DNA of 64,000 bases. It comes from a virus. Below the pieces are notes generated by a model, which ran no database searches, was not told the DNA's origin, and worked only from the letters and a program-made list of their open reading frames with translations. Shown here one piece after another: positions 1 through 64,000 of this stretch (the first letter of the stretch is position 1; each line of letters begins with the position of its first letter). The position numbers and the translations under genes are program-made. The stretch lies in IMG/VR virus record IMGVR_UViG_3300046542_000074, positions 1-64,000 of that record. The stretch is one strand, 5' to 3'.

Positions 1-73
1 ATTACGACTATACTTGGGATAAAGATAGTTTTGAACAGTTTGTGGGTACTGTCACTCTTACAGGGAGTTTGTA

Positions 74-385
74 ATGGATCAGAATATTTGGGAATTGTTT
101 ATAGATGATCCAGCACACTGTGCAGTTATGCAAATCAAGTCGAAGTTGTTTATGGTGGTCATCCAGCAAATCCGAGAGAGCAATATGAAACAAGTTGATG
201 CAGCTAAGTTGCTTGGTGTAAGCACCCGACGGATTAGTAACCTGATGAAAGGCTCTCTGGATAAATTCTCCATTGACACACTTGTGGGTATGACTTCGAA
301 GGTTGGCTATAAGGTAGGAACTACATTTGCTGTAGAATACGAGGGACAACCACTTTCCATCATTTTGTACAAAGAAGGTAACTAA
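74..385 (+). CDS. XRE-family helix-turn-helix protein
   Basis: KQVDAAKLLGVSTRRISNLMKGSLDKFSIDTL is a typical XRE/HigA-like HTH; GGGAG SD upstream. Confidence 0.8.
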   Translation: MDQNIWELFIDDPAHCAVMQIKSKLFMVVIQQIRESNMKQVDAAKLLGVSTRRISNLMKGSLDKFSIDTLVGMTSKVGYKVGTTFAVEYEGQPLSIILYKEGN

Positions 386-386
386 C

Positions 387-794
387 ATGCACAATCCAGC
401 ATTGGCAGCACAACGTGGTATTAGCGCGGAGGATACTGCACAAATTGATGCGCTCCATGACTCAATGAGCCGTTTGATTGAACTATATACACCAGACTGT
501 GGGTATGAGTCTACCAGCGCTATCATCAGGAAGGGGAACAAGGCTCTCTCTGATTTGTGGGGCCTTGAGTATGACGAACGCTATAATGTTTGGAACAAGA
601 AGCTGGATAAGAAGCACTTTGAGTGTACTTGGTCTGGTAGAATCTACAAGTGCATGGACACTGGTGAGACTGTAACCATCGGGGAAGACTTGTTCGAACG
701 TCAACTTGTCCCAATCGGCAAAGGGGCTATTGACTTGGGTGTGTGCAACGGTTATAGTCGTGTCATCGGAAACATTGTGGAGGTGGTATTTTGA
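387..794 (+). CDS. hypothetical phage protein
   Basis: 135-aa ORF, coupled to neighbours. Confidence 0.75.
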   Translation: MHNPALAAQRGISAEDTAQIDALHDSMSRLIELYTPDCGYESTSAIIRKGNKALSDLWGLEYDERYNVWNKKLDKKHFECTWSGRIYKCMDTGETVTIGEDLFERQLVPIGKGAIDLGVCNGYSRVIGNIVEVVF

Positions 795-1216
795 GCACTG
801 AACGTGATGAAGGACTGACTAAGTTGTTGATGGACAAGCTCACAGATTTCAAGTCTGAAATTAATGATCTTGTTGAAAGCGCAGTAGGTCGAGCTTATAC
901 TGATGTTCTCCCTTATGTGCTTAACGACACTGAGCAGAACATTGCTGGTATTGTAAGTGTCTGCCTTGAAAAGATTATTCGTGGAGACTTCAAATCTGAG
1001 GTATCCGGCGAGTATGAAATGCACACCTTGTCGGTTGTGGATCAGAACGATGTGACTCATAATGTTTGGACTGGTTCAAGTAATATTTACAACAACCTTG
1101 TTCAAGCGGTGTTTGACAAGAACCGTGAAGCAATTGTCGATACTCGTGTTAAACAACTTGAGGCTGAGATTGAGATGTTGAAGTCTCGCTTGAGTGATGC
1201 TTATCGGAGGTACTAA
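791..1216 (+). CDS. hypothetical phage protein
   Basis: TTG start overlapping upstream stop, GGAGG SD. Confidence 0.75.
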   Translation: MSTERDEGLTKLLMDKLTDFKSEINDLVESAVGRAYTDVLPYVLNDTEQNIAGIVSVCLEKIIRGDFKSEVSGEYEMHTLSVVDQNDVTHNVWTGSSNIYNNLVQAVFDKNREAIVDTRVKQLEAEIEMLKSRLSDAYRRY

Positions 1217-1358
1217 TGAACGGCACTAAGTGGGACTTCCTTTGGCTGTCCTTCAGGCGAATTGGTTATGTTGAAACAATGGAACTTTTTGGCTTTACAG
1301 TGTATCGAAGGTGCGGTAACATTGTCGAAGTCTTTGGATACTCGTGGAGAGTGAAACA

Positions 1359-1646
1359 ATGAACACAAGTAACATACAACTAGTGGACTCTGTAATTGAG
1401 AGTCTTAGAGTAACCTTCGGGGATATCATGGGTTATGACCATAACAATTGGTATTGGTCGGATTACTCACTTGAGCTAGCTTTGCTCCAGACGATTCCGC
1501 ACAACCTGTATGACCACATTCAAGAGAGAATCAACAAGTTCACGTATAAACAAGATGGTGGTAAGGACGCTTGCATTGATTTCGCTAGCACTTTGAATGA
1601 ACTTGGCACTGAGCGAACTGGATTGAAATTGTTTGTCTTCAAGTGA
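1359..1646 (+). CDS. hypothetical protein
   Basis: ATG at 1359 after GGAGAG. Confidence 0.65.
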   Translation: MNTSNIQLVDSVIESLRVTFGDIMGYDHNNWYWSDYSLELALLQTIPHNLYDHIQERINKFTYKQDGGKDACIDFASTLNELGTERTGLKLFVFK

Positions 1647-1674
1647 TTGACACAAGTAACAAAGGCTGTAGAAT
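1647..1674 (+). promoter_or_regulatory. sigma70-type early promoter
   Basis: TTGACA-16 bp-TAGAAT, same class as the promoters in 5570-15400. Confidence 0.75.
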
Positions 1675-1729
1675 ACGCAACACAAACCAAACACACTAAC
1701 ACAAGACTAATACAAGCTAAGGAAATACA

Positions 1730-1939
1730 ATGTACGCAGTAAAAGCATCCGGTAAGAAAGACTACATCTACGAACAAGAGATCAAAGCTTTCCGCAAAGG
1801 TCAGAAAGATAAACGTGATGACCGTAAAGGTAGCCGGACAATGAAGCGTGATCATGGTGGTGAAAGTAGTAACCAGCTTAAGGTCGGTGAAGTGAGTGCG
1901 AACTACGACCAATTCGATAATAATTCTTGGGAGGAATAA
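1730..1939 (+). CDS. small charged hypothetical protein
   Basis: AAGGA SD, follows promoter. Confidence 0.65.
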   Translation: MYAVKASGKKDYIYEQEIKAFRKGQKDKRDDRKGSRTMKRDHGGESSNQLKVGEVSANYDQFDNNSWEE

Positions 1940-1943
1940 GACA

Positions 1944-2189
1944 ATGGCTACTTTGGACATTCGTGAATTCAACGGTGATGCTGTAATTCATCAGATCATC
2001 TTCAATGAACCAGAGGATAAAGAAGGTGATGTGCAAGCTTATAAACTTACTTGTGGTGTGTACCAAGGAGACAAGTTTGTCAGTATCTATGATGGTGGTG
2101 ATGATTTCTTGAACATCAACTCAGAACAAGAAGCACTTGATTTGATCAAGGCACTGAATAAGGCAATTGAACTTCGGTGGGTTGACTAA
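1944..2189 (+). CDS. hypothetical protein
   Basis: GGAGG SD, ATG at 1944. Confidence 0.7.
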   Translation: MATLDIREFNGDAVIHQIIFNEPEDKEGDVQAYKLTCGVYQGDKFVSIYDGGDDFLNINSEQEALDLIKALNKAIELRWVD

Positions 2190-3037
2190 TGGACTTTGAA
2201 TTCAACGAAGGGTTGTATTACACAACTGATGACAACCCCAACCTTCGGGTTGGTGTACGTGAGTGGAAATTTCCAGATGGCTCAGTTGGTGTAGATATCA
2301 ATACCGGAAGTCAGGAAGTGTATTTCGGTATAAAGGAAGTGAAATTGTATGCACGAGGCTCTTTTGACCTGAGTGATAAGATTCTTGCAATCTTGTTCGC
2401 CACTGATGCACTGCGCCGACACTATCCATTTGCAAAGATTCATCTTGGTCTTCCTTACATTCCGTATGCCCGTCAAGATCGTGTGTGTAATGCAGGAGAA
2501 TCCTTACAGGTTAAAGTGTTGTGTGACCTGATTAACCAACAGAACTATGAGTCTGTACTGGTAGTTGATCCACACAGTTATGTTGCTAGTGCATTGCTTG
2601 ACCGTGTTGTGGTGATGGATCAATACGAAGTGTTTAAGAACCTTAAGAAAGACTGGTTCAATTGGACAATCGTTGCACCAGACCAAGGCGCAGTTAAGAA
2701 GTGTGAAGACTTCGCCAAGCGTGTAGGTGCTAAGGCTGTAGTTGGTTTCAGTAAGAGTCGTGAACTCAGCACTGGCAAGATTACGGGAATGAAGCCTCTG
2801 TTTGATATCAATCCAGATGAGAGTTACTTGGTCTTGGACGATATTTGTGATGGTGGTAGGACGTTCACAGAGTTGGTTGATTTCATGTCTCATTGTGGTG
2901 TGCTGGAGTTGGCTGTAACACACGGTATTTTCTCAAAGGGTGCAGAAGTTGTTACCCGACGATTTGACCGCGTTCACACCACTGACTCTTTCCAGTCTCA
3001 CAAAGACGGTGTAAATGTTCTTAAGGTACTACCATAA
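2189..3037 (+). CDS. Prs (ribose-phosphate pyrophosphokinase)-like protein; probable NARP1 ADPR-PP synthetase (Adps)
   Basis: Motifs FPDG, PYIPYARQDR, VDPHS, APDQGA, LDDICDGGRTF, THGIFS; adjacent to a Nampt-like gene. Confidence 0.9.
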   Translation: MDFEFNEGLYYTTDDNPNLRVGVREWKFPDGSVGVDINTGSQEVYFGIKEVKLYARGSFDLSDKILAILFATDALRRHYPFAKIHLGLPYIPYARQDRVCNAGESLQVKVLCDLINQQNYESVLVVDPHSYVASALLDRVVVMDQYEVFKNLKKDWFNWTIVAPDQGAVKKCEDFAKRVGAKAVVGFSKSRELSTGKITGMKPLFDINPDESYLVLDDICDGGRTFTELVDFMSHCGVLELAVTHGIFSKGAEVVTRRFDRVHTTDSFQSHKDGVNVLKVLP

Positions 3038-3169
3038 ATGGCTGCCATGACCCCAACAACAATTACTCTGTTAGTGGTAGGTGGACTAGTTGTACTCTAC
3101 TTACTTATTCGATATGCACCAGCCATCCTTCGTGGTGTGGCTGATGTAATTGGCGATATTGTAGACTGA
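3038..3169 (+). CDS. 43-aa single-pass membrane peptide (not in ORF track)
   Basis: MAAMTPTTITLLVVGGLVVLYLLIRYAPAILRGVADVIGDIVD; starts at the base after the upstream stop and fills the gap. Confidence 0.6.
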   Translation: MAAMTPTTITLLVVGGLVVLYLLIRYAPAILRGVADVIGDIVD

Positions 3170-3191
3170 ATACATAATTTAGGAGAAACAA

Positions 3192-4916
3192 ATGAAGCAA
3201 TTTGCACCACACGTAGTTGATATCTATAAAGTGAAACATCCTGACATGTACACCGAGGGAACTGATTTCCTCTACAGTAACTTTACCCCTCGCTCTGATA
3301 AGTACTTCAAAGGTGGTCGTTTGTATGACGGTAAGTTGGTTGTATTTGGTGCTCAAGGTGCCTTACGGGAACTGGTAGAACTGTGGACAGAATCGTTCTT
3401 CAACCAACCTAAGTCAAAGGTTGTTGCACGATATAAGCGTCGTATGGACAAGGCTTTGGGTGTGGGTGCGGTAAGCCCTGATCGAATTGCTGCACTGCAC
3501 GACATTGGTTATCTGCCACTTGAGATCCGCACTATCGATGAGGGTAGTCGTATTGGGATGAAAATTCCGATGCTAACTATTAAGAACACTATTCCTGAGT
3601 TCTTTTGGTTGGTGAACTACCTTGAAACTGCACTAAGCGCACTCATCTGGAAAGGAAGTACTAACGCTACTATTGCTTACGAATACAAGCGTCTGTGTAC
3701 TGATTATGCTGTGCGTACAGGCTCTGCAATTGAAACTGTGATGTTCCAATGCCATGACTTCAGTATGCGTGGTATGCCGGGGATTGAGGACAGTGCTCGT
3801 TCTGGTTCAGGCCACCTGACCAGCTCGTATGGTACAGACACCATTGGTGCAATTGATTACATTGAGGACTACTACGATGTAGGTCTTGATCTGGATACTT
3901 ACTTCATTGCTGGTAGTGTTGCCGCAACAGAGCACGCTGTTAGTAGTAGTAACATCTTGACTAGGGCTAAGCTTATTCAAGAGCGGCACCCTAGTATGTC
4001 GAAAGACGAAGTGTTGTTGCGTGCTGAGATTGGTTTCATGTTCCACTACATTACTCAGACTGTACCAACAGGGATTGCATCTTATGTTGCTGACACTTAC
4101 AACTACTGGGGAGTGTTGACTAAAGTTCTACCAGTGTTGAAAGATGAAATCATGGCGCGCGCCGGTAAATTGGTTATCCGACCTGACTCTGGTGATCCAG
4201 TACAAATTATTTGTGGTATGAGTCCGGTGCGTGGTGAGGACGGTAAAGCAATCAACTTCGAAAGTGAAGACGCTGCTTACGACTGGCTGGATGTTGGTGA
4301 TCGTGTCCGGGAACAACTTAACTCAGATTGCATCAAGATCGGTGGTGTGTTCTATGACTACAGCTCTACTGTCTACGACGATTACACTGAAGGCTGTGGT
4401 ATTGACATGGACGTGGTGTACCCATACGAGGTTGTTGCTGGTTCTATTCGCACTTTGTGGAGCATCTTTGGTGGTACTGTTAACACTAAAGGTTTCAAAG
4501 AACTGGATAGCCACATTGGTTTGATTTACGGTGACAGCATTACACTTGAGCGTGCTGATACTATTCTCAAACGGTTGGAAGAGGCAGGGTTTGCATCGAG
4601 TAACGTAGTGTTCGGCGTGGGTAGTTATACTTACCAAATGAGTTCACGCGATACCTTTGGTAATGCGGTTAAAGCTACAGCTACAAGTGTTAATGGTGAA
4701 TTCTTTGAAATCTATAAAGACCCGGCAACTGGTGACAAGTTGAAGAAAAGTGCTAAAGGTTTGCTGTATGTTGGCCGAGATGAAAACGGTGAATTCTATT
4801 CGGAAGACCAAGTGTCTAAAGAGAAAGAACAAACTGGGGAACTGAAGGTTCGATTTAAAGATGGTCAGTGGAGTAACCTAACCAACATCGAAGTAATTCG
4901 CCAGCGACTGAAGTGA
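3192..4916 (+). CDS. Nicotinamide phosphoribosyltransferase-like protein; probable NARP1 Namat
   Basis: Motifs DIYKVKH, HDFSMRG, ATEH, DTYN, IRPDSGDP, YGDSIT, FGVGSY, KKSAKG. Confidence 0.92.
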   Translation: MKQFAPHVVDIYKVKHPDMYTEGTDFLYSNFTPRSDKYFKGGRLYDGKLVVFGAQGALRELVELWTESFFNQPKSKVVARYKRRMDKALGVGAVSPDRIAALHDIGYLPLEIRTIDEGSRIGMKIPMLTIKNTIPEFFWLVNYLETALSALIWKGSTNATIAYEYKRLCTDYAVRTGSAIETVMFQCHDFSMRGMPGIEDSARSGSGHLTSSYGTDTIGAIDYIEDYYDVGLDLDTYFIAGSVAATEHAVSSSNILTRAKLIQERHPSMSKDEVLLRAEIGFMFHYITQTVPTGIASYVADTYNYWGVLTKVLPVLKDEIMARAGKLVIRPDSGDPVQIICGMSPVRGEDGKAINFESEDAAYDWLDVGDRVREQLNSDCIKIGGVFYDYSSTVYDDYTEGCGIDMDVVYPYEVVAGSIRTLWSIFGGTVNTKGFKELDSHIGLIYGDSITLERADTILKRLEEAGFASSNVVFGVGSYTYQMSSRDTFGNAVKATATSVNGEFFEIYKDPATGDKLKKSAKGLLYVGRDENGEFYSEDQVSKEKEQTGELKVRFKDGQWSNLTNIEVIRQRLK

Positions 4917-4941
4917 TTTAAGTAAGATAGCAGAAACAACT

Positions 4942-4969
4942 AAGCCCTCTTAATTGAGGGCTTTCTTTT
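4942..4969 (+). terminator. intrinsic terminator
   Basis: aagccctc-ttaatt-gagggctt followed by a T-tract. Confidence 0.85.
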
Positions 4970-5115
4970 GTCCAGAATTTATACTACTAGACATTTTCAG
5001 ATTTCATCATTTTGGATTTCATCTGAATTTTTCTCCCGTCATGACCATATACCCCTTTTCACTATACGCCTGTTTCCATTTTCAGGAAAACCGATCTGGT
5101 TAAAAATTGACCACC

Positions 5116-5213
5116 AATAGGCTGACGCTATCGGAACTGGTTGGTTCATAGAAAATCCCTATGTTATTAGGTACAAACTATCAGAACCATTTAGTCCATA
5201 GATTTTCTCAATG
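5116..5213. repeat. array of four 17-bp NATAG-N7-CTATN-type sites (two pairs, 50-bp repeat)
   Basis: aatag gctgacg ctatc; catag aaaatcc ctatg; attag gtacaaa ctatc; catag attttct caatg. Confidence 0.75.
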
Positions 5214-5423
5214 CTGGCAAGGCTAATTGAAAGCCTTCGCCCACTCTCCCGCCGACCCCTGTGGGCTGGCAATGACGTAATCCTACTGTAAAGCTTAGCA
5301 GACCGTCAACACTTATTTGAAAATAAATTTACAAGCAAGTTGTGTGCCAACTCCAAACGTCGCCCACCCTCCCGTCTTGTACTCCAGTGTCTGCGCTTTC
5401 GCGTTTCGTTCCTGCTATGTGTA

Positions 5424-5451
5424 ATTATAGTAAAGCCACAAACCAATACAA
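5424..5451 (-). promoter_or_regulatory. leftward early-type promoter with no downstream ORF
   Basis: Minus strand AAAATAATGC-TTGTAT-16-TATAAT. Confidence 0.55.
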
Positions 5452-5638
5452 GCATTATTTTCATATTTCTTTTCATCTAATTTGCTTGACAGATAGGCGA
5501 ACGCTGTGCTATTCGCGCACCCGGTTCATCTATATAAGGCACAAAACGATTGACGAAAATAATCTAAAATGAATGTTGACAGGCTAGCGCAATGCTGTAG
5601 ACTTACCCATATCGAAAGCAAACAACGGAATCACAGAC

Positions 5639-5824
5639 ATGAAAACCCTGACTTTGACAGACGCTCAACACGCTTTGATTGTTTCCATTTTGCAGGGTGA
5701 CATTCTGGAAACCGAACAAATGATTCACGACCATGATGCTGGTGTGTCAATGGTTTCAAAAGAAGAACTGCAAGAGTATCTTGCACAAGTTTACCAGATT
5801 CTCAAACTAGCAGATGAGGCTTGA
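5639..5824 (+). CDS. early hypothetical protein
   Basis: First gene after promoter 5576. Confidence 0.7.
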   Translation: MKTLTLTDAQHALIVSILQGDILETEQMIHDHDAGVSMVSKEELQEYLAQVYQILKLADEA

Positions 5825-5827
5825 ATC

Positions 5828-6157
5828 ATGGCAGTCTATTACGAATGGGATGTTGAAGAAGTAGCAGACGCAGACCAGACTAGTTGTGGTCAAAAGTTTG
5901 CAAAAGATGATATCATAGAACACTGGCACCAAAAATCATTCAAGGATTGTCTAGCATTCATTGCAGCTAATCCGCCAGCGGAAAACGTCCGTTATGACAT
6001 TGTTCTAGTCCGTGACGACGACGACAGGCGAGCATGGGCACACTCGGACGATGAAAACAAATTTGTCCTTCCTGCAATGTTCTGTGACGCAGAAGGTGTG
6101 GAATATAAGAAGGTTCCTCAAGTGTTCTTTAAAGAAGTTGAAAGAGCATTGAAATAA
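5828..6157 (+). CDS. early hypothetical protein
   Basis: GAGG SD; stop abuts the next promoter. Confidence 0.75.
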   Translation: MAVYYEWDVEEVADADQTSCGQKFAKDDIIEHWHQKSFKDCLAFIAANPPAENVRYDIVLVRDDDDRRAWAHSDDENKFVLPAMFCDAEGVEYKKVPQVFFKEVERALK

Positions 6158-6224
6158 AAGCTTGACGGCTCATTTTAATCCTGTAGAATGAGCCACACAA
6201 ACAACGAAACATAGGATTCTCTAA

Positions 6225-6581
6225 ATGAAAACTCTAGAACTTGCACACGCCGACACTTGCCTTTCTTGCTTCTGGTCTGGTCACCACTTGCCACACATTC
6301 AAATCCCTGTGTATAAAGGTATACACTTTTCAGTTGTTAAAGAGTTGTTACATGATGAATTGAATATGGGCGCTTTGATGGGCTCAAACGTTGGTGACGA
6401 TTGTTGGTCTAGTGGGGAAGAAGGTGACAAGTGGTACAAGAAGGCGCACGCCGCTATCAATCGCATTCAACCGGCGATAAAGGGTAAACGTCGAATGTTC
6501 GAAGACCTTGACAAAGTGTCTGAGGACGATGATAATTCGGAAACGGTTTACGCCTACTTTGTTTTCATTGATAAGGAATAA
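6225..6581 (+). CDS. early hypothetical protein
   Basis: Follows promoter 6162. Confidence 0.75.
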   Translation: MKTLELAHADTCLSCFWSGHHLPHIQIPVYKGIHFSVVKELLHDELNMGALMGSNVGDDCWSSGEEGDKWYKKAHAAINRIQPAIKGKRRMFEDLDKVSEDDDNSETVYAYFVFIDKE

Positions 6582-6585
6582 GAAC

Positions 6586-6735
6586 ATGTCTTTAGACCGT
6601 TTCGTTGAGTTGTATCTTGACTATCGCAATAACTTCCTAACTGTCGAAGCATTCGCAAGTTATTATGGGCTGTCGTTGTCTACAGCAACAAAGATTGTTG
6701 AGTGTGGTCGTACAATTAGCGCACTTGAAGAATAA
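6586..6735 (+). CDS. early small protein (YLDYRNNFLTVEAFASYYGLS, HTH-like)
   Basis: AAGGA SD, ATG at 6586. Confidence 0.7.
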   Translation: MSLDRFVELYLDYRNNFLTVEAFASYYGLSLSTATKIVECGRTISALEE

Positions 6736-6896
6736 AATAAATGTTGACAAGCCCATTCATTGCTGTAGAATGGGCCACACAAGAGAGGCAAAGGCTTGCA
6801 AGGCTAAATCAAAAGGTGGCATGTGACAGTGTAACCTAGCTGGCCTTTCGGGAATCGACGCCCGACTCTCTTACCCTAACTTTCGGAGTCTCACAA

Positions 6897-7187
6897 ATGC
6901 AAACTAATATGCAAGTCACTGAATTGAACAAACTCCCGGTCATCATCGACGGTGTTGGTATCTATATTCGCCGGGATGGTGGGCGAGTTAATATCACTGA
7001 AATTGTCCCCTACAAAGGCGAGCATGATCCTTTGACAGTGACGGCCTTTGAATGTAAAGGACAGCTTGAACGTTTGTTTCGTGGCATTCTGCGCTTTCGA
7101 GGGTTGGATAGTTGGCATGTCTCCGGGCGCAAGTTCCCGTTAAAGGAATCCTCTTTTGATATTGTGAGTAAAGAAGGCGACTCTTAA
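6897..7187 (+). CDS. early hypothetical protein
   Basis: GGAG SD. Confidence 0.7.
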   Translation: MQTNMQVTELNKLPVIIDGVGIYIRRDGGRVNITEIVPYKGEHDPLTVTAFECKGQLERLFRGILRFRGLDSWHVSGRKFPLKESSFDIVSKEGDS

Positions 7188-7489
7188 TGTGTCGTCTACA
7201 GAATCCCCATACACAAACGGTGCGTAGTGCCGTCTCAAACTGGCTTTATACAACACTCCACGACTGTTTCAGCCGTTCTATGCTTATACTTGAGCTAACC
7301 CCAAGGTTACAGGATTGCGCTGGTTTAGACCTGCCTAAATCAGTAGACAATGAGCTAATAAGGCGTTGCAAGATGGGCTTGCTTAGTTATACAATAGGCG
7401 AATCGAGGGGAGTAGGGGGCCAACCTCCTAGAATCTATCGGCAAAGGTTCAAAGCGGACGATTCAGAAAATACATTGAATACCGGTTGA
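7187..7489 (+). CDS. putative winged-helix protein, paralog of 10316-10576
   Basis: Shared VSxWL..LDLxK..NxLxRRxxxG..GxxPRxY pattern. Confidence 0.6.
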   Translation: MCRLQNPHTQTVRSAVSNWLYTTLHDCFSRSMLILELTPRLQDCAGLDLPKSVDNELIRRCKMGLLSYTIGESRGVGGQPPRIYRQRFKADDSENTLNTG

Positions 7490-7589
7490 CAGGCTACCCG
7501 ACACTGGCTACACTTTTAATCAATGACAGACGCAAGCGCTAAGGCTTTATAACGTAAAATTCTTAATTTCTCAATGAGGCTACAACATC

Positions 7590-7796
7590 ATGGCAATGAC
7601 TAAACGTGAATACAATGCACACAAAAAGGCGCTGATGAATACCGCCATGTGTATCACTGTCGAAAGCTTGCAAGCCAGTATCAAAGATGAGTTTGTGAAC
7701 CCTTCGCAACCATACCTAGTCTTTGACGCCATGATGAGCGCTTGCGAAAAGAAATTAGGCAAAAGAGAATTTCAAAAATGGCTTGCCACTCTCTGA
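7590..7796 (+). CDS. early hypothetical protein
   Basis: GAGG SD. Confidence 0.7.
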   Translation: MAMTKREYNAHKKALMNTAMCITVESLQASIKDEFVNPSQPYLVFDAMMSACEKKLGKREFQKWLATL

Positions 7797-8010
7797 AAAG
7801 TCTGTAGAATGGCGGACATAGGGAAGCGCGAAGCTTCCCATAGTTTGGAAGGAAAGCCTAAATGACACTTTATCTAGTTGTTGACCGTCAAACTGGCTTG
7901 CAAGTTGGCAAGCCTTATACCAGTAAATCCCGCGCCCGTAATCGTGTTGATAAGCTGGATAACGAATACGGCGCCTATCGTTACACTGTCCGTTCCCTTG
8001 AGGTGTCGCA

Positions 8011-8274
8011 ATGATCTCCTACACTTCACTGATGCACCCGACCATGATTGCCAAGATCCGGCAAGGTATTAAGTATGCCGCACTAGGTCAAGGGCATATG
8101 ATGAATGGGCATGATTCTCGTGTGTATATTCAAGACAGGCACGGGCGTAATATCATGCGCATTAATTGGTTGAAAGTGCCTGATGCCAATGGTAATAAAA
8201 TTATTGTGTACGGTGATAATTCGCGTATAATCACAGCTACTGTTATCAAGGCACTACAGGAATCGAACCAATGA
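8011..8274 (+). CDS. early hypothetical protein
   Basis: GAGGT SD. Confidence 0.7.
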   Translation: MISYTSLMHPTMIAKIRQGIKYAALGQGHMMNGHDSRVYIQDRHGRNIMRINWLKVPDANGNKIIVYGDNSRIITATVIKALQESNQ

Positions 8275-8546
8275 GCTGGAATCAAGCCTACTGCAAAGCT
8301 ATAGAGCACGCCAAAAGTGGCCAGCCTTGCAAGTTGTACCGCGAGGGTGGTTTGTGGATTGTCGAGCCAAATAAGTTAAAATAAAGTTTGACAGGCTACC
8401 AAACTAAGCCTAGAATTACCACAACAAGGCAAGGTGCCTGAATAACAAAAGGAGTGGCTACAATGAATATGTCCGACCTGCTATCAGTTTGCTTCGCGGC
8501 ATTCATTGTCGCCGGTATGCTCTCAATTTATCTGGATGATTGACAA

Positions 8547-8858
8547 ATGAAAGCTTCACAAATTCTTGAAATTGCCTTGAACACTAGATATAGTCCTGAT
8601 GAGTATATGTGCCACTGTATTACGGAGGTATGCGAAGACCTTAAAGGTAATGACGCAGCAGGACTATTTCTTGTTGACAAGATCGAAAAGATCCTAGACA
8701 CTGCTAACACAATCGTTTTGTGTAACTACCTAAAGCGCACTAGTAAGAAATACGCGGCCTTTGAAAAGCGTTGGGGCCATGATTCGAAAGCCTGCTATGA
8801 TATGCGTGTCGCATTCTGGCAGGATATGATCAACGAATTGAAGGTGTCTGGTCTGTAA
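8547..8858 (+). CDS. early hypothetical protein
   Basis: 103-aa ORF ending before promoter 8886. Confidence 0.7.
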   Translation: MKASQILEIALNTRYSPDEYMCHCITEVCEDLKGNDAAGLFLVDKIEKILDTANTIVLCNYLKRTSKKYAAFEKRWGHDSKACYDMRVAFWQDMINELKVSGL

Positions 8859-8958
8859 CGGTGTTAAAATAAACTAAAATAAAGCTTGACCACACCGACC
8901 AACACTGTAGAATGATCACATCGAAAGGCAGAAAGCCTTCACCAACGGAGATAAGAAC

Positions 8959-9255
8959 ATGGCTCGCAAAATTACAGAAGAAGCAATTCACGCTTTCATG
9001 GTTTATGTTAAACCTTTTCACAAAAGCAATATGAGTGTAATGATCGAAAAAGATGTTGTGATCTTACGCCTTCACGGTCATCAGATTGCACGTCGTGAAG
9101 TTGGTAGTAACACCATTGAAGTTACAAATGCTGGTTACTTCACCAACACCACTAAAGAACGTTTGAATGGTCTGCCCGGTGTGTCGATTCAACAGAAAAA
9201 GGGTGTTTGGTTCCTGAATGGTGTTGAGTGGTCTGGTGAATGGACTAAAGTTTAA
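8959..9255 (+). CDS. early phage protein (TTKERLNGL motif)
   Basis: Own promoter, GGAG SD. Confidence 0.75.
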   Translation: MARKITEEAIHAFMVYVKPFHKSNMSVMIEKDVVILRLHGHQIARREVGSNTIEVTNAGYFTNTTKERLNGLPGVSIQQKKGVWFLNGVEWSGEWTKV

Positions 9256-9564
9256 CTAAAATAAAAGCTTGACGCCTTTTCTAGAAAGTGTAGAATAGGC
9301 GTTACAAACAACGAACAAGGTGACACAACAATGAATCTGATTCCTTATTGCTTTAACTACAAAGGTCACACCATTTATGAAGATGGGCGCGTTTATCGTA
9401 ATTATGAGTTGATTGGTACATATAAAACCGTTGCAGCGGCAAAGGCAGCGGCAACAAGAAATGCTAAAAAGATTTACAATTAAGACTTGACCGATAAACT
9501 AATTGCTGTAGAATAAACCACACAAGAGGCGAACAAGCCTCACAAACCAAAGGAAATAAAGATC

Positions 9565-9900
9565 ATGACTTACAAGACCCGCGAAGAAGCTTTCTGTGTT
9601 GACAATGTAACAACCTTTCAAGGTTATGACGTTCATAATGGTGAAGTGACACTATCTGAGGATGAGTACAAAGAAATTCTAAACGAAATGTATGGCGAAG
9701 TGACAGTGTGTGGTCAAACCTTCCAACAAGGTGATTTGCTAGAAGACGCTGACCCGACAGCTTTCCGGTGTGGAAAGAATGATTATGAAAGCGCGTTGCA
9801 AACTGAACTCGAAACTCAATTAGACCGTGAGGATGATTCGCAAATCGAGTTTGAAATTGACCCGGACGACATTGAAGAAGACGAGAGCGACGACGAATAA
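9565..9900 (+). CDS. highly acidic early protein (candidate DNA mimic)
   Basis: About 35 D/E vs 6 K/R in 111 aa; own promoter. Confidence 0.75.
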   Translation: MTYKTREEAFCVDNVTTFQGYDVHNGEVTLSEDEYKEILNEMYGEVTVCGQTFQQGDLLEDADPTAFRCGKNDYESALQTELETQLDREDDSQIEFEIDPDDIEEDESDDE

Positions 9901-9989
9901 GGAATTTTATAGTTTAGCCTGTTGACACTGACAGGCTAAGCCGGTAAGATTCTTTTCACTGAAACATAAACTAAATCAGGAATATTCAA

Positions 9990-10313
9990 ATGGCCACTAT
10001 GTCCGACGTTGCAAAGAAAGTTGTAGCTGACTCGATTGACATGGATTATGTGAAAGAGTGCGGACACACCACAGTATCAGAAGTTTATAAAGCTGAGTTC
10101 GGCTGGCGTGGGCTTACCCCACAAGCGTGCAAGGATTACTTGCAAGGGTTGCCAAGTGTTTGCTCTGTTCCATTCTGGAATAATGAGATTCTTGAAATAC
10201 TGGCGAAGGATGGTATCACACGCAAAACAGATAAGGCGCAGTCTACCCTTATCGATCAATATTGGATAGCTTGTGGTTGCGAACTGTACAAGATCATCAA
10301 GCGCGGGGGTTAA
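9990..10313 (+). CDS. early hypothetical protein
   Basis: Own promoter 9922. Confidence 0.75.
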   Translation: MATMSDVAKKVVADSIDMDYVKECGHTTVSEVYKAEFGWRGLTPQACKDYLQGLPSVCSVPFWNNEILEILAKDGITRKTDKAQSTLIDQYWIACGCELYKIIKRGG

Positions 10314-10315
10314 GT

Positions 10316-10576
10316 ATGGCTAGACCACCAAACAAGGAGACCAACGTAATACGCGAGCTTGTATCAGGTTGGCTATCACGAACAACACTCAAGAGCTTTA
10401 CAGTTCCTACGCTGTTACACGAGCTTGATTCGTTGCTGAGTATATACAAGTGTCTTGACCTGAGTAAATGCCTCTCTAACGACTTGATGCGCCGTGAGCG
10501 CGCAGGGATGCTCAAGTCTGAGCTAGGCGAGCCTGTAGGCGTTGGGCGTCCTCCTAGAGTCTATAGCCGGCTTTGA
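10316..10576 (+). CDS. putative winged-helix protein, paralog of 7187-7489
   Basis: MARPPNK N-terminus, GVGRPPRVY wing motif. Confidence 0.65.
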   Translation: MARPPNKETNVIRELVSGWLSRTTLKSFTVPTLLHELDSLLSIYKCLDLSKCLSNDLMRRERAGMLKSELGEPVGVGRPPRVYSRL

Positions 10577-10668
10577 AATAAACTAAAATAGTTGTTGACG
10601 GTGTGAATCAATGCTGTAGAATGGGCGTCAAGAAGGGAGAAACAGATTCTCCCAAAGGAGATACGAAT

Positions 10669-10875
10669 ATGACCACATTGACTCTTGAACTGGAAAACGG
10701 CAAATCCACTAACGTTATCGTTGGTGCCAAAACAGCGCCGAACATTCGTGAAGCGTTGTTGACAGCGTGCAAGTGCCTTGGTTACAATGGGGTAACAAGT
10801 GGCTACTGTGACGCCTCTACACTGTATCAAAACGGTGTGGTTAAGCTCAAAGGTGCAAAGGCTTACATTAGCTGA
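10669..10875 (+). CDS. early hypothetical protein
   Basis: AAGGAG SD, ATG at 10669. Confidence 0.7.
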   Translation: MTTLTLELENGKSTNVIVGAKTAPNIREALLTACKCLGYNGVTSGYCDASTLYQNGVVKLKGAKAYIS

Positions 10876-11101
10876 CACCATACGACAAAAGCCCCTTAAA
10901 TGGGGCTGAGTCAGTAGAAGACAACCAACTTTATAGGTGTTATCATGTTAACCAAAGAACAACAAGAAGCCATGCGATTGCTAGAAGAAGCAATTAAAGA
11001 AGCAACAAACACAGGATTATTTGACAAACTAGCAGAAGAACACGAAACGAACGCTAATACAATCAACCGCTTTTGTGACTTGATCCAAGGGGTTTAATAA
11101 A

Positions 11102-11353
11102 ATGTCAGTCTTCGCAACTATCGCTGTAGTGTGTACCCTTGCAACTTGCAGTGATTACGTTATCGACACGGCTCAAACAGTGACAGATGCGAACATAAAT
11201 ACACATGTTCAAGATGAGCGGTTTCTGTCGCTTTGGGGCGATGAAAAGTTGTTGACAGACTGGCTAGACGAATTTAAGATTGGTGAAACGGTTTTCGAGA
11301 TCGTTTCCCTTGAATTTGAAACTAAAGAAATAACTGAGGATGATGCGCCGTGA
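11102..11353 (+). CDS. early protein with hydrophobic N-terminus
   Basis: MSVFATIAVVCTLATC, acidic remainder. Confidence 0.65.
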   Translation: MSVFATIAVVCTLATCSDYVIDTAQTVTDANINTHVQDERFLSLWGDEKLLTDWLDEFKIGETVFEIVSLEFETKEITEDDAP

Positions 11354-11607
11354 CTAGTATGAATGACAACCCTATTCACCAGCATGATTGCGAACGGTGT
11401 GTTTTCCTTGGTAGCTTTAACGGTGAGGACTTGTATTACTGCCCGACCTATGATAAATCCTTTCCGAAGGGTTGGACATTGATTAGTCGTTTCGGCATAC
11501 ATGGCGATTATTGTTCCGGTGGTTGGAAAACGGGACACCCTCAAATGCTTGAAGCGCGCCGACGTGCTGTAGAGCGCGGGTTTATTAAGTTTGACGAATA
11601 CACTTAA
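11350..11607 (+). CDS. early Cys/His protein (HDCERC, DLYYC)
   Basis: Overlapping GTG start. Confidence 0.7.
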   Translation: MTSMNDNPIHQHDCERCVFLGSFNGEDLYYCPTYDKSFPKGWTLISRFGIHGDYCSGGWKTGHPQMLEARRRAVERGFIKFDEYT

Positions 11608-11617
11608 AGGTGACGAC

Positions 11618-11830
11618 ATGAAAACCCTACACTTGACCGATGAACAACACGAAGCTTTAACAACCCTGCTAACTGGCGGATGCACTGGTAGCGCTTTGAT
11701 TAAGCTTGGTTTGGTTGACTTGCAAAAGTTTCTCCGGTGTCAATATGCTGATGTTTACAAGACCAGTGAAGACACCCGACCAGACTTGAAACGACTAAGC
11801 GACTACGGCTGTTACAACACTGTTAAATAA
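11618..11830 (+). CDS. early hypothetical protein; N-terminus similar to 5639-5824
   Basis: MKTLHLTDEQH vs MKTLTLTDAQH. Confidence 0.65.
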   Translation: MKTLHLTDEQHEALTTLLTGGCTGSALIKLGLVDLQKFLRCQYADVYKTSEDTRPDLKRLSDYGCYNTVK

Positions 11831-11848
11831 GTCTGAAAAGAGTACACC

Positions 11849-11870
11849 GCCCCGCTTGACGGGGCTTTTT
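11849..11870 (+). terminator. intrinsic terminator overlapping a -35 box
   Basis: gccccg-cttga-cggggc-ttttt. Confidence 0.75.
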
Positions 11871-12205
11871 CATGTCTGTAGAATCGTGTTCATGGTGATC
11901 GTTATCACTCAGGTGTTAGGTTTAGCACGAGACAAACAGGGAGGGTGGTCGTCATTCCTGAGTGGTTATTAAAACCAATTTCATTATTCCAAAATAGATG
12001 TAGACATGGATATTCATTCCTGTACAATGAACCCATCGAAACAAACAACAGGGAACACGGACATGACTATTCAACACGCTGTAAAGCAAGCCCGCTCTTG
12101 GAATCAATCAATGGTTCTAGCTATTCGGCTCGGTGGTCTTCCTGCAACTGTCTTGGCTATGCGTAGTCGTCGTAACTACTACATGAACATTGCAAGGGGT
12201 TGATC

Positions 12206-12562
12206 ATGAAAAAGAATATCTGGAAATTCACCAGCGAAGAAAAGAAAGCAATCCGCGCCTTCGCATTGAAAGCTACTGGTCTAGGTCGTGTGAGTTTGCA
12301 ACCCGGTCAGCGTGTGTCTACCGTCAATCATGATTTACCTAAATCTGTCAACGGTTTATTGGTTGATGATATGGAACAAAGCAAGTCAGACCTATGGAGT
12401 CAAGAAGATTGGGCAACCACTTGCAAAGGTGTGGAACTGACGACCGATGGTCAGGCATTGATTGACATTTACGTCTATAGTGTGGGTGAAGACGGACAAC
12501 TTGAAACGAATATCGGTGTTTATTATGCCGATGGAAAGATTCAAAGAATCTTCAATAATTGA
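12206..12562 (+). CDS. early hypothetical protein
   Basis: About 118-aa ORF. Confidence 0.7.
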
Positions 12563-12648
12563 AAAATAGTTGTTGACCTGTTTTCTAGATACTGTAGAAT
12601 GACAGACATAGGGAAGCAAAACAGCTTCCCAAAACCAAAGGTGACAGC

Positions 12649-13116
12649 ATGAACGTAATGGCCGAAGCTCACAAACGCACTAAAGCATTCATCGCTAAAG
12701 GTAGTTGCTTGATGACTTATGCCGCTGTATTACGTGTAACCTTGCGTCACTGTCATAGTGAGAACAAAGCCATGCAACTGACTAAAGATCAAGAGAAAGC
12801 CCTCGCAATTAAACATTTTGAAGATGCCATTGCTGGCACTCTGGAACACTTCGAAAAACTCGGCGTAAACGACTACTACATTGCAGTTGAGAATAATGCT
12901 CAATTGAACGACTACACAATTCTGGCTCACAAGGTGGTCGGTGACACTAGTTCGGCGTTGGGTTGGTCGAACTATACTGGTGCGTTGATCACCAACGGCA
13001 AACAAGCTGACGAATATGTCAAGTCATATCCGGGTGTTATCAAGCTTCACGCTCAAACCTACTTATCTAAAGTGTTGGACTCTTTCCGCGACAATCTGGA
13101 AAAGATCCAAAAATAA
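12649..13116 (+). CDS. early hypothetical protein
   Basis: Own promoter 12573. Confidence 0.75.
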   Translation: MNVMAEAHKRTKAFIAKGSCLMTYAAVLRVTLRHCHSENKAMQLTKDQEKALAIKHFEDAIAGTLEHFEKLGVNDYYIAVENNAQLNDYTILAHKVVGDTSSALGWSNYTGALITNGKQADEYVKSYPGVIKLHAQTYLSKVLDSFRDNLEKIQK

Positions 13117-13191
13117 ACTAAAATAAGTGTTGTACAAGGGGCATTGCTGGTGATAGAATGCTCCTACACCAACACGAAAGAGGCTTTCAAA

Positions 13192-13379
13192 ATGGCTAAG
13201 CGTAGAATCCACACTTACAACAACAACGGAAAACAGCCAAGGTTTATCGCAATGCCGAGTTTGATGAATATGAGGTGCGTTTCTCGGTGTTTGGTGAAGA
13301 CCTTCCCGATGCCGATTATTTCACCAACGATAAGCAAGATGCAATAGAAACCGCCAATCGTTGGATCAACGAAGAATAA
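13192..13379 (+). pseudogene. early gene split by a -1 frameshift at A4 (13230-13233)
   Basis: MAKRRIHTYNNNGK continues in the -1 frame as TAKVYRNAEFDEYEVRF...DYFTNDKQDAIETANRWINEE*, ending at the next promoter. Confidence 0.55.
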
Positions 13380-13455
13380 TCTAAAATAAATGTTGTAAGG
13401 AGTATTGGTAGTCTGTACAATACTCCCATACCCAAACGAAACGGAGTTTTCTAAA

Positions 13456-13650
13456 ATGTTGAACATTCTGACTAAATCGGTTTATGTCCTCCTTACCATC
13501 TTGACCATCATTGTTGTTATTCCCGGTTTCGTCACTGTTGTCGGTTTCGCATTTGCTGTAATTTCCAATAGTGTGTTTGGTGTTGATAATTCTGAAATTG
13601 TTATCAAGGTTGTTAATTACATTTGGCGCTTGTATGGTATCATCCAATAA
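13456..13650 (+). CDS. small membrane protein
   Basis: Long hydrophobic stretch; own promoter. Confidence 0.65.
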   Translation: MLNILTKSVYVLLTILTIIVVIPGFVTVVGFAFAVISNSVFGVDNSEIVIKVVNYIWRLYGIIQ

Positions 13651-13691
13651 GTTATAATCACCACACAGACAACGTAAGAGAGTTTTCTAAA

Positions 13692-13904
13692 ATGCGTACA
13701 TTCCAAGTAATCTTTCTGGTGATCCTATCCTTTGTATTGGTTGGTGTGTATGCGCCAATTGTTGCCGACCATTACAAATCTGTATCGTCAAAAGCAATGG
13801 CTGCTAAGTATGAAGCTGACAAAAAACAACGTTTGATCGAAGCTTGTGCAACTGGTAAAACTTCGCATATCATGTACAATGGCAAAGTTTGCAAAGGGAA
13901 CTAA
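13692..13904 (+). CDS. small membrane-anchored protein
   Basis: N-terminal TM; leader GAGTTTTCTAAAATG shared with 13456. Confidence 0.65.
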   Translation: MRTFQVIFLVILSFVLVGVYAPIVADHYKSVSSKAMAAKYEADKKQRLIEACATGKTSHIMYNGKVCKGN

Positions 13905-13909
13905 CCACC

Positions 13910-14281
13910 ATGTCCTACAAAGACCTTGAAGCCGAAATTAAAGCATGGGCAAACCTTGAAGCCTACGCGAAGAAACAAAAGGAAGACACCGAAGAAGCAC
14001 GCCGCAAAGCTAAACGTGACAAGCGTGCAAAGAAACAAGGTAAAGGCGTGCTAGTGGCTAAACGTCCGGCTCCTACACTGGCAAAGCCTATCAAGACGTT
14101 TAAGGATGTTACGCTTGAAGTGCGGCCTATTCACCATCGCAAATGGGGTGATATTGAGCAAGTGACGTATACAGTCGAAACTATGTCTGATACAGTGGCA
14201 GAAGTGGAAGCCATTAAGCAAGCAAGGCTAGACGGTTACAGCTTTGATTGTGTGGTAACTATCAAAACAACCGAGGAATAA
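13910..14281 (+). CDS. early basic hypothetical protein
   Basis: K/R-rich central segment. Confidence 0.7.
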   Translation: MSYKDLEAEIKAWANLEAYAKKQKEDTEEARRKAKRDKRAKKQGKGVLVAKRPAPTLAKPIKTFKDVTLEVRPIHHRKWGDIEQVTYTVETMSDTVAEVEAIKQARLDGYSFDCVVTIKTTEE

Positions 14282-14283
14282 TC

Positions 14284-14454
14284 ATGGGAACTAAAAACGT
14301 ATATGTAGTGATCCCGCGCGCTGTAAATGCTGAGACTAGATACTCAGTTCACAACAAGTCAGAAGCTAAAGGGAAACAGTTTGTTGCTCAGTTTGTGCGA
14401 CAGGCTGATGCATATGATTTTATTGATATGCTTGAGGCTAAAGAACGAAAATGA
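14284..14454 (+). CDS. early hypothetical protein
   Basis: GAGG SD. Confidence 0.6.
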   Translation: MGTKNVYVVIPRAVNAETRYSVHNKSEAKGKQFVAQFVRQADAYDFIDMLEAKERK

Positions 14455-14633
14455 GTAAGCATTGGATACTGACCCGCGACCTGATGCAAACCATCATAAC
14501 CAACCTAGACACCAATCGAATGACACTCAAGGCTGCAAAGCTTTATTATCTGGCGTATGGTGTTGAGGTGAAAGGGAGATCAAAAGAGCAATTCATTCGG
14601 AACCTTTGCAAACTAGTAGATCAAGCCCCTTGA
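14451..14633 (+). CDS. early hypothetical protein
   Basis: ATGA overlap. Confidence 0.6.
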   Translation: MSKHWILTRDLMQTIITNLDTNRMTLKAAKLYYLAYGVEVKGRSKEQFIRNLCKLVDQAP

Positions 14634-14648
14634 ATGGGGCTTTTCTTT
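14623..14648 (+). terminator. intrinsic terminator
   Basis: agcccc-ttgaat-ggggct-tttcttt, identical core to 16242. Confidence 0.8.
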
Positions 14649-14956
14649 GTCTAAAATAAATGTAGACACTGATATAAATTCTTTGCTATAGTACAAATAC
14701 CGGTGAGGATCGGAGGCAATCACCGAAGCTGCCTGAGATTTAACGTTGGCACGTTATTTTCCCACAACAAATGCAAATGTTGGCATGAAAAGTGGCACGC
14801 TGTTTTAAACTAAAAGACATAGCAGTGTGAAGCTAGAATTTATCGTTGCTGTAATCGCGTTATAGAGCCTTACAGAGCATTGAAAATAATTGTTGTATCG
14901 TTGATTGTTTATTGATAGAATACCCTCACGGAAACGAACTAACAAAGGTGTTTATC

Positions 14957-15352
14957 ATGTCGCACGTATTCACAGAAGCCGGTCTAGGTCAAGCCCCATT
15001 CAAAGTTGTCGGTTTCACTGAAAAGAGCACAGGTTGCGCCTTTTGTGGTCGTGCAATTCAAAAGGTTTGCATTGTCAAGAGTGCTGATGGTATCCGCTCT
15101 AACATTGGTTGCGATTGTGTCAAGAAGACCGGCGACAAAGGTTTGATAGCTGGTGAAAAGGTAGCAATTAGCAATTTCAAACGTGCGGCAAAAGTCAAGA
15201 TTCAAATGGATAAATACTTTGATGTAATGGTTGCAAAGTGGGGCGAGCATGAATACCTTGATCCCACTATTGACAAGAGCGATAAAGAAGCCTTCTTGAA
15301 AGACATGGAACGTTTGATGAAAGAAGTGGTGAATGAGTCGAATCAGTATTAA
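14957..15352 (+). CDS. putative Zn-binding early protein
   Basis: CAFCGRAI ... IGCDCV. Confidence 0.7.
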   Translation: MSHVFTEAGLGQAPFKVVGFTEKSTGCAFCGRAIQKVCIVKSADGIRSNIGCDCVKKTGDKGLIAGEKVAISNFKRAAKVKIQMDKYFDVMVAKWGEHEYLDPTIDKSDKEAFLKDMERLMKEVVNESNQY

Positions 15353-15683
15353 TAAACTAAAATAGGTGTTGTACTGGTGAGTAATCACTGGTACAATGCT
15401 TTCACACCAAGCCGAAAGGCTTAACCCTCCTGATAACGAGCAAAGAAAATGACTTCAGTTAACGAAAATCACGAACTAATCAAACAAGCTTGTGACAAGG
15501 TAATGAAAGATGCCGACGAATATGGCTATGATTGTGACTTGAACGCCTTTCATCTGCAATTGATGCTTGACGTTTTGTCAACAAGGGTATGTCGCCTAAT
15601 GAAATTGTCAGTGAAATGAAAGCGGGTGGCGATACTAACGCAGCTTTCTGGTTTGTGATTAATCGTTAATTGAGGGTTGACAA

Positions 15684-15962
15684 ATGAAACACACTCAAGC
15701 CGAACTAAACAAAGCTTTTGAAGAAGGCAAGCAAGCGGCTCTTGCTGGTTCAAAGCGCACACTAGCCAACCCATACACGAACTGGGAACTTTACACAGCC
15801 TTTAATAATGGATGGAAAGAAGGCTTGACACTGGCCAGTAATGAGCGCCTAATCGTTGCCCTCAAACGTGCGTTTAGTGTGGCAAAGAATGAGTCAACCC
15901 TTGACTTTGAAGAGATTCAATTGATCGAACAACACATTGAAAAGCTGGAGCATGGGGAATAA
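15684..15962 (+). CDS. early hypothetical protein
   Basis: GAGG SD; NPY...GW motif. Confidence 0.7.
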   Translation: MKHTQAELNKAFEEGKQAALAGSKRTLANPYTNWELYTAFNNGWKEGLTLASNERLIVALKRAFSVAKNESTLDFEEIQLIEQHIEKLEHGE

Positions 15963-15964
15963 TC

Positions 15965-16219
15965 ATGGGAAAGACAATCAATATAACAACTTTGTCAAGC
16001 ACTCTTGACCTAGCAGAATGCACCGATGGCTTTTGGTTGTATGATAAGACCCGAGGCATGAATCTATCAATGCGTGCCAAGTCTGAACAGGCGGCATTTG
16101 TAGAAGCCTTGACCTATTATCAAGATCGTTTGTCAAGGGTAGAACGTGAATTAAAGGACTTGACTTCTAAGGTTGATGTATTCGTTTCTCAATTCACAGA
16201 TAACGAAGACGATGATTAA
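15965..16219 (+). CDS. early hypothetical protein
   Basis: Last gene before terminator. Confidence 0.7.
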   Translation: MGKTINITTLSSTLDLAECTDGFWLYDKTRGMNLSMRAKSEQAAFVEALTYYQDRLSRVERELKDLTSKVDVFVSQFTDNEDDD

Positions 16220-16241
16220 TTAGTTGACATTCACTGAAAAC

Positions 16242-16267
16242 AGCCCCTTGAATGGGGCTTTCTTTTG
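16242..16267 (+). terminator. intrinsic terminator ending the early block
   Basis: agcccc-ttgaat-ggggct-tttctttt. Confidence 0.85.
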
Positions 16268-16269
16268 CC

Positions 16270-17255
16270 TGAAATTTGACCGATTGACATAGTACTATAT
16301 TCAGTGCCATGCACTGGACAATATACGCTCTTGATCTTGATCGATCAAAAGACCACCACTAGGCTAACGCCTAGCACAAAACAAATAAAAAGAAAACAAC
16401 ACAATACAAAGCCTTTGCTTTGCTCTTGCCCTTTCTTCACATGGAACATGTGGAACAATTAACCACTTGAAAACAAGCCTCATATCAGGCACTTGTGCCT
16501 AGCCATACCCTATCCTGTACCCTGTACAGAACCCATCCTATTCAGTGCCATGCACTGTCCTATGCCCTCATATTCGTTTATGCAATAAACATCTAAGCCT
16601 TTAGTTTATTGGCTTTGCCAATGAGATACGCTCTTAATTCCTGAGCATCGCTCAGAATATCATTCTATTCTGTGATACTATACTTTTCCCCTTTGCGCAG
16701 TATACCGGAGGGATGCTAAGCAACTATCTCTAACTATCCCATATAATGGGATGAATGTTTATCGAATCTGAATAGATTCAAACTATTAATACCCTATCTT
16801 CGATAGGAAATATCAATTAGCATCTGCATTGCAGATAATGTACTATCTATGTCATAGGTGAAGTATCCGCTCCAATTCGGAGCGAGAATATTTATTTGAC
16901 AAACTCATCTATCTCTGATTCGCACCCTATATACAGGGTAGTGCGCACTTCGCATATTGGCTATTATGTTAAATCGATAGCCTAACTCACATCCCCATTC
17001 CAATGTCAAGCATTAACTCTCATTGAATCTCTCAATGGATAACCGATTCCTAATAGATAGATATCCCCTATCGGATTTCAGGATCTAATAGAGTGGGTCT
17101 ATCGGCCAGAGGCAGGGGCGTCAAGCCCTATTCCTGAGTAGCAGCATATATTGCCCAATATATGGGATTCTTGAGGTACACGGATTTCCAAGTAACTGAA
17201 ATCCAAGTTTGTAAAATTCGGGGAATTGGAATTTCCGGGGATTCAGTTTTCTACA
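16270..17255. other. about 1 kb non-coding region rich in palindromes and repeats (candidate genome end, packaging or injection signal)
   Basis: TATTCAGTGCCATGCACTG x2, ATACGCTCTT x2, many short IRs, NATAG-N7-CTATN sites; lies between convergent terminators. Confidence 0.6.
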
Positions 17256-17259
17256 GACG

Positions 17260-17284
17260 AAAGAAAGCCCACACAAGGTGGGCA
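17260..17284 (-). terminator. intrinsic terminator (minus strand)
   Basis: gcccac-cttgt-gtgggc-tttcttt on minus. Confidence 0.75.
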
Positions 17285-17305
17285 AAGTCCGTGTATAGTG
17301 TTTTA

Positions 17306-18079
17306 TTATGCGGAAAAGGGTATCTCATGGGGACAAAAAGGGGACATTTGCTTCAGCCAACGTTTTACTGTCCTGTCTGTAACCCCAAGATGCTTCCCAA
17401 TATCTTTATATGTATAACCAGCATCCCTCAAACCCTTCGCCTTCAACTTAGGGTCAGCACCCCAACCACTTACCTCTTTGATGTGCTCAATATCCATTCT
17501 TTGAATGAGTGCCTGCGCACTTAGGTCTGAAATTTGCTCTGTCTTCTTGTCATCGCTCTCTTGAAGTGCTTGAATCTTCTGATCGATTGTCTGGAATACA
17601 TGGACAGCACCAAGACCTCTATTCAAAGTGGTGCTAGCCTTTACATCCCTCTTCAACTCACTCTTTGGATAGATGCCATTCCCTTCTATTGTGAAGTAGT
17701 CGTCATACTTGCGAAGTACGGTATCTTGGTAGTACCACTTATCATTATGCATCTGAGCTGCCTTGAGTTCGTCATAGTCCATGTTATGAATTACAGCAGA
17801 TTGTTTGATAGACTCACTTGGTCTGCAAGCCTGCTCTATCTGAATACCAAAGGCAGTAAGACTGAAGTCTTTCGACAGTCTTTCTCTTGTACTCATAGCG
17901 CCAAGTTGACGAAGGATGTCTTTCTCCAAACTCTTGGCTACAGCAAATGCCTTACCTTTGTTACCACTCTCTGCCTCCTGTACAAGTCTTTCGCTCATCT
18001 CACTCTGGATGGTTACGAGGTCTAGAGACTTCAAAACTGATTTCATTTGTTCAGGTGTTAGTTCTTCAACGTACAGCAT
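17306..18079 (-). CDS. protein with coiled coil and C-terminal HTH
   Basis: GYTYKDIGKHLGVTDRTVKRWLK. Confidence 0.75.
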   Translation of the reverse strand: MLYVEELTPEQMKSVLKSLDLVTIQSEMSERLVQEAESGNKGKAFAVAKSLEKDILRQLGAMSTRERLSKDFSLTAFGIQIEQACRPSESIKQSAVIHNMDYDELKAAQMHNDKWYYQDTVLRKYDDYFTIEGNGIYPKSELKRDVKASTTLNRGLGAVHVFQTIDQKIQALQESDDKKTEQISDLSAQALIQRMDIEHIKEVSGWGADPKLKAKGLRDAGYTYKDIGKHLGVTDRTVKRWLKQMSPFCPHEIPFSA

Positions 18080-18119
18080 TTTCCCTCCACATAAGTAAAC
18101 CCTCCGAAGAGGGCTATTG

Positions 18120-18320
18120 TTATTTCAAAGATTCAACAAGCTTCTGCCTGAACTCAGCTCGTTCATCCATAAAAGCCAAATGGTCATCCAGCTTACGTTT
18201 AGCCACTTCAATTGCTTCCTCAAGTCGTGCAGTTTCCTTCTCTTGCATTGGTGTATAAGCATCCAGCATGTCTAGTTGATCTTGTCGATCCATTTCCGAT
18301 TGACGCATTTCCCATTTCAT
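18120..18320 (-). CDS. hypothetical coiled-coil protein
   Basis: Followed by a UUCG terminator at about 18096-18115 (minus). Confidence 0.65.
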   Translation of the reverse strand: MKWEMRQSEMDRQDQLDMLDAYTPMQEKETARLEEAIEVAKRKLDDHLAFMDERAEFRQKLVESLK

Positions 18321-18778
18321 GTAGTTTCCTCCAGTTCAATAACCCTACCAATACCCATCTGTAAGTCCCGTCTCTGAGGGCCACACCTCACTTCATGCCA
18401 GAAGTTTTGAGCTAAATGCCTAAGCTCCTTAAACCCTTCTCCCCAAGGACCGGTAATCACCACCGCGAGACAACCTGAGCTACGTGTTATCCGATGGTAC
18501 TCGTTGGCTGGAATAAACAAGAAGCGCTTTCTACTTCTTGGTAGTCCTTCAACTGTGTATCTATTGTTTTCCTCCCGAATAATCTCTTCTGTGTAATCCC
18601 CTTTCAGAAGTATGCTGATTGCATTGAATGCGTGAGTGTGGAAACGATCTTGCTTGCCTGTTGTTGGCAAGAAGTTGAACAGCTTGATGCTGAACCATTT
18701 CTTGTACTCCAAGATGGTAAGTTCACGCACACTCTGTTCACCTAGATCAATCTGCTTGCGCTTCATGAATGTTATCAT
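18317..18778 (-). CDS. cupin-fold protein
   Basis: FHTHAF...GDYTE...EYHRI...VITGPW. Confidence 0.65.
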   Translation of the reverse strand: MITFMKRKQIDLGEQSVRELTILEYKKWFSIKLFNFLPTTGKQDRFHTHAFNAISILLKGDYTEEIIREENNRYTVEGLPRSRKRFLFIPANEYHRITRSSGCLAVVITGPWGEGFKELRHLAQNFWHEVRCGPQRRDLQMGIGRVIELEETT

Positions 18779-19110
18779 AGACTATTCATCCATCGTTTCT
18801 TAGTGAGTTCTGTCTCACCACATAAGTCCATCCACACACTCACAATCTCATTGGTTGTCATGTCACAGAAATCTTTGTCTATGTATACCAGAACACTCTT
18901 ATCAGTCCAGTTTAGAATGCCTGCGTTATAGCCGTCTTGCCAATAGAACATTTTTGTGTAATCTGCAATACCATGACAATGGTAGCCGTCCATACTCAAG
19001 TACTTCAAGTCTGGATACTTCTCAAGTAAGATGAGGTAAGCCATCCATTGTTCTTTATCTTGGTCTGGAAAGAGTGCTTGTTGAACTACGTGCTTTACTA
19101 GGTTGCTCAT
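18775..19110 (-). CDS. hypothetical protein
   Basis: GGAGG SD. Confidence 0.7.
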   Translation of the reverse strand: MSNLVKHVVQQALFPDQDKEQWMAYLILLEKYPDLKYLSMDGYHCHGIADYTKMFYWQDGYNAGILNWTDKSVLVYIDKDFCDMTTNEIVSVWMDLCGETELTKKRWMNSL

Positions 19111-19267
19111 TGATTCCTCCTGTGTAGTTTGAACATGTCAGACAGCCAACTCAACTTCAATCGCTTGTACTCCGTCAAGGTGATGTACTCACTAGTGGCT
19201 AGCTTCATTACCCAACCAAGGGTGTTATGTTTGTGAAGTACTGCACCCTTGATCCTTTCTCCTGTTG

Positions 19268-20545
19268 TCATGCTGCTTCCTCTACAGTTTCCCCTGCTCG
19301 TACTCTCTTGATATTGTTGTAGAATTCCACAACGTCATTGTCCAGTATCAAATCTCGTGTACTGAAGTTTGAGGCGAATGACATACGTGTCAAATCCTTT
19401 GCACGGCTCACCATTACATATGCTTGACCATGTGTGAAAGCCCCACGACCCATATCCACAACGAAGTTATCTAGTGTCATACCCTGACTTTTGTGACTAG
19501 TAATCGCCCAACTAAGCAGTAGTGGGATCTGTACATACTCGTGTTCCAAAGTCTTCTTGAGTCCAGATACACCAGTGTTGTAAGTGTAAGTTTCCCAAGT
19601 AAATGGCAACACTTCAACTTCTGTACCTGTATCATCCATCTGGACAATGACAGCACCGACTGTCAACCGTACAACAACACCACGTTGCCCATTTACATAA
19701 GCACCCTCTGGATCGTTTGCACAAAAGATAACACGAGTGCCTTTCTTCAGACGTACAACTTCCTCAACTGGAATAGCCGTATCCCATTTACTTGGATTGC
19801 TGGTGTAACCAGTGTAAGTGTGTTCTTCTTCTTCAATTTTGTTGTAGTGGATTGTGTTAATCCTTGCCGCGTCTTCCTTATAACAAGTCAAATGAAGGTT
19901 GTTGTACTGCTCAGCATCATAAGGACGTGCGTTCTCATGCAGCCACTCAACAGCCCGCCATGACCACTTACTTCCTTCACGGATGGTGTCCAACACTTTA
20001 ACTTGAGTCTCGTTATCCTGTCGGTAAGCCTTCTCCATACTTACAACTTCAAAGTTCCAAGCATCTGAGCCGAAAGCATAGGGTGTGTCATACTCTTGGT
20101 AGAATACTTTGTGATCCCGTTGCCCAACAATCGGATTGAGTTGATAGAAGTCGCCAACCACAACCATTTGTACGCCACCAAATGGAAGCTTATTCTCTCG
20201 TGCTTGTTGAAGGCGATGATTAATCAAGTCCAACATATCTGCTCGCACCATACTGATTTCATCAATAATGATTCGCTTGAGTTTACGAGAGGACAGAAGT
20301 TTACGCACCTTCGTACTAATTTTGGCGTAATCGTCTTTTGTTGGAACGCCAATAGGCAGACCAAAGATTTTGTGGCAAGTACTGCCCTGAATATTCAATG
20401 CAGCAGCACCAGTTGGAGCCACAAGGATTGTATTTTTGTTGGTAATCTGTCGAATAACCCACGATTTACCCCTACCTGCACCAGCAGTAAGGAAAACATT
20501 CTTCCCTGTTTCAATGAGTGCGATTGCAATAGCCTGTGTCGTCAT
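19268..20545 (-). CDS. Pif1/RecD-like SF1B DNA helicase
   Basis: GAGRGKS, IIDEISMV, FGGVQMVVVGDFYQL, QIPLLLSWAITSHKSQG, GQAYVMVSR. Confidence 0.9.
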   Translation of the reverse strand: MTTQAIAIALIETGKNVFLTAGAGRGKSWVIRQITNKNTILVAPTGAAALNIQGSTCHKIFGLPIGVPTKDDYAKISTKVRKLLSSRKLKRIIIDEISMVRADMLDLINHRLQQARENKLPFGGVQMVVVGDFYQLNPIVGQRDHKVFYQEYDTPYAFGSDAWNFEVVSMEKAYRQDNETQVKVLDTIREGSKWSWRAVEWLHENARPYDAEQYNNLHLTCYKEDAARINTIHYNKIEEEEHTYTGYTSNPSKWDTAIPVEEVVRLKKGTRVIFCANDPEGAYVNGQRGVVVRLTVGAVIVQMDDTGTEVEVLPFTWETYTYNTGVSGLKKTLEHEYVQIPLLLSWAITSHKSQGMTLDNFVVDMGRGAFTHGQAYVMVSRAKDLTRMSFASNFSTRDLILDNDVVEFYNNIKRVRAGETVEEAA

Positions 20546-20647
20546 TTTCTCTCCTAGAATTAATAAAGTCTTGTTCCCAAAGAACAAAGCCCCACCACAA
20601 TCAAGGGCAGGGCTCAGTTTACATCAGTTAGTTTGTGTTTGCAACGA

Positions 20648-20875
20648 TTACTCACCCCAATACGTAAGTTCTTCTTTAACAGCTTCTTCTGGTGTGTAGA
20701 TATTCACACCCTCAAACACACAGTTATCCCACAATGACTCTGCAAGATACTGACAGTCCTCATATTCGGAGGCATCGTATAACTTAATGTTGTACATGTG
20801 AGCTTTACACTCTTCGATCCAGCGTTCACGCTCAGCTTCTACTTTGTTACGTACTTGCACTTTTACGATTGCCAT
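20648..20875 (-). CDS. hypothetical protein
   Basis: TPEEAVKEELTYW C-terminus. Confidence 0.65.
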   Translation of the reverse strand: MAIVKVQVRNKVEAERERWIEECKAHMYNIKLYDASEYEDCQYLAESLWDNCVFEGVNIYTPEEAVKEELTYWGE

Positions 20876-21032
20876 TAGTAGTCTCCGTACCTACGATTCA
20901 AATCTTTCATCATACTGTCAGCACACTCATCACCTTCCCAATGACGGATGTTTTCAATATGTTCTCGTTCCTCCATGTACTCCCAATCGGTCATACTTTC
21001 TTGCTCAGCCTTGTACCAATCGTCAACTGCGC

Positions 21033-21350
21033 TCATTCAATTCCTCCGTAGTTCCACTGAATACTCTCAAGTGTCTCGTCAATTTGTTTGAATTGTTGTT
21101 CATAGTGTTCCAGTCCATCATCCCACCACTTCCAGCGTTTGACTAGCAATGGGTAAGCCACACACTCAGAGTAACCCGAGGCAACGCACTCGTGTAGAGT
21201 TTGTTGTATGTCAAACCCAGCACCCCAGCCGTAATCAATGATCTGCAACATTGGTGTGTGACGTTGCCAAAGACATTTGTGCCAGTGCTCACGGTATTGG
21301 TACTCAGCCTCTCCGTTGATGTAAGCCAGCCAATTGTCTTTTTCTGTCAC
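21033..21350 (-). CDS. hypothetical protein
   Basis: In a run of coupled minus-strand ORFs. Confidence 0.6.
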   Translation of the reverse strand: MTEKDNWLAYINGEAEYQYREHWHKCLWQRHTPMLQIIDYGWGAGFDIQQTLHECVASGYSECVAYPLLVKRWKWWDDGLEHYEQQFKQIDETLESIQWNYGGIE

Positions 21351-21880
21351 AATTCACCGCCAAGTTTACCGATTACCACTTCCATCCTGTCGAAGAATTC
21401 CTCAATTGTTTTAGCGTCATAAGTTCTTAGTCGTGGTGACGATTTCTTTGGTGTATTAACCAACTCAAAGATTTCTATCAACTCAGAACAAACCTCACTC
21501 TGCAAGTTATCGACCACGTTGTTCGTCCTCGTCGTCATAATCATCTGGCTCGTAATCTTGGTAGTCTTCTTGTTTGTAATTCACTTTTTAGCCTCCACGT
21601 AACAGGAATCTTTCATGAGGCTGGAAGTAATACCATCCAGCAAGTCTGGTGTTCCAGAGCACAACACAATCCACAGTGTAATGAAACCAAAGAACCACTT
21701 ATCTGAATCACTCATCCTATGCTAGCCTCACCAATTACTTCACCCTCAAGGATAAGTTGCACTGTGTGCGTCTCTACCCAACGGTAATCACCACAACCCT
21801 CCATGTGAGAACTTGTCTTGACATCCAGAGTAAGATGATCTTTAAGATATTGGTTCAAGTGGTGGTGAAAGTTTTCAATA

Positions 21881-22141
21881 TCAGTAAACATCCTTCTTTA
21901 CCTTCCCTTTAATTGTGAAGTTGAATGGCTTGAACAGAATACCAATCGCACCAAACAAATGTGTAATGCCGATAATACAAAGAATCCAACCCATAACACA
22001 CCCAAGTACTGAACTCCAAAACAACCCTCCAAGGCTGATGTCTTTACCGTCGTACCACTCTACAAGGTTGATGCAGTGTGCGGCAATAAAACCTGAAACA
22101 AACCCAGAGACAACTAAGTATGTAAATTGTAATTCAGTCAT
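21881..22141 (-). CDS. small membrane protein
   Basis: Two hydrophobic segments. Confidence 0.6.
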   Translation of the reverse strand: MTELQFTYLVVSGFVSGFIAAHCINLVEWYDGKDISLGGLFWSSVLGCVMGWILCIIGITHLFGAIGILFKPFNFTIKGKVKKDVY

Positions 22142-23031
22142 TCGTATTTCTCCAGAGCTTTGGTCAGCAACTCCTTACCACTGGGCCAACTACCATCGAA
22201 GATCGCCTCATAGTAGTTGTTTGAGTCTGACAAGTCAATAATAAGGCTAACAACGTCTTCAGGTATACCACGATCTAGCCAGTTTCGTATCTTGATACAA
22301 CTTTCACATGCACAACTCAAATCGTCCGCTCCCGTGCTTCTGCAAAGATTTCGAAATTTAGTGCAGCTAATTGCCGGTGTGTAAGCTTATCCAGATTCTT
22401 GAGAATATCCCGGTAAGCTTTCATTTGCAAAACACTACCACACCCACGTTTGCATGTCACCGCTCTATTACACTCTTCACAGACAATATTATCAGCTTGT
22501 TCTTGGTTCATTCATGCTCTCCAGTAGTTGTTTAATGAATACAGCCTGAGACTTCACTTGCGCAGTAAGGTCTTTAGCCAGCAAACCTATCTGCTTCTGG
22601 TCAGTCCTGCTTAAGTTATTACGACCAAGGGCTTTGGAAATAAGCTTCTCATTGGTCAGTCGTTCTCCTGAAATACCCGTCATTCCATCTCCTTATTCAA
22701 ATCAAACTTATTGTGCCTACGTTTGAACTTCTTGCAACGCTCAAGTTGGAATATCCGCATGTCATCCCAATGGCAAGCTCGCAAGTGCTCCCGGTTGTGT
22801 GCAATGTACAGCTTCAATTCTCTTGGGCCTTTCACTTCTGTCCGTCACTCCCTACGTAAGTTAGTTCATACACCAGCTCACCGTCTTCAGCCTGCTTGTA
22901 AGACTGAATGTTGATTGCAAGTGGTTGGAAGATTTTACAGTAATCCAACGCTGAGTCAAGGTTTTTGAACATTCTTTTTCGCTCTGCATCTGTTTCGATC
23001 ATCCCTTCTAAGGCGTCAGTACAGTCTTCCA

Positions 23032-23694
23032 TCAGTTAATCCTCACAATTGTAAATTTACCACCACGGAATACCGCTCCTGTGTCGATGTAATGAACATT
23101 CCCAAGCACTACCATTTCATTGTTTGGGCTGTGCCCAACATAAAGTTTGTGTAGACCGGTAATCGGAGTCTCATCGGCATCTGAAATCTTACTCCTAGCC
23201 CAAATAGCTGTAGCAATTACATAGTCGTCTGGATTCTCCAGCATCTTTCTGGCTTCATACCAGTTATTGCTTGGAGATTCAGCATGGACAATACCAACTA
23301 AGCCGTCTGGTGTATCAACTTCGATTGCAAGAGGAAGTTCAGACATCTCAAGTGCATAACATTGTTGTTCTACTTCTGACATTCCGTAGAACCACTCCCC
23401 ACCGTTCTGCCAGTGAATATCAGACGACCAACTTCCCTTGCCTTCACGCGCAGCATCGATTACAAATTTGTCGTGGTTGCCAAGGGCAGCGTGAAACCAA
23501 GGCTTTCGCAACCAAGTCCAGAACTCTTCACTCTCTGGTCCTCTGTCAACTAGATCACCTACCGAGAACAGACGATCCTTAGTCTCATCGAACCCAATCA
23601 CGTAAAGTTGTTCTTGTAGTTTGCTGAAACAGCCGTGAATGTCACCGACAACATAGTCGGCTCCACTCAAGTTCATACCGAAGTGCTTAATCAC
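23032..23694 (-). CDS. Ser/Thr protein phosphatase (lambda NinI/PphA-like metallophosphoesterase)
   Basis: GDIHG, GDLVDRGP, GNHD, GHS, IDTG. Confidence 0.92.
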   Translation of the reverse strand: MIKHFGMNLSGADYVVGDIHGCFSKLQEQLYVIGFDETKDRLFSVGDLVDRGPESEEFWTWLRKPWFHAALGNHDKFVIDAAREGKGSWSSDIHWQNGGEWFYGMSEVEQQCYALEMSELPLAIEVDTPDGLVGIVHAESPSNNWYEARKMLENPDDYVIATAIWARSKISDADETPITGLHKLYVGHSPNNEMVVLGNVHYIDTGAVFRGGKFTIVRIN

Positions 23695-23929
23695 GGGTAA
23701 TCCTTCCCCTTATAAGTTGCAACAACACCCTTGGCAAGTTCTGGATAAGCTTCAGCGAACTTTGCGTACTCTTCAAGGTAATGCTCAAGACGTTTCTTGT
23801 CCTCTTCCTGTCGAAGCTTCCTTTCTTCTGGCGTACTGTTAATATCTTGCCAGTTTGCCATCATTTCTGATGTAATTTTAACACGACCTACAAACATGTT
23901 TCCTCCTTATCTACTGTGTGTATTTGTAA

Positions 23930-24829
23930 TCAGCCAATATCATCTATATCCCTTACCCCTTTATAAACAGGCAGCCTAGGTTTATCAACTACTCCAACTT
24001 CAAAGTGCTTATAGTTGACGATTACGTCAGTCCACTTGTCACGGTTATCCCAAATCTCTTTCCGAAGTGCAGCATCAAATCCAGTACCAATGCTAAACTC
24101 CACACCAGAGTAAATATCACGAACTTGCAATGCACCAAGGGTGTTAGCTGGAACAAGGTTCTCTTTGTTCTTTGATCGCTTAGTGCGCCCAAGTTCATTT
24201 GTTTCAGCAACGTTCTCATTGTGCATCTGCTCAGTGAAGCCGATAATCACTGCCTCACTGTCACTGAATTTCTTGAGCTTGCCGAGAAGACCTTGCTTCA
24301 TTGTTGATCGACCTTGTTTATACTTCCCATTAGGATCTTTCAGCATTGCACCTTCCCAACCAGCTTCCTCAAGTTCTGTTTGTTTGGCTACAACCTCTTC
24401 TACGGAATGCACCAACTTTTGAAATAAACTAACAACTTGTTTCTCACCCCGAGCCTGAGCTTTATATTGCTCGTATCGAACGCTTGCAATATCGTTACCT
24501 GTGTTATCAAACACATAGAAATAAATGTTGTCTTTTGACATGCCTTCTGGAAGTTCTGTTGACATGCAGGCGCGAGTACTAAGATTGAACACATCTTTGT
24601 GCATTGGCGAACCATAAATAACTTCACCATCCAACCCGTTCAATTCTTCACGACCAAACAACTCTTGAACAGCCTTAGACCTGATTGGCTTGTTTGATCG
24701 CGAATAACATACTGCGTCTTTGACGTACAATCGAATACCATCAACCTTTGGGCTTAGCATCATCGGGAACGACACTTCACCCAAGTCTTCAATCGTGTGT
24801 GCCAGCATAACTTTAAAAATATCGGACAT
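23930..24829 (-). CDS. ATP-dependent DNA ligase
   Basis: KVDGIR (motif I), LDGE, FYVFD, EGAMLK, KLK, GTGF. Confidence 0.92.
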   Translation of the reverse strand: MSDIFKVMLAHTIEDLGEVSFPMMLSPKVDGIRLYVKDAVCYSRSNKPIRSKAVQELFGREELNGLDGEVIYGSPMHKDVFNLSTRACMSTELPEGMSKDNIYFYVFDNTGNDIASVRYEQYKAQARGEKQVVSLFQKLVHSVEEVVAKQTELEEAGWEGAMLKDPNGKYKQGRSTMKQGLLGKLKKFSDSEAVIIGFTEQMHNENVAETNELGRTKRSKNKENLVPANTLGALQVRDIYSGVEFSIGTGFDAALRKEIWDNRDKWTDVIVNYKHFEVGVVDKPRLPVYKGVRDIDDIG

Positions 24830-25040
24830 TTTCTTTTCTCTCCAATGAAATAGAATAACCAAATTCGTTACCACCCTTAAGTGGCCGATGTACCAGAGTG
24901 TAATCCAGCAAGTTCATATCCGGGTTGTCCAGAATAATCTTTGCAATGTAACACTCTTGGTTCGCCTGAAGTGCATCTAAACACTTCCTTACAATGTCCT
25001 GTCGTGGGTCAACTGTAAACAAAGACAAGTTCAACACCAT
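24813..25040 (-). CDS. hypothetical protein
   Basis: Overlaps ligase start. Confidence 0.5.
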   Translation of the reverse strand: MVLNLSLFTVDPRQDIVRKCLDALQANQECYIAKIILDNPDMNLLDYTLVHRPLKGGNEFGYSISLERKENVRYF

Positions 25041-25251
25041 GCTCTTTCAAATGACTCTCACACAAACTCAGTGGAAGGCAGGAGGTGGCTTTAAGTCCAT
25101 GATCATAAGCTGTTGAGCGAATACAGTCTTCTTGGTGGTATTCTTGTTCCCCTTCATTATTTACCCATACATATTCAGGCTGTGAACAACAAGAGGGATC
25201 CCCACAGCCGCCGTATTCCACCCATCTCTCAGTCCAAGTTACAGTCTTCAT
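25009..25251 (-). CDS. hypothetical protein (CGDPSCC)
   Basis: Coupled ORF. Confidence 0.6.
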   Translation of the reverse strand: MKTVTWTERWVEYGGCGDPSCCSQPEYVWVNNEGEQEYHQEDCIRSTAYDHGLKATSCLPLSLCESHLKEHGVELVFVYS

Positions 25252-25668
25252 TCAAATACCCTCTTCATACTTCAATACGTGAATTTGTTTTCGTTTGAGG
25301 AATTCAATACCGTCAACTAGTCGATACTCCTCATCGTATGTAACCATTCTCACACCAGCTTGGTAGAGTTGTAATGCACACGGGAGGCAGGGACTGAGCG
25401 TTACATAAATGTCTGCATCTTTAAGCGATATACCTTCCCGTGCAGCTTTCGCCACAATGTTTGATTCAGCATGTAACACTTCAGGGTGTGTCAATTCTGG
25501 ATTAACTTCACAGCAATTACTATCACCAGATGGTCTACCGTTCCAAGAGTAAATCACAACATCTTGGGGAGTTACAGCAATTGCCCCAACCTTCCGTCTT
25601 TCGGCGTGTGATAGTTTAGCGAAAGCCCGTGCTGTTTCCATGTACGGGCGAATCATTTTCGATTTCAT
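25252..25668 (-). CDS. dCMP deaminase
   Basis: KVGA, HAESN, SPCLPCA; likely start MKSKMIRPY. Confidence 0.9.
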   Translation of the reverse strand: MKSKMIRPYMETARAFAKLSHAERRKVGAIAVTPQDVVIYSWNGRPSGDSNCCEVNPELTHPEVLHAESNIVAKAAREGISLKDADIYVTLSPCLPCALQLYQAGVRMVTYDEEYRLVDGIEFLKRKQIHVLKYEEGI

Positions 25669-25904
25669 TTGAAGTACTTCACGTAAATACCCCGGACTGC
25701 ATACACAGGCCAACCGACGATACCAATTGTATACACCAGAGCCCACATAACTTTGTCAAATGTTTCTCGTGACATAGTTGCCCCACTATTGGTTGTAATG
25801 AACTCTTTGTACCAACCTTCAAGTTTACCTTTGTAATCTCCCTTCTTAGTTACTGAGGAAGTAATCACGAAACCTGCCAGTAGGTAGATTGCTGTTGTAA
25901 ACAT
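25665..25904 (-). CDS. small membrane protein
   Basis: Two hydrophobic segments. Confidence 0.6.
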   Translation of the reverse strand: MFTTAIYLLAGFVITSSVTKKGDYKGKLEGWYKEFITTNSGATMSRETFDKVMWALVYTIGIVGWPVYAVRGIYVKYFK

Positions 25905-26251
25905 TATTTCACCTCCTGTAGGAAGTTATAGGCTGCAACAGTTGTTTCAACAAGCGGCTTCTCGATATCCAACATGTCTTCAATCAACTGGATTGCTCGT
26001 TTCAAATCATCAGATTGTTCCAACTTAGCCTCTACAATCTCAAACATTGTTTGTGAGTCAAACTTCCAAGCATCCCTCCCGTGACCAAACCGTGAACCAT
26101 TTGGTGCATAACCGAATCGCGCACGATCCTTGTGATCAAGACCGGAAGTCTTAAAAGAAGCCTTCGCGTGTGCAGTGGTTGCCCAAACAGACTTGCCGGA
26201 TCGCATCTTTACAATTTCACCAGACTCTTTGTGTCGAATAACAAAAGGCAT
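25904..26251 (-). CDS. hypothetical protein
   Basis: GGAGG SD. Confidence 0.7.
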   Translation of the reverse strand: MPFVIRHKESGEIVKMRSGKSVWATTAHAKASFKTSGLDHKDRARFGYAPNGSRFGHGRDAWKFDSQTMFEIVEAKLEQSDDLKRAIQLIEDMLDIEKPLVETTVAAYNFLQEVK

Positions 26252-26697
26252 TATTTACCCTCCAAGTAATTCTGGTAAGACTTAGTGTAGCAAGCGTTAC
26301 TTGCAAACTTAATGTTGTGATCCTGTACATGGAATCGACGTTTACGGCTATAAGTGGCCTTCACACGTTTAACAATCTTAGCCGAGTGAGCGAACATTAC
26401 AGCAATCAGACTATGACCTACAGTATCGTTGAAGTTAACCAGTTCTTCGAAGTCATTGAAACTACGGATAAACTGGAATGCCTCATTGTTGTAGTCTTCG
26501 TCATTGTGCAGGGCAATCATATTGAGAACACTAATCCGACCAGAACCAGTCCGGTCAAACTCTGGATTACGGAAGGATTTCAGTCGATCTTTTGGATCGT
26601 ATACCGGACTGTATCCCATAGCTTCTGCGAAGCGCACGAGGGAAGTTTCTTGGATACGGCTAGTGTCTTTAGGGATAAAATTACGAATTGGTTGCAT
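26251..26697 (-). CDS. hypothetical protein
   Basis: Start MQPIRNF after AAGGAG. Confidence 0.7.
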   Translation of the reverse strand: MQPIRNFIPKDTSRIQETSLVRFAEAMGYSPVYDPKDRLKSFRNPEFDRTGSGRISVLNMIALHNDEDYNNEAFQFIRSFNDFEELVNFNDTVGHSLIAVMFAHSAKIVKRVKATYSRKRRFHVQDHNIKFASNACYTKSYQNYLEGK

Positions 26698-26707
26698 TTG
26701 TTTCTCC

Positions 26708-26998
26708 TTAGTTTGGTTTATTCTGGCCTTTTCGAGTACCAACTCCCGTGCAGCTATAACCGCCACTCTCAAGCTTTGAATTGGTCTTCTGCAACTTACT
26801 TGCTTTGATTGTATACTTTCCTTTACCGTAGTACCGGTCAACTTGAGCCTGTACTGTAGCACGATCACTGTGATGATAAAAGACATATTTACCACTGGCG
26901 TTCAAAATATAAAAGGTCGCGGGCGGAATAAAGTTAATACCAGTGAATGTGCTGAAGTCAACTTCTGTGAACCGTATTTCTTTAACTTTGTCGCCCAT
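26708..26998 (-). CDS. hypothetical protein
   Basis: GAGGT SD. Confidence 0.7.
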   Translation of the reverse strand: MGDKVKEIRFTEVDFSTFTGINFIPPATFYILNASGKYVFYHHSDRATVQAQVDRYYGKGKYTIKASKLQKTNSKLESGGYSCTGVGTRKGQNKPN

Positions 26999-27158
26999 TA
27001 AAATACCTCATCGAACAGAATGTCAAGATTCTCAATCGAGCACTCTTCCAGTTTATACAGTAGTTCCTCAATCTCATGAGAGAACGCGGCAATCATTGCG
27101 TCTGTGTACCCAACTTCTTTAGCTCGCATTGTCACATAGAGCATACTTTCTTTAAGTG

Positions 27159-27359
27159 TCATAGACCATATTTCTCCTTTAGTTTGTCAACTAAATCATC
27201 AGCATGTCGATTCTCCAATGCGTTGAACAGTTCTTTGATAAGTTTGTCTGCTTCTTGTGCGATCACGGCTGCGTTAGACTTGGCATCATTGAACCCGTCC
27301 ATGTAATAGCCGTCACCAGTACCTTCATACATATGTTGGATTCGATCTTCGTAGCTCAT
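27159..27359 (-). CDS. hypothetical protein, related to 27356-27568
   Basis: YMDGFNDAKSNAA. Confidence 0.6.
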   Translation of the reverse strand: MSYEDRIQHMYEGTGDGYYMDGFNDAKSNAAVIAQEADKLIKELFNALENRHADDLVDKLKEKYGL

Positions 27360-27568
27360 ACACCAGCCTCCGCTTTAATTTCTTGAAGCATTTCATCGCC
27401 CCACATCTTGCGAGCATAATACTCAAGACGTTCAATATAAGCATCTGAGGCTATTGCCAGTTCTGCCGCAGCATGTCGTGCGTCACGATGGCCTGTCTTG
27501 TAGGCAATTGCACCAGCACGATTGTCATGTTTTGTTTGGAGATTCATAATCTCGTTGTGCAAATTCAT
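27356..27568 (-). CDS. hypothetical phage protein (YKTGHRDARHAAAELA motif)
   Basis: Coupled ORF. Confidence 0.7.
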   Translation of the reverse strand: MNLHNEIMNLQTKHDNRAGAIAYKTGHRDARHAAAELAIASDAYIERLEYYARKMWGDEMLQEIKAEAGV

Positions 27569-27930
27569 TCATCATCTCCTGTCATAGCCCAAAGGTTGTT
27601 CACTTCCACTTCTGCTGGATGACCATTCATATCAAACTCTGTCCAGCAATACCGCCAGAGAACACCTCCTAGCCAGTAATCTTCGTAGTGTACACCAGCA
27701 CAATGGTATTGTGAAGCTGCTTCTGAATCTTTTGTTGCTGATTTAAATTCTTCCCAAGATACTTTTGTCATTGTGCAAGATACCCAATAGAAGTACCAGC
27801 CCCAACAAAAATAAACAGCATCAGCGCCAACTTTGCATAATCAATCTCGTAACCTCGTCTAAGATTGGCGACTCCAATACTTGACAAAACAATCCAAACC
27901 AAAAACCCTATAACGGCACCATCAATCATA

Positions 27931-28311
27931 TCAACCCTCCACTACTTTAGAAAGAACTTCGTCTGCATATTCAAGATACAACCCGACAACCCCACGAGCC
28001 CCAATGTTTGGGTTGTTAGCTGCGAACTCAATCAGAGTACCACCACCAATACACTCTCTTACCCATTCATTAACATCAATCCCAACTATTCGGGCTGCCC
28101 TCTTGACATACTTCAATTCAGATGATTGACAAACATAACTTGGCATCTTTATGCCATACTTGCTTGCCAATTCTTTGTGATAGTTCATATCAGCCAGCTC
28201 AACAATGTTGGAAGAGGCTAATTTCTTAGCTTCCCTCGACACTCTTGAGGCTTCTCTGATAGCCAACCTCTCTTCATCTGAGAGATTCGATAGGTAATTA
28301 CTATTAACCAT
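27931..28311 (-). CDS. hypothetical protein
   Basis: About 126-aa ORF. Confidence 0.65.
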   Translation of the reverse strand: MVNSNYLSNLSDEERLAIREASRVSREAKKLASSNIVELADMNYHKELASKYGIKMPSYVCQSSELKYVKRAARIVGIDVNEWVRECIGGGTLIEFAANNPNIGARGVVGLYLEYADEVLSKVVEG

Positions 28312-28461
28312 TGGCAAATTCCCGATCAATCATCTCTGCCAGCCGAACAATACTGCTTGCATAACCTTGTTCTTCATACTGAGTTAGTTGCATCCAGTTG
28401 TAATGTAGCTTGGAAAGTTTATACCCTCGTGTATTACCTTGAATGCACTTCTGGTAGGCAG

Positions 28462-29214
28462 TCAAGCTGCAATCTCCCGATTCAACATGTCCATAGCAAT
28501 CATTCGCACACAAGGTGCAGTGAACTTACTCATTGTAAACTGTTGACCATAGGTATTCACATGCACTTTAACTTCAAACAAACCACTGTTGATGTGTACT
28601 TGGTACGGATACCAAGCTGTATTAAGTTTGTACATCAACTTATTATCAACAATATGCTTGCGAAGAAGTGCTTCCTTCACGTTTAGCATCTTGGCAACTT
28701 CACGGAATGTGTAAGTGCAGCCACTGGTCACAAAGTTATCAACAAACTCAACTTTCGGTGCGTTGATAGCAGCCTCTGCTTCCAGACGTTCTTTCTCAGC
28801 AAGAATACCCTTGGCTTGGTTCATCAGAAGTTCAAAGTACTTCAGTGGGTTATCCAAAAGCTCTTGAGCCTTGTTCTCGTGAACAGCCACACCTTGGGTT
28901 GCCAGTCCATCATAAGCGCGAATTACCTTCAGATGGTACTCAGGACTGATCCACATGGCGTATGCGTACACCAGTTCACGTACAGCGTATGTGCCGCCAG
29001 AACGGCCGCGCACAGTGACCTTTGAAAACTCTCCGATTTCGGAGATTAAATCTTTAGCCTGATGATTCTCAAAGAATTTTGCAGGCTGCTTGTGCAACAC
29101 CCCACCAGATGCCTTATGCACATCATTCAGGCAGTAACGACCGTCTTTGTCTTGTTTCACCGGGATACCGTCGATGATTACCACTTGTTCTTCTACCGCT
29201 TTTGCTACGTTCAT
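28462..29214 (-). CDS. KilA-N / antirepressor (KilAC-type C-terminus) protein
   Basis: DGRYCLNDVHKASG, GGTYA..ELVYAYAMWISP..LKVIRAYD; APKVEFVD..TFREVAKML. Confidence 0.85.
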   Translation of the reverse strand: MNVAKAVEEQVVIIDGIPVKQDKDGRYCLNDVHKASGGVLHKQPAKFFENHQAKDLISEIGEFSKVTVRGRSGGTYAVRELVYAYAMWISPEYHLKVIRAYDGLATQGVAVHENKAQELLDNPLKYFELLMNQAKGILAEKERLEAEAAINAPKVEFVDNFVTSGCTYTFREVAKMLNVKEALLRKHIVDNKLMYKLNTAWYPYQVHINSGLFEVKVHVNTYGQQFTMSKFTAPCVRMIAMDMLNREIAA

Positions 29215-29503
29215 TTCTTTCTCCTATGTTTAATTTGTATTCATTTGTTTTGTTGCTCAATACTTCCTAAGTACTCCGTCTTCCTTCCCATCAAGTATCG
29301 CCATCATACGCTCTAAATCCTCTCTTGTGTAGTACGTCGATGCCGTCTGACCAATGTAGTTGATATGGAGTACGTCAGTTGTGCTATCGCAAAAGATTTC
29401 ATCAATGTCTCTGTCTGTAAATTTGTAAGTCATTTAACCTCCTGTTTCCGTCTAATTCAGTCACCCAGTATGTCAGGGTCTGTTTCCCTTTGCAAGCGCT
29501 AAT

Positions 29504-30022
29504 TCATGGAAGGAGACGTTGATTCTCAGGCTTTTGATTGAATCTTACACGCTCACGCAGGGTAGCCAAGTCGATTGGCCTAAAATTAATGTTCTCTAAA
29601 GAAGTATTGAAGTACCGAGCGTCATTGATTGTGTGCTCGTGGACATGCCCATGAATATTCACCTTCCCACGAAGTTCATCAGGATGAATCGGGCAGTGAC
29701 TCAGCCAGAACTCTTTGTACTTCTTGAATGCGTACACCTCATCGTACACACTACACAAATGTTCCATTGTGATCCCACGCTCCAAATCGTGGTTCCCAAC
29801 AATCAAGATTTTCTTCTCTGCAACCCATGTGCCTACCTCATCTAGCGCTTCAAATGTGAAGGCAGCATCTCCCATGAAGTAAACAACATCCCGCTTAGTT
29901 ACTACTTGATGGTAATTCTCTTTGACCATTTCAGCGTGTTCTGCTTCGCTGTCAAATCCTCGATACTTACCAATGTTCTTATGCCCAAGGTGGGCATCCC
30001 CCAAAAACCATACGTTTGCGAT
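29504..30022 (-). CDS. calcineurin-like metallophosphoesterase
   Basis: GDAHLGH, MGD, GNHD, SHCP, HGHVH; start uncertain (ATC at 30022 or TTG at 30004). Confidence 0.85.
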   Translation of the reverse strand: MANVWFLGDAHLGHKNIGKYRGFDSEAEHAEMVKENYHQVVTKRDVVYFMGDAAFTFEALDEVGTWVAEKKILIVGNHDLERGITMEHLCSVYDEVYAFKKYKEFWLSHCPIHPDELRGKVNIHGHVHEHTINDARYFNTSLENINFRPIDLATLRERVRFNQKPENQRLLP

Positions 30023-30210
30023 TTTAAGTCTCCCTTAGTTCTCTGTGAACAACAGTTATTTTAACATTCTTTGACTCTTCATACCGTGAAGCTTCGTTAT
30101 ACGCTGAGTCCTCATTCTTGTAAAGCCCCAAAGAGATGTACAGTTCCAGTGGCCCCTTATCTGTGTCATACGACACCAATCGTACAACCTCATACACAGT
30201 TATCATAAAA

Positions 30211-30456
30211 CTACTCCGTTGTATCAGAAGCATCAGATTTCTTGTTGGTAGAACCTTTCGGCCTTCCTCCAGACCTCTTAGGTGTGGCGTTCAAGTCTAC
30301 CTGATCCACATGAATGACGTAGACCTTTCCAGAAGACTCATCTAAGCCAACAACAGTAGAGGTCTTCACACCCTCTTGCTCATCAGTCCCCACAGATATC
30401 TTAAGAGTCAGACCATCTATCTGCTGCCAGTTGAACACATATGCCCAGTCCTTCAT
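30211..30456 (-). CDS. hypothetical protein with C-terminal GGRPKG motif
   Basis: GGAG SD. Confidence 0.6.
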   Translation of the reverse strand: MKDWAYVFNWQQIDGLTLKISVGTDEQEGVKTSTVVGLDESSGKVYVIHVDQVDLNATPKRSGGRPKGSTNKKSDASDTTE

Positions 30457-30586
30457 TTCTTTCTCCTGTCAGGGTGTGGACAGCATACGCCTACCAACAG
30501 AAGAGAGCAAGCTCTTTCCACAAAGATATCATTCCATTCAGGTGTTGACACACCCAGCACAGAATGAGAGGATGCTTCAGGTCAGG

Positions 30587-30655
30587 AGGTATACGCACTT
30601 TGTTCCTATAGGTATACGCACTTTATGCGTGACCCATCCTGCACTTTGTGCGTAT
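30587..30655. repeat. iteron-like direct/inverted repeats
   Basis: AGGTATACGCACTTT at 30587 and 30610; GCACTTTGTGCGTAT at 30641. Confidence 0.65.
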
Positions 30656-30779
30656 GAGTAATACTGATCTACCCAAACAGAATAAATAATACTGAAAGAT
30701 CAAAAGCAAAAGCACCCGGCACAGAATCTCTGAGATGCTTATAGAGAGGTGATCAATGAATAATCAATAAAGGTATAAA

Positions 30780-31229
30780 ATGGAACAAGAAAGATTTGTG
30801 ATGTTGCCATACAACCTGATGGCGGCACATGGCTACTACAGTCTCAAGACCGGTGAACAGGTCAAGATGTCACAAGGAGTTAAGTTTGTATATTTGTATT
30901 TGAAAGATAGAAACAACTTCTTTGTTAACATCAAGGGCGGTGATCACTTTGAATCACAGGGTACAATCGCTGAAGCGGTTGGTATGGATGTAAGACGTGT
31001 TGGTACAATCCTTACTGAGCTGATGGCTCATTCTGTTGTGGTCGCTACACTTGAGAAGTGTGCCAACGGCAGGAGATATCATTATCATAAGATAAATGAT
31101 CTTTCTTTGTGGACAGACAAGAAAGAAGCAAGTAAGATTAAAGCAGTAGCAAAACCAAACCCATCTGTTGTGGAGTACACAGATGAATTCTTAAGCGGTA
31201 TTGTGTGGGAGAGAGAAGATGCTTACTGA
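30780..31229 (+). CDS. winged-helix protein resembling the N-terminus of phage replication initiators
   Basis: KFVYLYLK...ESQGTIAEAVGMDVRRVGTILTELM. Confidence 0.6.
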   Translation: MEQERFVMLPYNLMAAHGYYSLKTGEQVKMSQGVKFVYLYLKDRNNFFVNIKGGDHFESQGTIAEAVGMDVRRVGTILTELMAHSVVVATLEKCANGRRYHYHKINDLSLWTDKKEASKIKAVAKPNPSVVEYTDEFLSGIVWEREDAY

Positions 31230-31458
31230 AGATTGGAATAAACTTGAGGTTGGTAGTGTTGTATACGCACTCAAGAAGTTGACTGAGTGGAGCGACTGTC
31301 ATGGGCATTGTGTTTGCGCAGAGAAAGGGGATAAGCTTGTTGTGAGAGGGTTCAACACAAGAGGTGATCCACACTTCAGTCATGAACATATTACTGATGG
31401 TCGATCATTCTATTTGGATAAACACGAATGCTCCACTATGAAACACTTTGACCACTAG
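31219..31458 (+). CDS. hypothetical protein
   Basis: ORF after wHTH gene. Confidence 0.55.
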   Translation: MLTEDWNKLEVGSVVYALKKLTEWSDCHGHCVCAEKGDKLVVRGFNTRGDPHFSHEHITDGRSFYLDKHECSTMKHFDH

Positions 31459-32079
31459 GAGGAATTATTTAATGTTCGATGAAATCATGCCGATTTGGGA
31501 GGTGTATGCTGATCATGGATATGATGGCGAATCAATACTCTGGTTATGTGTTAAGTTGGAAACAGCCAAGTATCTCTGTGATTGGGAGAATGCACTCATG
31601 GAGAATAAATACCATGAAGCTGTAAAACGAACACCACAAATGGCTCTGGCAATTAATAGACGCTACTGGTGGGTAGGTCAATCGACCTTTGGTGTACGAG
31701 AACAGGAGGTAATTTTAAATTGATGATGCTGTGTGAGTGCAAGTCGTGTGGTGGCAGAGGCTTCCGTGTTCCAGAGTATGATGCTGACGAACACAATATG
31801 ATCCAAGCTGAAATCATCTCTGGTGTTTGGGATTGTAAACCCTGCAACGGTTCTGGATATGTTGAGCGGGAAGTTGATGGTTGTATTTGTTATGCTAACA
31901 GTTGGTTTGAATGTGCCTGTGGATACCACACGTAGGCATACTACCTGAATCAAACGAAAGCCAGAGATTCAACGTAAATAACACCCTGAAAACAACGATC
32001 GTATCCATACCTACCCAACCATACCGGGTAAGGTCTTGTCGTTGTTTCTTGTGCTTAAAAGCATAGGTCAAATGAACCT

Positions 32080-32128
32080 CTATCACAACCGTTGACAAGA
32101 TAGATTTTGTCTATTACTATTAACTCAT
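32080..32128 (+). promoter_or_regulatory. sigma70-type promoter with overlapping CTATC-N14-GATAG-N7-CTATT site
   Basis: TTGACA(32092)-17-TACTAT. Confidence 0.7.
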
Positions 32129-32167
32129 ACAGAAATTTAACTTAAACTTACAGAAGGAATACCACTT

Positions 32168-32356
32168 GTGGAAACTAAACGAGACACAGACCCCGCAACC
32201 CAACATGAATGGTTCATGAAACTCCTTGAGGAAGCTGAGAAGTTCGATGAGGCAGAGTTTGAACGATTGGAGGGTGAGAAGTCATTCCGCTTTGAATATG
32301 CGCACGAGTCTCTGACAGAGAAAACAAGTCGGTTTAAACGAAACAGCTCTTACTGA
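32168..32356 (+). CDS. hypothetical protein
   Basis: AAGGA SD, GTG start. Confidence 0.6.
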   Translation: METKRDTDPATQHEWFMKLLEEAEKFDEAEFERLEGEKSFRFEYAHESLTEKTSRFKRNSSY

Positions 32357-32497
32357 GGAAATAACATGAAACAAGAAATTGATTGGGATTTGTTTGTTGG
32401 GTTTGGAGATTCTATTGGGATGGAAGAGATTACTGGTGTCGGTGAGGGTATTCGCCGTGATGAATATGAAGGTTTTGATTTGCGGCCAGATATTTAG

Positions 32498-32526
32498 TTG
32501 ACTTTAGAAATAAAGATTGATACAAT
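32498..32526 (+). promoter_or_regulatory. promoter of tRNA cluster
   Basis: TTGACT-17-TACAAT. Confidence 0.7.
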
Positions 32527-32708
32527 ATGTACTTAAGGGAAGAAACGATAACAACAATCAAAGTATTCTCCCAAAGAATTCAAGAGCACCATTCACTGAT
32601 TATTCGGCTAACAATCCTCTCCTATTGTTATCTGATGAGGCTTTGAATGCTGTTACTGAGATAAGTCGGTAGTGAACATGCCCTTCGTTTATCTTAGTAT
32701 TTAGTTTC

Positions 32709-32794
32709 GGGAGTAGTAGAGATACTGGGCAAGTATCAGCGCGCTGTAAACGCGCCGCCTATGGCTAGTGGTTCGATACCATCTGCTCCCACCA
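32709..32794 (+). tRNA. tRNA-Tyr (GTA)
   Basis: gcgcg-CT GTA AA-cgcgc anticodon arm, GGTTCGATACC, CCA end. Confidence 0.85.
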
Positions 32795-32903
32795 AACACG
32801 CTTAATCAAGACGTTGGTTATTCTATTAGCCGTTAAGGCACTAGAAGAAGTTTGACGAATCTTCAAAGCCTTCCACTGGTGTAAATGGGAGCAACAAATT
32901 TAT

Positions 32904-32980
32904 TGGCGAGTAGCACAGTTGGTAGTTGCGCGGAACTGTTAATTCCGATGTCGTAGATTCGAATTCTACCTCGCCAGCCA
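32904..32980 (+). tRNA. tRNA-Asn (GTT)
   Basis: cggaa-CT GTT AA-ttccg, TTCGAAT, CCA. Confidence 0.92.
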
Positions 32981-33101
32981 AACAATGAAGTATCGTTGCA
33001 GAGAACTCAAAGTGGACAACCAGAATGGTCTGTTGATTCACAGCGAGAGTCGAGAAATCAACCGGGCTGGTACACCCGTTCTCGCAGTACCAAGAACTAT
33101 T

Positions 33102-33177
33102 CAGGATATAGCTCAGTAGGCAGAGCGCGTGCTTTGGGAGCATGAGGCCACAAGTTCGAAACTTGTTATCCTGACCA
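33102..33177 (+). tRNA. tRNA-Pro (TGG)
   Basis: cgtgc-TT TGG GA-gcatg, TTCGAAA, CCA. Confidence 0.92.
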
Positions 33178-33180
33178 AAT

Positions 33181-33259
33181 GTAAGTAATTGCTCGGGGTT
33201 CGATCCCCTAGTGTACGGTTGGATTCCGTAGCTCAGAATGGGCTGGTTCAATTACTTAA
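33181..33259 (+). ncRNA. putative permuted tRNA-like / Y-RNA-like element
   Basis: Closing stem taagtaattg/caattactta encloses a T-arm (GGGGTTCGATCCCC), a closed stem and a D-arm-like TAGCTCAGAATGGGC. Confidence 0.45.
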
Positions 33260-33316
33260 CAGAGGAAGATCGAAGTACCGGCGCCGGTATGAGTAGATGC
33301 ACCTCGACCTAATTAT

Positions 33317-33390
33317 TGCGGTTTAGCTCAATGGTAGAGCAACGGACTTTGACTCCGTTTATGATTGTTCAACTCAATCAACCGCTTCCA
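33317..33390 (+). tRNA. tRNA-Gln (TTG)
   Basis: acgga-CT TTG AC-tccgt, CCA. Confidence 0.9.
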
Positions 33391-33393
33391 AAT

Positions 33394-33475
33394 TGCGAGA
33401 AAGCTTAGACTGCCTGTTGGTGTCACCCGGCTCATTCCCGGACGCTTCGTGGTTAAATTCCACTTCTCGCAACCA
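33394..33475 (+). tRNA. tRNA-Met (CAT), atypical
   Basis: tgcgaga/tctcgca-ACCA, ccgg-CT CAT TC-ccgg, T-loop TTAAATT. Confidence 0.65.
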
Positions 33476-33479
33476 AATA

Positions 33480-33562
33480 GCCGAAGTCGCATAGTGGCCG
33501 ATTGCACCTCTCTTGTAAGGAGGAATTCCACACCGTCAGTTCGAATCTGACCTTCGGCACCA
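33480..33562 (+). tRNA. tRNA-Thr (TGT)
   Basis: cctct-CT TGT AA-ggagg, TTCGAAT, CCA; long variable region. Confidence 0.88.
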
Positions 33563-33594
33563 AACAATTACCCGACAAGGAATTGTAAACAACT

Positions 33595-33618
33595 AACCCG
33601 CTTCGGCGGGTTTTCTTG
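33595..33618 (+). terminator. terminator after tRNA cluster
   Basis: aacccgc-ttcg-gcgggtt-ttctt. Confidence 0.85.
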
Positions 33619-33641
33619 TATCTGAAGAAAGGAAAACAATA

Positions 33642-34043
33642 ATGGCAAGTCCAGAATTGATTCAAAAACGTGAGGAACTGTACCTTGCAGTATCTCGTGC
33701 TGGTGTAGGCGAAGCAATTGTAGAAGGTCGGTTTGATGCTCTGTGTACAGAACTTGGTTATGTTAACAAGACGGGAGTTACAGCTTACACAGTGTCTGAA
33801 GCTGATGCTAATAAGTTGCTCATCTTTAACCAAGCAACTGTAACGCTCACACTTCCAGCAACTATCGAAGCAGAATCCGATAAAACTGTAACTATCATGG
33901 CGGTTAACACTGTTGGTAAGATTGTTCTGGCAGGTGCTACGCCTGTATCGGTAGCCAACCAAGTTGATGCAAAAGCTATGGCTGGTATTGTTTATGCTGG
34001 TGGTACTTGGGTTGTGACAGGAACTTCTGTAGGGGCTGCGTAA
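33642..34043 (+). CDS. hypothetical (possibly virion) protein
   Basis: AAGGA SD; A/V/T-rich. Confidence 0.7.
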   Translation: MASPELIQKREELYLAVSRAGVGEAIVEGRFDALCTELGYVNKTGVTAYTVSEADANKLLIFNQATVTLTLPATIEAESDKTVTIMAVNTVGKIVLAGATPVSVANQVDAKAMAGIVYAGGTWVVTGTSVGAA

Positions 34044-35389
34044 TGTTCGCACTCAATCTATTAGTTTCAAGTTGTGCTCGTGCTGTAGCCTCCGCACCAG
34101 TAACTCCCACAACAATTAACTTCACATCTGCACAGTTCTCTCCGGGGTTTGCAGGTTCGATAAGCCTAACTAAGAATGCTGCTCGTATCTATGCTCGTGG
34201 TGCTTTGACACTTTGGTGTGGATTCATTACAGGCAGTGAAGCTAAGTTGACCAATCCGTCTGACTTCGGTGATAACGCTGGCTCTATGGAAGTTTCGATT
34301 GATAACGCTCCATTTACAGCCGCTGCTAACACTGGTTCGGTTTATACACTGTTCACTGGTCTGGTACATGCCACACGGTTTGTGCAGATTCGCTGGGTAC
34401 AGGCAATGGCTGATGCACCTTATATCGCTGCTACTGGTAACGTGCTGAGTGTCACTGGCGCACCTCCTGCATTGATTGCAGCACAGAACTGGATTCAAGC
34501 TGGTAGTAACTCAAGTACTGGTTTGTATTCTGCTGGTGTTGTTCCAAACAACTCGGGCTTTATACCACCATTGCAAGCTCCTGCTGGACAGGTCTACGGC
34601 ACTAACGTCGGCTCGGTTAAAATCCGTGGCGCATTCACCAAGATTGTTGCCACTGGACGACTGATTGGCGTGAGTAAGAACGGTGGGCCACCGTCCTACT
34701 ACTCCATTGCTGAAGAGTCTAATAACCCACCAGCAGCTCTTGTCATTCCGTGTGACGGCTCTGTAGCCACGTACAACGTGTGGGATAACGGTAACTACAA
34801 AGAACTTGGTGGTCACTTCTCGGTAAGTGGTAACAGCACACTTCTAGACATCGGCATTATCCGTAAGCTCGACCAGTTCGGTGATAGTATTACCGCTGGA
34901 GCACCGCCAGTGCAAACTGAGACTATGCGGGTCGCTGCTGCACTGGGCTTCGTAGGTTCTACGGCTGGTAGGGCTGGCGAGACAATCACAGGAATGAAAG
35001 GCATTCTTGATAATATTCTCCCCCTGAAGACAGTAACCTCCGATGACGTAGCCATCTTGGCTATTGGTGGTAACAGTTTAACTGGTGGTATCGATAGCAC
35101 AGAAAGGGCTGATTACCTTGAGTGTATTAACAAATTGGTGGCTAAAGGTTATGGCAAGATTATTTGCCGTGGTATCCTACCTGCTACTGATGGAAGTAAC
35201 TTGTGGACAACTGAGAACGGCGTACTCCAATCTGTTGTTACAGAACTTGGAAACTCCAACGTGGTGTTTCTCAACACAAGTACTTGGCTTGGCTACGCAA
35301 CCTCGGATGGTGTACACCCAACTGATCCGGGTTACGCAACACTTGCAACGTTCGCACTTCCAGCTTACACAAGTATTCTTGGACTGTAA
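34043..35389 (+). CDS. SGNH/GDSL hydrolase-domain protein with beta-rich N-terminus
   Basis: FGDSIT, G(R)AG, IGGN, DGVHP blocks. Confidence 0.8.
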   Translation: MFALNLLVSSCARAVASAPVTPTTINFTSAQFSPGFAGSISLTKNAARIYARGALTLWCGFITGSEAKLTNPSDFGDNAGSMEVSIDNAPFTAAANTGSVYTLFTGLVHATRFVQIRWVQAMADAPYIAATGNVLSVTGAPPALIAAQNWIQAGSNSSTGLYSAGVVPNNSGFIPPLQAPAGQVYGTNVGSVKIRGAFTKIVATGRLIGVSKNGGPPSYYSIAEESNNPPAALVIPCDGSVATYNVWDNGNYKELGGHFSVSGNSTLLDIGIIRKLDQFGDSITAGAPPVQTETMRVAAALGFVGSTAGRAGETITGMKGILDNILPLKTVTSDDVAILAIGGNSLTGGIDSTERADYLECINKLVAKGYGKIICRGILPATDGSNLWTTENGVLQSVVTELGNSNVVFLNTSTWLGYATSDGVHPTDPGYATLATFALPAYTSILGL

Positions 35390-35395
35390 GACATG

Positions 35396-35418
35396 CCCGC
35401 TTCGGCGGGCTTTTCTTT
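35396..35418 (+). terminator. intrinsic terminator
   Basis: gcccgc-ttcg-gcgggc-ttttcttt. Confidence 0.9.
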
Positions 35419-35426
35419 GTCCACTG

Positions 35427-35486
35427 AATAGACAAAATCTATCGATAGTTGACAAACGATAGAAATAGTTATACTATCTTACTTAT
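35427..35486 (+). promoter_or_regulatory. terS promoter with AATAG-N7-CTATC-N14-GATAG sites
   Basis: TTGACA(35449)-17-TACTAT. Confidence 0.7.
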
Positions 35487-35510
35487 GACCAACTAAAGCA
35501 GGAGTTAACA

Positions 35511-35957
35511 ATGTCAGAAATTGAAGACGTTGGCGATTCTCCATTCGCCAATGAAACATCATGGAAGGGTGGCGTTAGTGCTAATCCCAATGGTCGGCCA
35601 AAAGGTGTGAAGAACGCCAAACCCCGATCCAAAATGCGAAGCACACTTACCAAGCTGTATACGCTTGAGAAAGATGCTGTCGATATTATCCGTGACAGTT
35701 TGAAAGTAAAGAAAGATGCTGAAGGCAATAAAGTTGAGACTGATAAGACCCAACTGGACACCGCCAAGTTTGTAATCAAAGCAATTGAATCCTTCAACAA
35801 TACTTGCCTTCGTGAAGAGATGGCTATCGTTGGTATCCGTGCGAAAGATGACAATGCAGCAAATGAACTTGAAGAGAATCAATCCGTAGCCTCTGAGCCA
35901 GCCGTGAATACTGGTAACTTCAGTATGGACATGGTTGAATCGAACCTTAAACACTGA
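35511..35957 (+). CDS. putative terminase small subunit
   Basis: WKGGVSANPNGRPKG motif; upstream of TerL. Confidence 0.65.
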   Translation: MSEIEDVGDSPFANETSWKGGVSANPNGRPKGVKNAKPRSKMRSTLTKLYTLEKDAVDIIRDSLKVKKDAEGNKVETDKTQLDTAKFVIKAIESFNNTCLREEMAIVGIRAKDDNAANELEENQSVASEPAVNTGNFSMDMVESNLKH

Positions 35958-36238
35958 TGATTATATTGGATGTTTACGGGATACAACCAAAGAATGATAA
36001 GTACTGTCCGGGTATTTACCTTGTCAAGATACCACCAAACTTCACCTACAAAACCCACAGGCTTCCAATATGGTTGTTTAGGGCTAACTCCAACAAAGGT
36101 ATTGTTGACCAAGCCATTATTGGCCACCATCACATAGCCTACAGTGTAAGCCACAATGAAGTATTCTTTATCAATGAAGAAGAACTCGACAGTGATTACG
36201 ACATCATCTACAAACAAGGAGCAATTAATGCTGTATGA
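35957..36238 (+). CDS. hypothetical protein
   Basis: Coupled to terS. Confidence 0.5.
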   Translation: MIILDVYGIQPKNDKYCPGIYLVKIPPNFTYKTHRLPIWLFRANSNKGIVDQAIIGHHHIAYSVSHNEVFFINEEELDSDYDIIYKQGAINAV

Positions 36239-36668
36239 AATTCATGTGACCAGTTCTGACCCTTTGGGTATCAACTTTATTCGTAACATCGTAGACATTG
36301 CCAAGAAAGGTGGTGACTTCAAAGAGAACGAAGTTGTACGGTTGGCATTCCCACATCACTGTAAGATGATTCTGGAATCTGATGTTGAGCCAATCCCTGA
36401 TCCACAACATCGAGTCTTCGAAGTTGAATCTGGTAAGGAAGTGCGCATCAAGAAAATTGAAGCTACACCAGTACAAACAGAAGGTGGCGCTTTTATCATG
36501 GAAGTTGACCCAGCACTAGCCACAACCGATAGCGGCGCTCGTTACACCAAGGAACAGTTGGATGCGTTGGATTGGAACGAGTTTAAGATCGTCCTGAAGG
36601 CTGATGAGATTACTGGTCGTGATCGTAACAAGATGACCACTCAGTATCTGGCAAATAGCGCAAAGTAA
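36228..36668 (+). CDS. hypothetical protein
   Basis: AAGGAG SD, ATG at 36228. Confidence 0.7.
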   Translation: MLYEIHVTSSDPLGINFIRNIVDIAKKGGDFKENEVVRLAFPHHCKMILESDVEPIPDPQHRVFEVESGKEVRIKKIEATPVQTEGGAFIMEVDPALATTDSGARYTKEQLDALDWNEFKIVLKADEITGRDRNKMTTQYLANSAK

Positions 36669-36685
36669 GCCATTATTGAAATAAT

Positions 36686-36737
36686 CTATCACATCTATTG
36701 ACAAGATAGGTTATTTCTATTAATATATCTACTTATA
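36686..36737 (+). promoter_or_regulatory. terL promoter with CTATC-N14-GATAG-N7-CTATT site
   Basis: TTGACA(36698)-17-TAATAT. Confidence 0.7.
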
Positions 36738-36777
36738 GAGAGGAAACATTGTTTACTTCTCAAGACAAGGAGAACTC

Positions 36778-38328
36778 ATGTCGAGTAAAGACATCGAAGT
36801 TCGGCCACAGTCTCCATTCCAAGAAAAGTATTTAAAGAGCAACGCCAAGATTCTTATCGTCGGCGGGGCTGCCGGGAGTTCAAAAAGTTACGTAGGGTTG
36901 ATGCGTCACCTACGCTGGACGAATGACCCAAACTATCGTGGATTCTGTATCCGTAAGAACAGTACTGCCATTATGAAATCTGGTGGTTTGTTCGAACAAG
37001 CTAAGCGCTTGTATTCAAAAGTTTATCCGCCTATCAATGGCGTCCCTCAGATTCAAACCAAACTTAAAGATCAGAAACTGGTGTTCCCAAGTGGAGCAAG
37101 TATTAGCTTCTCACACTACGAGAATGATAGTGCCGGTGACTTGTATCAAGGTTTGGAGTTGTCCTCAGTCTTCTATGACGAAGGTACACATGCTGATGAA
37201 TCACATCTCTGGTGGTTGTTCTCTCGTCTACGGACAGAAGCAGACATGGGGTATGATGAAAACGGCAAGAAACTTGAGGCATGTATGTGGGTTTCGTGTA
37301 ACCCCGATCCTGATTCATTTCTTTATGAGTGGGTTAAATGGTGGCTGTATCCAGAAGGTCACGAGAAGTTCGGTCTTCCTGATCCTGAAAAGAACGGCTT
37401 AACTCGTTACTTGCTCCGTGTTGAGGGCGAGTTGGTATGGGGCGATACATGGGAAGAGTTGTATGAGAAACATCATAAACCTGAATTCCCGGTAGACCAC
37501 GAAGAACAAATTAGACCTATTCCTTTCCAAGTGTTGCTCGGGAATCTTTATGATAACCCAACACTTATGAAATCCAACCCCGGCTATAAAGCTGCTCTTG
37601 AAGCACTGCCTGATGTAGAGCGTCGTCGCCTCCTGCTTGGAGATTGGAACGCTCGGGAAGTTGGTAGCACATACTTTCAACGAGAGTGGTGTAAAGAGTT
37701 ACTAGAAGAACCTCCGAAATCGGATATCGTTCGAACAGTCAGAGCATATGACTTTGCAGGTACGTTGAAGTCTTCAGCTAACCCAAGTCCTGACTACACT
37801 GCTAGTGCAAAGATTAGCAAACTAAAGAACGGTGATTATTTTGTACATGATGTTCAACGGACTCGTATGCTCTTTGGAGAATGGGAAAGTCACATTATTG
37901 CCAATGCACGTCGAGATGGTGGTGATTGCGAAATCATTGTCCCACTTGACCCCGGCGCACAAGCCAAAGTTGCAACTGGTATCATGACAAGATCACTGAG
38001 TGAGAAAGGTTATCGCGTTAGAACAATCAAGACAAGTCAATCAAAGCTTGATCGATTCCGTCCATTCTCTTCGCTTGCTCATAATGGTCACATCTCTTTC
38101 CTTAAAGGTTGTGGATATGATTATGAGAACAACATTGAAGCCAACAACAACTTTGTGTTCAAAGAACTTGAAGCATTCAATGGTAAGCGGAAAGGTGGTG
38201 AAGCGGGCCACGATGATATCGTTGACGCCTGCTCTGACTGCATATCCATTCTCGCAACACGAGTAAACATCCCCAACATGGCGAACGCCTTGGGATCAAT
38301 GAAACTAACAAACCCTACTTCATTCTGA
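36778..38328 (+). CDS. terL: terminase large subunit
   Basis: Walker A GGAAGSSKS, Walker B FYDEG, CNP coupling motif, nuclease YDFA/DYTA/HDDIVD. Confidence 0.92.
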   Translation: MSSKDIEVRPQSPFQEKYLKSNAKILIVGGAAGSSKSYVGLMRHLRWTNDPNYRGFCIRKNSTAIMKSGGLFEQAKRLYSKVYPPINGVPQIQTKLKDQKLVFPSGASISFSHYENDSAGDLYQGLELSSVFYDEGTHADESHLWWLFSRLRTEADMGYDENGKKLEACMWVSCNPDPDSFLYEWVKWWLYPEGHEKFGLPDPEKNGLTRYLLRVEGELVWGDTWEELYEKHHKPEFPVDHEEQIRPIPFQVLLGNLYDNPTLMKSNPGYKAALEALPDVERRRLLLGDWNAREVGSTYFQREWCKELLEEPPKSDIVRTVRAYDFAGTLKSSANPSPDYTASAKISKLKNGDYFVHDVQRTRMLFGEWESHIIANARRDGGDCEIIVPLDPGAQAKVATGIMTRSLSEKGYRVRTIKTSQSKLDRFRPFSSLAHNGHISFLKGCGYDYENNIEANNNFVFKELEAFNGKRKGGEAGHDDIVDACSDCISILATRVNIPNMANALGSMKLTNPTSF

Positions 38329-38340
38329 TAAGGAGAAGCA

Positions 38341-39840
38341 ATGGCTGCTGAGTCAGACGATACAACACTCTCCTTGAAACAGGGAGACAATGATGTTCCC
38401 GCTATTACCAAGGGTGAAACAGGTTACAGTGGTTTAGTTACACTTGGTGGAAAGATTTGGGATCAATGCAATCATGAGTTGATTTGGCCCCAAGCCTATC
38501 ACACGTTCAAGAAGATGGCACTTGATGGTGCTGTCCATCCTTCACTGGACTTTGTTGAAACAAAGATTGCTGAAGCCACTTGGAAAGTTCGTATCCCTAA
38601 AGGGTATGAAAAAGAACTGAAAGAACATGCGAAGTTCCTAGACCAAGTTAAAGATGACATGGATCACAGTTGGACACAATTCATTCAGAACGCTGCAACC
38701 TTTAACCGCTACGGTTTCAGTGTTGTAGAGAAAGTATTCCGCTATCGCAACAAGGTTTACGGTAGTAAGTTTGATGACGGCTTGTGGGGCTTGAAACGTC
38801 TCCCAATTCGTGGTCAAGGTACTATCCAAGAGTGGGACTGGCGCAACAGTGGTCGTGACCTAGACGGTTTCTGGCAACGTTGTGTAGTGCCCATTCCTTC
38901 GGCAGATAAGCTTGTCGATATGACTAATGCCCGCAAGCAAGAATACAAAGTTAAATGGATTCCACGTAAGAAGTTCATCCTCTTCCGCCACAACCCACAA
39001 GACGATAGCCCACAAGGTACATCGCCACTGACCGGTGTTTGGCAAGCGTGGAAAATGAAGCAGGCTTTCCAAGAAGCTGAAGCTATTGGTACAGCACAAG
39101 ATAACAACGCCTTTAAGATTCTTTACCTTCCTCCTGAATATCTGGTTGACGATGCTGACGAAGATCGTAAGAAGAGTTATGAACTCTACCAGAAGATGAT
39201 GGAGAACGCACACCAAGCTAAGTCGAGTGGGTTCATTCTGCCTATGCTTCTTGATGCTGACGGTAAAAAGATGTTTGACTTCGAACTGAAGAACATCTCT
39301 GGCGGTAAGTCTTACGATGTGAACATTATCATTCAACGTTACACCAAAGAGATTCAAGTTGGTTTGTTTACCGATGTACTCTCGTTGGGTTCTGGAGGTG
39401 GTTCGTACTCTCTTGCTGAATCTAAAGTAAGCTTTGCAAACTTGGCTGTTAAGTCTCGACTGACAGAGATTAAAGATCAACTTAACCACGACTTGGTTCC
39501 TCAACTCTTCGCGCTGAATGGTTGGCCTACCGATGTCATGCCTTACTTTGACTTTGATATGCCTGACCAAGAAACAATGGACAACAAGGGTAAGTTCTAC
39601 CAGCGTGTGAAAGCTGTTGGCTTGCTTCCAATTGTTCCTGCCACAATTAACCAAGTGTTGAAAGATGCTGGCATTGATTATTACGTTCCTGATGACATGA
39701 GTACAGAAGAACTTATGAAGTTACTGGGTACTCCCACTTCCGAAGCTGGCGGTGGTATGAAGTCTGGATTAAATGGGTCTAACGGTAGCGGCACTGGCAA
39801 GTCTGGTGATAGTTCTACTGGCAATAAGGAGAATTCTTGA
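38341..39840 (+). CDS. portal protein
   Basis: 499 aa directly after TerL; YGFSVVEKV, GSYSLAESK. Confidence 0.85.
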   Translation: MAAESDDTTLSLKQGDNDVPAITKGETGYSGLVTLGGKIWDQCNHELIWPQAYHTFKKMALDGAVHPSLDFVETKIAEATWKVRIPKGYEKELKEHAKFLDQVKDDMDHSWTQFIQNAATFNRYGFSVVEKVFRYRNKVYGSKFDDGLWGLKRLPIRGQGTIQEWDWRNSGRDLDGFWQRCVVPIPSADKLVDMTNARKQEYKVKWIPRKKFILFRHNPQDDSPQGTSPLTGVWQAWKMKQAFQEAEAIGTAQDNNAFKILYLPPEYLVDDADEDRKKSYELYQKMMENAHQAKSSGFILPMLLDADGKKMFDFELKNISGGKSYDVNIIIQRYTKEIQVGLFTDVLSLGSGGGSYSLAESKVSFANLAVKSRLTEIKDQLNHDLVPQLFALNGWPTDVMPYFDFDMPDQETMDNKGKFYQRVKAVGLLPIVPATINQVLKDAGIDYYVPDDMSTEELMKLLGTPTSEAGGGMKSGLNGSNGSGTGKSGDSSTGNKENS

Positions 39841-41202
39841 ATGACGGCTCACAGCCTCGTTAGGATCAAAGGTTCTCTGGTTAACACGCCTCATCTGATT
39901 GAACAGAATAGTTTCAATAGTGTAATGGACTATGTTAACCAGCGGATTAAAGGTGACGCTGTAATTGCTCCTGAAGTTAAGACTGAAGAGTATATGAGCG
40001 GTGCTTTGTATTACAAAGAATCTCGTACTGGTGTGATGAACATCGATGGCCCACTAACTTACAAGTCTTCCGGTTGGGAGGCATTTTGTGGTGGCACATC
40101 TTACGAGATGCTGAAAGAACAAATGGTTGAGTTGGTTGAATCCGGTGCGAAGACTGTAGCTTGGATTTGTGACTCTGGTGGTGGTGAAGCCTTCGGTATG
40201 ATGGACACAGCCAACTACCTGCGCAAACTTGCTGATGAAAATGACATTCAAATCATTGCCTTCGTTGAAGGTATGTCGGCATCTGCTTGTTATGGTTTGG
40301 CTTGTGTAGCTGATGAAATCGTAATGACTAAAGACTCTCAAGTCGGGTCTATTGGTGTGTTGATTCAATTGATGAACAACTCTAAGGCTCTTGAGAAAGC
40401 CGGTTATGAACGAACCTTCATTACTGCTGGTAAAGATAAAGTTCCATTCGACAAAGATGGTGCTTTCACTGAAGCCTTTACCACTCGCTTGCAAGACCAA
40501 GTTAACGCTCTGTATGACGAGTTTACTTCTCACGTAGCCACTCACCGTGAACTCTCGGTTGATGCTGTTAAAGGTACAGAAGCTAATGTATTCCTCAGTG
40601 CTGATGCTGTAAGTCTTGGACTTGCTGACAAGGTAATGACTGTTGAGGAATTTTATGAATATCTTGCGGAAACCGCACAGACAAACGGAGGCTCTATGCG
40701 AAACCCGCTGGAACGCATTCTAACCCAAACAACTAAAACTCAAATCGAGGACACTACTGAAATGGCTAAACTGGAAGAAATTCAAGCGTTGCTGGACACC
40801 GCCACTGGTAAGCTGGAAGCATCTAATACCGAACTGGCTACAATTAAAGCCGCTTATGAGAAACAAGCCGCTGATCTAACTGCTGCTAAAGCTGCACTGG
40901 ATGCTATCGACCAAGCCGCTGCTGTTGCTGAAGTAGAAGCTCGTCGCACCAAACTCTCGGCTGTACTGCCTGCTGACAAAGTGGAAGCTAACTTGGCTGC
41001 TCTGACTGCACTTGATGGCGCTGCTTTCAATATCGTTGTTGCAGGTCTGCAAGCTGGTAAAGATGCCGCTATGGCTTCCGAAAGTGCTCAGGAGCTGGGT
41101 GAAGAGGGTGCTGAACTGGAAGATAAAACTGTAGATGCTCAAGCTGCTCACGATGCAATTACGGCTGCTGCCATTGCTCGTATTAAAGCCCAACGCGCTT
41201 AA
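39841..41202 (+). CDS. S49 prohead protease / scaffold
   Basis: DSGGGE, SASACY, GSIGV, GLADKV; Ala-rich coiled-coil C-terminus. Confidence 0.88.
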   Translation: MTAHSLVRIKGSLVNTPHLIEQNSFNSVMDYVNQRIKGDAVIAPEVKTEEYMSGALYYKESRTGVMNIDGPLTYKSSGWEAFCGGTSYEMLKEQMVELVESGAKTVAWICDSGGGEAFGMMDTANYLRKLADENDIQIIAFVEGMSASACYGLACVADEIVMTKDSQVGSIGVLIQLMNNSKALEKAGYERTFITAGKDKVPFDKDGAFTEAFTTRLQDQVNALYDEFTSHVATHRELSVDAVKGTEANVFLSADAVSLGLADKVMTVEEFYEYLAETAQTNGGSMRNPLERILTQTTKTQIEDTTEMAKLEEIQALLDTATGKLEASNTELATIKAAYEKQAADLTAAKAALDAIDQAAAVAEVEARRTKLSAVLPADKVEANLAALTALDGAAFNIVVAGLQAGKDAAMASESAQELGEEGAELEDKTVDAQAAHDAITAAAIARIKAQRA

Positions 41203-41237
41203 TACACCAACTTACTAAACAAAGAGGAAACACACTA

Positions 41238-41672
41238 ATGGCTTTCACAAACGTACCTTACGAAAAACGCATCTCTGATGTCATTGTAGATCAATACCCT
41301 GATGGCGGTTACAACTTCGACAATGCCAACATCACCCCTGCCGGTGTCATCCCACTGGGTACTATTGTATTCCGTGCTAAGAGTCAGGATGTAGCTGCTG
41401 CTTGGGCAACTGGTCTGGTAGCTGCTGATCTGGTAACTACTAACGAATTCGCGCTGGTTTATGGTGATGGTTTCAGTTTCAAAGCTGACTTCACTCCAGT
41501 TGCTATTGCCGGTGGTCGTTACAACGCTGTCGTTATGAAACGTGGCCCTGCAACTCTGAAAGAGTTCTACATCAAAGCCGCTCACTCGGGCCTGAACGCT
41601 GCTCAACTGGGCACACTGAAGTCCCTGTTGGCTGCTCAAGGTATTGTCGTTCTCGACGGTATCAACGCTTAA
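41238..41672 (+). CDS. head decoration protein
   Basis: Between protease and MCP. Confidence 0.7.
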   Translation: MAFTNVPYEKRISDVIVDQYPDGGYNFDNANITPAGVIPLGTIVFRAKSQDVAAAWATGLVAADLVTTNEFALVYGDGFSFKADFTPVAIAGGRYNAVVMKRGPATLKEFYIKAAHSGLNAAQLGTLKSLLAAQGIVVLDGINA

Positions 41673-41740
41673 TACACTCTTCATAGATTAGATGAGGACA
41701 CTCAGAGAAAGTGTCCTTGTCCTTACAAAAGGAATAAATA

Positions 41741-42823
41741 ATGACTCTGGTACTTAATCGTTCGAACACCAACAAGTATGTTGACCGTACTGATATTCTG
41801 GTGGAACTGCCTCGTAACATTGGTCTGACTGGCGCACTGGGCCTGTTCAACGAAACATTTACAACTCAGAAGACCATCGAGATTGCCCGTAAGCAATACA
41901 AAAACAACCTCGTAAAAGATAAAAACTGGGATGAGAAAGATCAGACAGTAGTTGATCGCCCAACTCGTGGCTTCCTGCAACTCAAGATCCCACACTTCCC
42001 ACTGCGTGACGCAATCAAGCCTTCGGATATCGACGGTATCGGTAAAGTGGATTCGATTCTGGAAGCTGCTGGTCTGGAACAAGTTCAAGATGTTCGTCTG
42101 GAAAAGATGGCTACTCTGCAAAACGCGCACTCCCTGACTCTGGAAGCTGCTCGTATGCAACTGATCACCGCTGGTACTGTATATGCACCAAACGGTACTC
42201 TGGCTACTTCCTACGGCCCAACTGTTGACTGCTACACCGAAATGGGTGTGAGCCGTGTAACTAAAGTACTGCCACTGTCCGGCTCTGCTGATCCACGTTT
42301 GATGTGCCAAGAGATTGTACGTGACATGCGTATGGCTCTGCGTAACTCCGAGGGTGGCCTGAAGCGTATTCTGGTTCTGTGTGGTTCGGCGTTCTTCTCG
42401 GCTGTTATCACTAACGCCTACGTTACTGACGCTGTGAAGTACTTCCAACAAGCTCAATCGATCAACATCCTGACCGGTGTTGCTGATCAGGCTGCTGGTT
42501 TCGATGTAGGCTTCGGTCAAATCACTCTGTGGGGTCTGACTTTCGTTGACGCTGGTACTTCGGGCTACGACGACAACGCTGGTACTTTTGTTCCGTTCAT
42601 CGCTGATGCCGAAGCAATCGTAATTCCACAAGGCGTTCGTAACATGTTCCGTACTTGGTACGCTCCAGCCAACACCTTCAGTTCGATCAACCAAAAATCG
42701 AAAGGTTCGTACTACTCGGAATTCGCTTCTGAAGAAGACGATCTGATCAAGATCAAAACTGAGCAAAACTTCTTGAACTTCTGCCTGTTCCCACAAGCGA
42801 TTTTCAAACTCACCAAGTCCTAA
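41741..42823 (+). CDS. major capsid protein
   Basis: 360 aa, high codon bias, IPHFPLRDAIKPSDIDG, APANTF; terminator follows. Confidence 0.88.
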   Translation: MTLVLNRSNTNKYVDRTDILVELPRNIGLTGALGLFNETFTTQKTIEIARKQYKNNLVKDKNWDEKDQTVVDRPTRGFLQLKIPHFPLRDAIKPSDIDGIGKVDSILEAAGLEQVQDVRLEKMATLQNAHSLTLEAARMQLITAGTVYAPNGTLATSYGPTVDCYTEMGVSRVTKVLPLSGSADPRLMCQEIVRDMRMALRNSEGGLKRILVLCGSAFFSAVITNAYVTDAVKYFQQAQSINILTGVADQAAGFDVGFGQITLWGLTFVDAGTSGYDDNAGTFVPFIADAEAIVIPQGVRNMFRTWYAPANTFSSINQKSKGSYYSEFASEEDDLIKIKTEQNFLNFCLFPQAIFKLTKS

Positions 42824-42836
42824 TAAGGCGAACACT

Positions 42837-42865
42837 AGGGCTGGCGTCATGCTGGCCCTTTCTTG
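42837..42865 (+). terminator. terminator after capsid gene
   Basis: agggctggc-gtcat-gctggccct-ttctt. Confidence 0.7.
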
Positions 42866-42880
42866 TTTAAGGAGAATGTA

Positions 42881-43252
42881 ATGACAGATGATGAAAAGAA
42901 GTCTCTCCTTGCCTTGATGATTGGTGATATTGCTGGCAATCCTTATTTCCCATTGTTTACAGTTGACCAATACGGACAATTCCTGACTGGTTCATCTGGT
43001 AATGTTCAAAGGGCAGTTGTGACGGCTGCTACATCCGCTTCGTTTATTGTTGCTGGCAACCCTACACGGGAAGTGATTGGTGATTTGCAAACATCTAATA
43101 ACCTAAGTGCTAACTACCTGAAAGCCTTGGATTATCTGATTAAGAACGCATCAAGCACACCGCCATCAAATCTTATGCCTTGGTTCGGTGGTATGGATAG
43201 TTGCCAACGTAACAAGTTGCTTGAGTTCACCTTGTGTGATCGTGGGTGCTAA
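42881..43252 (+). CDS. putative head-tail adaptor
   Basis: Synteny. Confidence 0.6.
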   Translation: MTDDEKKSLLALMIGDIAGNPYFPLFTVDQYGQFLTGSSGNVQRAVVTAATSASFIVAGNPTREVIGDLQTSNNLSANYLKALDYLIKNASSTPPSNLMPWFGGMDSCQRNKLLEFTLCDRGC

Positions 43253-43255
43253 CTT

Positions 43256-43651
43256 ATGGCATTAGGTATTCAGGAAAGAATGCGTGGTGTCGCAATCAAG
43301 ATGCTTGGTCTTGCACCTAAAGGATACGGTGGGCCACTGACACTGACACAAGTTACAGAAGGTGTATTTGATCCAAGTACTGGTGGAATTACTGATCCAG
43401 TGGTGACGACTTATAACTGTAGTGGTTTGCGGATGAACTATGAAAGTTGGGACTACAGGAACACAGCAATTGCTTCTGGTGATTATCAAATCTACCTATC
43501 CCCTGTTCTGATTGATGGCACAGAATGCCCTAAGCCAGTCACTGGTAACACTATCACACTCGGCACCGAAGTTGGTGGGGTTGTAAGCATAGAACCTTTC
43601 AACAGTGATGTTGTTAATTGTGGTTGGAAACTCCAGATGAGGCTTGGTTAA
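43256..43651 (+). CDS. putative head closure protein
   Basis: GVFDPSTGG, synteny. Confidence 0.6.
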   Translation: MALGIQERMRGVAIKMLGLAPKGYGGPLTLTQVTEGVFDPSTGGITDPVVTTYNCSGLRMNYESWDYRNTAIASGDYQIYLSPVLIDGTECPKPVTGNTITLGTEVGGVVSIEPFNSDVVNCGWKLQMRLG

Positions 43652-44052
43652 TGTCTTTCATGGATACCATTAATCAATGGAAAGCTGAAACAGAAGAGAC
43701 ATTGGATAGCATCCTACAGACCGTCGCTTACAGGATTGGTGAGTCAGTTGTAATGCTCTCCCCTGTTGATACAGGTCTGTTCAAGGGTAACTGGCAATTC
43801 AGCTTAACTGGTACTAACGCAAGTCTATTGCGAGAGGACAAAGACGGAACTGCTGTACTTGCTGACATGCTCTCTGGCTCTAAGACATTCACTGCTGGAC
43901 AAGTTGCTTACATTCAAAACCATCTTGATTATGGATGGGATCTTGAGCATGGCTACAGTCCACAAGCTCGTGATCCAGACGGTATGGTAAGGGTTACAGC
44001 ACTTAGGTTCACAGAGATAGTTAACGAGGCAGTAAAGCTTCACAGTAAATAA
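43651..44052 (+). CDS. HK97 gp10-like neck/tail completion protein
   Basis: SPVDTGLFKGNW, LEHGYSPQA..GMVRVT. Confidence 0.75.
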   Translation: MSFMDTINQWKAETEETLDSILQTVAYRIGESVVMLSPVDTGLFKGNWQFSLTGTNASLLREDKDGTAVLADMLSGSKTFTAGQVAYIQNHLDYGWDLEHGYSPQARDPDGMVRVTALRFTEIVNEAVKLHSK

Positions 44053-44063
44053 GGAGATATAGC

Positions 44064-44477
44064 ATGAGTCATGCCAAAGCGAGGAACTTGTTCAACAAGG
44101 CTCTCCAAGACTATGCAACAACTAAAGGATACAAAGTTGCATACGACAACGTGAAGTACTCTCCTGTTGTTGGTGAAGTGTATCTGCAATCACATTTGAT
44201 TCCAGCAAGCACACTGACAGAGACATTGGGTGGTGATCATAAGATGTTTCTTGGTTTGTACCAAGTAAGTATCGTTACAGCATATGGAACTGCTGTACTT
44301 GTATCAGACACCATCGCGGCAGAACTTCAAAACATATTCACAATCGATAAGGTGTTTACAGACACCACTGGATTCCAAGTACAAGTATATTCCCCGTTCC
44401 ATACACCAGAAGGAAAGGTGGTAGGAACTAGCTGGATTGTACCAAGTTACTTTGAATATCGCTCAGACACAAACTAA
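44064..44477 (+). CDS. tail terminator
   Basis: Precedes major tail protein; GLYQVSI. Confidence 0.7.
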   Translation: MSHAKARNLFNKALQDYATTKGYKVAYDNVKYSPVVGEVYLQSHLIPASTLTETLGGDHKMFLGLYQVSIVTAYGTAVLVSDTIAAELQNIFTIDKVFTDTTGFQVQVYSPFHTPEGKVVGTSWIVPSYFEYRSDTN

Positions 44478-44490
44478 AGAGGAAACACTA

Positions 44491-45138
44491 ATGGCTTTCA
44501 AACTTCCAAACGGTAGTACTTTCGACCACGCTGCTACATACAGCACTGCAAACACTATCACTTCCATTTCCAACGCTACTCAAGCTGTTGTTACTGGCAC
44601 ACACGCCTATTCGGTAGGTGACGTTGTTCTGATTACTTCGGGCTGGGTTAAGCTGACAGGTCGTGCATTCCGTGTTAAGACAGTAAGCACCACTGTATCG
44701 TTCACCATTGACCTCGATACCACAAACACTGCCAAATACCCTGTAGGTAGCTCGGCTGGTACTTCGAAGAAAGTGGCTACTTGGGTCAACATCCCACAAA
44801 TCACTGCTGTAAGTTCGACCGGTGGCGAGCAACAGTTCTACACCTTCGGCTTCTTGGAAGACAGTGATGACCGTCAACTGCCTACAACTAAGACACCTTC
44901 TGTGTTGACACTGACTGTAGCGGATGACCCTGCTCAACCTTTCGTTCCAGTTGTTGAAGCTGCTGACGAAAACAAAACCATCGAAGTTCAACGTCTGAAC
45001 TTGATCAACGGTGACGTTGTAATGTACGCCTCTGTTACCAGCATCAGTTACACACCAACACTGGAACGTAACAATCTGATGACTCGTACAATTACACTGG
45101 CTCAACAAGGTCGTGTAACTCGTTACGTTGCTCCATAA
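44491..45138 (+). CDS. major tail tube protein
   Basis: MAFKLPNGS, SGWVKL, GGEQQF. Confidence 0.85.
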   Translation: MAFKLPNGSTFDHAATYSTANTITSISNATQAVVTGTHAYSVGDVVLITSGWVKLTGRAFRVKTVSTTVSFTIDLDTTNTAKYPVGSSAGTSKKVATWVNIPQITAVSSTGGEQQFYTFGFLEDSDDRQLPTTKTPSVLTLTVADDPAQPFVPVVEAADENKTIEVQRLNLINGDVVMYASVTSISYTPTLERNNLMTRTITLAQQGRVTRYVAP

Positions 45139-45162
45139 GACAAACTAACGATGTAACCTTTG

Positions 45163-45192
45163 AAGCCTTGCCGCAAGGTGAGGCTTTTCTTA
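45163..45192 (+). terminator. terminator after tail tube gene
   Basis: aagccttgcc-gcaa-ggtgaggctt-ttctt. Confidence 0.75.
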
Positions 45193-45208
45193 TTTCAAGG
45201 AGAATAAA

Positions 45209-45595
45209 ATGGCTAAACTATTCAAGATTGCTGTAGCACCAACTTTCAAATCCACTGTTAAAGTTCCTCGTGTTGGTGGTGATCCTCTCGACGTACAGTT
45301 CGAATTCAAAACTATGGATCGTAAGCAACTGGCTAAAGTGTACGGTGCTTGGGAGAAAGCAACTAAAGAAATGATCCAAGAAGCAAATGATAAAGAGTGG
45401 AGTTTGGAGGAATGGGCAGACTCTGAGATTGCCCTGCAAGTAAGCCAACTGAAAGATGTTGTGGTTGGTTGGAACTTTGATGATGAGTTCAATGACGAGA
45501 ATATTGAAGCTCTGGTAAGTTCCAGCATCTCTGTTACTTCGGCTATCACAGAAGTTTATAACGAAGCTTACGTCAAGGCCAAGTCGGGAAACTAA
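45209..45595 (+). CDS. tail assembly chaperone (gpG-like)
   Basis: PTFKSTVKVPRVGG, VVGW; ends in slippery G GGA AAC. Confidence 0.85.
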   Translation: MAKLFKIAVAPTFKSTVKVPRVGGDPLDVQFEFKTMDRKQLAKVYGAWEKATKEMIQEANDKEWSLEEWADSEIALQVSQLKDVVVGWNFDDEFNDENIEALVSSSISVTSAITEVYNEAYVKAKSGN

Positions 45596-45930
45596 TCGAC
45601 GTTGCCCATGCCATGTACGAACCTGACACCAGCGAGAAACAAGCTGCCATGTTTGGTTTGAACCTTTCTGAAATCCCTAATGAAGTTATCGAAGTGTGGG
45701 ATATCAACTGGCCAGCCTTTAGTGTGTTCTATGCAATGAATACACAATGGCGAATGGCGGGTATGGGTGGCGAGAGAACAGGATTAGATTACAACGCAAT
45801 TCCTGTTGTGGCTAAACTTCTCGGCTTGAAGTCCAAACAAACACAAGAGATATTCTCCAGTATTCAAGTTATGGAGAATGAAGCCTTAACCACAATGAGG
45901 GAAAGCACACCAAATGCCAACGATAGCTGA
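45592..45930 (+). CDS. tail assembly chaperone -1 frameshift extension (gpT-like)
   Basis: Open -1 frame from slippery site; TQWR..GLDYNA..IQVMENEAL. Confidence 0.8.
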   Translation, partial: LIDVAHAMYEPDTSEKQAAMFGLNLSEIPNEVIEVWDINWPAFSVFYAMNTQWRMAGMGGERTGLDYNAIPVVAKLLGLKSKQTQEIFSSIQVMENEALTTMRESTPNANDS

Positions 45931-48900
45931 GTTAGAAATTAGGGTAGACAGTACCCCAACAGAGAAAGCAACCAAAGCGTTGAATGACTTTGCCAGTGCC
46001 GCTGATAAAGCTGCTCAAGCTGGTAAGGCTAAAGTTACAGTTGACAGAGAAGCTGCTGCTGCAAACGAGATCACCGCTAAGTCTGAAAAGAACCTTTCTG
46101 AAGTTATCGACTACCAAGCTCGTAAGTTAGCAACACTGAAAGAACAACGACGTGAACTTAACAAGTCTGACATGCGCAGTACTGCACCAGAAGAGTTCCG
46201 TAGACTTAACAGTATTCTGGATGCAAACATTGCTCTGGTGTACAAACAAGGCACCGCAAAGGATGTTCTCAACGCGAAGGAAGAACGAGGCATTGAAAAG
46301 CTCAATGCTGTTGTAGCTGGTTACGACAAAGTTTCCAAAGCTACCCTTGAGTATGACCGGAACATTGCTGCACTGAATAAGGGTTATGACAATGGCCTTC
46401 TTAGTACAGTAGCCTACAATAAAGCTCTTGCTGACCAAGCTGCACAACTTGAGAAAGTTAAAGCTGCTCAACCGGGCAGTAGCCAGTCTGTTGCTGCTGG
46501 CTATGAGAATGCTTTGAACAAGCTTGTTCCATATCGTGTGGAGATGACAAACCTTGCTGCTCAGGAAAAGATTCTCCAACAACAACGTGATGCGGGTAGT
46601 GTTAAAACTCCGGCACAGATTGCTGAATGGGATCGTGCAACCGCTGCAATTGCCTCTCAGCGTAAAGAGTATGAGCGACGAATCAAAGCTGGTAATGAGA
46701 TGGGTATCTCTGCCAAACAAGAGCAAGCTGCTCTCCGTGGACTTCCAGCACAATTCACCGACGTTGTTGTTTCCCTGCAAGGTGGTCAAAATCCACTGAC
46801 AGTATTGCTGCAACAAGGTGGACAAGTTAAAGATATGTTCGGTGGTATTGTTCCAGCCTTCAAAGCTGTAAGTACTGCTGTTCTCTCTATGATCAGTCCG
46901 CTCACTGTTGGTGTAGCTGCAATTACTGCTCTTGGTGTTGCTGCCTATCAGGGCAGTCAAGAGTTCACCAACCTGCAAAGATCATTGGTCAAAGGTGGTG
47001 GGTTCTCTGGAGCCACACTCTCAGACCTTTTGGTATTCCAAACAACATTGGATAAAACAGCAGGAACTGCCAGTGATGCAGCCGAAGCGTTAACACTTCT
47101 TGAAGCCTCCGGTAAGATATCTAAAGAAGTTTTTGTGAGCATTGGTGCTGCTGCTATCCAAATGCGGGAAGCCACGGGTCAGTCTATTCAAGACACTGTA
47201 GAGGACTTTGCATCTCTTGGTAAAGACCCTGTAGACTCTGCTGTTCGATTGAACGAGAAGTATAAGTTTCTTACTGCTTCTGTACTTGCTCAAGCTGAAG
47301 CATTGGCTAGAGCCGGGGAGGAACAAAAGGCTACAATCCTCCTGCAAAGCCAAATGTCAGATGCTGCCTCTGATTCAGCAGAAAGGATCATCGATAAAGC
47401 TGGTGGTATCGAACGTGCTTACCGTGGGGTAAAGGGTGCCATATTAGAAACTTGGAATGTTCTTAAGGATCTAGGTCGTACCGATGATGAGTACAGACTT
47501 GCTGATCTTACTGCAAGAGAGGCAGCACTAAAAGCTGAACTTGATAGGAACAAGAATGGAAACTTTCTTGATAAAGCCATGTCTCGCCCAGATGTCTTGG
47601 TGGAAGCTAAGCTCAAAGAAACACAGACAGCTATTGCCGAACTTAAGAAGAAGTCAGACAAGGAAGCTTCTGAGGAAGCCATCAAAAATGCGAGGATTGA
47701 AGCTGATAGGAAGGCTGCGGTTTCTCAAGATTACATCCGACGTATTGCTGCTGGGTACGGAACTGCATCTCAGAAGGCACAGGCAGAGTTAGACAAGATT
47801 GACCAGAAACAAAAGGAAGTCTTGGATGCTGGTGTGCCAAACAAAGACCAAATGGATTTGTATACCAAAGCACGATCTGTAGCTCAAACCAATCTTGATA
47901 AGGCAAAGGAAGCAGAAGCTGCTGCGAACAAACCTAAGACTGATCCAGCTCAAACTCAAGAAGTCGTTGAAGTTAAGAGTAATCTAACTGCTCTGGAAGC
48001 TGAATACGATGGTTACTACAAACGTGTAACTGCACTAGGCAAAGCCAACATCGTGACTCAGGAAGCTACAGTTGCGAGCCAACAAGCCATTCTTGAGGCT
48101 GAAAAGAAGGCTATCTCTGAGAACTATGATGCACAGATTAAAGCCATTCAAGCCCTACAAGGTAAGAAGACTAACTCTGCTGCTACCAACATCTCTCTGG
48201 ATAACCAAGTAACTAAAGCTGAAGCTGCCAAGGTGGCTGCACTTGAGAAACTGAACACTCGTCAAGAAGTGCTGGCTGATCAAGAGAAAGGCAGACTGTC
48301 ACAACGTTCTGCTGCTATTGCCGCTTATGCAGATGCAATGCAACTCCAAGTTGATAACATTGTTGAACAAGGAGAACGCCAAGCTAAGGCTGTAGGTCAA
48401 GGTGCTCGACAAGGCAAGTTGAATGAAGACCTCCGTGAGAATGATCGTAACTTCGAAAAGAACACACTCTCTCTTGCCAAGCGTAAAGATGAGATGGACC
48501 CAATCGAATATGCCGCTAATCTGAAAGCTGCTACACAAGCACACGATGATATGCGCAATGCCATCATCAACAATGATCGCCAGATTGCTGCTGCTGAAGC
48601 TGATTGGACTAATGGTGTTACTCGTGCTTATGAGGATTATGCAGATAAGTCTCGTGACCTTGCCAGTACTGTGGAAGGTGCTATTACGGGTGCATTCAGT
48701 TCGATGGAAGATGCAATGGCTGAGTTTGCCACAACCGGTAAACTTAACTTCCGCAGTCTTGCCAACAGTATCATCAGTGACATGGCTAAGATCGCTGCTA
48801 AGCAAGCCACAAGCTCAGCTCTATCCAGTTTGTTTGGTATGGCACTTGGTGCTTATGGTGGTGGAGCTAACGGCTTTGCCTCGGGTAGTGCAGCGGCTGC

Positions 48901-49372
48901 TTCCTCTTCTGCTGGTGCATCTCAGGCTGGTTATGCCAACTTGAGTAACTGGAACATTAACGCTAAGGGTGGTGCATTCACTGGTGGCCTTAAGTACTTT
49001 GCGAACGGTGGTGCATTCACCAACTCTATTGTTTCCTCTCCTACTGAGTTTGGTATGAGTAATGGTCAACGCGGAGTTATGGGTGAAGCTGGCCCTGAAG
49101 CAATCATGCCATTGAGCCGCACTTCTGACGGTAGCCTTGGTGTTCGTATGACTGGCGGCACTAGTACTTCAACAAGTAATTCTGGTGGGGTTCAAGTAAA
49201 CATCAGCATCTCGGATAGCGGAGTATCCAGTAAAACAGAAGGTGGTGCAGGTGCAGGCTTCGATCAATTCGGTAAAGAGATTGGCGACTTTGTTGACGCT
49301 CGTTATCGTGTTCTTATTGGTCGTGACTTGAGAGACGGTGGTGCGATTAAGACAGCAATGTCTGGTCGCTAA
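45914..49372 (+). CDS. tape measure protein
   Basis: 1152 aa Ala-rich; QFTDVVVSLQGGQNPLTVLLQQGGQ; MGEAGPEAIMPL. Confidence 0.92.
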   Translation: MPTIAELEIRVDSTPTEKATKALNDFASAADKAAQAGKAKVTVDREAAAANEITAKSEKNLSEVIDYQARKLATLKEQRRELNKSDMRSTAPEEFRRLNSILDANIALVYKQGTAKDVLNAKEERGIEKLNAVVAGYDKVSKATLEYDRNIAALNKGYDNGLLSTVAYNKALADQAAQLEKVKAAQPGSSQSVAAGYENALNKLVPYRVEMTNLAAQEKILQQQRDAGSVKTPAQIAEWDRATAAIASQRKEYERRIKAGNEMGISAKQEQAALRGLPAQFTDVVVSLQGGQNPLTVLLQQGGQVKDMFGGIVPAFKAVSTAVLSMISPLTVGVAAITALGVAAYQGSQEFTNLQRSLVKGGGFSGATLSDLLVFQTTLDKTAGTASDAAEALTLLEASGKISKEVFVSIGAAAIQMREATGQSIQDTVEDFASLGKDPVDSAVRLNEKYKFLTASVLAQAEALARAGEEQKATILLQSQMSDAASDSAERIIDKAGGIERAYRGVKGAILETWNVLKDLGRTDDEYRLADLTAREAALKAELDRNKNGNFLDKAMSRPDVLVEAKLKETQTAIAELKKKSDKEASEEAIKNARIEADRKAAVSQDYIRRIAAGYGTASQKAQAELDKIDQKQKEVLDAGVPNKDQMDLYTKARSVAQTNLDKAKEAEAAANKPKTDPAQTQEVVEVKSNLTALEAEYDGYYKRVTALGKANIVTQEATVASQQAILEAEKKAISENYDAQIKAIQALQGKKTNSAATNISLDNQVTKAEAAKVAALEKLNTRQEVLADQEKGRLSQRSAAIAAYADAMQLQVDNIVEQGERQAKAVGQGARQGKLNEDLRENDRNFEKNTLSLAKRKDEMDPIEYAANLKAATQAHDDMRNAIINNDRQIAAAEADWTNGVTRAYEDYADKSRDLASTVEGAITGAFSSMEDAMAEFATTGKLNFRSLANSIISDMAKIAAKQATSSALSSLFGMALGAYGGGANGFASGSAAAASSSAGASQAGYANLSNWNINAKGGAFTGGLKYFANGGAFTNSIVSSPTEFGMSNGQRGVMGEAGPEAIMPLSRTSDGSLGVRMTGGTSTSTSNSGGVQVNISISDSGVSSKTEGGAGAGFDQFGKEIGDFVDARYRVLIGRDLRDGGAIKTAMSGR

Positions 49373-49391
49373 GATGCCGATTAAGTTGCCT

Positions 49392-49453
49392 CTATCGATC
49401 ACCAAGAATCGATTGACAAAATCTATCCCTACCTAGTAGAATAGATACTTATA
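49392..49453 (+). promoter_or_regulatory. internal tail-operon promoter with CTATC-N14-GATTG-N7-CTATC site
   Basis: TTGACA(49413)-18-TAGAAT. Confidence 0.6.
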
Positions 49454-49504
49454 AGGGAGGACTATTCACTTAGTTCCTCCCATTTTTATTTCAGGAGATT
49501 AATA

Positions 49505-49852
49505 ATGGCAACACAGACATTTACATGGCGTGTAGAGAGAGCGCCTGCTCCAACTATCAACTATCGAACAATCGAAGCTCAGTTTGGTGATGGGTTCAAA
49601 CAAGTTAGCGCTGATGGTATCAACACAAAAGATGAATCGTTTGATATCACCACCAACGGTACAGATGCTGTGATTCAGGCTATCGTGGATTTCTTTGATG
49701 CTCACAATGGAACTAAGAGTTTCTTGTGGAAACCACCTTTCGGTAAGTTGTCCCTCTTCACATGCAAGACATTCAAAGCTGTCCCTCAAGGACCAAATAT
49801 CAATGTGCTGACAGCAACCTTTGTTAAATCATTTTCGAGTGGAGTACCTTAA
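49505..49852 (+). CDS. minor tail protein M-like (Dit)
   Basis: AQFGDGFKQ..DGIN, SFLWKPP. Confidence 0.88.
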   Translation: MATQTFTWRVERAPAPTINYRTIEAQFGDGFKQVSADGINTKDESFDITTNGTDAVIQAIVDFFDAHNGTKSFLWKPPFGKLSLFTCKTFKAVPQGPNINVLTATFVKSFSSGVP

Positions 49853-50586
49853 TGGCAGTAGTTGACATTCATCAGACGATCCAGAATCTTGAAGCAGGCA
49901 ACAAAGTTAAGTTGATCGAAGTGGATTGTACTGAGTTTGGTGGTTCTGTTCTGAGGTTCCATAATTACAACGTCGATTACACAGAAGCTGAACTTCTGGC
50001 TTTAGCGGGTGCTGCAAGTATCCCTCCTAAAGCAATTATGTTTCAAGGTAAGGCTTACAGTTGCTGGCCTTATGAACTAACAGGCATGGATCAAGATGGT
50101 ACTGGTTCCAGTCCAACTCCAACACTGACAGTGGCTAACCTTGACGGAACAATCAGTAGCATGTGTCTTCAGCTTCAGAACTTGTTTGAAGCTAAGGTGA
50201 CAGAGCATACAACATTCTTGCCCTATCTGGATGGTAACTCAGACGCTGACCCAACAATGGAATTTACCCAAACTTGGTATATCAGCCGTAAGAGTAACGA
50301 GGATAACGTAAGTGTTTCTTGGGACTTGTCTTCTCCTGCTGATCTAACTGGACAGCAACTTCCACGTAGGCAGATTCACAGCATGTGCCATTGGGCCTTG
50401 AATGGTCAGTATCGTGGTGCAGATTGTGGATACACAGGCACAAACTACTTCACCGACAAAGGTGTACCAACAGCTAACCCAGCGTTAGATGTGTGCGGTG
50501 GACTATGTAGCGACTGTAAGTTAAGGTTTGGCGCAGAACAACCCTTAAACTTCGGCGGGTTCATTGCAAGTAGTTTGATTGCTTAA
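49852..50586 (+). CDS. minor tail protein L-like
   Basis: PTLTVAN, CHW..YRGADCGY..DVC...CKLRF, FGGF. Confidence 0.9.
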   Translation: MAVVDIHQTIQNLEAGNKVKLIEVDCTEFGGSVLRFHNYNVDYTEAELLALAGAASIPPKAIMFQGKAYSCWPYELTGMDQDGTGSSPTPTLTVANLDGTISSMCLQLQNLFEAKVTEHTTFLPYLDGNSDADPTMEFTQTWYISRKSNEDNVSVSWDLSSPADLTGQQLPRRQIHSMCHWALNGQYRGADCGYTGTNYFTDKGVPTANPALDVCGGLCSDCKLRFGAEQPLNFGGFIASSLIA

Positions 50587-50597
50587 TAGGAGTAGAC

Positions 50598-51386
50598 ATG
50601 GACGAGAAAATTGTAAATGCGATGCTCAGGCACGCTGAGAAAGAATACCCGAATGAGAGTTGTGGTGTAGTTGTCAAGTTGAAGACTACGGATAAATACA
50701 TTCCGTGTAAGAACATTGCCAAAGACCCAACTACAGGATTTAAGATGTGCCCTGAGTCCTATGCTAAAGCAGAAGACATTGGTGACGTAATTGGTATTGT
50801 CCATAGTCACCCTGACGGCACAACAGTTCCTAGCGCACATGACTTAGCAATCATGAGTGTAAATCGAGAGATTGAACTAGCTGTTAACCCAAACAGCGAC
50901 GTTATCCCTTGGCACATAGTATCATGGCCTGAAGGTGATTATCGTCAAATTGATCCTGTAATACATGGTGATCTATTGGGTAAACCCTTTGTACATGGTG
51001 TATGGGATTGCTGGCAGAGTTGTGCAGACTTCTACAAGAAACATTATGGCATTGACTTCCCTCATTACGAACGTGAAGACCTCTGGTGGGAAAAGAAAGA
51101 TGGTCCTTCGCACTATGAAGATTTCTACGAGAGCGCAGGCTTCTATATAGTAAGTGAACCTGAGTATGGGGACATGATTGTCATGCAAGTGGGTCATTCA
51201 TACCATCCCAACCATGCGGGTATTTACCTTGGCTCGGTTACTGAGTTTGATGGTACACCACTTGGTGGTAATGGACCATTCATGTTTCATCACATGTACA
51301 ACAAGAAAAGTGAAGTGGTTGTATACGGTGGTCAATGGTCACAACGTACCCGACTTATATTGAGACATAAAAACAAAGGAGTTTAA
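50598..51386 (+). CDS. tail assembly protein K-like (JAB + NlpC/P60)
   Basis: YPNESCG, HSHPD, GVWDCW, NHAGIYLG. Confidence 0.9.
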   Translation: MDEKIVNAMLRHAEKEYPNESCGVVVKLKTTDKYIPCKNIAKDPTTGFKMCPESYAKAEDIGDVIGIVHSHPDGTTVPSAHDLAIMSVNREIELAVNPNSDVIPWHIVSWPEGDYRQIDPVIHGDLLGKPFVHGVWDCWQSCADFYKKHYGIDFPHYEREDLWWEKKDGPSHYEDFYESAGFYIVSEPEYGDMIVMQVGHSYHPNHAGIYLGSVTEFDGTPLGGNGPFMFHHMYNKKSEVVVYGGQWSQRTRLILRHKNKGV

Positions 51387-51389
51387 TAG

Positions 51390-52004
51390 ATGGCAGAGAA
51401 ATGGGTTGAGGTTCGCCTCGGTGGTTATCTCAGACAATTCGGTAAGAGTCATCGGTTCCTCGTATCCAAACCTGCTGAAGCAATCCGTGCAATGTGTTTG
51501 CAGATTAAAGGCTTTGAGAATGCCATGCGTACAGCACACCATAAAGGTATTAAGTTCGCTGTGTTCAATGGTACACGCAACGTAGAGGATCCAGACGAAC
51601 TCTGGCTGGGCACTAAGGATGTACTTCGTATTGTTCCTCAGTATGAAGGTAGTAAAAGTGGACTTGGCACAGCACTTGTAGGTGCATTGATTATTGCAGC
51701 GGTTGTACTTGCTGGCCCCGCTGGCTATGCCGCTGCCGGTGGTTTCCTCGCTAGTGGTACGGCTGCTGCATCTATCGCAATGGGTGTGGGTGTTTCCCTC
51801 TTACTTGGTGGTGTTACACAAATGTTAACGCCACAAACACAAGGACTTAGTACAACAGAGGATGCCGACAACTCAGCGTCTTATGCCTTTGGTGGCCCTG
51901 TAGTTACAACAGCGCAAGGTAATCCGGTTCCACTGTTTTATGGGGATCGAGAGGTAGGTGGAGCATGTGTTTCCGTCTATATGATTTCTGAAGATCAAGC
52001 TTAA
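51390..52004 (+). CDS. tail assembly protein I-like
   Basis: EAIRAM, SYAFGG..TTAQGNPVPLFYG. Confidence 0.88.
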   Translation: MAEKWVEVRLGGYLRQFGKSHRFLVSKPAEAIRAMCLQIKGFENAMRTAHHKGIKFAVFNGTRNVEDPDELWLGTKDVLRIVPQYEGSKSGLGTALVGALIIAAVVLAGPAGYAAAGGFLASGTAAASIAMGVGVSLLLGGVTQMLTPQTQGLSTTEDADNSASYAFGGPVVTTAQGNPVPLFYGDREVGGACVSVYMISEDQA

Positions 52005-52021
52005 TTAAAGGAGAACGTACC

Positions 52022-55000
52022 TTGCTTGAATACAATATCGAGGGTAGTAAGGGTGGGGGTGATAAACCTCACACTCCGGTAGAAACCCCAAACAACTTGC
52101 TGTCCGTAGCTCAAGCAAAGATTCTGATTGCTGTTGCTGAAGGTACACTGGGTGGCACTCCAACCGGTAAGGATATCTTTCTTGGTGGCACTCCACTCTT
52201 AGATGCAAATGGCAATCCAAACTTTGGCGGTGTTACTTGGGAATGGCGTTCTGGTACTTCCCCACAAACTTACATTCAAGGTATGCCGGATGTAAGTAAT
52301 GAGATGACTGTCGGTGTAGAACTGACCAGCACTACGCCATACGTCCGTGCAATCACCAAGAGCACATTGTCTGCTGTACGAGTTACCCTGTCTTGGGCTG
52401 CTCTTATGCAACAGCAAAGTAACGGTGACACCACTGGCTACAAAATTGATTACGCTATCGACATCGCTACCAACGGTGGTGCTTATGTCTTGTATTCCAA
52501 CTACACAGTTGATGGTAAGACTAACACAACTTACGAGCGTACCCACCGTGTGAACTTGCCTACAGGCACTAACTGGTCGTTGCGTGTTCGTCGTATTACC
52601 CCTAACTCTCAGTCAAGTACTATTCAAGATACCATGACTATCAAGAGTGTGGCTGAAGTAATCGACGTTAAGCAAACCTACCCGAACACGGCTCTGCTGT
52701 TTGTACAGTTTGATTCCCGTTTGTTCGGCGGTACTATTCCAAAGATTTCTGTTCGCACCAAAGGTAAAGTAATTCGTGTCCCTGACAACTACGATCCTGA
52801 GACACGTTCTTACTCGGGTACATGGTCTGGTGCGTTCAAATGGGCATACAGCAACAACCCGGCTTGGGTGTTCTATGACATTGTTACTGGTGATCGTTAT
52901 GGTTTGGGTAGTCGTGTTACTGCCGACCAGATTGACAAGTGGGCTTTATATGAAGTAGCTCAATACTGTGACGTTCTAGTGGATGATGGCAAGGGTGCTG
53001 GCACTAAAGAACCTCGTCACACTTGCAACATCTACATTCAATCGAAAGCTGATGCTTGGACTGTATTGCGAGATATCGCCAGTATCTTTAACGGCATGAC
53101 CTACTGGAACGGTAACAAGTTTGTTGCTGTAGCTGATAAACAAGAGCCTCTGGATAACATCCCGGTGTTCGGTCGTTCCAACGTTGTAAATGGTAAGTTC
53201 AACTATCAAACCACTGACGTTCGTAGTATCAACACGTCGGCTCTGGTAAGTTACGATGATCCAAACAACCACTTCAACACAGAAGTCGAAGCTGTTTGGG
53301 AGAAGAGTCAAATTCTGCGATGGGGCGGTGATAAGCAAACTACTATGTCTGCTATCGGCTGTACCTCCCGTGGTCAAGCTCAGCGAATGGGTAAGTACAA
53401 CCTAATCACTAACATGTACAACCGTACTGTCGTGTTCAAAACTGGCCTGCAAGGTCTGAATGAGCAAGTGGCTCCGGGTTCTGTTATTGGTGTAGCTGAT
53501 CCACTGATTGCTGGTAAACCCTTCACAGGTCGCTTGGCTTCGGGTACAACCACTGTCGTAACTCTGGATCGTACAACAGAAGCTAAAGCCGGTGACAAGT
53601 TGTTCATCACTAAGTCGGATGGCACTACCCAAGGCCGTACTGTTTCTGCTGTTTCGGGTAAAGTGATTACTCTAACTACAGCCTACAGTGAAGTTCCAAA
53701 GATTGATGCTGTGTGGTACTTGGAAGCGTCAGACCTCAAGTCTCAACTGTTCCGAGTTATCAAGATCACTTCCCCAAGTGAATCTATTTACGAGATTACG
53801 GCTGCTGAGTACAATGACAGTAAGTTCGCTGCTATCGACAACGGCGCACGTCTGGAAGCTCGACCAATCAGTAAAGTTCCTTCTGGCTCTCAAGCTGCAC
53901 CAGCTTCTGTAACTGTATCTGCGAAGAGTTACACAGAACAAACTCTTGCTGTAACCACAATGACTGTATCTTGGCCTCAAACACCAAATGCAACCTTGTA
54001 TGAAGGCCAATGGCGAGTTGGTAGTGGTGATTGGGTTCCATTGGGCACAACTGGTGGATTGAACTTCGATGTGAAGGGTATTTACACTGGCGCCTACATT
54101 GCTCGTGTTCGTGCAATCAATGCCAGTGGTGTTATGTCTGTCTGGAAAGAGTCTGTACAAACAAACTTGGCTGGTAAAGTTGGTGCGCCTCCTGCACTGA
54201 CAAGTTTGACAGTTACACCAATAGTGTTTGGTATGCAAATCAACTGGACCTTCCCTCAAGGTGCTGAAGACAGCGCACGTACAGAAATTATGTATAGTCA
54301 AACTCAATTCTTTGCTGATGCCAAGAAACTGGGTGACTTCGCATATCCACAAGCATCACACGAGATGAACGGATTGAAGGCTGGTCAACGGTTCTTCTTT
54401 TGGGGTCGTCTGGTAGACAGGACTGGTAACGTTGGTCCTTACTTCCCACTGACAACTGCTGTTGGTGTAATGGGTGAGTCAAGCACAGACTTTAGCGAGT
54501 ATGAGGAATACTTCAAAGATCAAATCAACAACTCTGCACTTGGTCAAGAGCTAGCTGAGCGTATTGACAAGATCGAAGTCATTGAACGCACCACTGAAAT
54601 TATTGAAGCTCAGCTTGGTGCAACTGAGGCAAGTGTTGCTGAAGTTAAAGAATCTACCGATCTTGCTGTTTCTGATTTGAACCGAGATGTTGACCTGCTG
54701 AATAATGACTTAGCTGCATTGCAGACACAAGTAGATAACATCAAGGATGCTGCACTTTATGATCCAACAAAGACTTATGTGAAGGGTGATAGTGTCCGTG
54801 TTGGAGATCGCCTGTATCAAGCTAAGCAAGCTGTGCCGATCAACACTTCACCACCTAACACCACTTACTGGCTCGATGTAGGTCAGGTGGTTGAAGAGGC
54901 TGGAGCGGTAGCGGTACAGGTTGGACTTAACACTGTGGCGATTTCAAACCAAGGCGGAATTCTTACTGCACAAGGCCAGAAACTTGATGCCCTAGATGTT

Positions 55001-57490
55001 CGTATCGAAGATGCTGAAGGCGATATCATCACTCAAGCCGGTGCCATCTCTAACCTTCAAACAACAGTTACAACTCAAGGCAACACTATTACCTCTCAGG
55101 GTAATAGCATTACGGCGTTGAACAACAGCCTAATCACAACCAACACTAACGTTACAGCCGCTCAGAATGCCGCTAACGCAGCTAACACTCTGGCTGGTGG
55201 CAAAGGTAAGGTACTTGTCCAATCCACTACTCCAGTTGCGGCTGATCAGCTTGCACAGAACTTGTGGATCGATACAACAGGTGGTGCTAACACACCTAAA
55301 CGTTGGTCTGGTAGTGCATGGCTCGCAGTAACTGATAAAGTTGCTACAGACGCAGCAGCAGCAGCTTCAAGCGCATTGACGCAGGTAGCAACTAAGGCTG
55401 ATTCCTCTGTTGTGTCTGCATTGACTGGACGTGTTACAACTGCCGAAGGTTTGATTACTTCTCAAGGCAGTGACATTGTTGCATTGAACCAGAGCATCGG
55501 TAGTGTAGGTGGTGAAAACCTCCTGTACAACCCTTCGTTCGATAAGCCTAGTACAACTACCGGATTAGCGGATGGTTGGACATCAGGCGGAACAGCAGTT
55601 GTTGTGCCTACACTCGTAGCCTCTACCTTAGACCCTGCTGGGTTCACACAACGAGTTGATGCAACTAGCCTGAGTGCATCAGTCTATGCAGATGTGATCA
55701 CCGCTGTAACTAAACGTCCAGTAGCAGTGACAGGACAGATCCATACCGTGTCTGCTTATGTTCGGGCAACGGTAGGGTGTAGTGTACGTCTTTATGTGCA
55801 GTGTGTTAACTCTGCTGGATCTGCAATTGGTACAACCAACGGAACTCTAGTTACTACAGATGGCACTTGGCAACGTATAGTTGTTACATCTAACGCAGCT
55901 CCAGCAGGTGTTGCTAAAATCTCCATTATCGCTCGTTTCTACGGAACAGCAGCAATCAATACAGGGTTTGCGGAATGGGATCGGGCACAGCTTGAGATTT
56001 CCCCTGTAGTAACTGGTTGGAGGGATAGTGGACTTGCATTGTCGTCGGCTCAATCAGCAACCTCTACAGCACTAGACGCTCTAACTTCTGTAGTTACAAC
56101 TCAAGGCAACACTATTACTAGTGTAGGTGCTCGTACTACAACACTGGAAAACTCAGTAAACTCCCCAACTACGGGTCTGGGTTCTAAAGCCAGTGCGACC
56201 AGTGTTGACACCTTAACTAACCGTGTTACCGCCACTGAAACCGCAATCACTGCCTCTGCCCAAGATATCACCAGTCTGACAACAGAAGTTCACTTCCGTG
56301 AACTGGAAGAGTTGTATGCAGGTGACGAGACAGACGCGCAGATTGATGATAGTTTGCGCATCGCAAGTGGAGCGGCAAGTGCTACAGAAGCTCTAACATC
56401 TAAAGTGACACAAGTTGACGGTAAGGTTACAGCACAAGCAGAGCAAATTACTAACCTGACAGCTAGCCTGAGTAATACTGATGGTGTAGTTGCAGGACAA
56501 GCCGCTGCTGTTTCTTCTTTAACTGCAACCGTTACCTCACAAGGTGACGCAATAACCAGTCAAAGTGCTTCTATCACATCGCTTGGTAGTCGTGTTACAA
56601 CTGCCGAAGGAACAATAACTGCTCAAGCTGGTGCCATCTCAACAATGGATACCAAAGTTACTGATCTTGATGGTAAAGTAACAGCTACATCCACTAAGGT
56701 TGACGGTGTATATGCTCAAGTCAACCCAACCTTGGCAGGTGAGGATGCTGGTTATGCTGGCTCTGATCAGGCGTTAGCTGGTGCATGGTCTGAACAGTCT
56801 GCACGTATTGAAGATGGTATTGCTATGGGTCAACGTGTTGATACCGTACAAGCTTCTATCGATGATGTGAGTGCTGCTGTACAAACCGAAACTCTAGCTC
56901 GCGTTAATGCTGACGGCGCACTTGCTAGTCAAGTCACTACGGTACAAGCAAGTGTCACTGTTGCTCAAAATACAGCAGACGCTGCATACAATGGTATGGT
57001 GACTAACACTGCCGCTGTTCAAACTGTCGCACAAGCACAAGTTACAGCAGACGGTAAGGCAAGTGCAATGTGGGGTGTTAAGTTGCAAGTCAACCAATGG
57101 GGTCAATATGTAGTTGCTGGTATTGGGCTAGGTATTGAAAACACTAGTGCTGGTTTGCAGAGTTCGTTGATTGTAAATGCGAACAACTTCTACATCTCTA
57201 ACGGTGTGAATGCTAACGTTGCAGTTCCATTCGCTGTAGTTGGTGGTCAGACATTCATCAGTAGTGCAGTTATCCAAGATGCTTCGATTACAATGTTGAA
57301 GATTGGTGATAACCTACAATCAGATAACTACGTCGCTGGTGTATCGGGTTGGAGAATGCTGAAATCTGGCACTTTTGAAATCAATGGGAATATCGCCGGT
57401 CAAGGTCGTATGACAATGACTAACCGCTCGTTGCGAGTCTACGACGGTAACGGTGTTAAACGTGTGCAATTGGGAGATTTAACAGAATGA
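52022..57490 (+). CDS. central tail tip protein J-like
   Basis: GSKGGG, YPNTAL, SNNPAW, FNIII repeats, coiled coil; TTG start after AAGGAG. Confidence 0.92.
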   Translation: MLEYNIEGSKGGGDKPHTPVETPNNLLSVAQAKILIAVAEGTLGGTPTGKDIFLGGTPLLDANGNPNFGGVTWEWRSGTSPQTYIQGMPDVSNEMTVGVELTSTTPYVRAITKSTLSAVRVTLSWAALMQQQSNGDTTGYKIDYAIDIATNGGAYVLYSNYTVDGKTNTTYERTHRVNLPTGTNWSLRVRRITPNSQSSTIQDTMTIKSVAEVIDVKQTYPNTALLFVQFDSRLFGGTIPKISVRTKGKVIRVPDNYDPETRSYSGTWSGAFKWAYSNNPAWVFYDIVTGDRYGLGSRVTADQIDKWALYEVAQYCDVLVDDGKGAGTKEPRHTCNIYIQSKADAWTVLRDIASIFNGMTYWNGNKFVAVADKQEPLDNIPVFGRSNVVNGKFNYQTTDVRSINTSALVSYDDPNNHFNTEVEAVWEKSQILRWGGDKQTTMSAIGCTSRGQAQRMGKYNLITNMYNRTVVFKTGLQGLNEQVAPGSVIGVADPLIAGKPFTGRLASGTTTVVTLDRTTEAKAGDKLFITKSDGTTQGRTVSAVSGKVITLTTAYSEVPKIDAVWYLEASDLKSQLFRVIKITSPSESIYEITAAEYNDSKFAAIDNGARLEARPISKVPSGSQAAPASVTVSAKSYTEQTLAVTTMTVSWPQTPNATLYEGQWRVGSGDWVPLGTTGGLNFDVKGIYTGAYIARVRAINASGVMSVWKESVQTNLAGKVGAPPALTSLTVTPIVFGMQINWTFPQGAEDSARTEIMYSQTQFFADAKKLGDFAYPQASHEMNGLKAGQRFFFWGRLVDRTGNVGPYFPLTTAVGVMGESSTDFSEYEEYFKDQINNSALGQELAERIDKIEVIERTTEIIEAQLGATEASVAEVKESTDLAVSDLNRDVDLLNNDLAALQTQVDNIKDAALYDPTKTYVKGDSVRVGDRLYQAKQAVPINTSPPNTTYWLDVGQVVEEAGAVAVQVGLNTVAISNQGGILTAQGQKLDALDVRIEDAEGDIITQAGAISNLQTTVTTQGNTITSQGNSITALNNSLITTNTNVTAAQNAANAANTLAGGKGKVLVQSTTPVAADQLAQNLWIDTTGGANTPKRWSGSAWLAVTDKVATDAAAAASSALTQVATKADSSVVSALTGRVTTAEGLITSQGSDIVALNQSIGSVGGENLLYNPSFDKPSTTTGLADGWTSGGTAVVVPTLVASTLDPAGFTQRVDATSLSASVYADVITAVTKRPVAVTGQIHTVSAYVRATVGCSVRLYVQCVNSAGSAIGTTNGTLVTTDGTWQRIVVTSNAAPAGVAKISIIARFYGTAAINTGFAEWDRAQLEISPVVTGWRDSGLALSSAQSATSTALDALTSVVTTQGNTITSVGARTTTLENSVNSPTTGLGSKASATSVDTLTNRVTATETAITASAQDITSLTTEVHFRELEELYAGDETDAQIDDSLRIASGAASATEALTSKVTQVDGKVTAQAEQITNLTASLSNTDGVVAGQAAAVSSLTATVTSQGDAITSQSASITSLGSRVTTAEGTITAQAGAISTMDTKVTDLDGKVTATSTKVDGVYAQVNPTLAGEDAGYAGSDQALAGAWSEQSARIEDGIAMGQRVDTVQASIDDVSAAVQTETLARVNADGALASQVTTVQASVTVAQNTADAAYNGMVTNTAAVQTVAQAQVTADGKASAMWGVKLQVNQWGQYVVAGIGLGIENTSAGLQSSLIVNANNFYISNGVNANVAVPFAVVGGQTFISSAVIQDASITMLKIGDNLQSDNYVAGVSGWRMLKSGTFEINGNIAGQGRMTMTNRSLRVYDGNGVKRVQLGDLTE

Positions 57491-57813
57491 GTTATGGGCT
57501 AAAAACATGGAGTGATAATGGCACTCCTGAGCTTGATACAGATAATTTCACGTATCAAGTTATCCACAATGGGTTGTATCAGTTGACAGTAAACCAAGTG
57601 CTAACTATCCCCATTGCGGGGTTTAGCCCTTCAAACTGTGCTGCTGCAATTCTTCCGACACAAGCTGCTGGATTCGAAAACAGTGCAAATGCACTACCCT
57701 ATGAAACGGTAAGTGAGGGTTCTGTGACTATTCGGTCGCGTAACCCTTCTGAGCCAAGTTCATCTATTGGATCAGCTATCGAGTTTAGACTTTTAGTAAT
57801 GAGGTATGCATGA
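57487..57813 (+). CDS. tail tip accessory protein
   Basis: MSYGL start, follows J. Confidence 0.7.
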   Translation: MSYGLKTWSDNGTPELDTDNFTYQVIHNGLYQLTVNQVLTIPIAGFSPSNCAAAILPTQAAGFENSANALPYETVSEGSVTIRSRNPSEPSSSIGSAIEFRLLVMRYA

Positions 57814-58502
57814 GTTATGGATTAACGGCAATTAACGGTAGTAACTACGTTCAAATTGATTCGGAAACACCACGATTGTGTTCTTTGTACAATGGGACAT
57901 ATCAAGCAACAAGTGATCACTATGCAAGGGTATACTTTCCAGCACCGATTACAACAAGTGAACCACCTTGCATTTTTATCCGCAATGATCCTTCCAGACC
58001 AAATGACCTTTACTATAAGATGACCTTATATGGAAGTCCCGGTAACTGGACAGGTTTTGAAGTGATGGCAGCTAACGTAACTTTCAGACCACTTGGTAAA
58101 TGGTTTGCTGCTGTATTTGCATCGGTGGCTAAGAACTCTTATGGTTTACGAATTTGGAATGCCGGTGGTGGTCTTTGTTATGACTCTGGTGCGATTCCAG
58201 TGATTGTAACTCGTGCTAATCATTCTTGGGCTTATGCTGGTAGTGCTCAACTTCCTGATTATGGTGCTCAATATTACTGGCAGAATGGTTCAGTTGGAGC
58301 ATTGGCATCTGATGAATACTTCATGATCAATCCCTTCTCTCGTGGTCTGTTACGACCTCAGAATAATGGGTGGATTAACTTAGGGGTACGGTTCAACTAC
58401 AATGAAAATAGATTGCAACTTTATTGTGTTGCACTTGGTGCTGGTCCTTGGACTGATAATGGTCAACCAGCAGCGGTATTTGCTCGACTACCCGGCACTT
58501 AA
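57810..58502 (+). CDS. tail tip accessory protein
   Basis: MSYGL start, YGLRIWN..YDSG. Confidence 0.7.
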   Translation: MSYGLTAINGSNYVQIDSETPRLCSLYNGTYQATSDHYARVYFPAPITTSEPPCIFIRNDPSRPNDLYYKMTLYGSPGNWTGFEVMAANVTFRPLGKWFAAVFASVAKNSYGLRIWNAGGGLCYDSGAIPVIVTRANHSWAYAGSAQLPDYGAQYYWQNGSVGALASDEYFMINPFSRGLLRPQNNGWINLGVRFNYNENRLQLYCVALGAGPWTDNGQPAAVFARLPGT

Positions 58503-58534
58503 TGCTTAATACACTTAATTAAGGAGAAACAGAA

Positions 58535-59263
58535 ATGGCTAAACAAACGATTAACTTGGGTACTTTACCAACTGGTGTTGGTGGTGATACACCACGAAGT
58601 GCTTTTACAAAAGCTCAGGCAAACTTTGATGAGCTTTATACTCAACTTGGTGGAACCACTTTACCCGCAGCATTACCGGTAACAAAAGGTGGCACTGGTG
58701 GTACAACAGCAGCAACGGCTCGTACATCTCTTGGACTTGTACCACAAACATCAGCAACTGACACAACAGCAGGAGCATTGCTGACGCCGGGAGCTTTCGG
58801 TTGGGGTTTGAATGGTGGAACTCTTACAACTATTTCAGATGCTAACGGTCAACGACCATCGGGATTGTACTACATTTTAAGTGGTTCTGGTAATGTGCCA
58901 GTCGTAGGCGATGGTCTGTTGGAGGTTAGAAACCTATCAAACGCCGTCCTATACCAAGCCCTCACTTATTGGGGTACTGGTCGAAAGTTTGAGAGAATCT
59001 ATGTTACAAACTCATGGTCTCCTTGGTTTGAAATTCTCACAACTAGGAACTTTGTAGTCTCTATTGTTCCGGGTGAGATTGGCTCGCTATCAATACTAAA
59101 GAACTTAACCGGTACTACTATTACGAGCAACAGCAACGTTGCTGGATCACAACTTAGTTACAGTGACACTGCTAACGCTTCATGGGGTGCGCCACCGGGT
59201 AGTTGGAAATGTATGAGTGCTGTTGGTGCAAATAACGCTACTTTGTTCATGAGGGTCGCATAA
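58535..59263 (+). CDS. tail fibre protein
   Basis: KQTINLG..GDTPRSAFTK..NFDELY; GGTGGTTAATARTSLG. Confidence 0.8.
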   Translation: MAKQTINLGTLPTGVGGDTPRSAFTKAQANFDELYTQLGGTTLPAALPVTKGGTGGTTAATARTSLGLVPQTSATDTTAGALLTPGAFGWGLNGGTLTTISDANGQRPSGLYYILSGSGNVPVVGDGLLEVRNLSNAVLYQALTYWGTGRKFERIYVTNSWSPWFEILTTRNFVVSIVPGEIGSLSILKNLTGTTITSNSNVAGSQLSYSDTANASWGAPPGSWKCMSAVGANNATLFMRVA

Positions 59264-59787
59264 TGGAAGTTAGAAATCTATGTTATAATAAATGTGGAAC
59301 AATTGACTGTGAAATCTTACACGAAGATTTTGGTTGGATTCCCTTCACAGCCTCCCCTCATGATAATGTCGGTAATGGTGCTGAAGTGTATGAATCAGCC
59401 ATTTCTGGTGATTATGGTGACATTGAACCGTATATGGAAGTACCGCCAACTGAAGCGCAGTACAAAGCTATTATCGCTGAAAGACGATACAAGGCTGAAA
59501 CGGCTGGAGTGACTGTAAATGGTGTTTCTGTTTACACTGATAGGACAACACAGAACAAACTTACGGCTACATCAGTAAGAGCACAACGTGATCCTAGTTA
59601 TAAAGTTAAGTGGAAGCAGACAGACAACACATTTGTTGAGCTTACAGCGGAACAAATCATTATGATCGGTGATGTAGTTGGTGATTATGTTCAAGAATGT
59701 TACACACGCGAGTCTGAACTAATTCAAGCACTGGTAGACGGTTTGTTTACTGAAGAAATGTTAACGGAGGGATGGCCTAATGGCTAA
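59263..59787 (+). CDS. tail fibre assembly chaperone (DUF4376-like)
   Basis: IDCEI...GWIPFTASP; RYKAETAGV; VQECY. Confidence 0.75.
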   Translation: MEVRNLCYNKCGTIDCEILHEDFGWIPFTASPHDNVGNGAEVYESAISGDYGDIEPYMEVPPTEAQYKAIIAERRYKAETAGVTVNGVSVYTDRTTQNKLTATSVRAQRDPSYKVKWKQTDNTFVELTAEQIIMIGDVVGDYVQECYTRESELIQALVDGLFTEEMLTEGWPNG

Positions 59788-60358
59788 GCAAACTTATATC
59801 AACGCCACATCTGGTGGTGGTTGGGTTGATATTGTAGCAGGTGAATGCACGATTGCATCGCTCGTTATGAACGCAACCTCTCAAGATACAATCGTGGCAT
59901 TGCGGATTCTCAAGGGTGGAACAACACCATCTTTGATTATTCCTAGCAACATTCTGAAGTATAACTCACCACACAGACCAGCAGTGGGTGGTATCGCTCT
60001 TAAACCTACAGACAAGTTGCAATGCTTGTCTGAGTATTCGGTAGATTGGATCACCACTACTATCACTGGTGCAGCATACAACACTTTGGTTGCAACATCT
60101 CCCGCTGGTAAAGCATGGGTAACTCTAGTTAGTGGTCCGGTTACTGTCCGTGCAATCTTTGCATGTGTTCCATACGGTGGTGTTGTAGGAATTCGACTCC
60201 ATAAGACAGCCTCCGATGCTGCCGTTGTCTTAGCAGAAGAGGTTACATCAGCGGGTTCTAAGCGGCTAGTTACTCCCATCGTTCTAGCTACGGGGGATTC
60301 AATTCAAGTTCAAAGTACAGAAAACGCCCAGTGGATTGCTACCGGTGTGGGTACATAA
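59780..60358 (+). CDS. putative virion protein with two internal repeats
   Basis: GWVDIV..LKPTDKLQ vs AWVTLV..LATGDSIQ. Confidence 0.6.
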   Translation: MAKQTYINATSGGGWVDIVAGECTIASLVMNATSQDTIVALRILKGGTTPSLIIPSNILKYNSPHRPAVGGIALKPTDKLQCLSEYSVDWITTTITGAAYNTLVATSPAGKAWVTLVSGPVTVRAIFACVPYGGVVGIRLHKTASDAAVVLAEEVTSAGSKRLVTPIVLATGDSIQVQSTENAQWIATGVGT

Positions 60359-60373
60359 GTAAGGAGAAATAAT

Positions 60374-63052
60374 ATGAGTGCAATGGGTCTTGTGACCACG
60401 CTTCAGGGTGTGGACAACACTGCTAACTTGAACCTAGACTTCATTAACCAGAAGTATTCGGTTAACGGAGTTAACAAAAACTTCAACGATATCATCACGT
60501 TCACACGTAGCAGCACAGCCACTTATTTTGGTAGTGACGGTCTACTTAAAACCGCTGATGTTAACACACCACGATTTGAATATGACCCTGTTACCAAAGC
60601 CATGAGAGGGCTTCTGGCTGAAGAGTCACGTACAAACTTCCTAACATACAGCGAACAGATTGATAACACCACATGGACCAAAGCTGGCTGCACAATTGGC
60701 TCTAATATAGCTACGGCACCTAACGGACTTGCTTCTGCTGATAAACTCACCGAGACGGCTATCACAGGGTCACACTATGTTGAGCAAGTTTACAACTCTA
60801 CCTTCACATCAGGTGTAGTGTACTGTTTCTCTGTGTATCTAAAGGCAAGTGAAAGGACATTTGCAAGGCTCGCGTCATATTACGCGGTAGGGAGTTCTGG
60901 TGGTCTGAGTATGTGGGTGGACCTTGGAAACAAGACCGTGCAATCTACGTCTGCAAGCATCTTAGCTAGTGGTATTGTTGATGTTGGGAACGGGTGGCTT
61001 CGCTGCTGGTTTACGGCAGCCGTCGATACTCCCGCTGAAGCCAGAGTTCTGTTCCGCATCCACACTACACTAGCTGGTCAAGTTAGTTCTTATGCTGGTG
61101 ACGGTGTTTCGGGTGTATATGTTTGGGGTGCTCAACTTGAGACTGGTTTGTTTGCAACATCGTACATGCCGACACAGCCAGTGTTCACTGGGAGAACTAG
61201 TACAGCCACTTACTTTGACAATACTGGTGTGTTGAGAACGGCTGCATCGGGTGTTGCTCGTAACGGTTTCATCTTGATTGGAGCAACATGGGTTCCACAA
61301 GGACTGGTACTAGAAACTGCTGCAACTAATATCACAACATACTCTGCATTGAATCATTCTGTCTGGACAAGAGGGACAGGCGCTACATGGACCGATGGGC
61401 AGGTATTTGTTGATGGCACTAATACAGCAATACTAGCTACAGGGCTTACAGGTAGTTCAATTGTCTTTTCAGGTACAACCATGTATCGTACACTTATCCC
61501 TGTGACTGCTGCTTCGACCTACACATTCAGTGTGTTTGCTAAGTTGAAGACTGCAAGCACTACAGGGCTTAGGTTGCGGGTACAGTCCAACCCGTCTGCC
61601 ACTAACTTCAACGTTGATATCCCGCTGACAACAACCGACTGGACACGAGCATCTATCACTGTAACGATCCCGGCTGGAGACACGAGTGTTGTACTTCTAA
61701 TGGGTACTGCTACATCACCTATCGATGTTTACCTTGGCGGTGTTCAACTGGAGTTAGGGACATATCCAACATCCTATGTTCCGACACCAGCAACTTTTAC
61801 ATCTCGTTCAAGTGTAGCCACTTACCAAGATTCCGCTGGAGTATTGCAGACAGCAGCAACTAACGTGGCTCGTAGTAGTGCTTACAGTTACGACTCGACA
61901 GGCACGTTACGTCCAATCGGTCTGTTGATTGAGTCTACTGCTGCAACCAATCTTCAACCATACAGTGAGCAGTTTGAAAATGCGGTGTATACGAGGGCAG
62001 GTTCCTCGGTTGTTGCAAACTCTACAGCCGCTCCTAACGGTACAACCACTGCTGATAAACTTGTTGAGAGTACAGCGGCAGGTGCCCACTACACGGACTA
62101 CACATATAATGGAACTTTTGCGACAGGGGATACATATACTTACTCGGTATTTGTGAAACCTGCTGGTCGCACGTTTGTTCGGCTCAACCTCTACTATGCA
62201 ATAGGTGCGTCTGGTGGTGCTAACGCGCTATTTAATCTGACGAATAAAACAGCAACTCCGGGTGGTGTGTCGTCAACTCAGGGTGTTGTTGACATGGGTA
62301 ATGGTTGGCTGCGTTGCTGGATTTCTGGTGTTGTTGACACACCGGCTGAAACACGCCTTCTTGCAAGAACAATGATTAGCGACGGTACTGTTGGTAGCTC
62401 GTACACTGGTGATGGTGTTTCTGGTCTGTTTCTGTGGGGCAGTCAACTTGAGGCTGGTAAAGTACCTACTAGCTATATCCAGACAGTGGCAACAAGTGCA
62501 ACTCGTGCGGCAGATGTTTCTACCAGCGTTGCTGCTACAAGAACTGCTGATACATCCACTAGCTCTACTACAACTCGTGTGAAAGATGGTGTATCTATTA
62601 ATACACTAACTCCTTGGTACAACCAGTCGGCTGGTACTATCGCACTTAACTATACACCACTTGGGCCACGGAGTGGATCGGGATTCACTGCTTCGTTTTC
62701 GACCGACGCTAACAACTACTTAGGCTTCTGTTATCAGAATACTAGTCCTACTGGTGCTGTTGGTAACACTTATTGGAGGAATGGTGGTAGTGGTCTTATT
62801 TCCACTTTCGTCAACGGGAACTTCAATATCCGACACAAAGTGGTTAATGCTTGGTCAGGAACTACGCTGTCTACTTCTGCTGATGGGGCAACAACCCTGA
62901 CAGGCACATCTGTTACAGCCATCCCTGCTGCGACGAAGTTTGAACTTGGTGGTAGATTGAGTGGTTATGACACTTCTAACTACTTCAGCGGCGTTCAATT
63001 CTATTCTCGTAGATTGACTGACAGTATGCTTCAAGTAATGAGTTCTTCATGA
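60374..63052 (+). CDS. large fibre/spike protein with three tandem repeat domains
   Basis: Repeated FTR.S.ATY..GLL.E...TN..QLE.G...TSY.PT. Confidence 0.75.
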   Translation: MSAMGLVTTLQGVDNTANLNLDFINQKYSVNGVNKNFNDIITFTRSSTATYFGSDGLLKTADVNTPRFEYDPVTKAMRGLLAEESRTNFLTYSEQIDNTTWTKAGCTIGSNIATAPNGLASADKLTETAITGSHYVEQVYNSTFTSGVVYCFSVYLKASERTFARLASYYAVGSSGGLSMWVDLGNKTVQSTSASILASGIVDVGNGWLRCWFTAAVDTPAEARVLFRIHTTLAGQVSSYAGDGVSGVYVWGAQLETGLFATSYMPTQPVFTGRTSTATYFDNTGVLRTAASGVARNGFILIGATWVPQGLVLETAATNITTYSALNHSVWTRGTGATWTDGQVFVDGTNTAILATGLTGSSIVFSGTTMYRTLIPVTAASTYTFSVFAKLKTASTTGLRLRVQSNPSATNFNVDIPLTTTDWTRASITVTIPAGDTSVVLLMGTATSPIDVYLGGVQLELGTYPTSYVPTPATFTSRSSVATYQDSAGVLQTAATNVARSSAYSYDSTGTLRPIGLLIESTAATNLQPYSEQFENAVYTRAGSSVVANSTAAPNGTTTADKLVESTAAGAHYTDYTYNGTFATGDTYTYSVFVKPAGRTFVRLNLYYAIGASGGANALFNLTNKTATPGGVSSTQGVVDMGNGWLRCWISGVVDTPAETRLLARTMISDGTVGSSYTGDGVSGLFLWGSQLEAGKVPTSYIQTVATSATRAADVSTSVAATRTADTSTSSTTTRVKDGVSINTLTPWYNQSAGTIALNYTPLGPRSGSGFTASFSTDANNYLGFCYQNTSPTGAVGNTYWRNGGSGLISTFVNGNFNIRHKVVNAWSGTTLSTSADGATTLTGTSVTAIPAATKFELGGRLSGYDTSNYFSGVQFYSRRLTDSMLQVMSSS

Positions 63053-63064
63053 GGAATCTGTGAA

Positions 63065-63427
63065 ATGACAAGCGAGTTTGCAACAACACTAAAGACTGAG
63101 CAATTGGAGCGAACGAAGTTTAGGCTTCTCGCTCCGCTGCACTTCCGTGATCCAGTTGGTGACGTAATTGTACCTGCTGAGTTCACCACAGACTTCGCCA
63201 GTTTGAAAGCTGTACACAACATGTTCCTGTATCCTCTGTATGCTCTTGTGAGTGGGTATGGGAACTACGGTTCCACTGTTCATGACTACCTTTACACCAC
63301 TAAGATGGTAAGCCGTAGGGTAGCCGACAAGTATCTCTATCGTGCCTTGCGTGCAGAAGGAGTAGCTAAATGGCGCTCTTTCCTCTTCTATATCGGTGTA
63401 CGTCTAGGTGGTTGGAAGCATTACTAA
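63065..63427 (+). CDS. DUF1353-like protein
   Basis: VPAEFTTDFAS, VHDYLY, AD, GVRLGG. Confidence 0.8.
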   Translation: MTSEFATTLKTEQLERTKFRLLAPLHFRDPVGDVIVPAEFTTDFASLKAVHNMFLYPLYALVSGYGNYGSTVHDYLYTTKMVSRRVADKYLYRALRAEGVAKWRSFLFYIGVRLGGWKHY

Positions 63428-63439
63428 AGAGGGTAAAAT

Positions 63440-63997
63440 ATGGGTGTTAGAATAACTGATTCACTTAAGAAGAAAATACTGGTGGCCCTTGTGGCTGCTG
63501 GTATCTCTGGCCCAAGTGCTTATGTCGCCACACAACTTACTGTTCCATCAGAAGGCTTTGAGTTGGTTGTCTATGCTGATCCAGTGGGATTGCCCACCGT
63601 GTGTATTGGTCACATGGATAAGAAGCTTGTTGTCGGAACAAAGGTGACAGAAGAGTATTGTGTTCGAACATTCGTTGAGGATTGGAATAAACATGAGAAA
63701 CTTCTGAATGGAGTTGTCAAGGTTGACTATAAGTCTGAGTGGATGTACGGGGCACTGACAGACTTCACATTCAACAAAGGCATTGGTAATGTCCAATCCA
63801 GTACGCTGCTTAAGCTGTTGAATAATAAGAAATATGACCAAGCTTGTGAGCAACTGTCTCGCTGGGTCTACGCAAAGAAAAATGGAGTTGCTGTTGTACT
63901 GCCGGGGCTGGTAATTAGGGCAAGTAAACAATACTCCTACTGTATGGGTATTGAGCCTGCCGATTATAAACAAACGATGTCTAGATATCTAGAATGA
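63440..63997 (+). CDS. SAR endolysin (GH24 lysozyme)
   Basis: KKK + weakly hydrophobic N-terminal anchor; EG..YAD..G.PTVCIG catalytic E-D-T; FNKG; LPGL. Confidence 0.88.
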   Translation: MGVRITDSLKKKILVALVAAGISGPSAYVATQLTVPSEGFELVVYADPVGLPTVCIGHMDKKLVVGTKVTEEYCVRTFVEDWNKHEKLLNGVVKVDYKSEWMYGALTDFTFNKGIGNVQSSTLLKLLNNKKYDQACEQLSRWVYAKKNGVAVVLPGLVIRASKQYSYCMGIEPADYKQTMSRYLE

Positions 63998-64000
63998 GGA

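Follow-up and report, generated by a model that had tools for sequence, protein, structure and literature searches.

Promoter hairpins in the early-gene array of a Pseudomonas siphovirus match the cassette design of the PeSL elements

Introduction

Promoter-early stem-loop (PeSL) cassettes are known from the T4-like phages RB49 and phi1 (Arbiol et al. 2010, PMC2839356) and have also been found in PST/T4 and nt-1/KVP40 (Comeau et al. 2014, PMC4122927). In RB49 and phi1 they consist of an AT-rich region in which the upstream gene has its stop codon, a sigma70 promoter and a stem-loop that lies in the interval from the -35 to the -10 box or over the -10, and they are reported both to act as attenuators and to take part in gene shuffling (Arbiol et al. 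2010, PMC2839356). The stem-loop of RB49 PeSL211/210 reduced the expression of a downstream lacZ in the manner of a strong terminator (PMC2839356); in its sequence the spacer hairpin is followed only by TATACT, without a U-run. The type of stem is conserved in each phage, being G(n)-loop-C(n) in RB49 and phi1 and A3-4G3-loop-C3T3-4 in nt-1. The stems of PST are more variable (PMC4122927), indicating that a conserved stem sequence is a feature of subtypes and not of the whole class.

Here we describe the promoters of an early-gene array in a 101-kb siphovirus of Pseudomonas with a lambda-type tail, which is kin to Pseudomonas phage phiPMW and the Plaisancevirus group and is not T4-like. The window analysed is a stretch of 64,000 nucleotides (positions 1 to 64,000 of IMG/VR record IMGVR_UViG_3300046542_000074). 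We find that its promoter hairpins match the already described PeSL cassette design and are a new example of it outside the T4-like phages.

Results

Layout of the cassettes

The cassettes of the array (Table 1) share one order of elements: a UP-like tract, a -35 box TTGACN, a spacer of 16-17 nt, a -10 box TAGAAT or TACAAT, a CA-rich leader, a Shine-Dalgarno sequence and a small ORF. The UP-like tract is A-rich (AAATAAACTAAAATAAA) and includes the upstream gene's stop codon (TAA stops). As sigma70 promoters, the early promoters are strong and complete, UP elements included. The ORFs encode 50-155 residues, and their homologues are all annotated as hypothetical and are patchily distributed between phages. 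Canonical terminators of the phage stand at the ends of blocks, at 4942, 11849, 14623 and 16242.

Table 1 Features of the early-gene array (energies are MFE values in kcal/mol; p from the shuffle test)
Feature	Coordinates	Strand	Arms and description	Energy	p
Early-gene array	5576..15396	+	~17 cassettes in tandem		
Promoter 6162 boxes	-35 6162-6167, -10 6184-6189	+			
Promoter 6162 hairpin	6167-6174/6187-6194	+	GGCTCATT/AATGAGCC; extends to 11 bp with one G.U	-14.9	0.001
Promoter 6744 hairpin	6751-6758/6768-6775	+	GCCCATTC/GAATGGGC; perfect 8 bp	-12.6	0.001
Promoter 7783 weak hairpin	7785-7792/7806-7813	+	GCCACTCT/AGAATGGC; one C.A mismatch; individually non-significant		0.07
Promoter 8388 stem	8393..8411	+	AGGCT/AGCCT; 5 bp, entirely in spacer		0.009
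Promoter 9269 hairpin	9271-9282/9292-9303	+	ACGCCT-T-TTCTA/TAGAA-T-AGGCGT; 11 pairs and a T.T mismatch	-16.2	0.001
Promoter 9922 stem	9912..9941	+	GTTTAGCCTGTT/GACAGGCTAAGC; 12 bp, -35 hexamer at apex	-17.7	
Promoter 10595 pairing	10595..10631	+	-35 TTGACG with CGTCAA at start region; 25-nt loop; alone non-significant		0.27
Promoter 11856, canonical intrinsic terminator over -35	11849..11865	+	GCCCCG...CGGGGC then TTTTT		
Promoter 12001 weak hairpin	12013-12018/12026-12031	+	TTCATT/AATGAA		0.18
Promoter 12573 hairpin	12578-12587/12595-12605	+	CTGT-T-TTCTA/TAGAA-TG-ACAG		0.048
Promoter 13131 hairpin	13137-13145/13157-13165	+	AGGGGCATT/AATGCTCCT; 9 bp, one G.U	-14.1	0.013
Promoter 13393 hairpin	13399-13407/13418-13426	+	GGAGTATTG/CAATACTCC; perfect 9 bp	-12.4	0.009
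Promoter 14663, canonical terminator	14623..14642	+	just 5' of the promoter's AT-rich tract		
Promoter 15369 hairpin	15369-15380/15385-15396	+	-35 TTGTAC... with ...GTACAA of -10; 12 bp, two G.U, 4-nt loop	-15.0	0.002

Position and specificity of the hairpins

A sequence-only reading of the window had listed nine pairs of complementary arms, and all nine are where it placed them. In each the left arm lies within or just past the -35 hexamer and the right arm takes in the 3' part of the -10 and the discriminator, ending in most cases 3-6 nt beyond the -10; both arms thus lie upstream of the predicted +1. The register is variable (left start -5 to +9), as is the loop (4-25 nt, mostly 7-13), which fits a need for any hairpin at this place and not a fixed contact with RNA polymerase.

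The stems were compared with shuffled sequences in which only the spacer and the stretch of 10 nt that follows the -10 were randomised, 1000 times, with the hexamers held fixed, using 19 promoters picked regardless of pairing. Six of the 19 gave p < 0.01 and eight p < 0.05, with a combined Fisher value of 2.5e-8. Seven of the nine hairpins claimed by the sequence-only reading (6162, 6744, 9269, 12573, 13131, 13393 and 15369) stand out from the shuffles, and those at 7783 and 12001 do not. When the left half of one promoter was fused to the right half of another, perfect stems of at least 6 bp were found in 4.7% of the chimeras as against 6/19 native promoters, and stems of at least 8 bp in 0.6% as against 3/19. 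The loss of pairing in the chimeras means that complementarity is specific to each promoter and is not a by-product of the common hexamers.

Hairpins that pair the spacer with the -10 are present in only ~40-50% of the early promoters. The others often have another stem-loop in the cassette: inside the spacer at 8388, around the -35 at 9922, a terminator over the -35 at 11856 and a terminator upstream of 14663. No stem-loop of any kind was found at promoters 1647, 5576, 8886, 9487 and 14893, about 5 of the 19.

Conservation and compensatory change

The same architecture is found in phiPMW (at 7286, 13000 and 13538), in the Otagovirus Psxphi15 (at 3865) and in SYP, UNO-G1W1, PE09, Y1-MI, ventosus and UAVern; the Otagovirus relatives carrying related cassettes are myoviruses and are not T4-like. 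The phiPMW counterpart of the 12573 hairpin has the arms GGGTATTCT/AGAATACCC instead, the TTGACG/CGTCAA pair of the 10595 type recurs in ventosus and in phiPMW at 7286, there within a 15-bp stem, and the region of the 9922 stem is 91% identical in the Otagovirus PHB09.

The orthologous promoter of the 13131 type could be followed through 12 phages spanning at least three groups. Its helix is paired in 90.8% of cells, compared with 37-53% when the partners are slid. Three pairs have changed on both sides (A-U/G-C, G-C/C-G and C-G/G-C) and one runs through G-C/G.U/A-U. Shuffled alignments give a covariation score of 0.137 and the real one reaches 0.214 (1/500), in a small set of 12 distinct sequences; kinship among these can inflate such a control. 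Among the covarying pairs is one that involves the variable third base of the -10, where TAGAAT has C opposite and TACAAT has G. The earlier observation that the arms differ between promoters yet remain complementary is confirmed, and related phages show compensatory changes. In the phiPsa267 lineage the hairpin has been lost and the promoter retained, so the hairpin is dispensable.

This loss would suit the view that the inverted repeats have no function, having originated in quasi-palindrome template-switch mutation or by chance and been carried along with recombining promoter cassettes, as would their presence in only about half of the promoters and the two of nine claimed hairpins that fall within the chance range. 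Chance is opposed by the Fisher value and by the chimera control; moreover, the persistence of the helix through 12 phages from at least three groups, with both partners of pairs exchanged, and a 10:1 bias of G.T over A.C mismatches (see below), which is unexpected from a strand-neutral mutational process, lead us to regard this view as quite unlikely.

Strand of the structure

The imperfect pairs, collected with a stem finder that is symmetric with respect to strand, comprise 10 G.T, 1 A.C and 1 other mismatch read on the + strand, which confirms the several G-T mismatches noticed from the sequence. Mismatches that are nearly all G.T on this strand point to a structure in + strand RNA, an argument that depends on some 8 independent wobble pairs, since the overall folding energies of the + and - strands do not differ.

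An inverted repeat within a promoter is also a property of the N4 early promoters and of the F-plasmid Frpo. N4 hairpin promoters have stems of 5-7 bp and 3-nt loops on the template strand and are used by a virion RNA polymerase of roughly 3500 residues, and the Frpo hairpin rebuilds duplex -35 and -10 boxes. A cruciform or single-strand promoter hairpin acting at the DNA level, either modulating initiation or serving another polymerase, could draw on the overlap of the repeat with the -10 and discriminator, which are melted in the open complex, and on the loop of only 4 nt at 15369. The other loops are mostly of 7-13 nt, a size unfavourable for cruciform extrusion, within an overall range of 4-25 nt; the register relative to the boxes varies, and what is a wobble on the non-template strand is a C.A mismatch on the template. 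The sigma70 consensus of the promoters is full and comes with UP elements, and among the reading frames of the genome no giant polymerase of the N4 type was found, none exceeding 1832 aa and the two largest (1832 and 1157 aa) being tail tip and tape-measure proteins. Finally, pairing of the spacer with the -10 cannot rebuild duplex boxes: as the sequence itself shows, the -10 is partnered by spacer, and most cassettes leave the -35 outside the stem. The N4-like, Frpo-like and cruciform interpretations offered earlier are thus not upheld, and we consider a DNA-level role very unlikely.

Relation to intrinsic terminators

The hairpins resemble intrinsic terminators placed over promoters in their stability, with stems of -12 to -16 kcal/mol compared with -12.5 to -17.7 for the phage's own terminators, and in their place directly after a stop codon, where the cassettes of 11856 and 14663 bear a true terminator. 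They differ in what follows the stem: in 8/9 there are 0-1 T within the next 8 nt, unlike the U-rich tract that adjoins the G+C-rich stem of an intrinsic terminator within 0-2 nt. A consensus terminator scan of both strands flagged none of the nine. The missing U-tract makes classical intrinsic termination unlikely, in agreement with the earlier statement that these are not ordinary terminators.

Termination of antisense transcripts is a separate matter, since on the minus strand the complement of the A-rich UP element, which is U-rich (TTTATTTTAGTTTATTT), comes after the stem. In the cassettes whose stem takes in the -35 (9269, 10595 and 15369) the T-run begins only 3-5 nt past it, and a minus-oriented terminator-like hairpin does exist within the block, at 10890-10907. 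In most cassettes, though, there is a gap of 8-11 nt between stem and T-run, the minus-strand scan flags no promoter hairpin, and the + strand wobbles turn into C.A mismatches that weaken the minus-strand fold (-9.5 at 15369, against -15.0 on the + strand). We find this explanation scarcely credible.

Mosaic junctions

The cassettes lie at insertion, deletion and replacement junctions. PHB09 has the order A-P9922-B where the window has A-P9269-X-P9487-B-P9922-Y. PE09 and phiPsa267 have a cassette in common from the spacer loop onward and differ on both sides of it, with the break in homology falling inside the spacer loop. Cassette-bounded mosaicism was thus seen twice, a small number of events in a comparison of genomes that are not closely related.

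Discussion

The hairpins are real and promoter-specific, are kept by compensatory changes, show a wobble bias to the + strand and stand at mosaic junctions. The cassettes share with PeSL elements the sigma70 boxes following an AT-rich tract with the upstream stop codon, the G-T pairs in the stems, the CA-rich leader and, at the 3' end, a Shine-Dalgarno sequence and the start of a small ORF, mostly of unknown function. Eight promoters individually exceed the shuffles with a stable stem-loop on or adjoining the promoter, in several position classes that match those described (PMC2839356). The arrays are likewise clustered in a plastic early region, at indel and replacement junctions between related phages.

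There are also differences. The phages here are a Pseudomonas siphovirus and Otagovirus myoviruses as opposed to T4-like phages. RB49 has one conserved stem (GGGGATC...GATCCCC) wholly within the spacer, and its left/right chimeras fold equally well; here the arms differ from cassette to cassette, the -10 and discriminator supply the right one, and chimeras stay unfolded, so that no stem sequence is conserved within the phage. Terminator activity, reported for one RB49 stem-loop, and mini-circle formation would be further points of comparison.

Another point of comparison is provided by intercistronic stabilisers, such as REP-type or puf-type 3' barriers and the 3' hairpins that RNase III leaves on the early mRNA of T7. 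These too are U-less hairpins between the cistrons of a polycistronic RNA, free in sequence if pairing is kept, but they are not superimposed on a promoter.

We think it somewhat more probable than its negation (roughly 0.55) that the cassettes are PeSL-type composites whose hairpin acts on read-through RNA as an intercistronic insulator; its formation in RNA is suggested by the wobbles, and its function by analogy with the RB49 reporter. The stem-loop would occupy the promoter's only free positions, which are the discriminator, the spacer's first half and the AAT/TAGAA of the -10, the spacer having presumably been made complementary to the last of these. Since the arms lie upstream of their own start site, the hairpin should be absent from the promoter's own mRNA and form only in read-through from the upstream promoter or promoters. 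Situated where the upstream cistron ends, it might partly attenuate read-through, or leave the upstream message, once cleaved, with a 3' stem as a barrier to exonucleases, or both. Each one-gene unit would then owe most of its expression to its own promoter. Those parts of the cassette that are conserved may double as recombination joints at which early genes are added, deleted and re-ordered. Among the options left by the sequence-only reading, a structure in + strand read-through RNA is supported by the G.T wobbles, the compensatory changes, the arms before the predicted +1 and the variable register and loop, and the DNA-level options find no support.

The same evidence for + strand RNA would serve a hairpin that is an endonuclease processing signal, cutting polycistronic early RNA into single-gene messages with no attenuation, either as a minimal RNase III-like site or as a structural determinant of RNase E action beside the A/U-rich UP tract. 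In nearly every cassette an A/U-rich single-stranded tract (AAAUAAACUAAAAUAAA) lies directly 5' of the stem, which is the preferred context of RNase E. At 8-12 bp the stems fall short of the about 20 bp of classical RNase III substrates, and they contain no conserved cleavage motif; we judge this explanation unlikely.

Beyond the insulator, we tentatively suggest, as a possibility that we would not expect to hold, that the hairpin is a built-in mark of transcript origin, being carried by RNA from upstream promoters and not by self-started RNA, which would allow read-through RNA to be selectively attenuated, cleaved or stabilised gene by gene. Promoter elements would in that case co-evolve with an RNA structure, as in the covariation of the third -10 base with a spacer base. 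A mark of transcript origin, if true, would amount to a design rule that holds generally for arrays of tandem promoters and goes beyond what the PeSL papers proposed.

Reality of the promoter hairpins

The interval 5.5-16.3 kb is a + strand run of small ORFs with a strong sigma70-type promoter before each, and hairpins embedded in nine of these promoters had been claimed in the sequence-only reading. All nine arm pairs (a left arm on the spacer/-35 side and a right arm in the -10/discriminator) are present where claimed. Nineteen promoters were picked blind to pairing, the only criteria being the hexamers and an A-rich tract upstream of them, and the span from the -35 to 10 nt past the -10 was folded and compared with 1000 shuffles of only the spacer and 10 downstream bases. 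Six promoters stand out at p<0.01 and eight at p<0.05 (Fisher 2.5e-8). Seven of the nine claimed hairpins are individually significant against shuffles, while those of promoters 7783 and 12001 (named by the window coordinate of the -35 start) are not. As a further control, each promoter's left half was joined to every other's right half (n=342). Perfect stems of at least 8 bp occur in 3/19 natives and 0.6% of chimeras, and those of at least 6 bp in 6/19 and 4.7%, respectively. Together, the shuffle and chimera results show that arm complementarity is real and that each promoter has its own. Not every promoter has such a hairpin: five are stemless and four carry a stem-loop elsewhere in the cassette (see table). 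No Rfam family was found in 5000-17000.

Downstream of three promoters, the 115-200 nt up to the next promoter or gene hold no convincing ORF; such stretches could represent long structured leaders or small RNAs. Separately, a strong hairpin, AGCCCCTTAAATGGGGCT, lies 3' of the stop codon of the 10669-10875 gene and is kept in phages phiPMW and SYP. Its T-run is on the minus strand only, so that within a block of exclusively + strand genes it forms a terminator-like element of minus orientation (or a 3' hairpin without a U-tract).

Anatomy and strand

Nine phages contributed 25 hairpin-bearing promoters to an analysis with a strand-symmetric stem finder. Relative to the 3' end of the -35, the left arm begins anywhere from 5 nt upstream to 9 nt downstream; most right arms end 3-6 nt past the -10, and loops measure 4-25 nt, mostly 7-13. 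Taking the start site to be 6-8 nt past the -10, both arms would lie 5' of +1. The G-T mismatches reported earlier for the + strand are borne out by this finder, with ten G.T, one A.C and one other; corrected for shared ancestry, there are ~8 independent wobbles versus one. Overall folding energy shows no asymmetry between the + and - strands, and the strand argument therefore comes from the mismatch types alone. The expected lack of a U-tract also holds, with 0-1 T within 8 nt 3' of the stem in 8/9.

These measurements bear on two alternatives. Antisense terminators, the least probable of the readings considered, are disfavoured by the 8-11 nt between stem and T-run and by C.A mismatches on the minus strand. 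A DNA structure like those of N4 or Frpo, or a cruciform, is scarcely more probable: the loop sizes, variable register and wobble strand are unfavourable, the sigma70 consensus is complete, and no frame is above 1832 aa.

Two sequence motifs recur within these promoters. TCTAGA, 5-6 nt and TAGAAT form a spacer sub-motif common to promoters of four phages, in which the conserved inner stem is TTCTA with TAGAA of the -10 and the outer arms are variable. Also conserved between phages is the start-region motif TAGAATGGGCGTCAAGAA, whose CGTCAA complements a -35 TTGACG; in phiPMW 7286, the spacer lengthens this TTGACG/CGTCAA pairing to a 15-bp stem.

Coordinates of promoter hairpins and associated features (window coordinates unless a phage or locus is named)
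Feature	Position	Description	Folding energy
Promoter	8388	stem-loop within spacer	
Promoter	9922	12-bp stem, -35 at apex	
Promoters	11856, 14663	true terminators in cassette	
phiPMW promoter	7286	15-bp stem	-19.3
phiPMW promoter	13000		-18.2
phiPMW promoter	13538		-14.3
Otagovirus Psxphi15 promoter	3865		-15.7
TCTAGA-TAGAAT sub-motif	9275-9296, 12579-12600; L020 8426, 12869, 14317, 18153; L021 (Psxphi15) 3865		
TAGAATGGGCGTCAAGAA motif	10617-10634; L001 (phiPMW) 7301-7325, 9470-9495; L029 about 280-295		
Alike leaders	6190-6215, 12032-12055, 13427-13445; L032 (RB49) ~10295, 9882, 4410	CA-rich	
Identical stretch	L025 (PE09) 285-440, L023 (phiPsa267) 245-400	spacer loop through leader	
Stretches without convincing ORF	6772-6896, 11885-12000, 14693-14892	115-200 nt	
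Hairpin 3' of gene	10890-10907	T-run on minus strand	-16.0
Identical contig ends	1-127, 101249-101375	127 bp	

Relatives and covariation

The source contig, whose first 64 kb make up the window, is 101,375 bp long. Its first and last 127 bp are identical, which is most simply explained by overlapping ends in the assembly of a genome that assembled as a circle or is terminally redundant; no 12-kb terminal repeat is present in the assembly. The phage is a siphovirus, since it encodes a large terminase, a lambda-type tape-measure protein and a tail-tip J protein. DNA matches to known phages are patchy, the best being to the Pseudomonas phages phiPMW (Plaisancevirus) and vB_PpS_SYP, and many Otagoviruses that infect P. 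syringae also have short, cassette-sized matches. No close relative for pairwise promoter comparison came out of a megablast search of 50,697 phage records, in which hits were confined to patches of 50-60 bp. When IMG/VR was scanned for exact occurrences of the UP/-35 motif, 17 single matches came up, probably by chance, and a protein-seeded locus search in IMG/VR gave no matches.

Relatives were scanned for promoters as in the window, blind to hairpins. The hairpin-promoter architecture recurs in phiPMW and Psxphi15 (see table) and in SYP, UNO-G1W1, PE09, Y1-MI, ventosus and UAVern. The window promoter 13131, before the 'MAKRR' gene, has counterparts in 12 phages. Pairs were counted on sequences cut arm to arm, as whole-promoter MAFFT alignment had misregistered the left arms. 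The covariation proposed between promoters is seen here among homologues: in the 10-pair helix of the 13131 type, 90.8% of cells are paired, and sliding the partners by 1-3 columns lowers this to 37-53%. In three pairs both sides have changed (A-U/G-C, G-C/C-G and C-G/G-C) and one passes through G-C, G.U and A-U; covariation scores 0.214 versus 0.137 for shuffled alignments, with 1/500 shuffles as high. The third base of the -10 covaries with its partner, C opposite TAGAAT and G opposite TACAAT, and the outer arms of the 'MNVM'-gene promoter are CTGT...ACAG in the window and GGGT...ACCC in phiPMW. We consider it unlikely that the hairpin is a functionless by-product.

Loss of the hairpin is also seen: PE09 carries CGGCC...GGCCG, and phiPsa267 keeps the right arm with a different left side, homology breaking inside the spacer. 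These two Otagoviruses share identical sequence that begins at the spacer loop (TTCCTGTAGAATGGCCG...) and runs through the leader, and they differ both upstream (-35 and left arm) and downstream (first gene), which therefore places a recombination joint inside the promoter, like that reported for RB49 mini-circles.

Comparison with PeSL cassettes

The cassette layout is that of the promoter-early stem-loop (PeSL) of the T4-like phages RB49 and phi1, an AT-rich tract with an upstream stop codon, a sigma70 promoter, then an SD and small ORF, with G-T pairs marked in the published stems (PMC2839356). One RB49 stem-loop lowered downstream lacZ like a strong terminator (PMC2839356), and the cassettes mediate gene shuffling (PMC2839356, PMC4122927). 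Shuffling is visible here too: PHB09 has gene A, a 9922-type promoter and gene B, where the window has A, P9269, X, P9487, B, P9922, Y. Read directly, the RB49 cassettes hold a single conserved stem, GGGGATC...GATCCCC, within the spacer and then the -10 only, and are thus likewise without a U-run. RB49 chimeras fold as well as natives, whereas chimeras of the window promoters do not. Judged from sequence, the feature is a set of PeSL-type cassettes in a new phage group, with arms that are promoter-specific and covarying. In the literature searched, the name PeSL is confined to T4-like phages plus a few passing mentions, and promoter-embedded hairpins are mentioned neither in an ONT-cappable-seq survey of Pseudomonas phages nor in the phiPMW genome paper.

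Past the -10, leaders of the window phage and coliphage RB49 are closely alike, being CA-rich (...ACACACAUC/ACAAACAACGAAAC...) before the SD. This likeness may be convergent or may be a shared leader/translation-enhancer design.

Discussion

Stems that vary in sequence, register and loop size, wobbles tolerated on the + strand only and compensatory upkeep jointly favour a generic + strand RNA helix over a protein site or fixed RNA polymerase contact. A dyad-symmetric protein operator was rejected because the arms differ in every cassette. Only the spacer and discriminator have bases to spare between the stop codon within the UP tract and the start site, which would account for the placement of the hairpin; confined upstream of +1, it must join the early spacer to the discriminator, and the spacer must also complement part of the -10.

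The hairpin would then exist only in RNA reading through from upstream, where it would insulate one-gene units by partial attenuation, as a 3' exonuclease barrier, or both, and the cassettes would double as recombination joints. We give this reading, whose functional part is inferred, a probability of roughly 0.55. Of the earlier proposals, + strand RNA structure in read-through transcripts is supported and N4, Frpo or cruciform structures are not. Classical termination is argued against by the missing U-tract and by the canonical terminators that the phage uses where blocks end. A role as a processing signal is rather doubtful, if a little less so than the absence of function. RNase III sites were rejected because the stems are too short, and a translational masking hairpin of the T4 e/soc type because the SD is 25-40 nt downstream and outside the stem.

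Promoter-plus-stem-loop cassettes, described in T4-like coliphages, are thus extended to Pseudomonas phages unrelated to these, namely phiPMW-type siphoviruses and Otagovirus myoviruses. What is added to the original PeSL descriptions is statistical and comparative evidence for selection of the stem as a + strand RNA helix: compensatory changes, wobble bias and the failure of chimeras to fold. The geometry makes the testable prediction that the structure forms in read-through RNA only. The finding bears on how phages with dozens of tandem strong promoters avoid a pile-up of transcription on downstream genes, and the cassettes could possibly be used as compact, sequence-diverse insulator parts in Pseudomonas synthetic biology.
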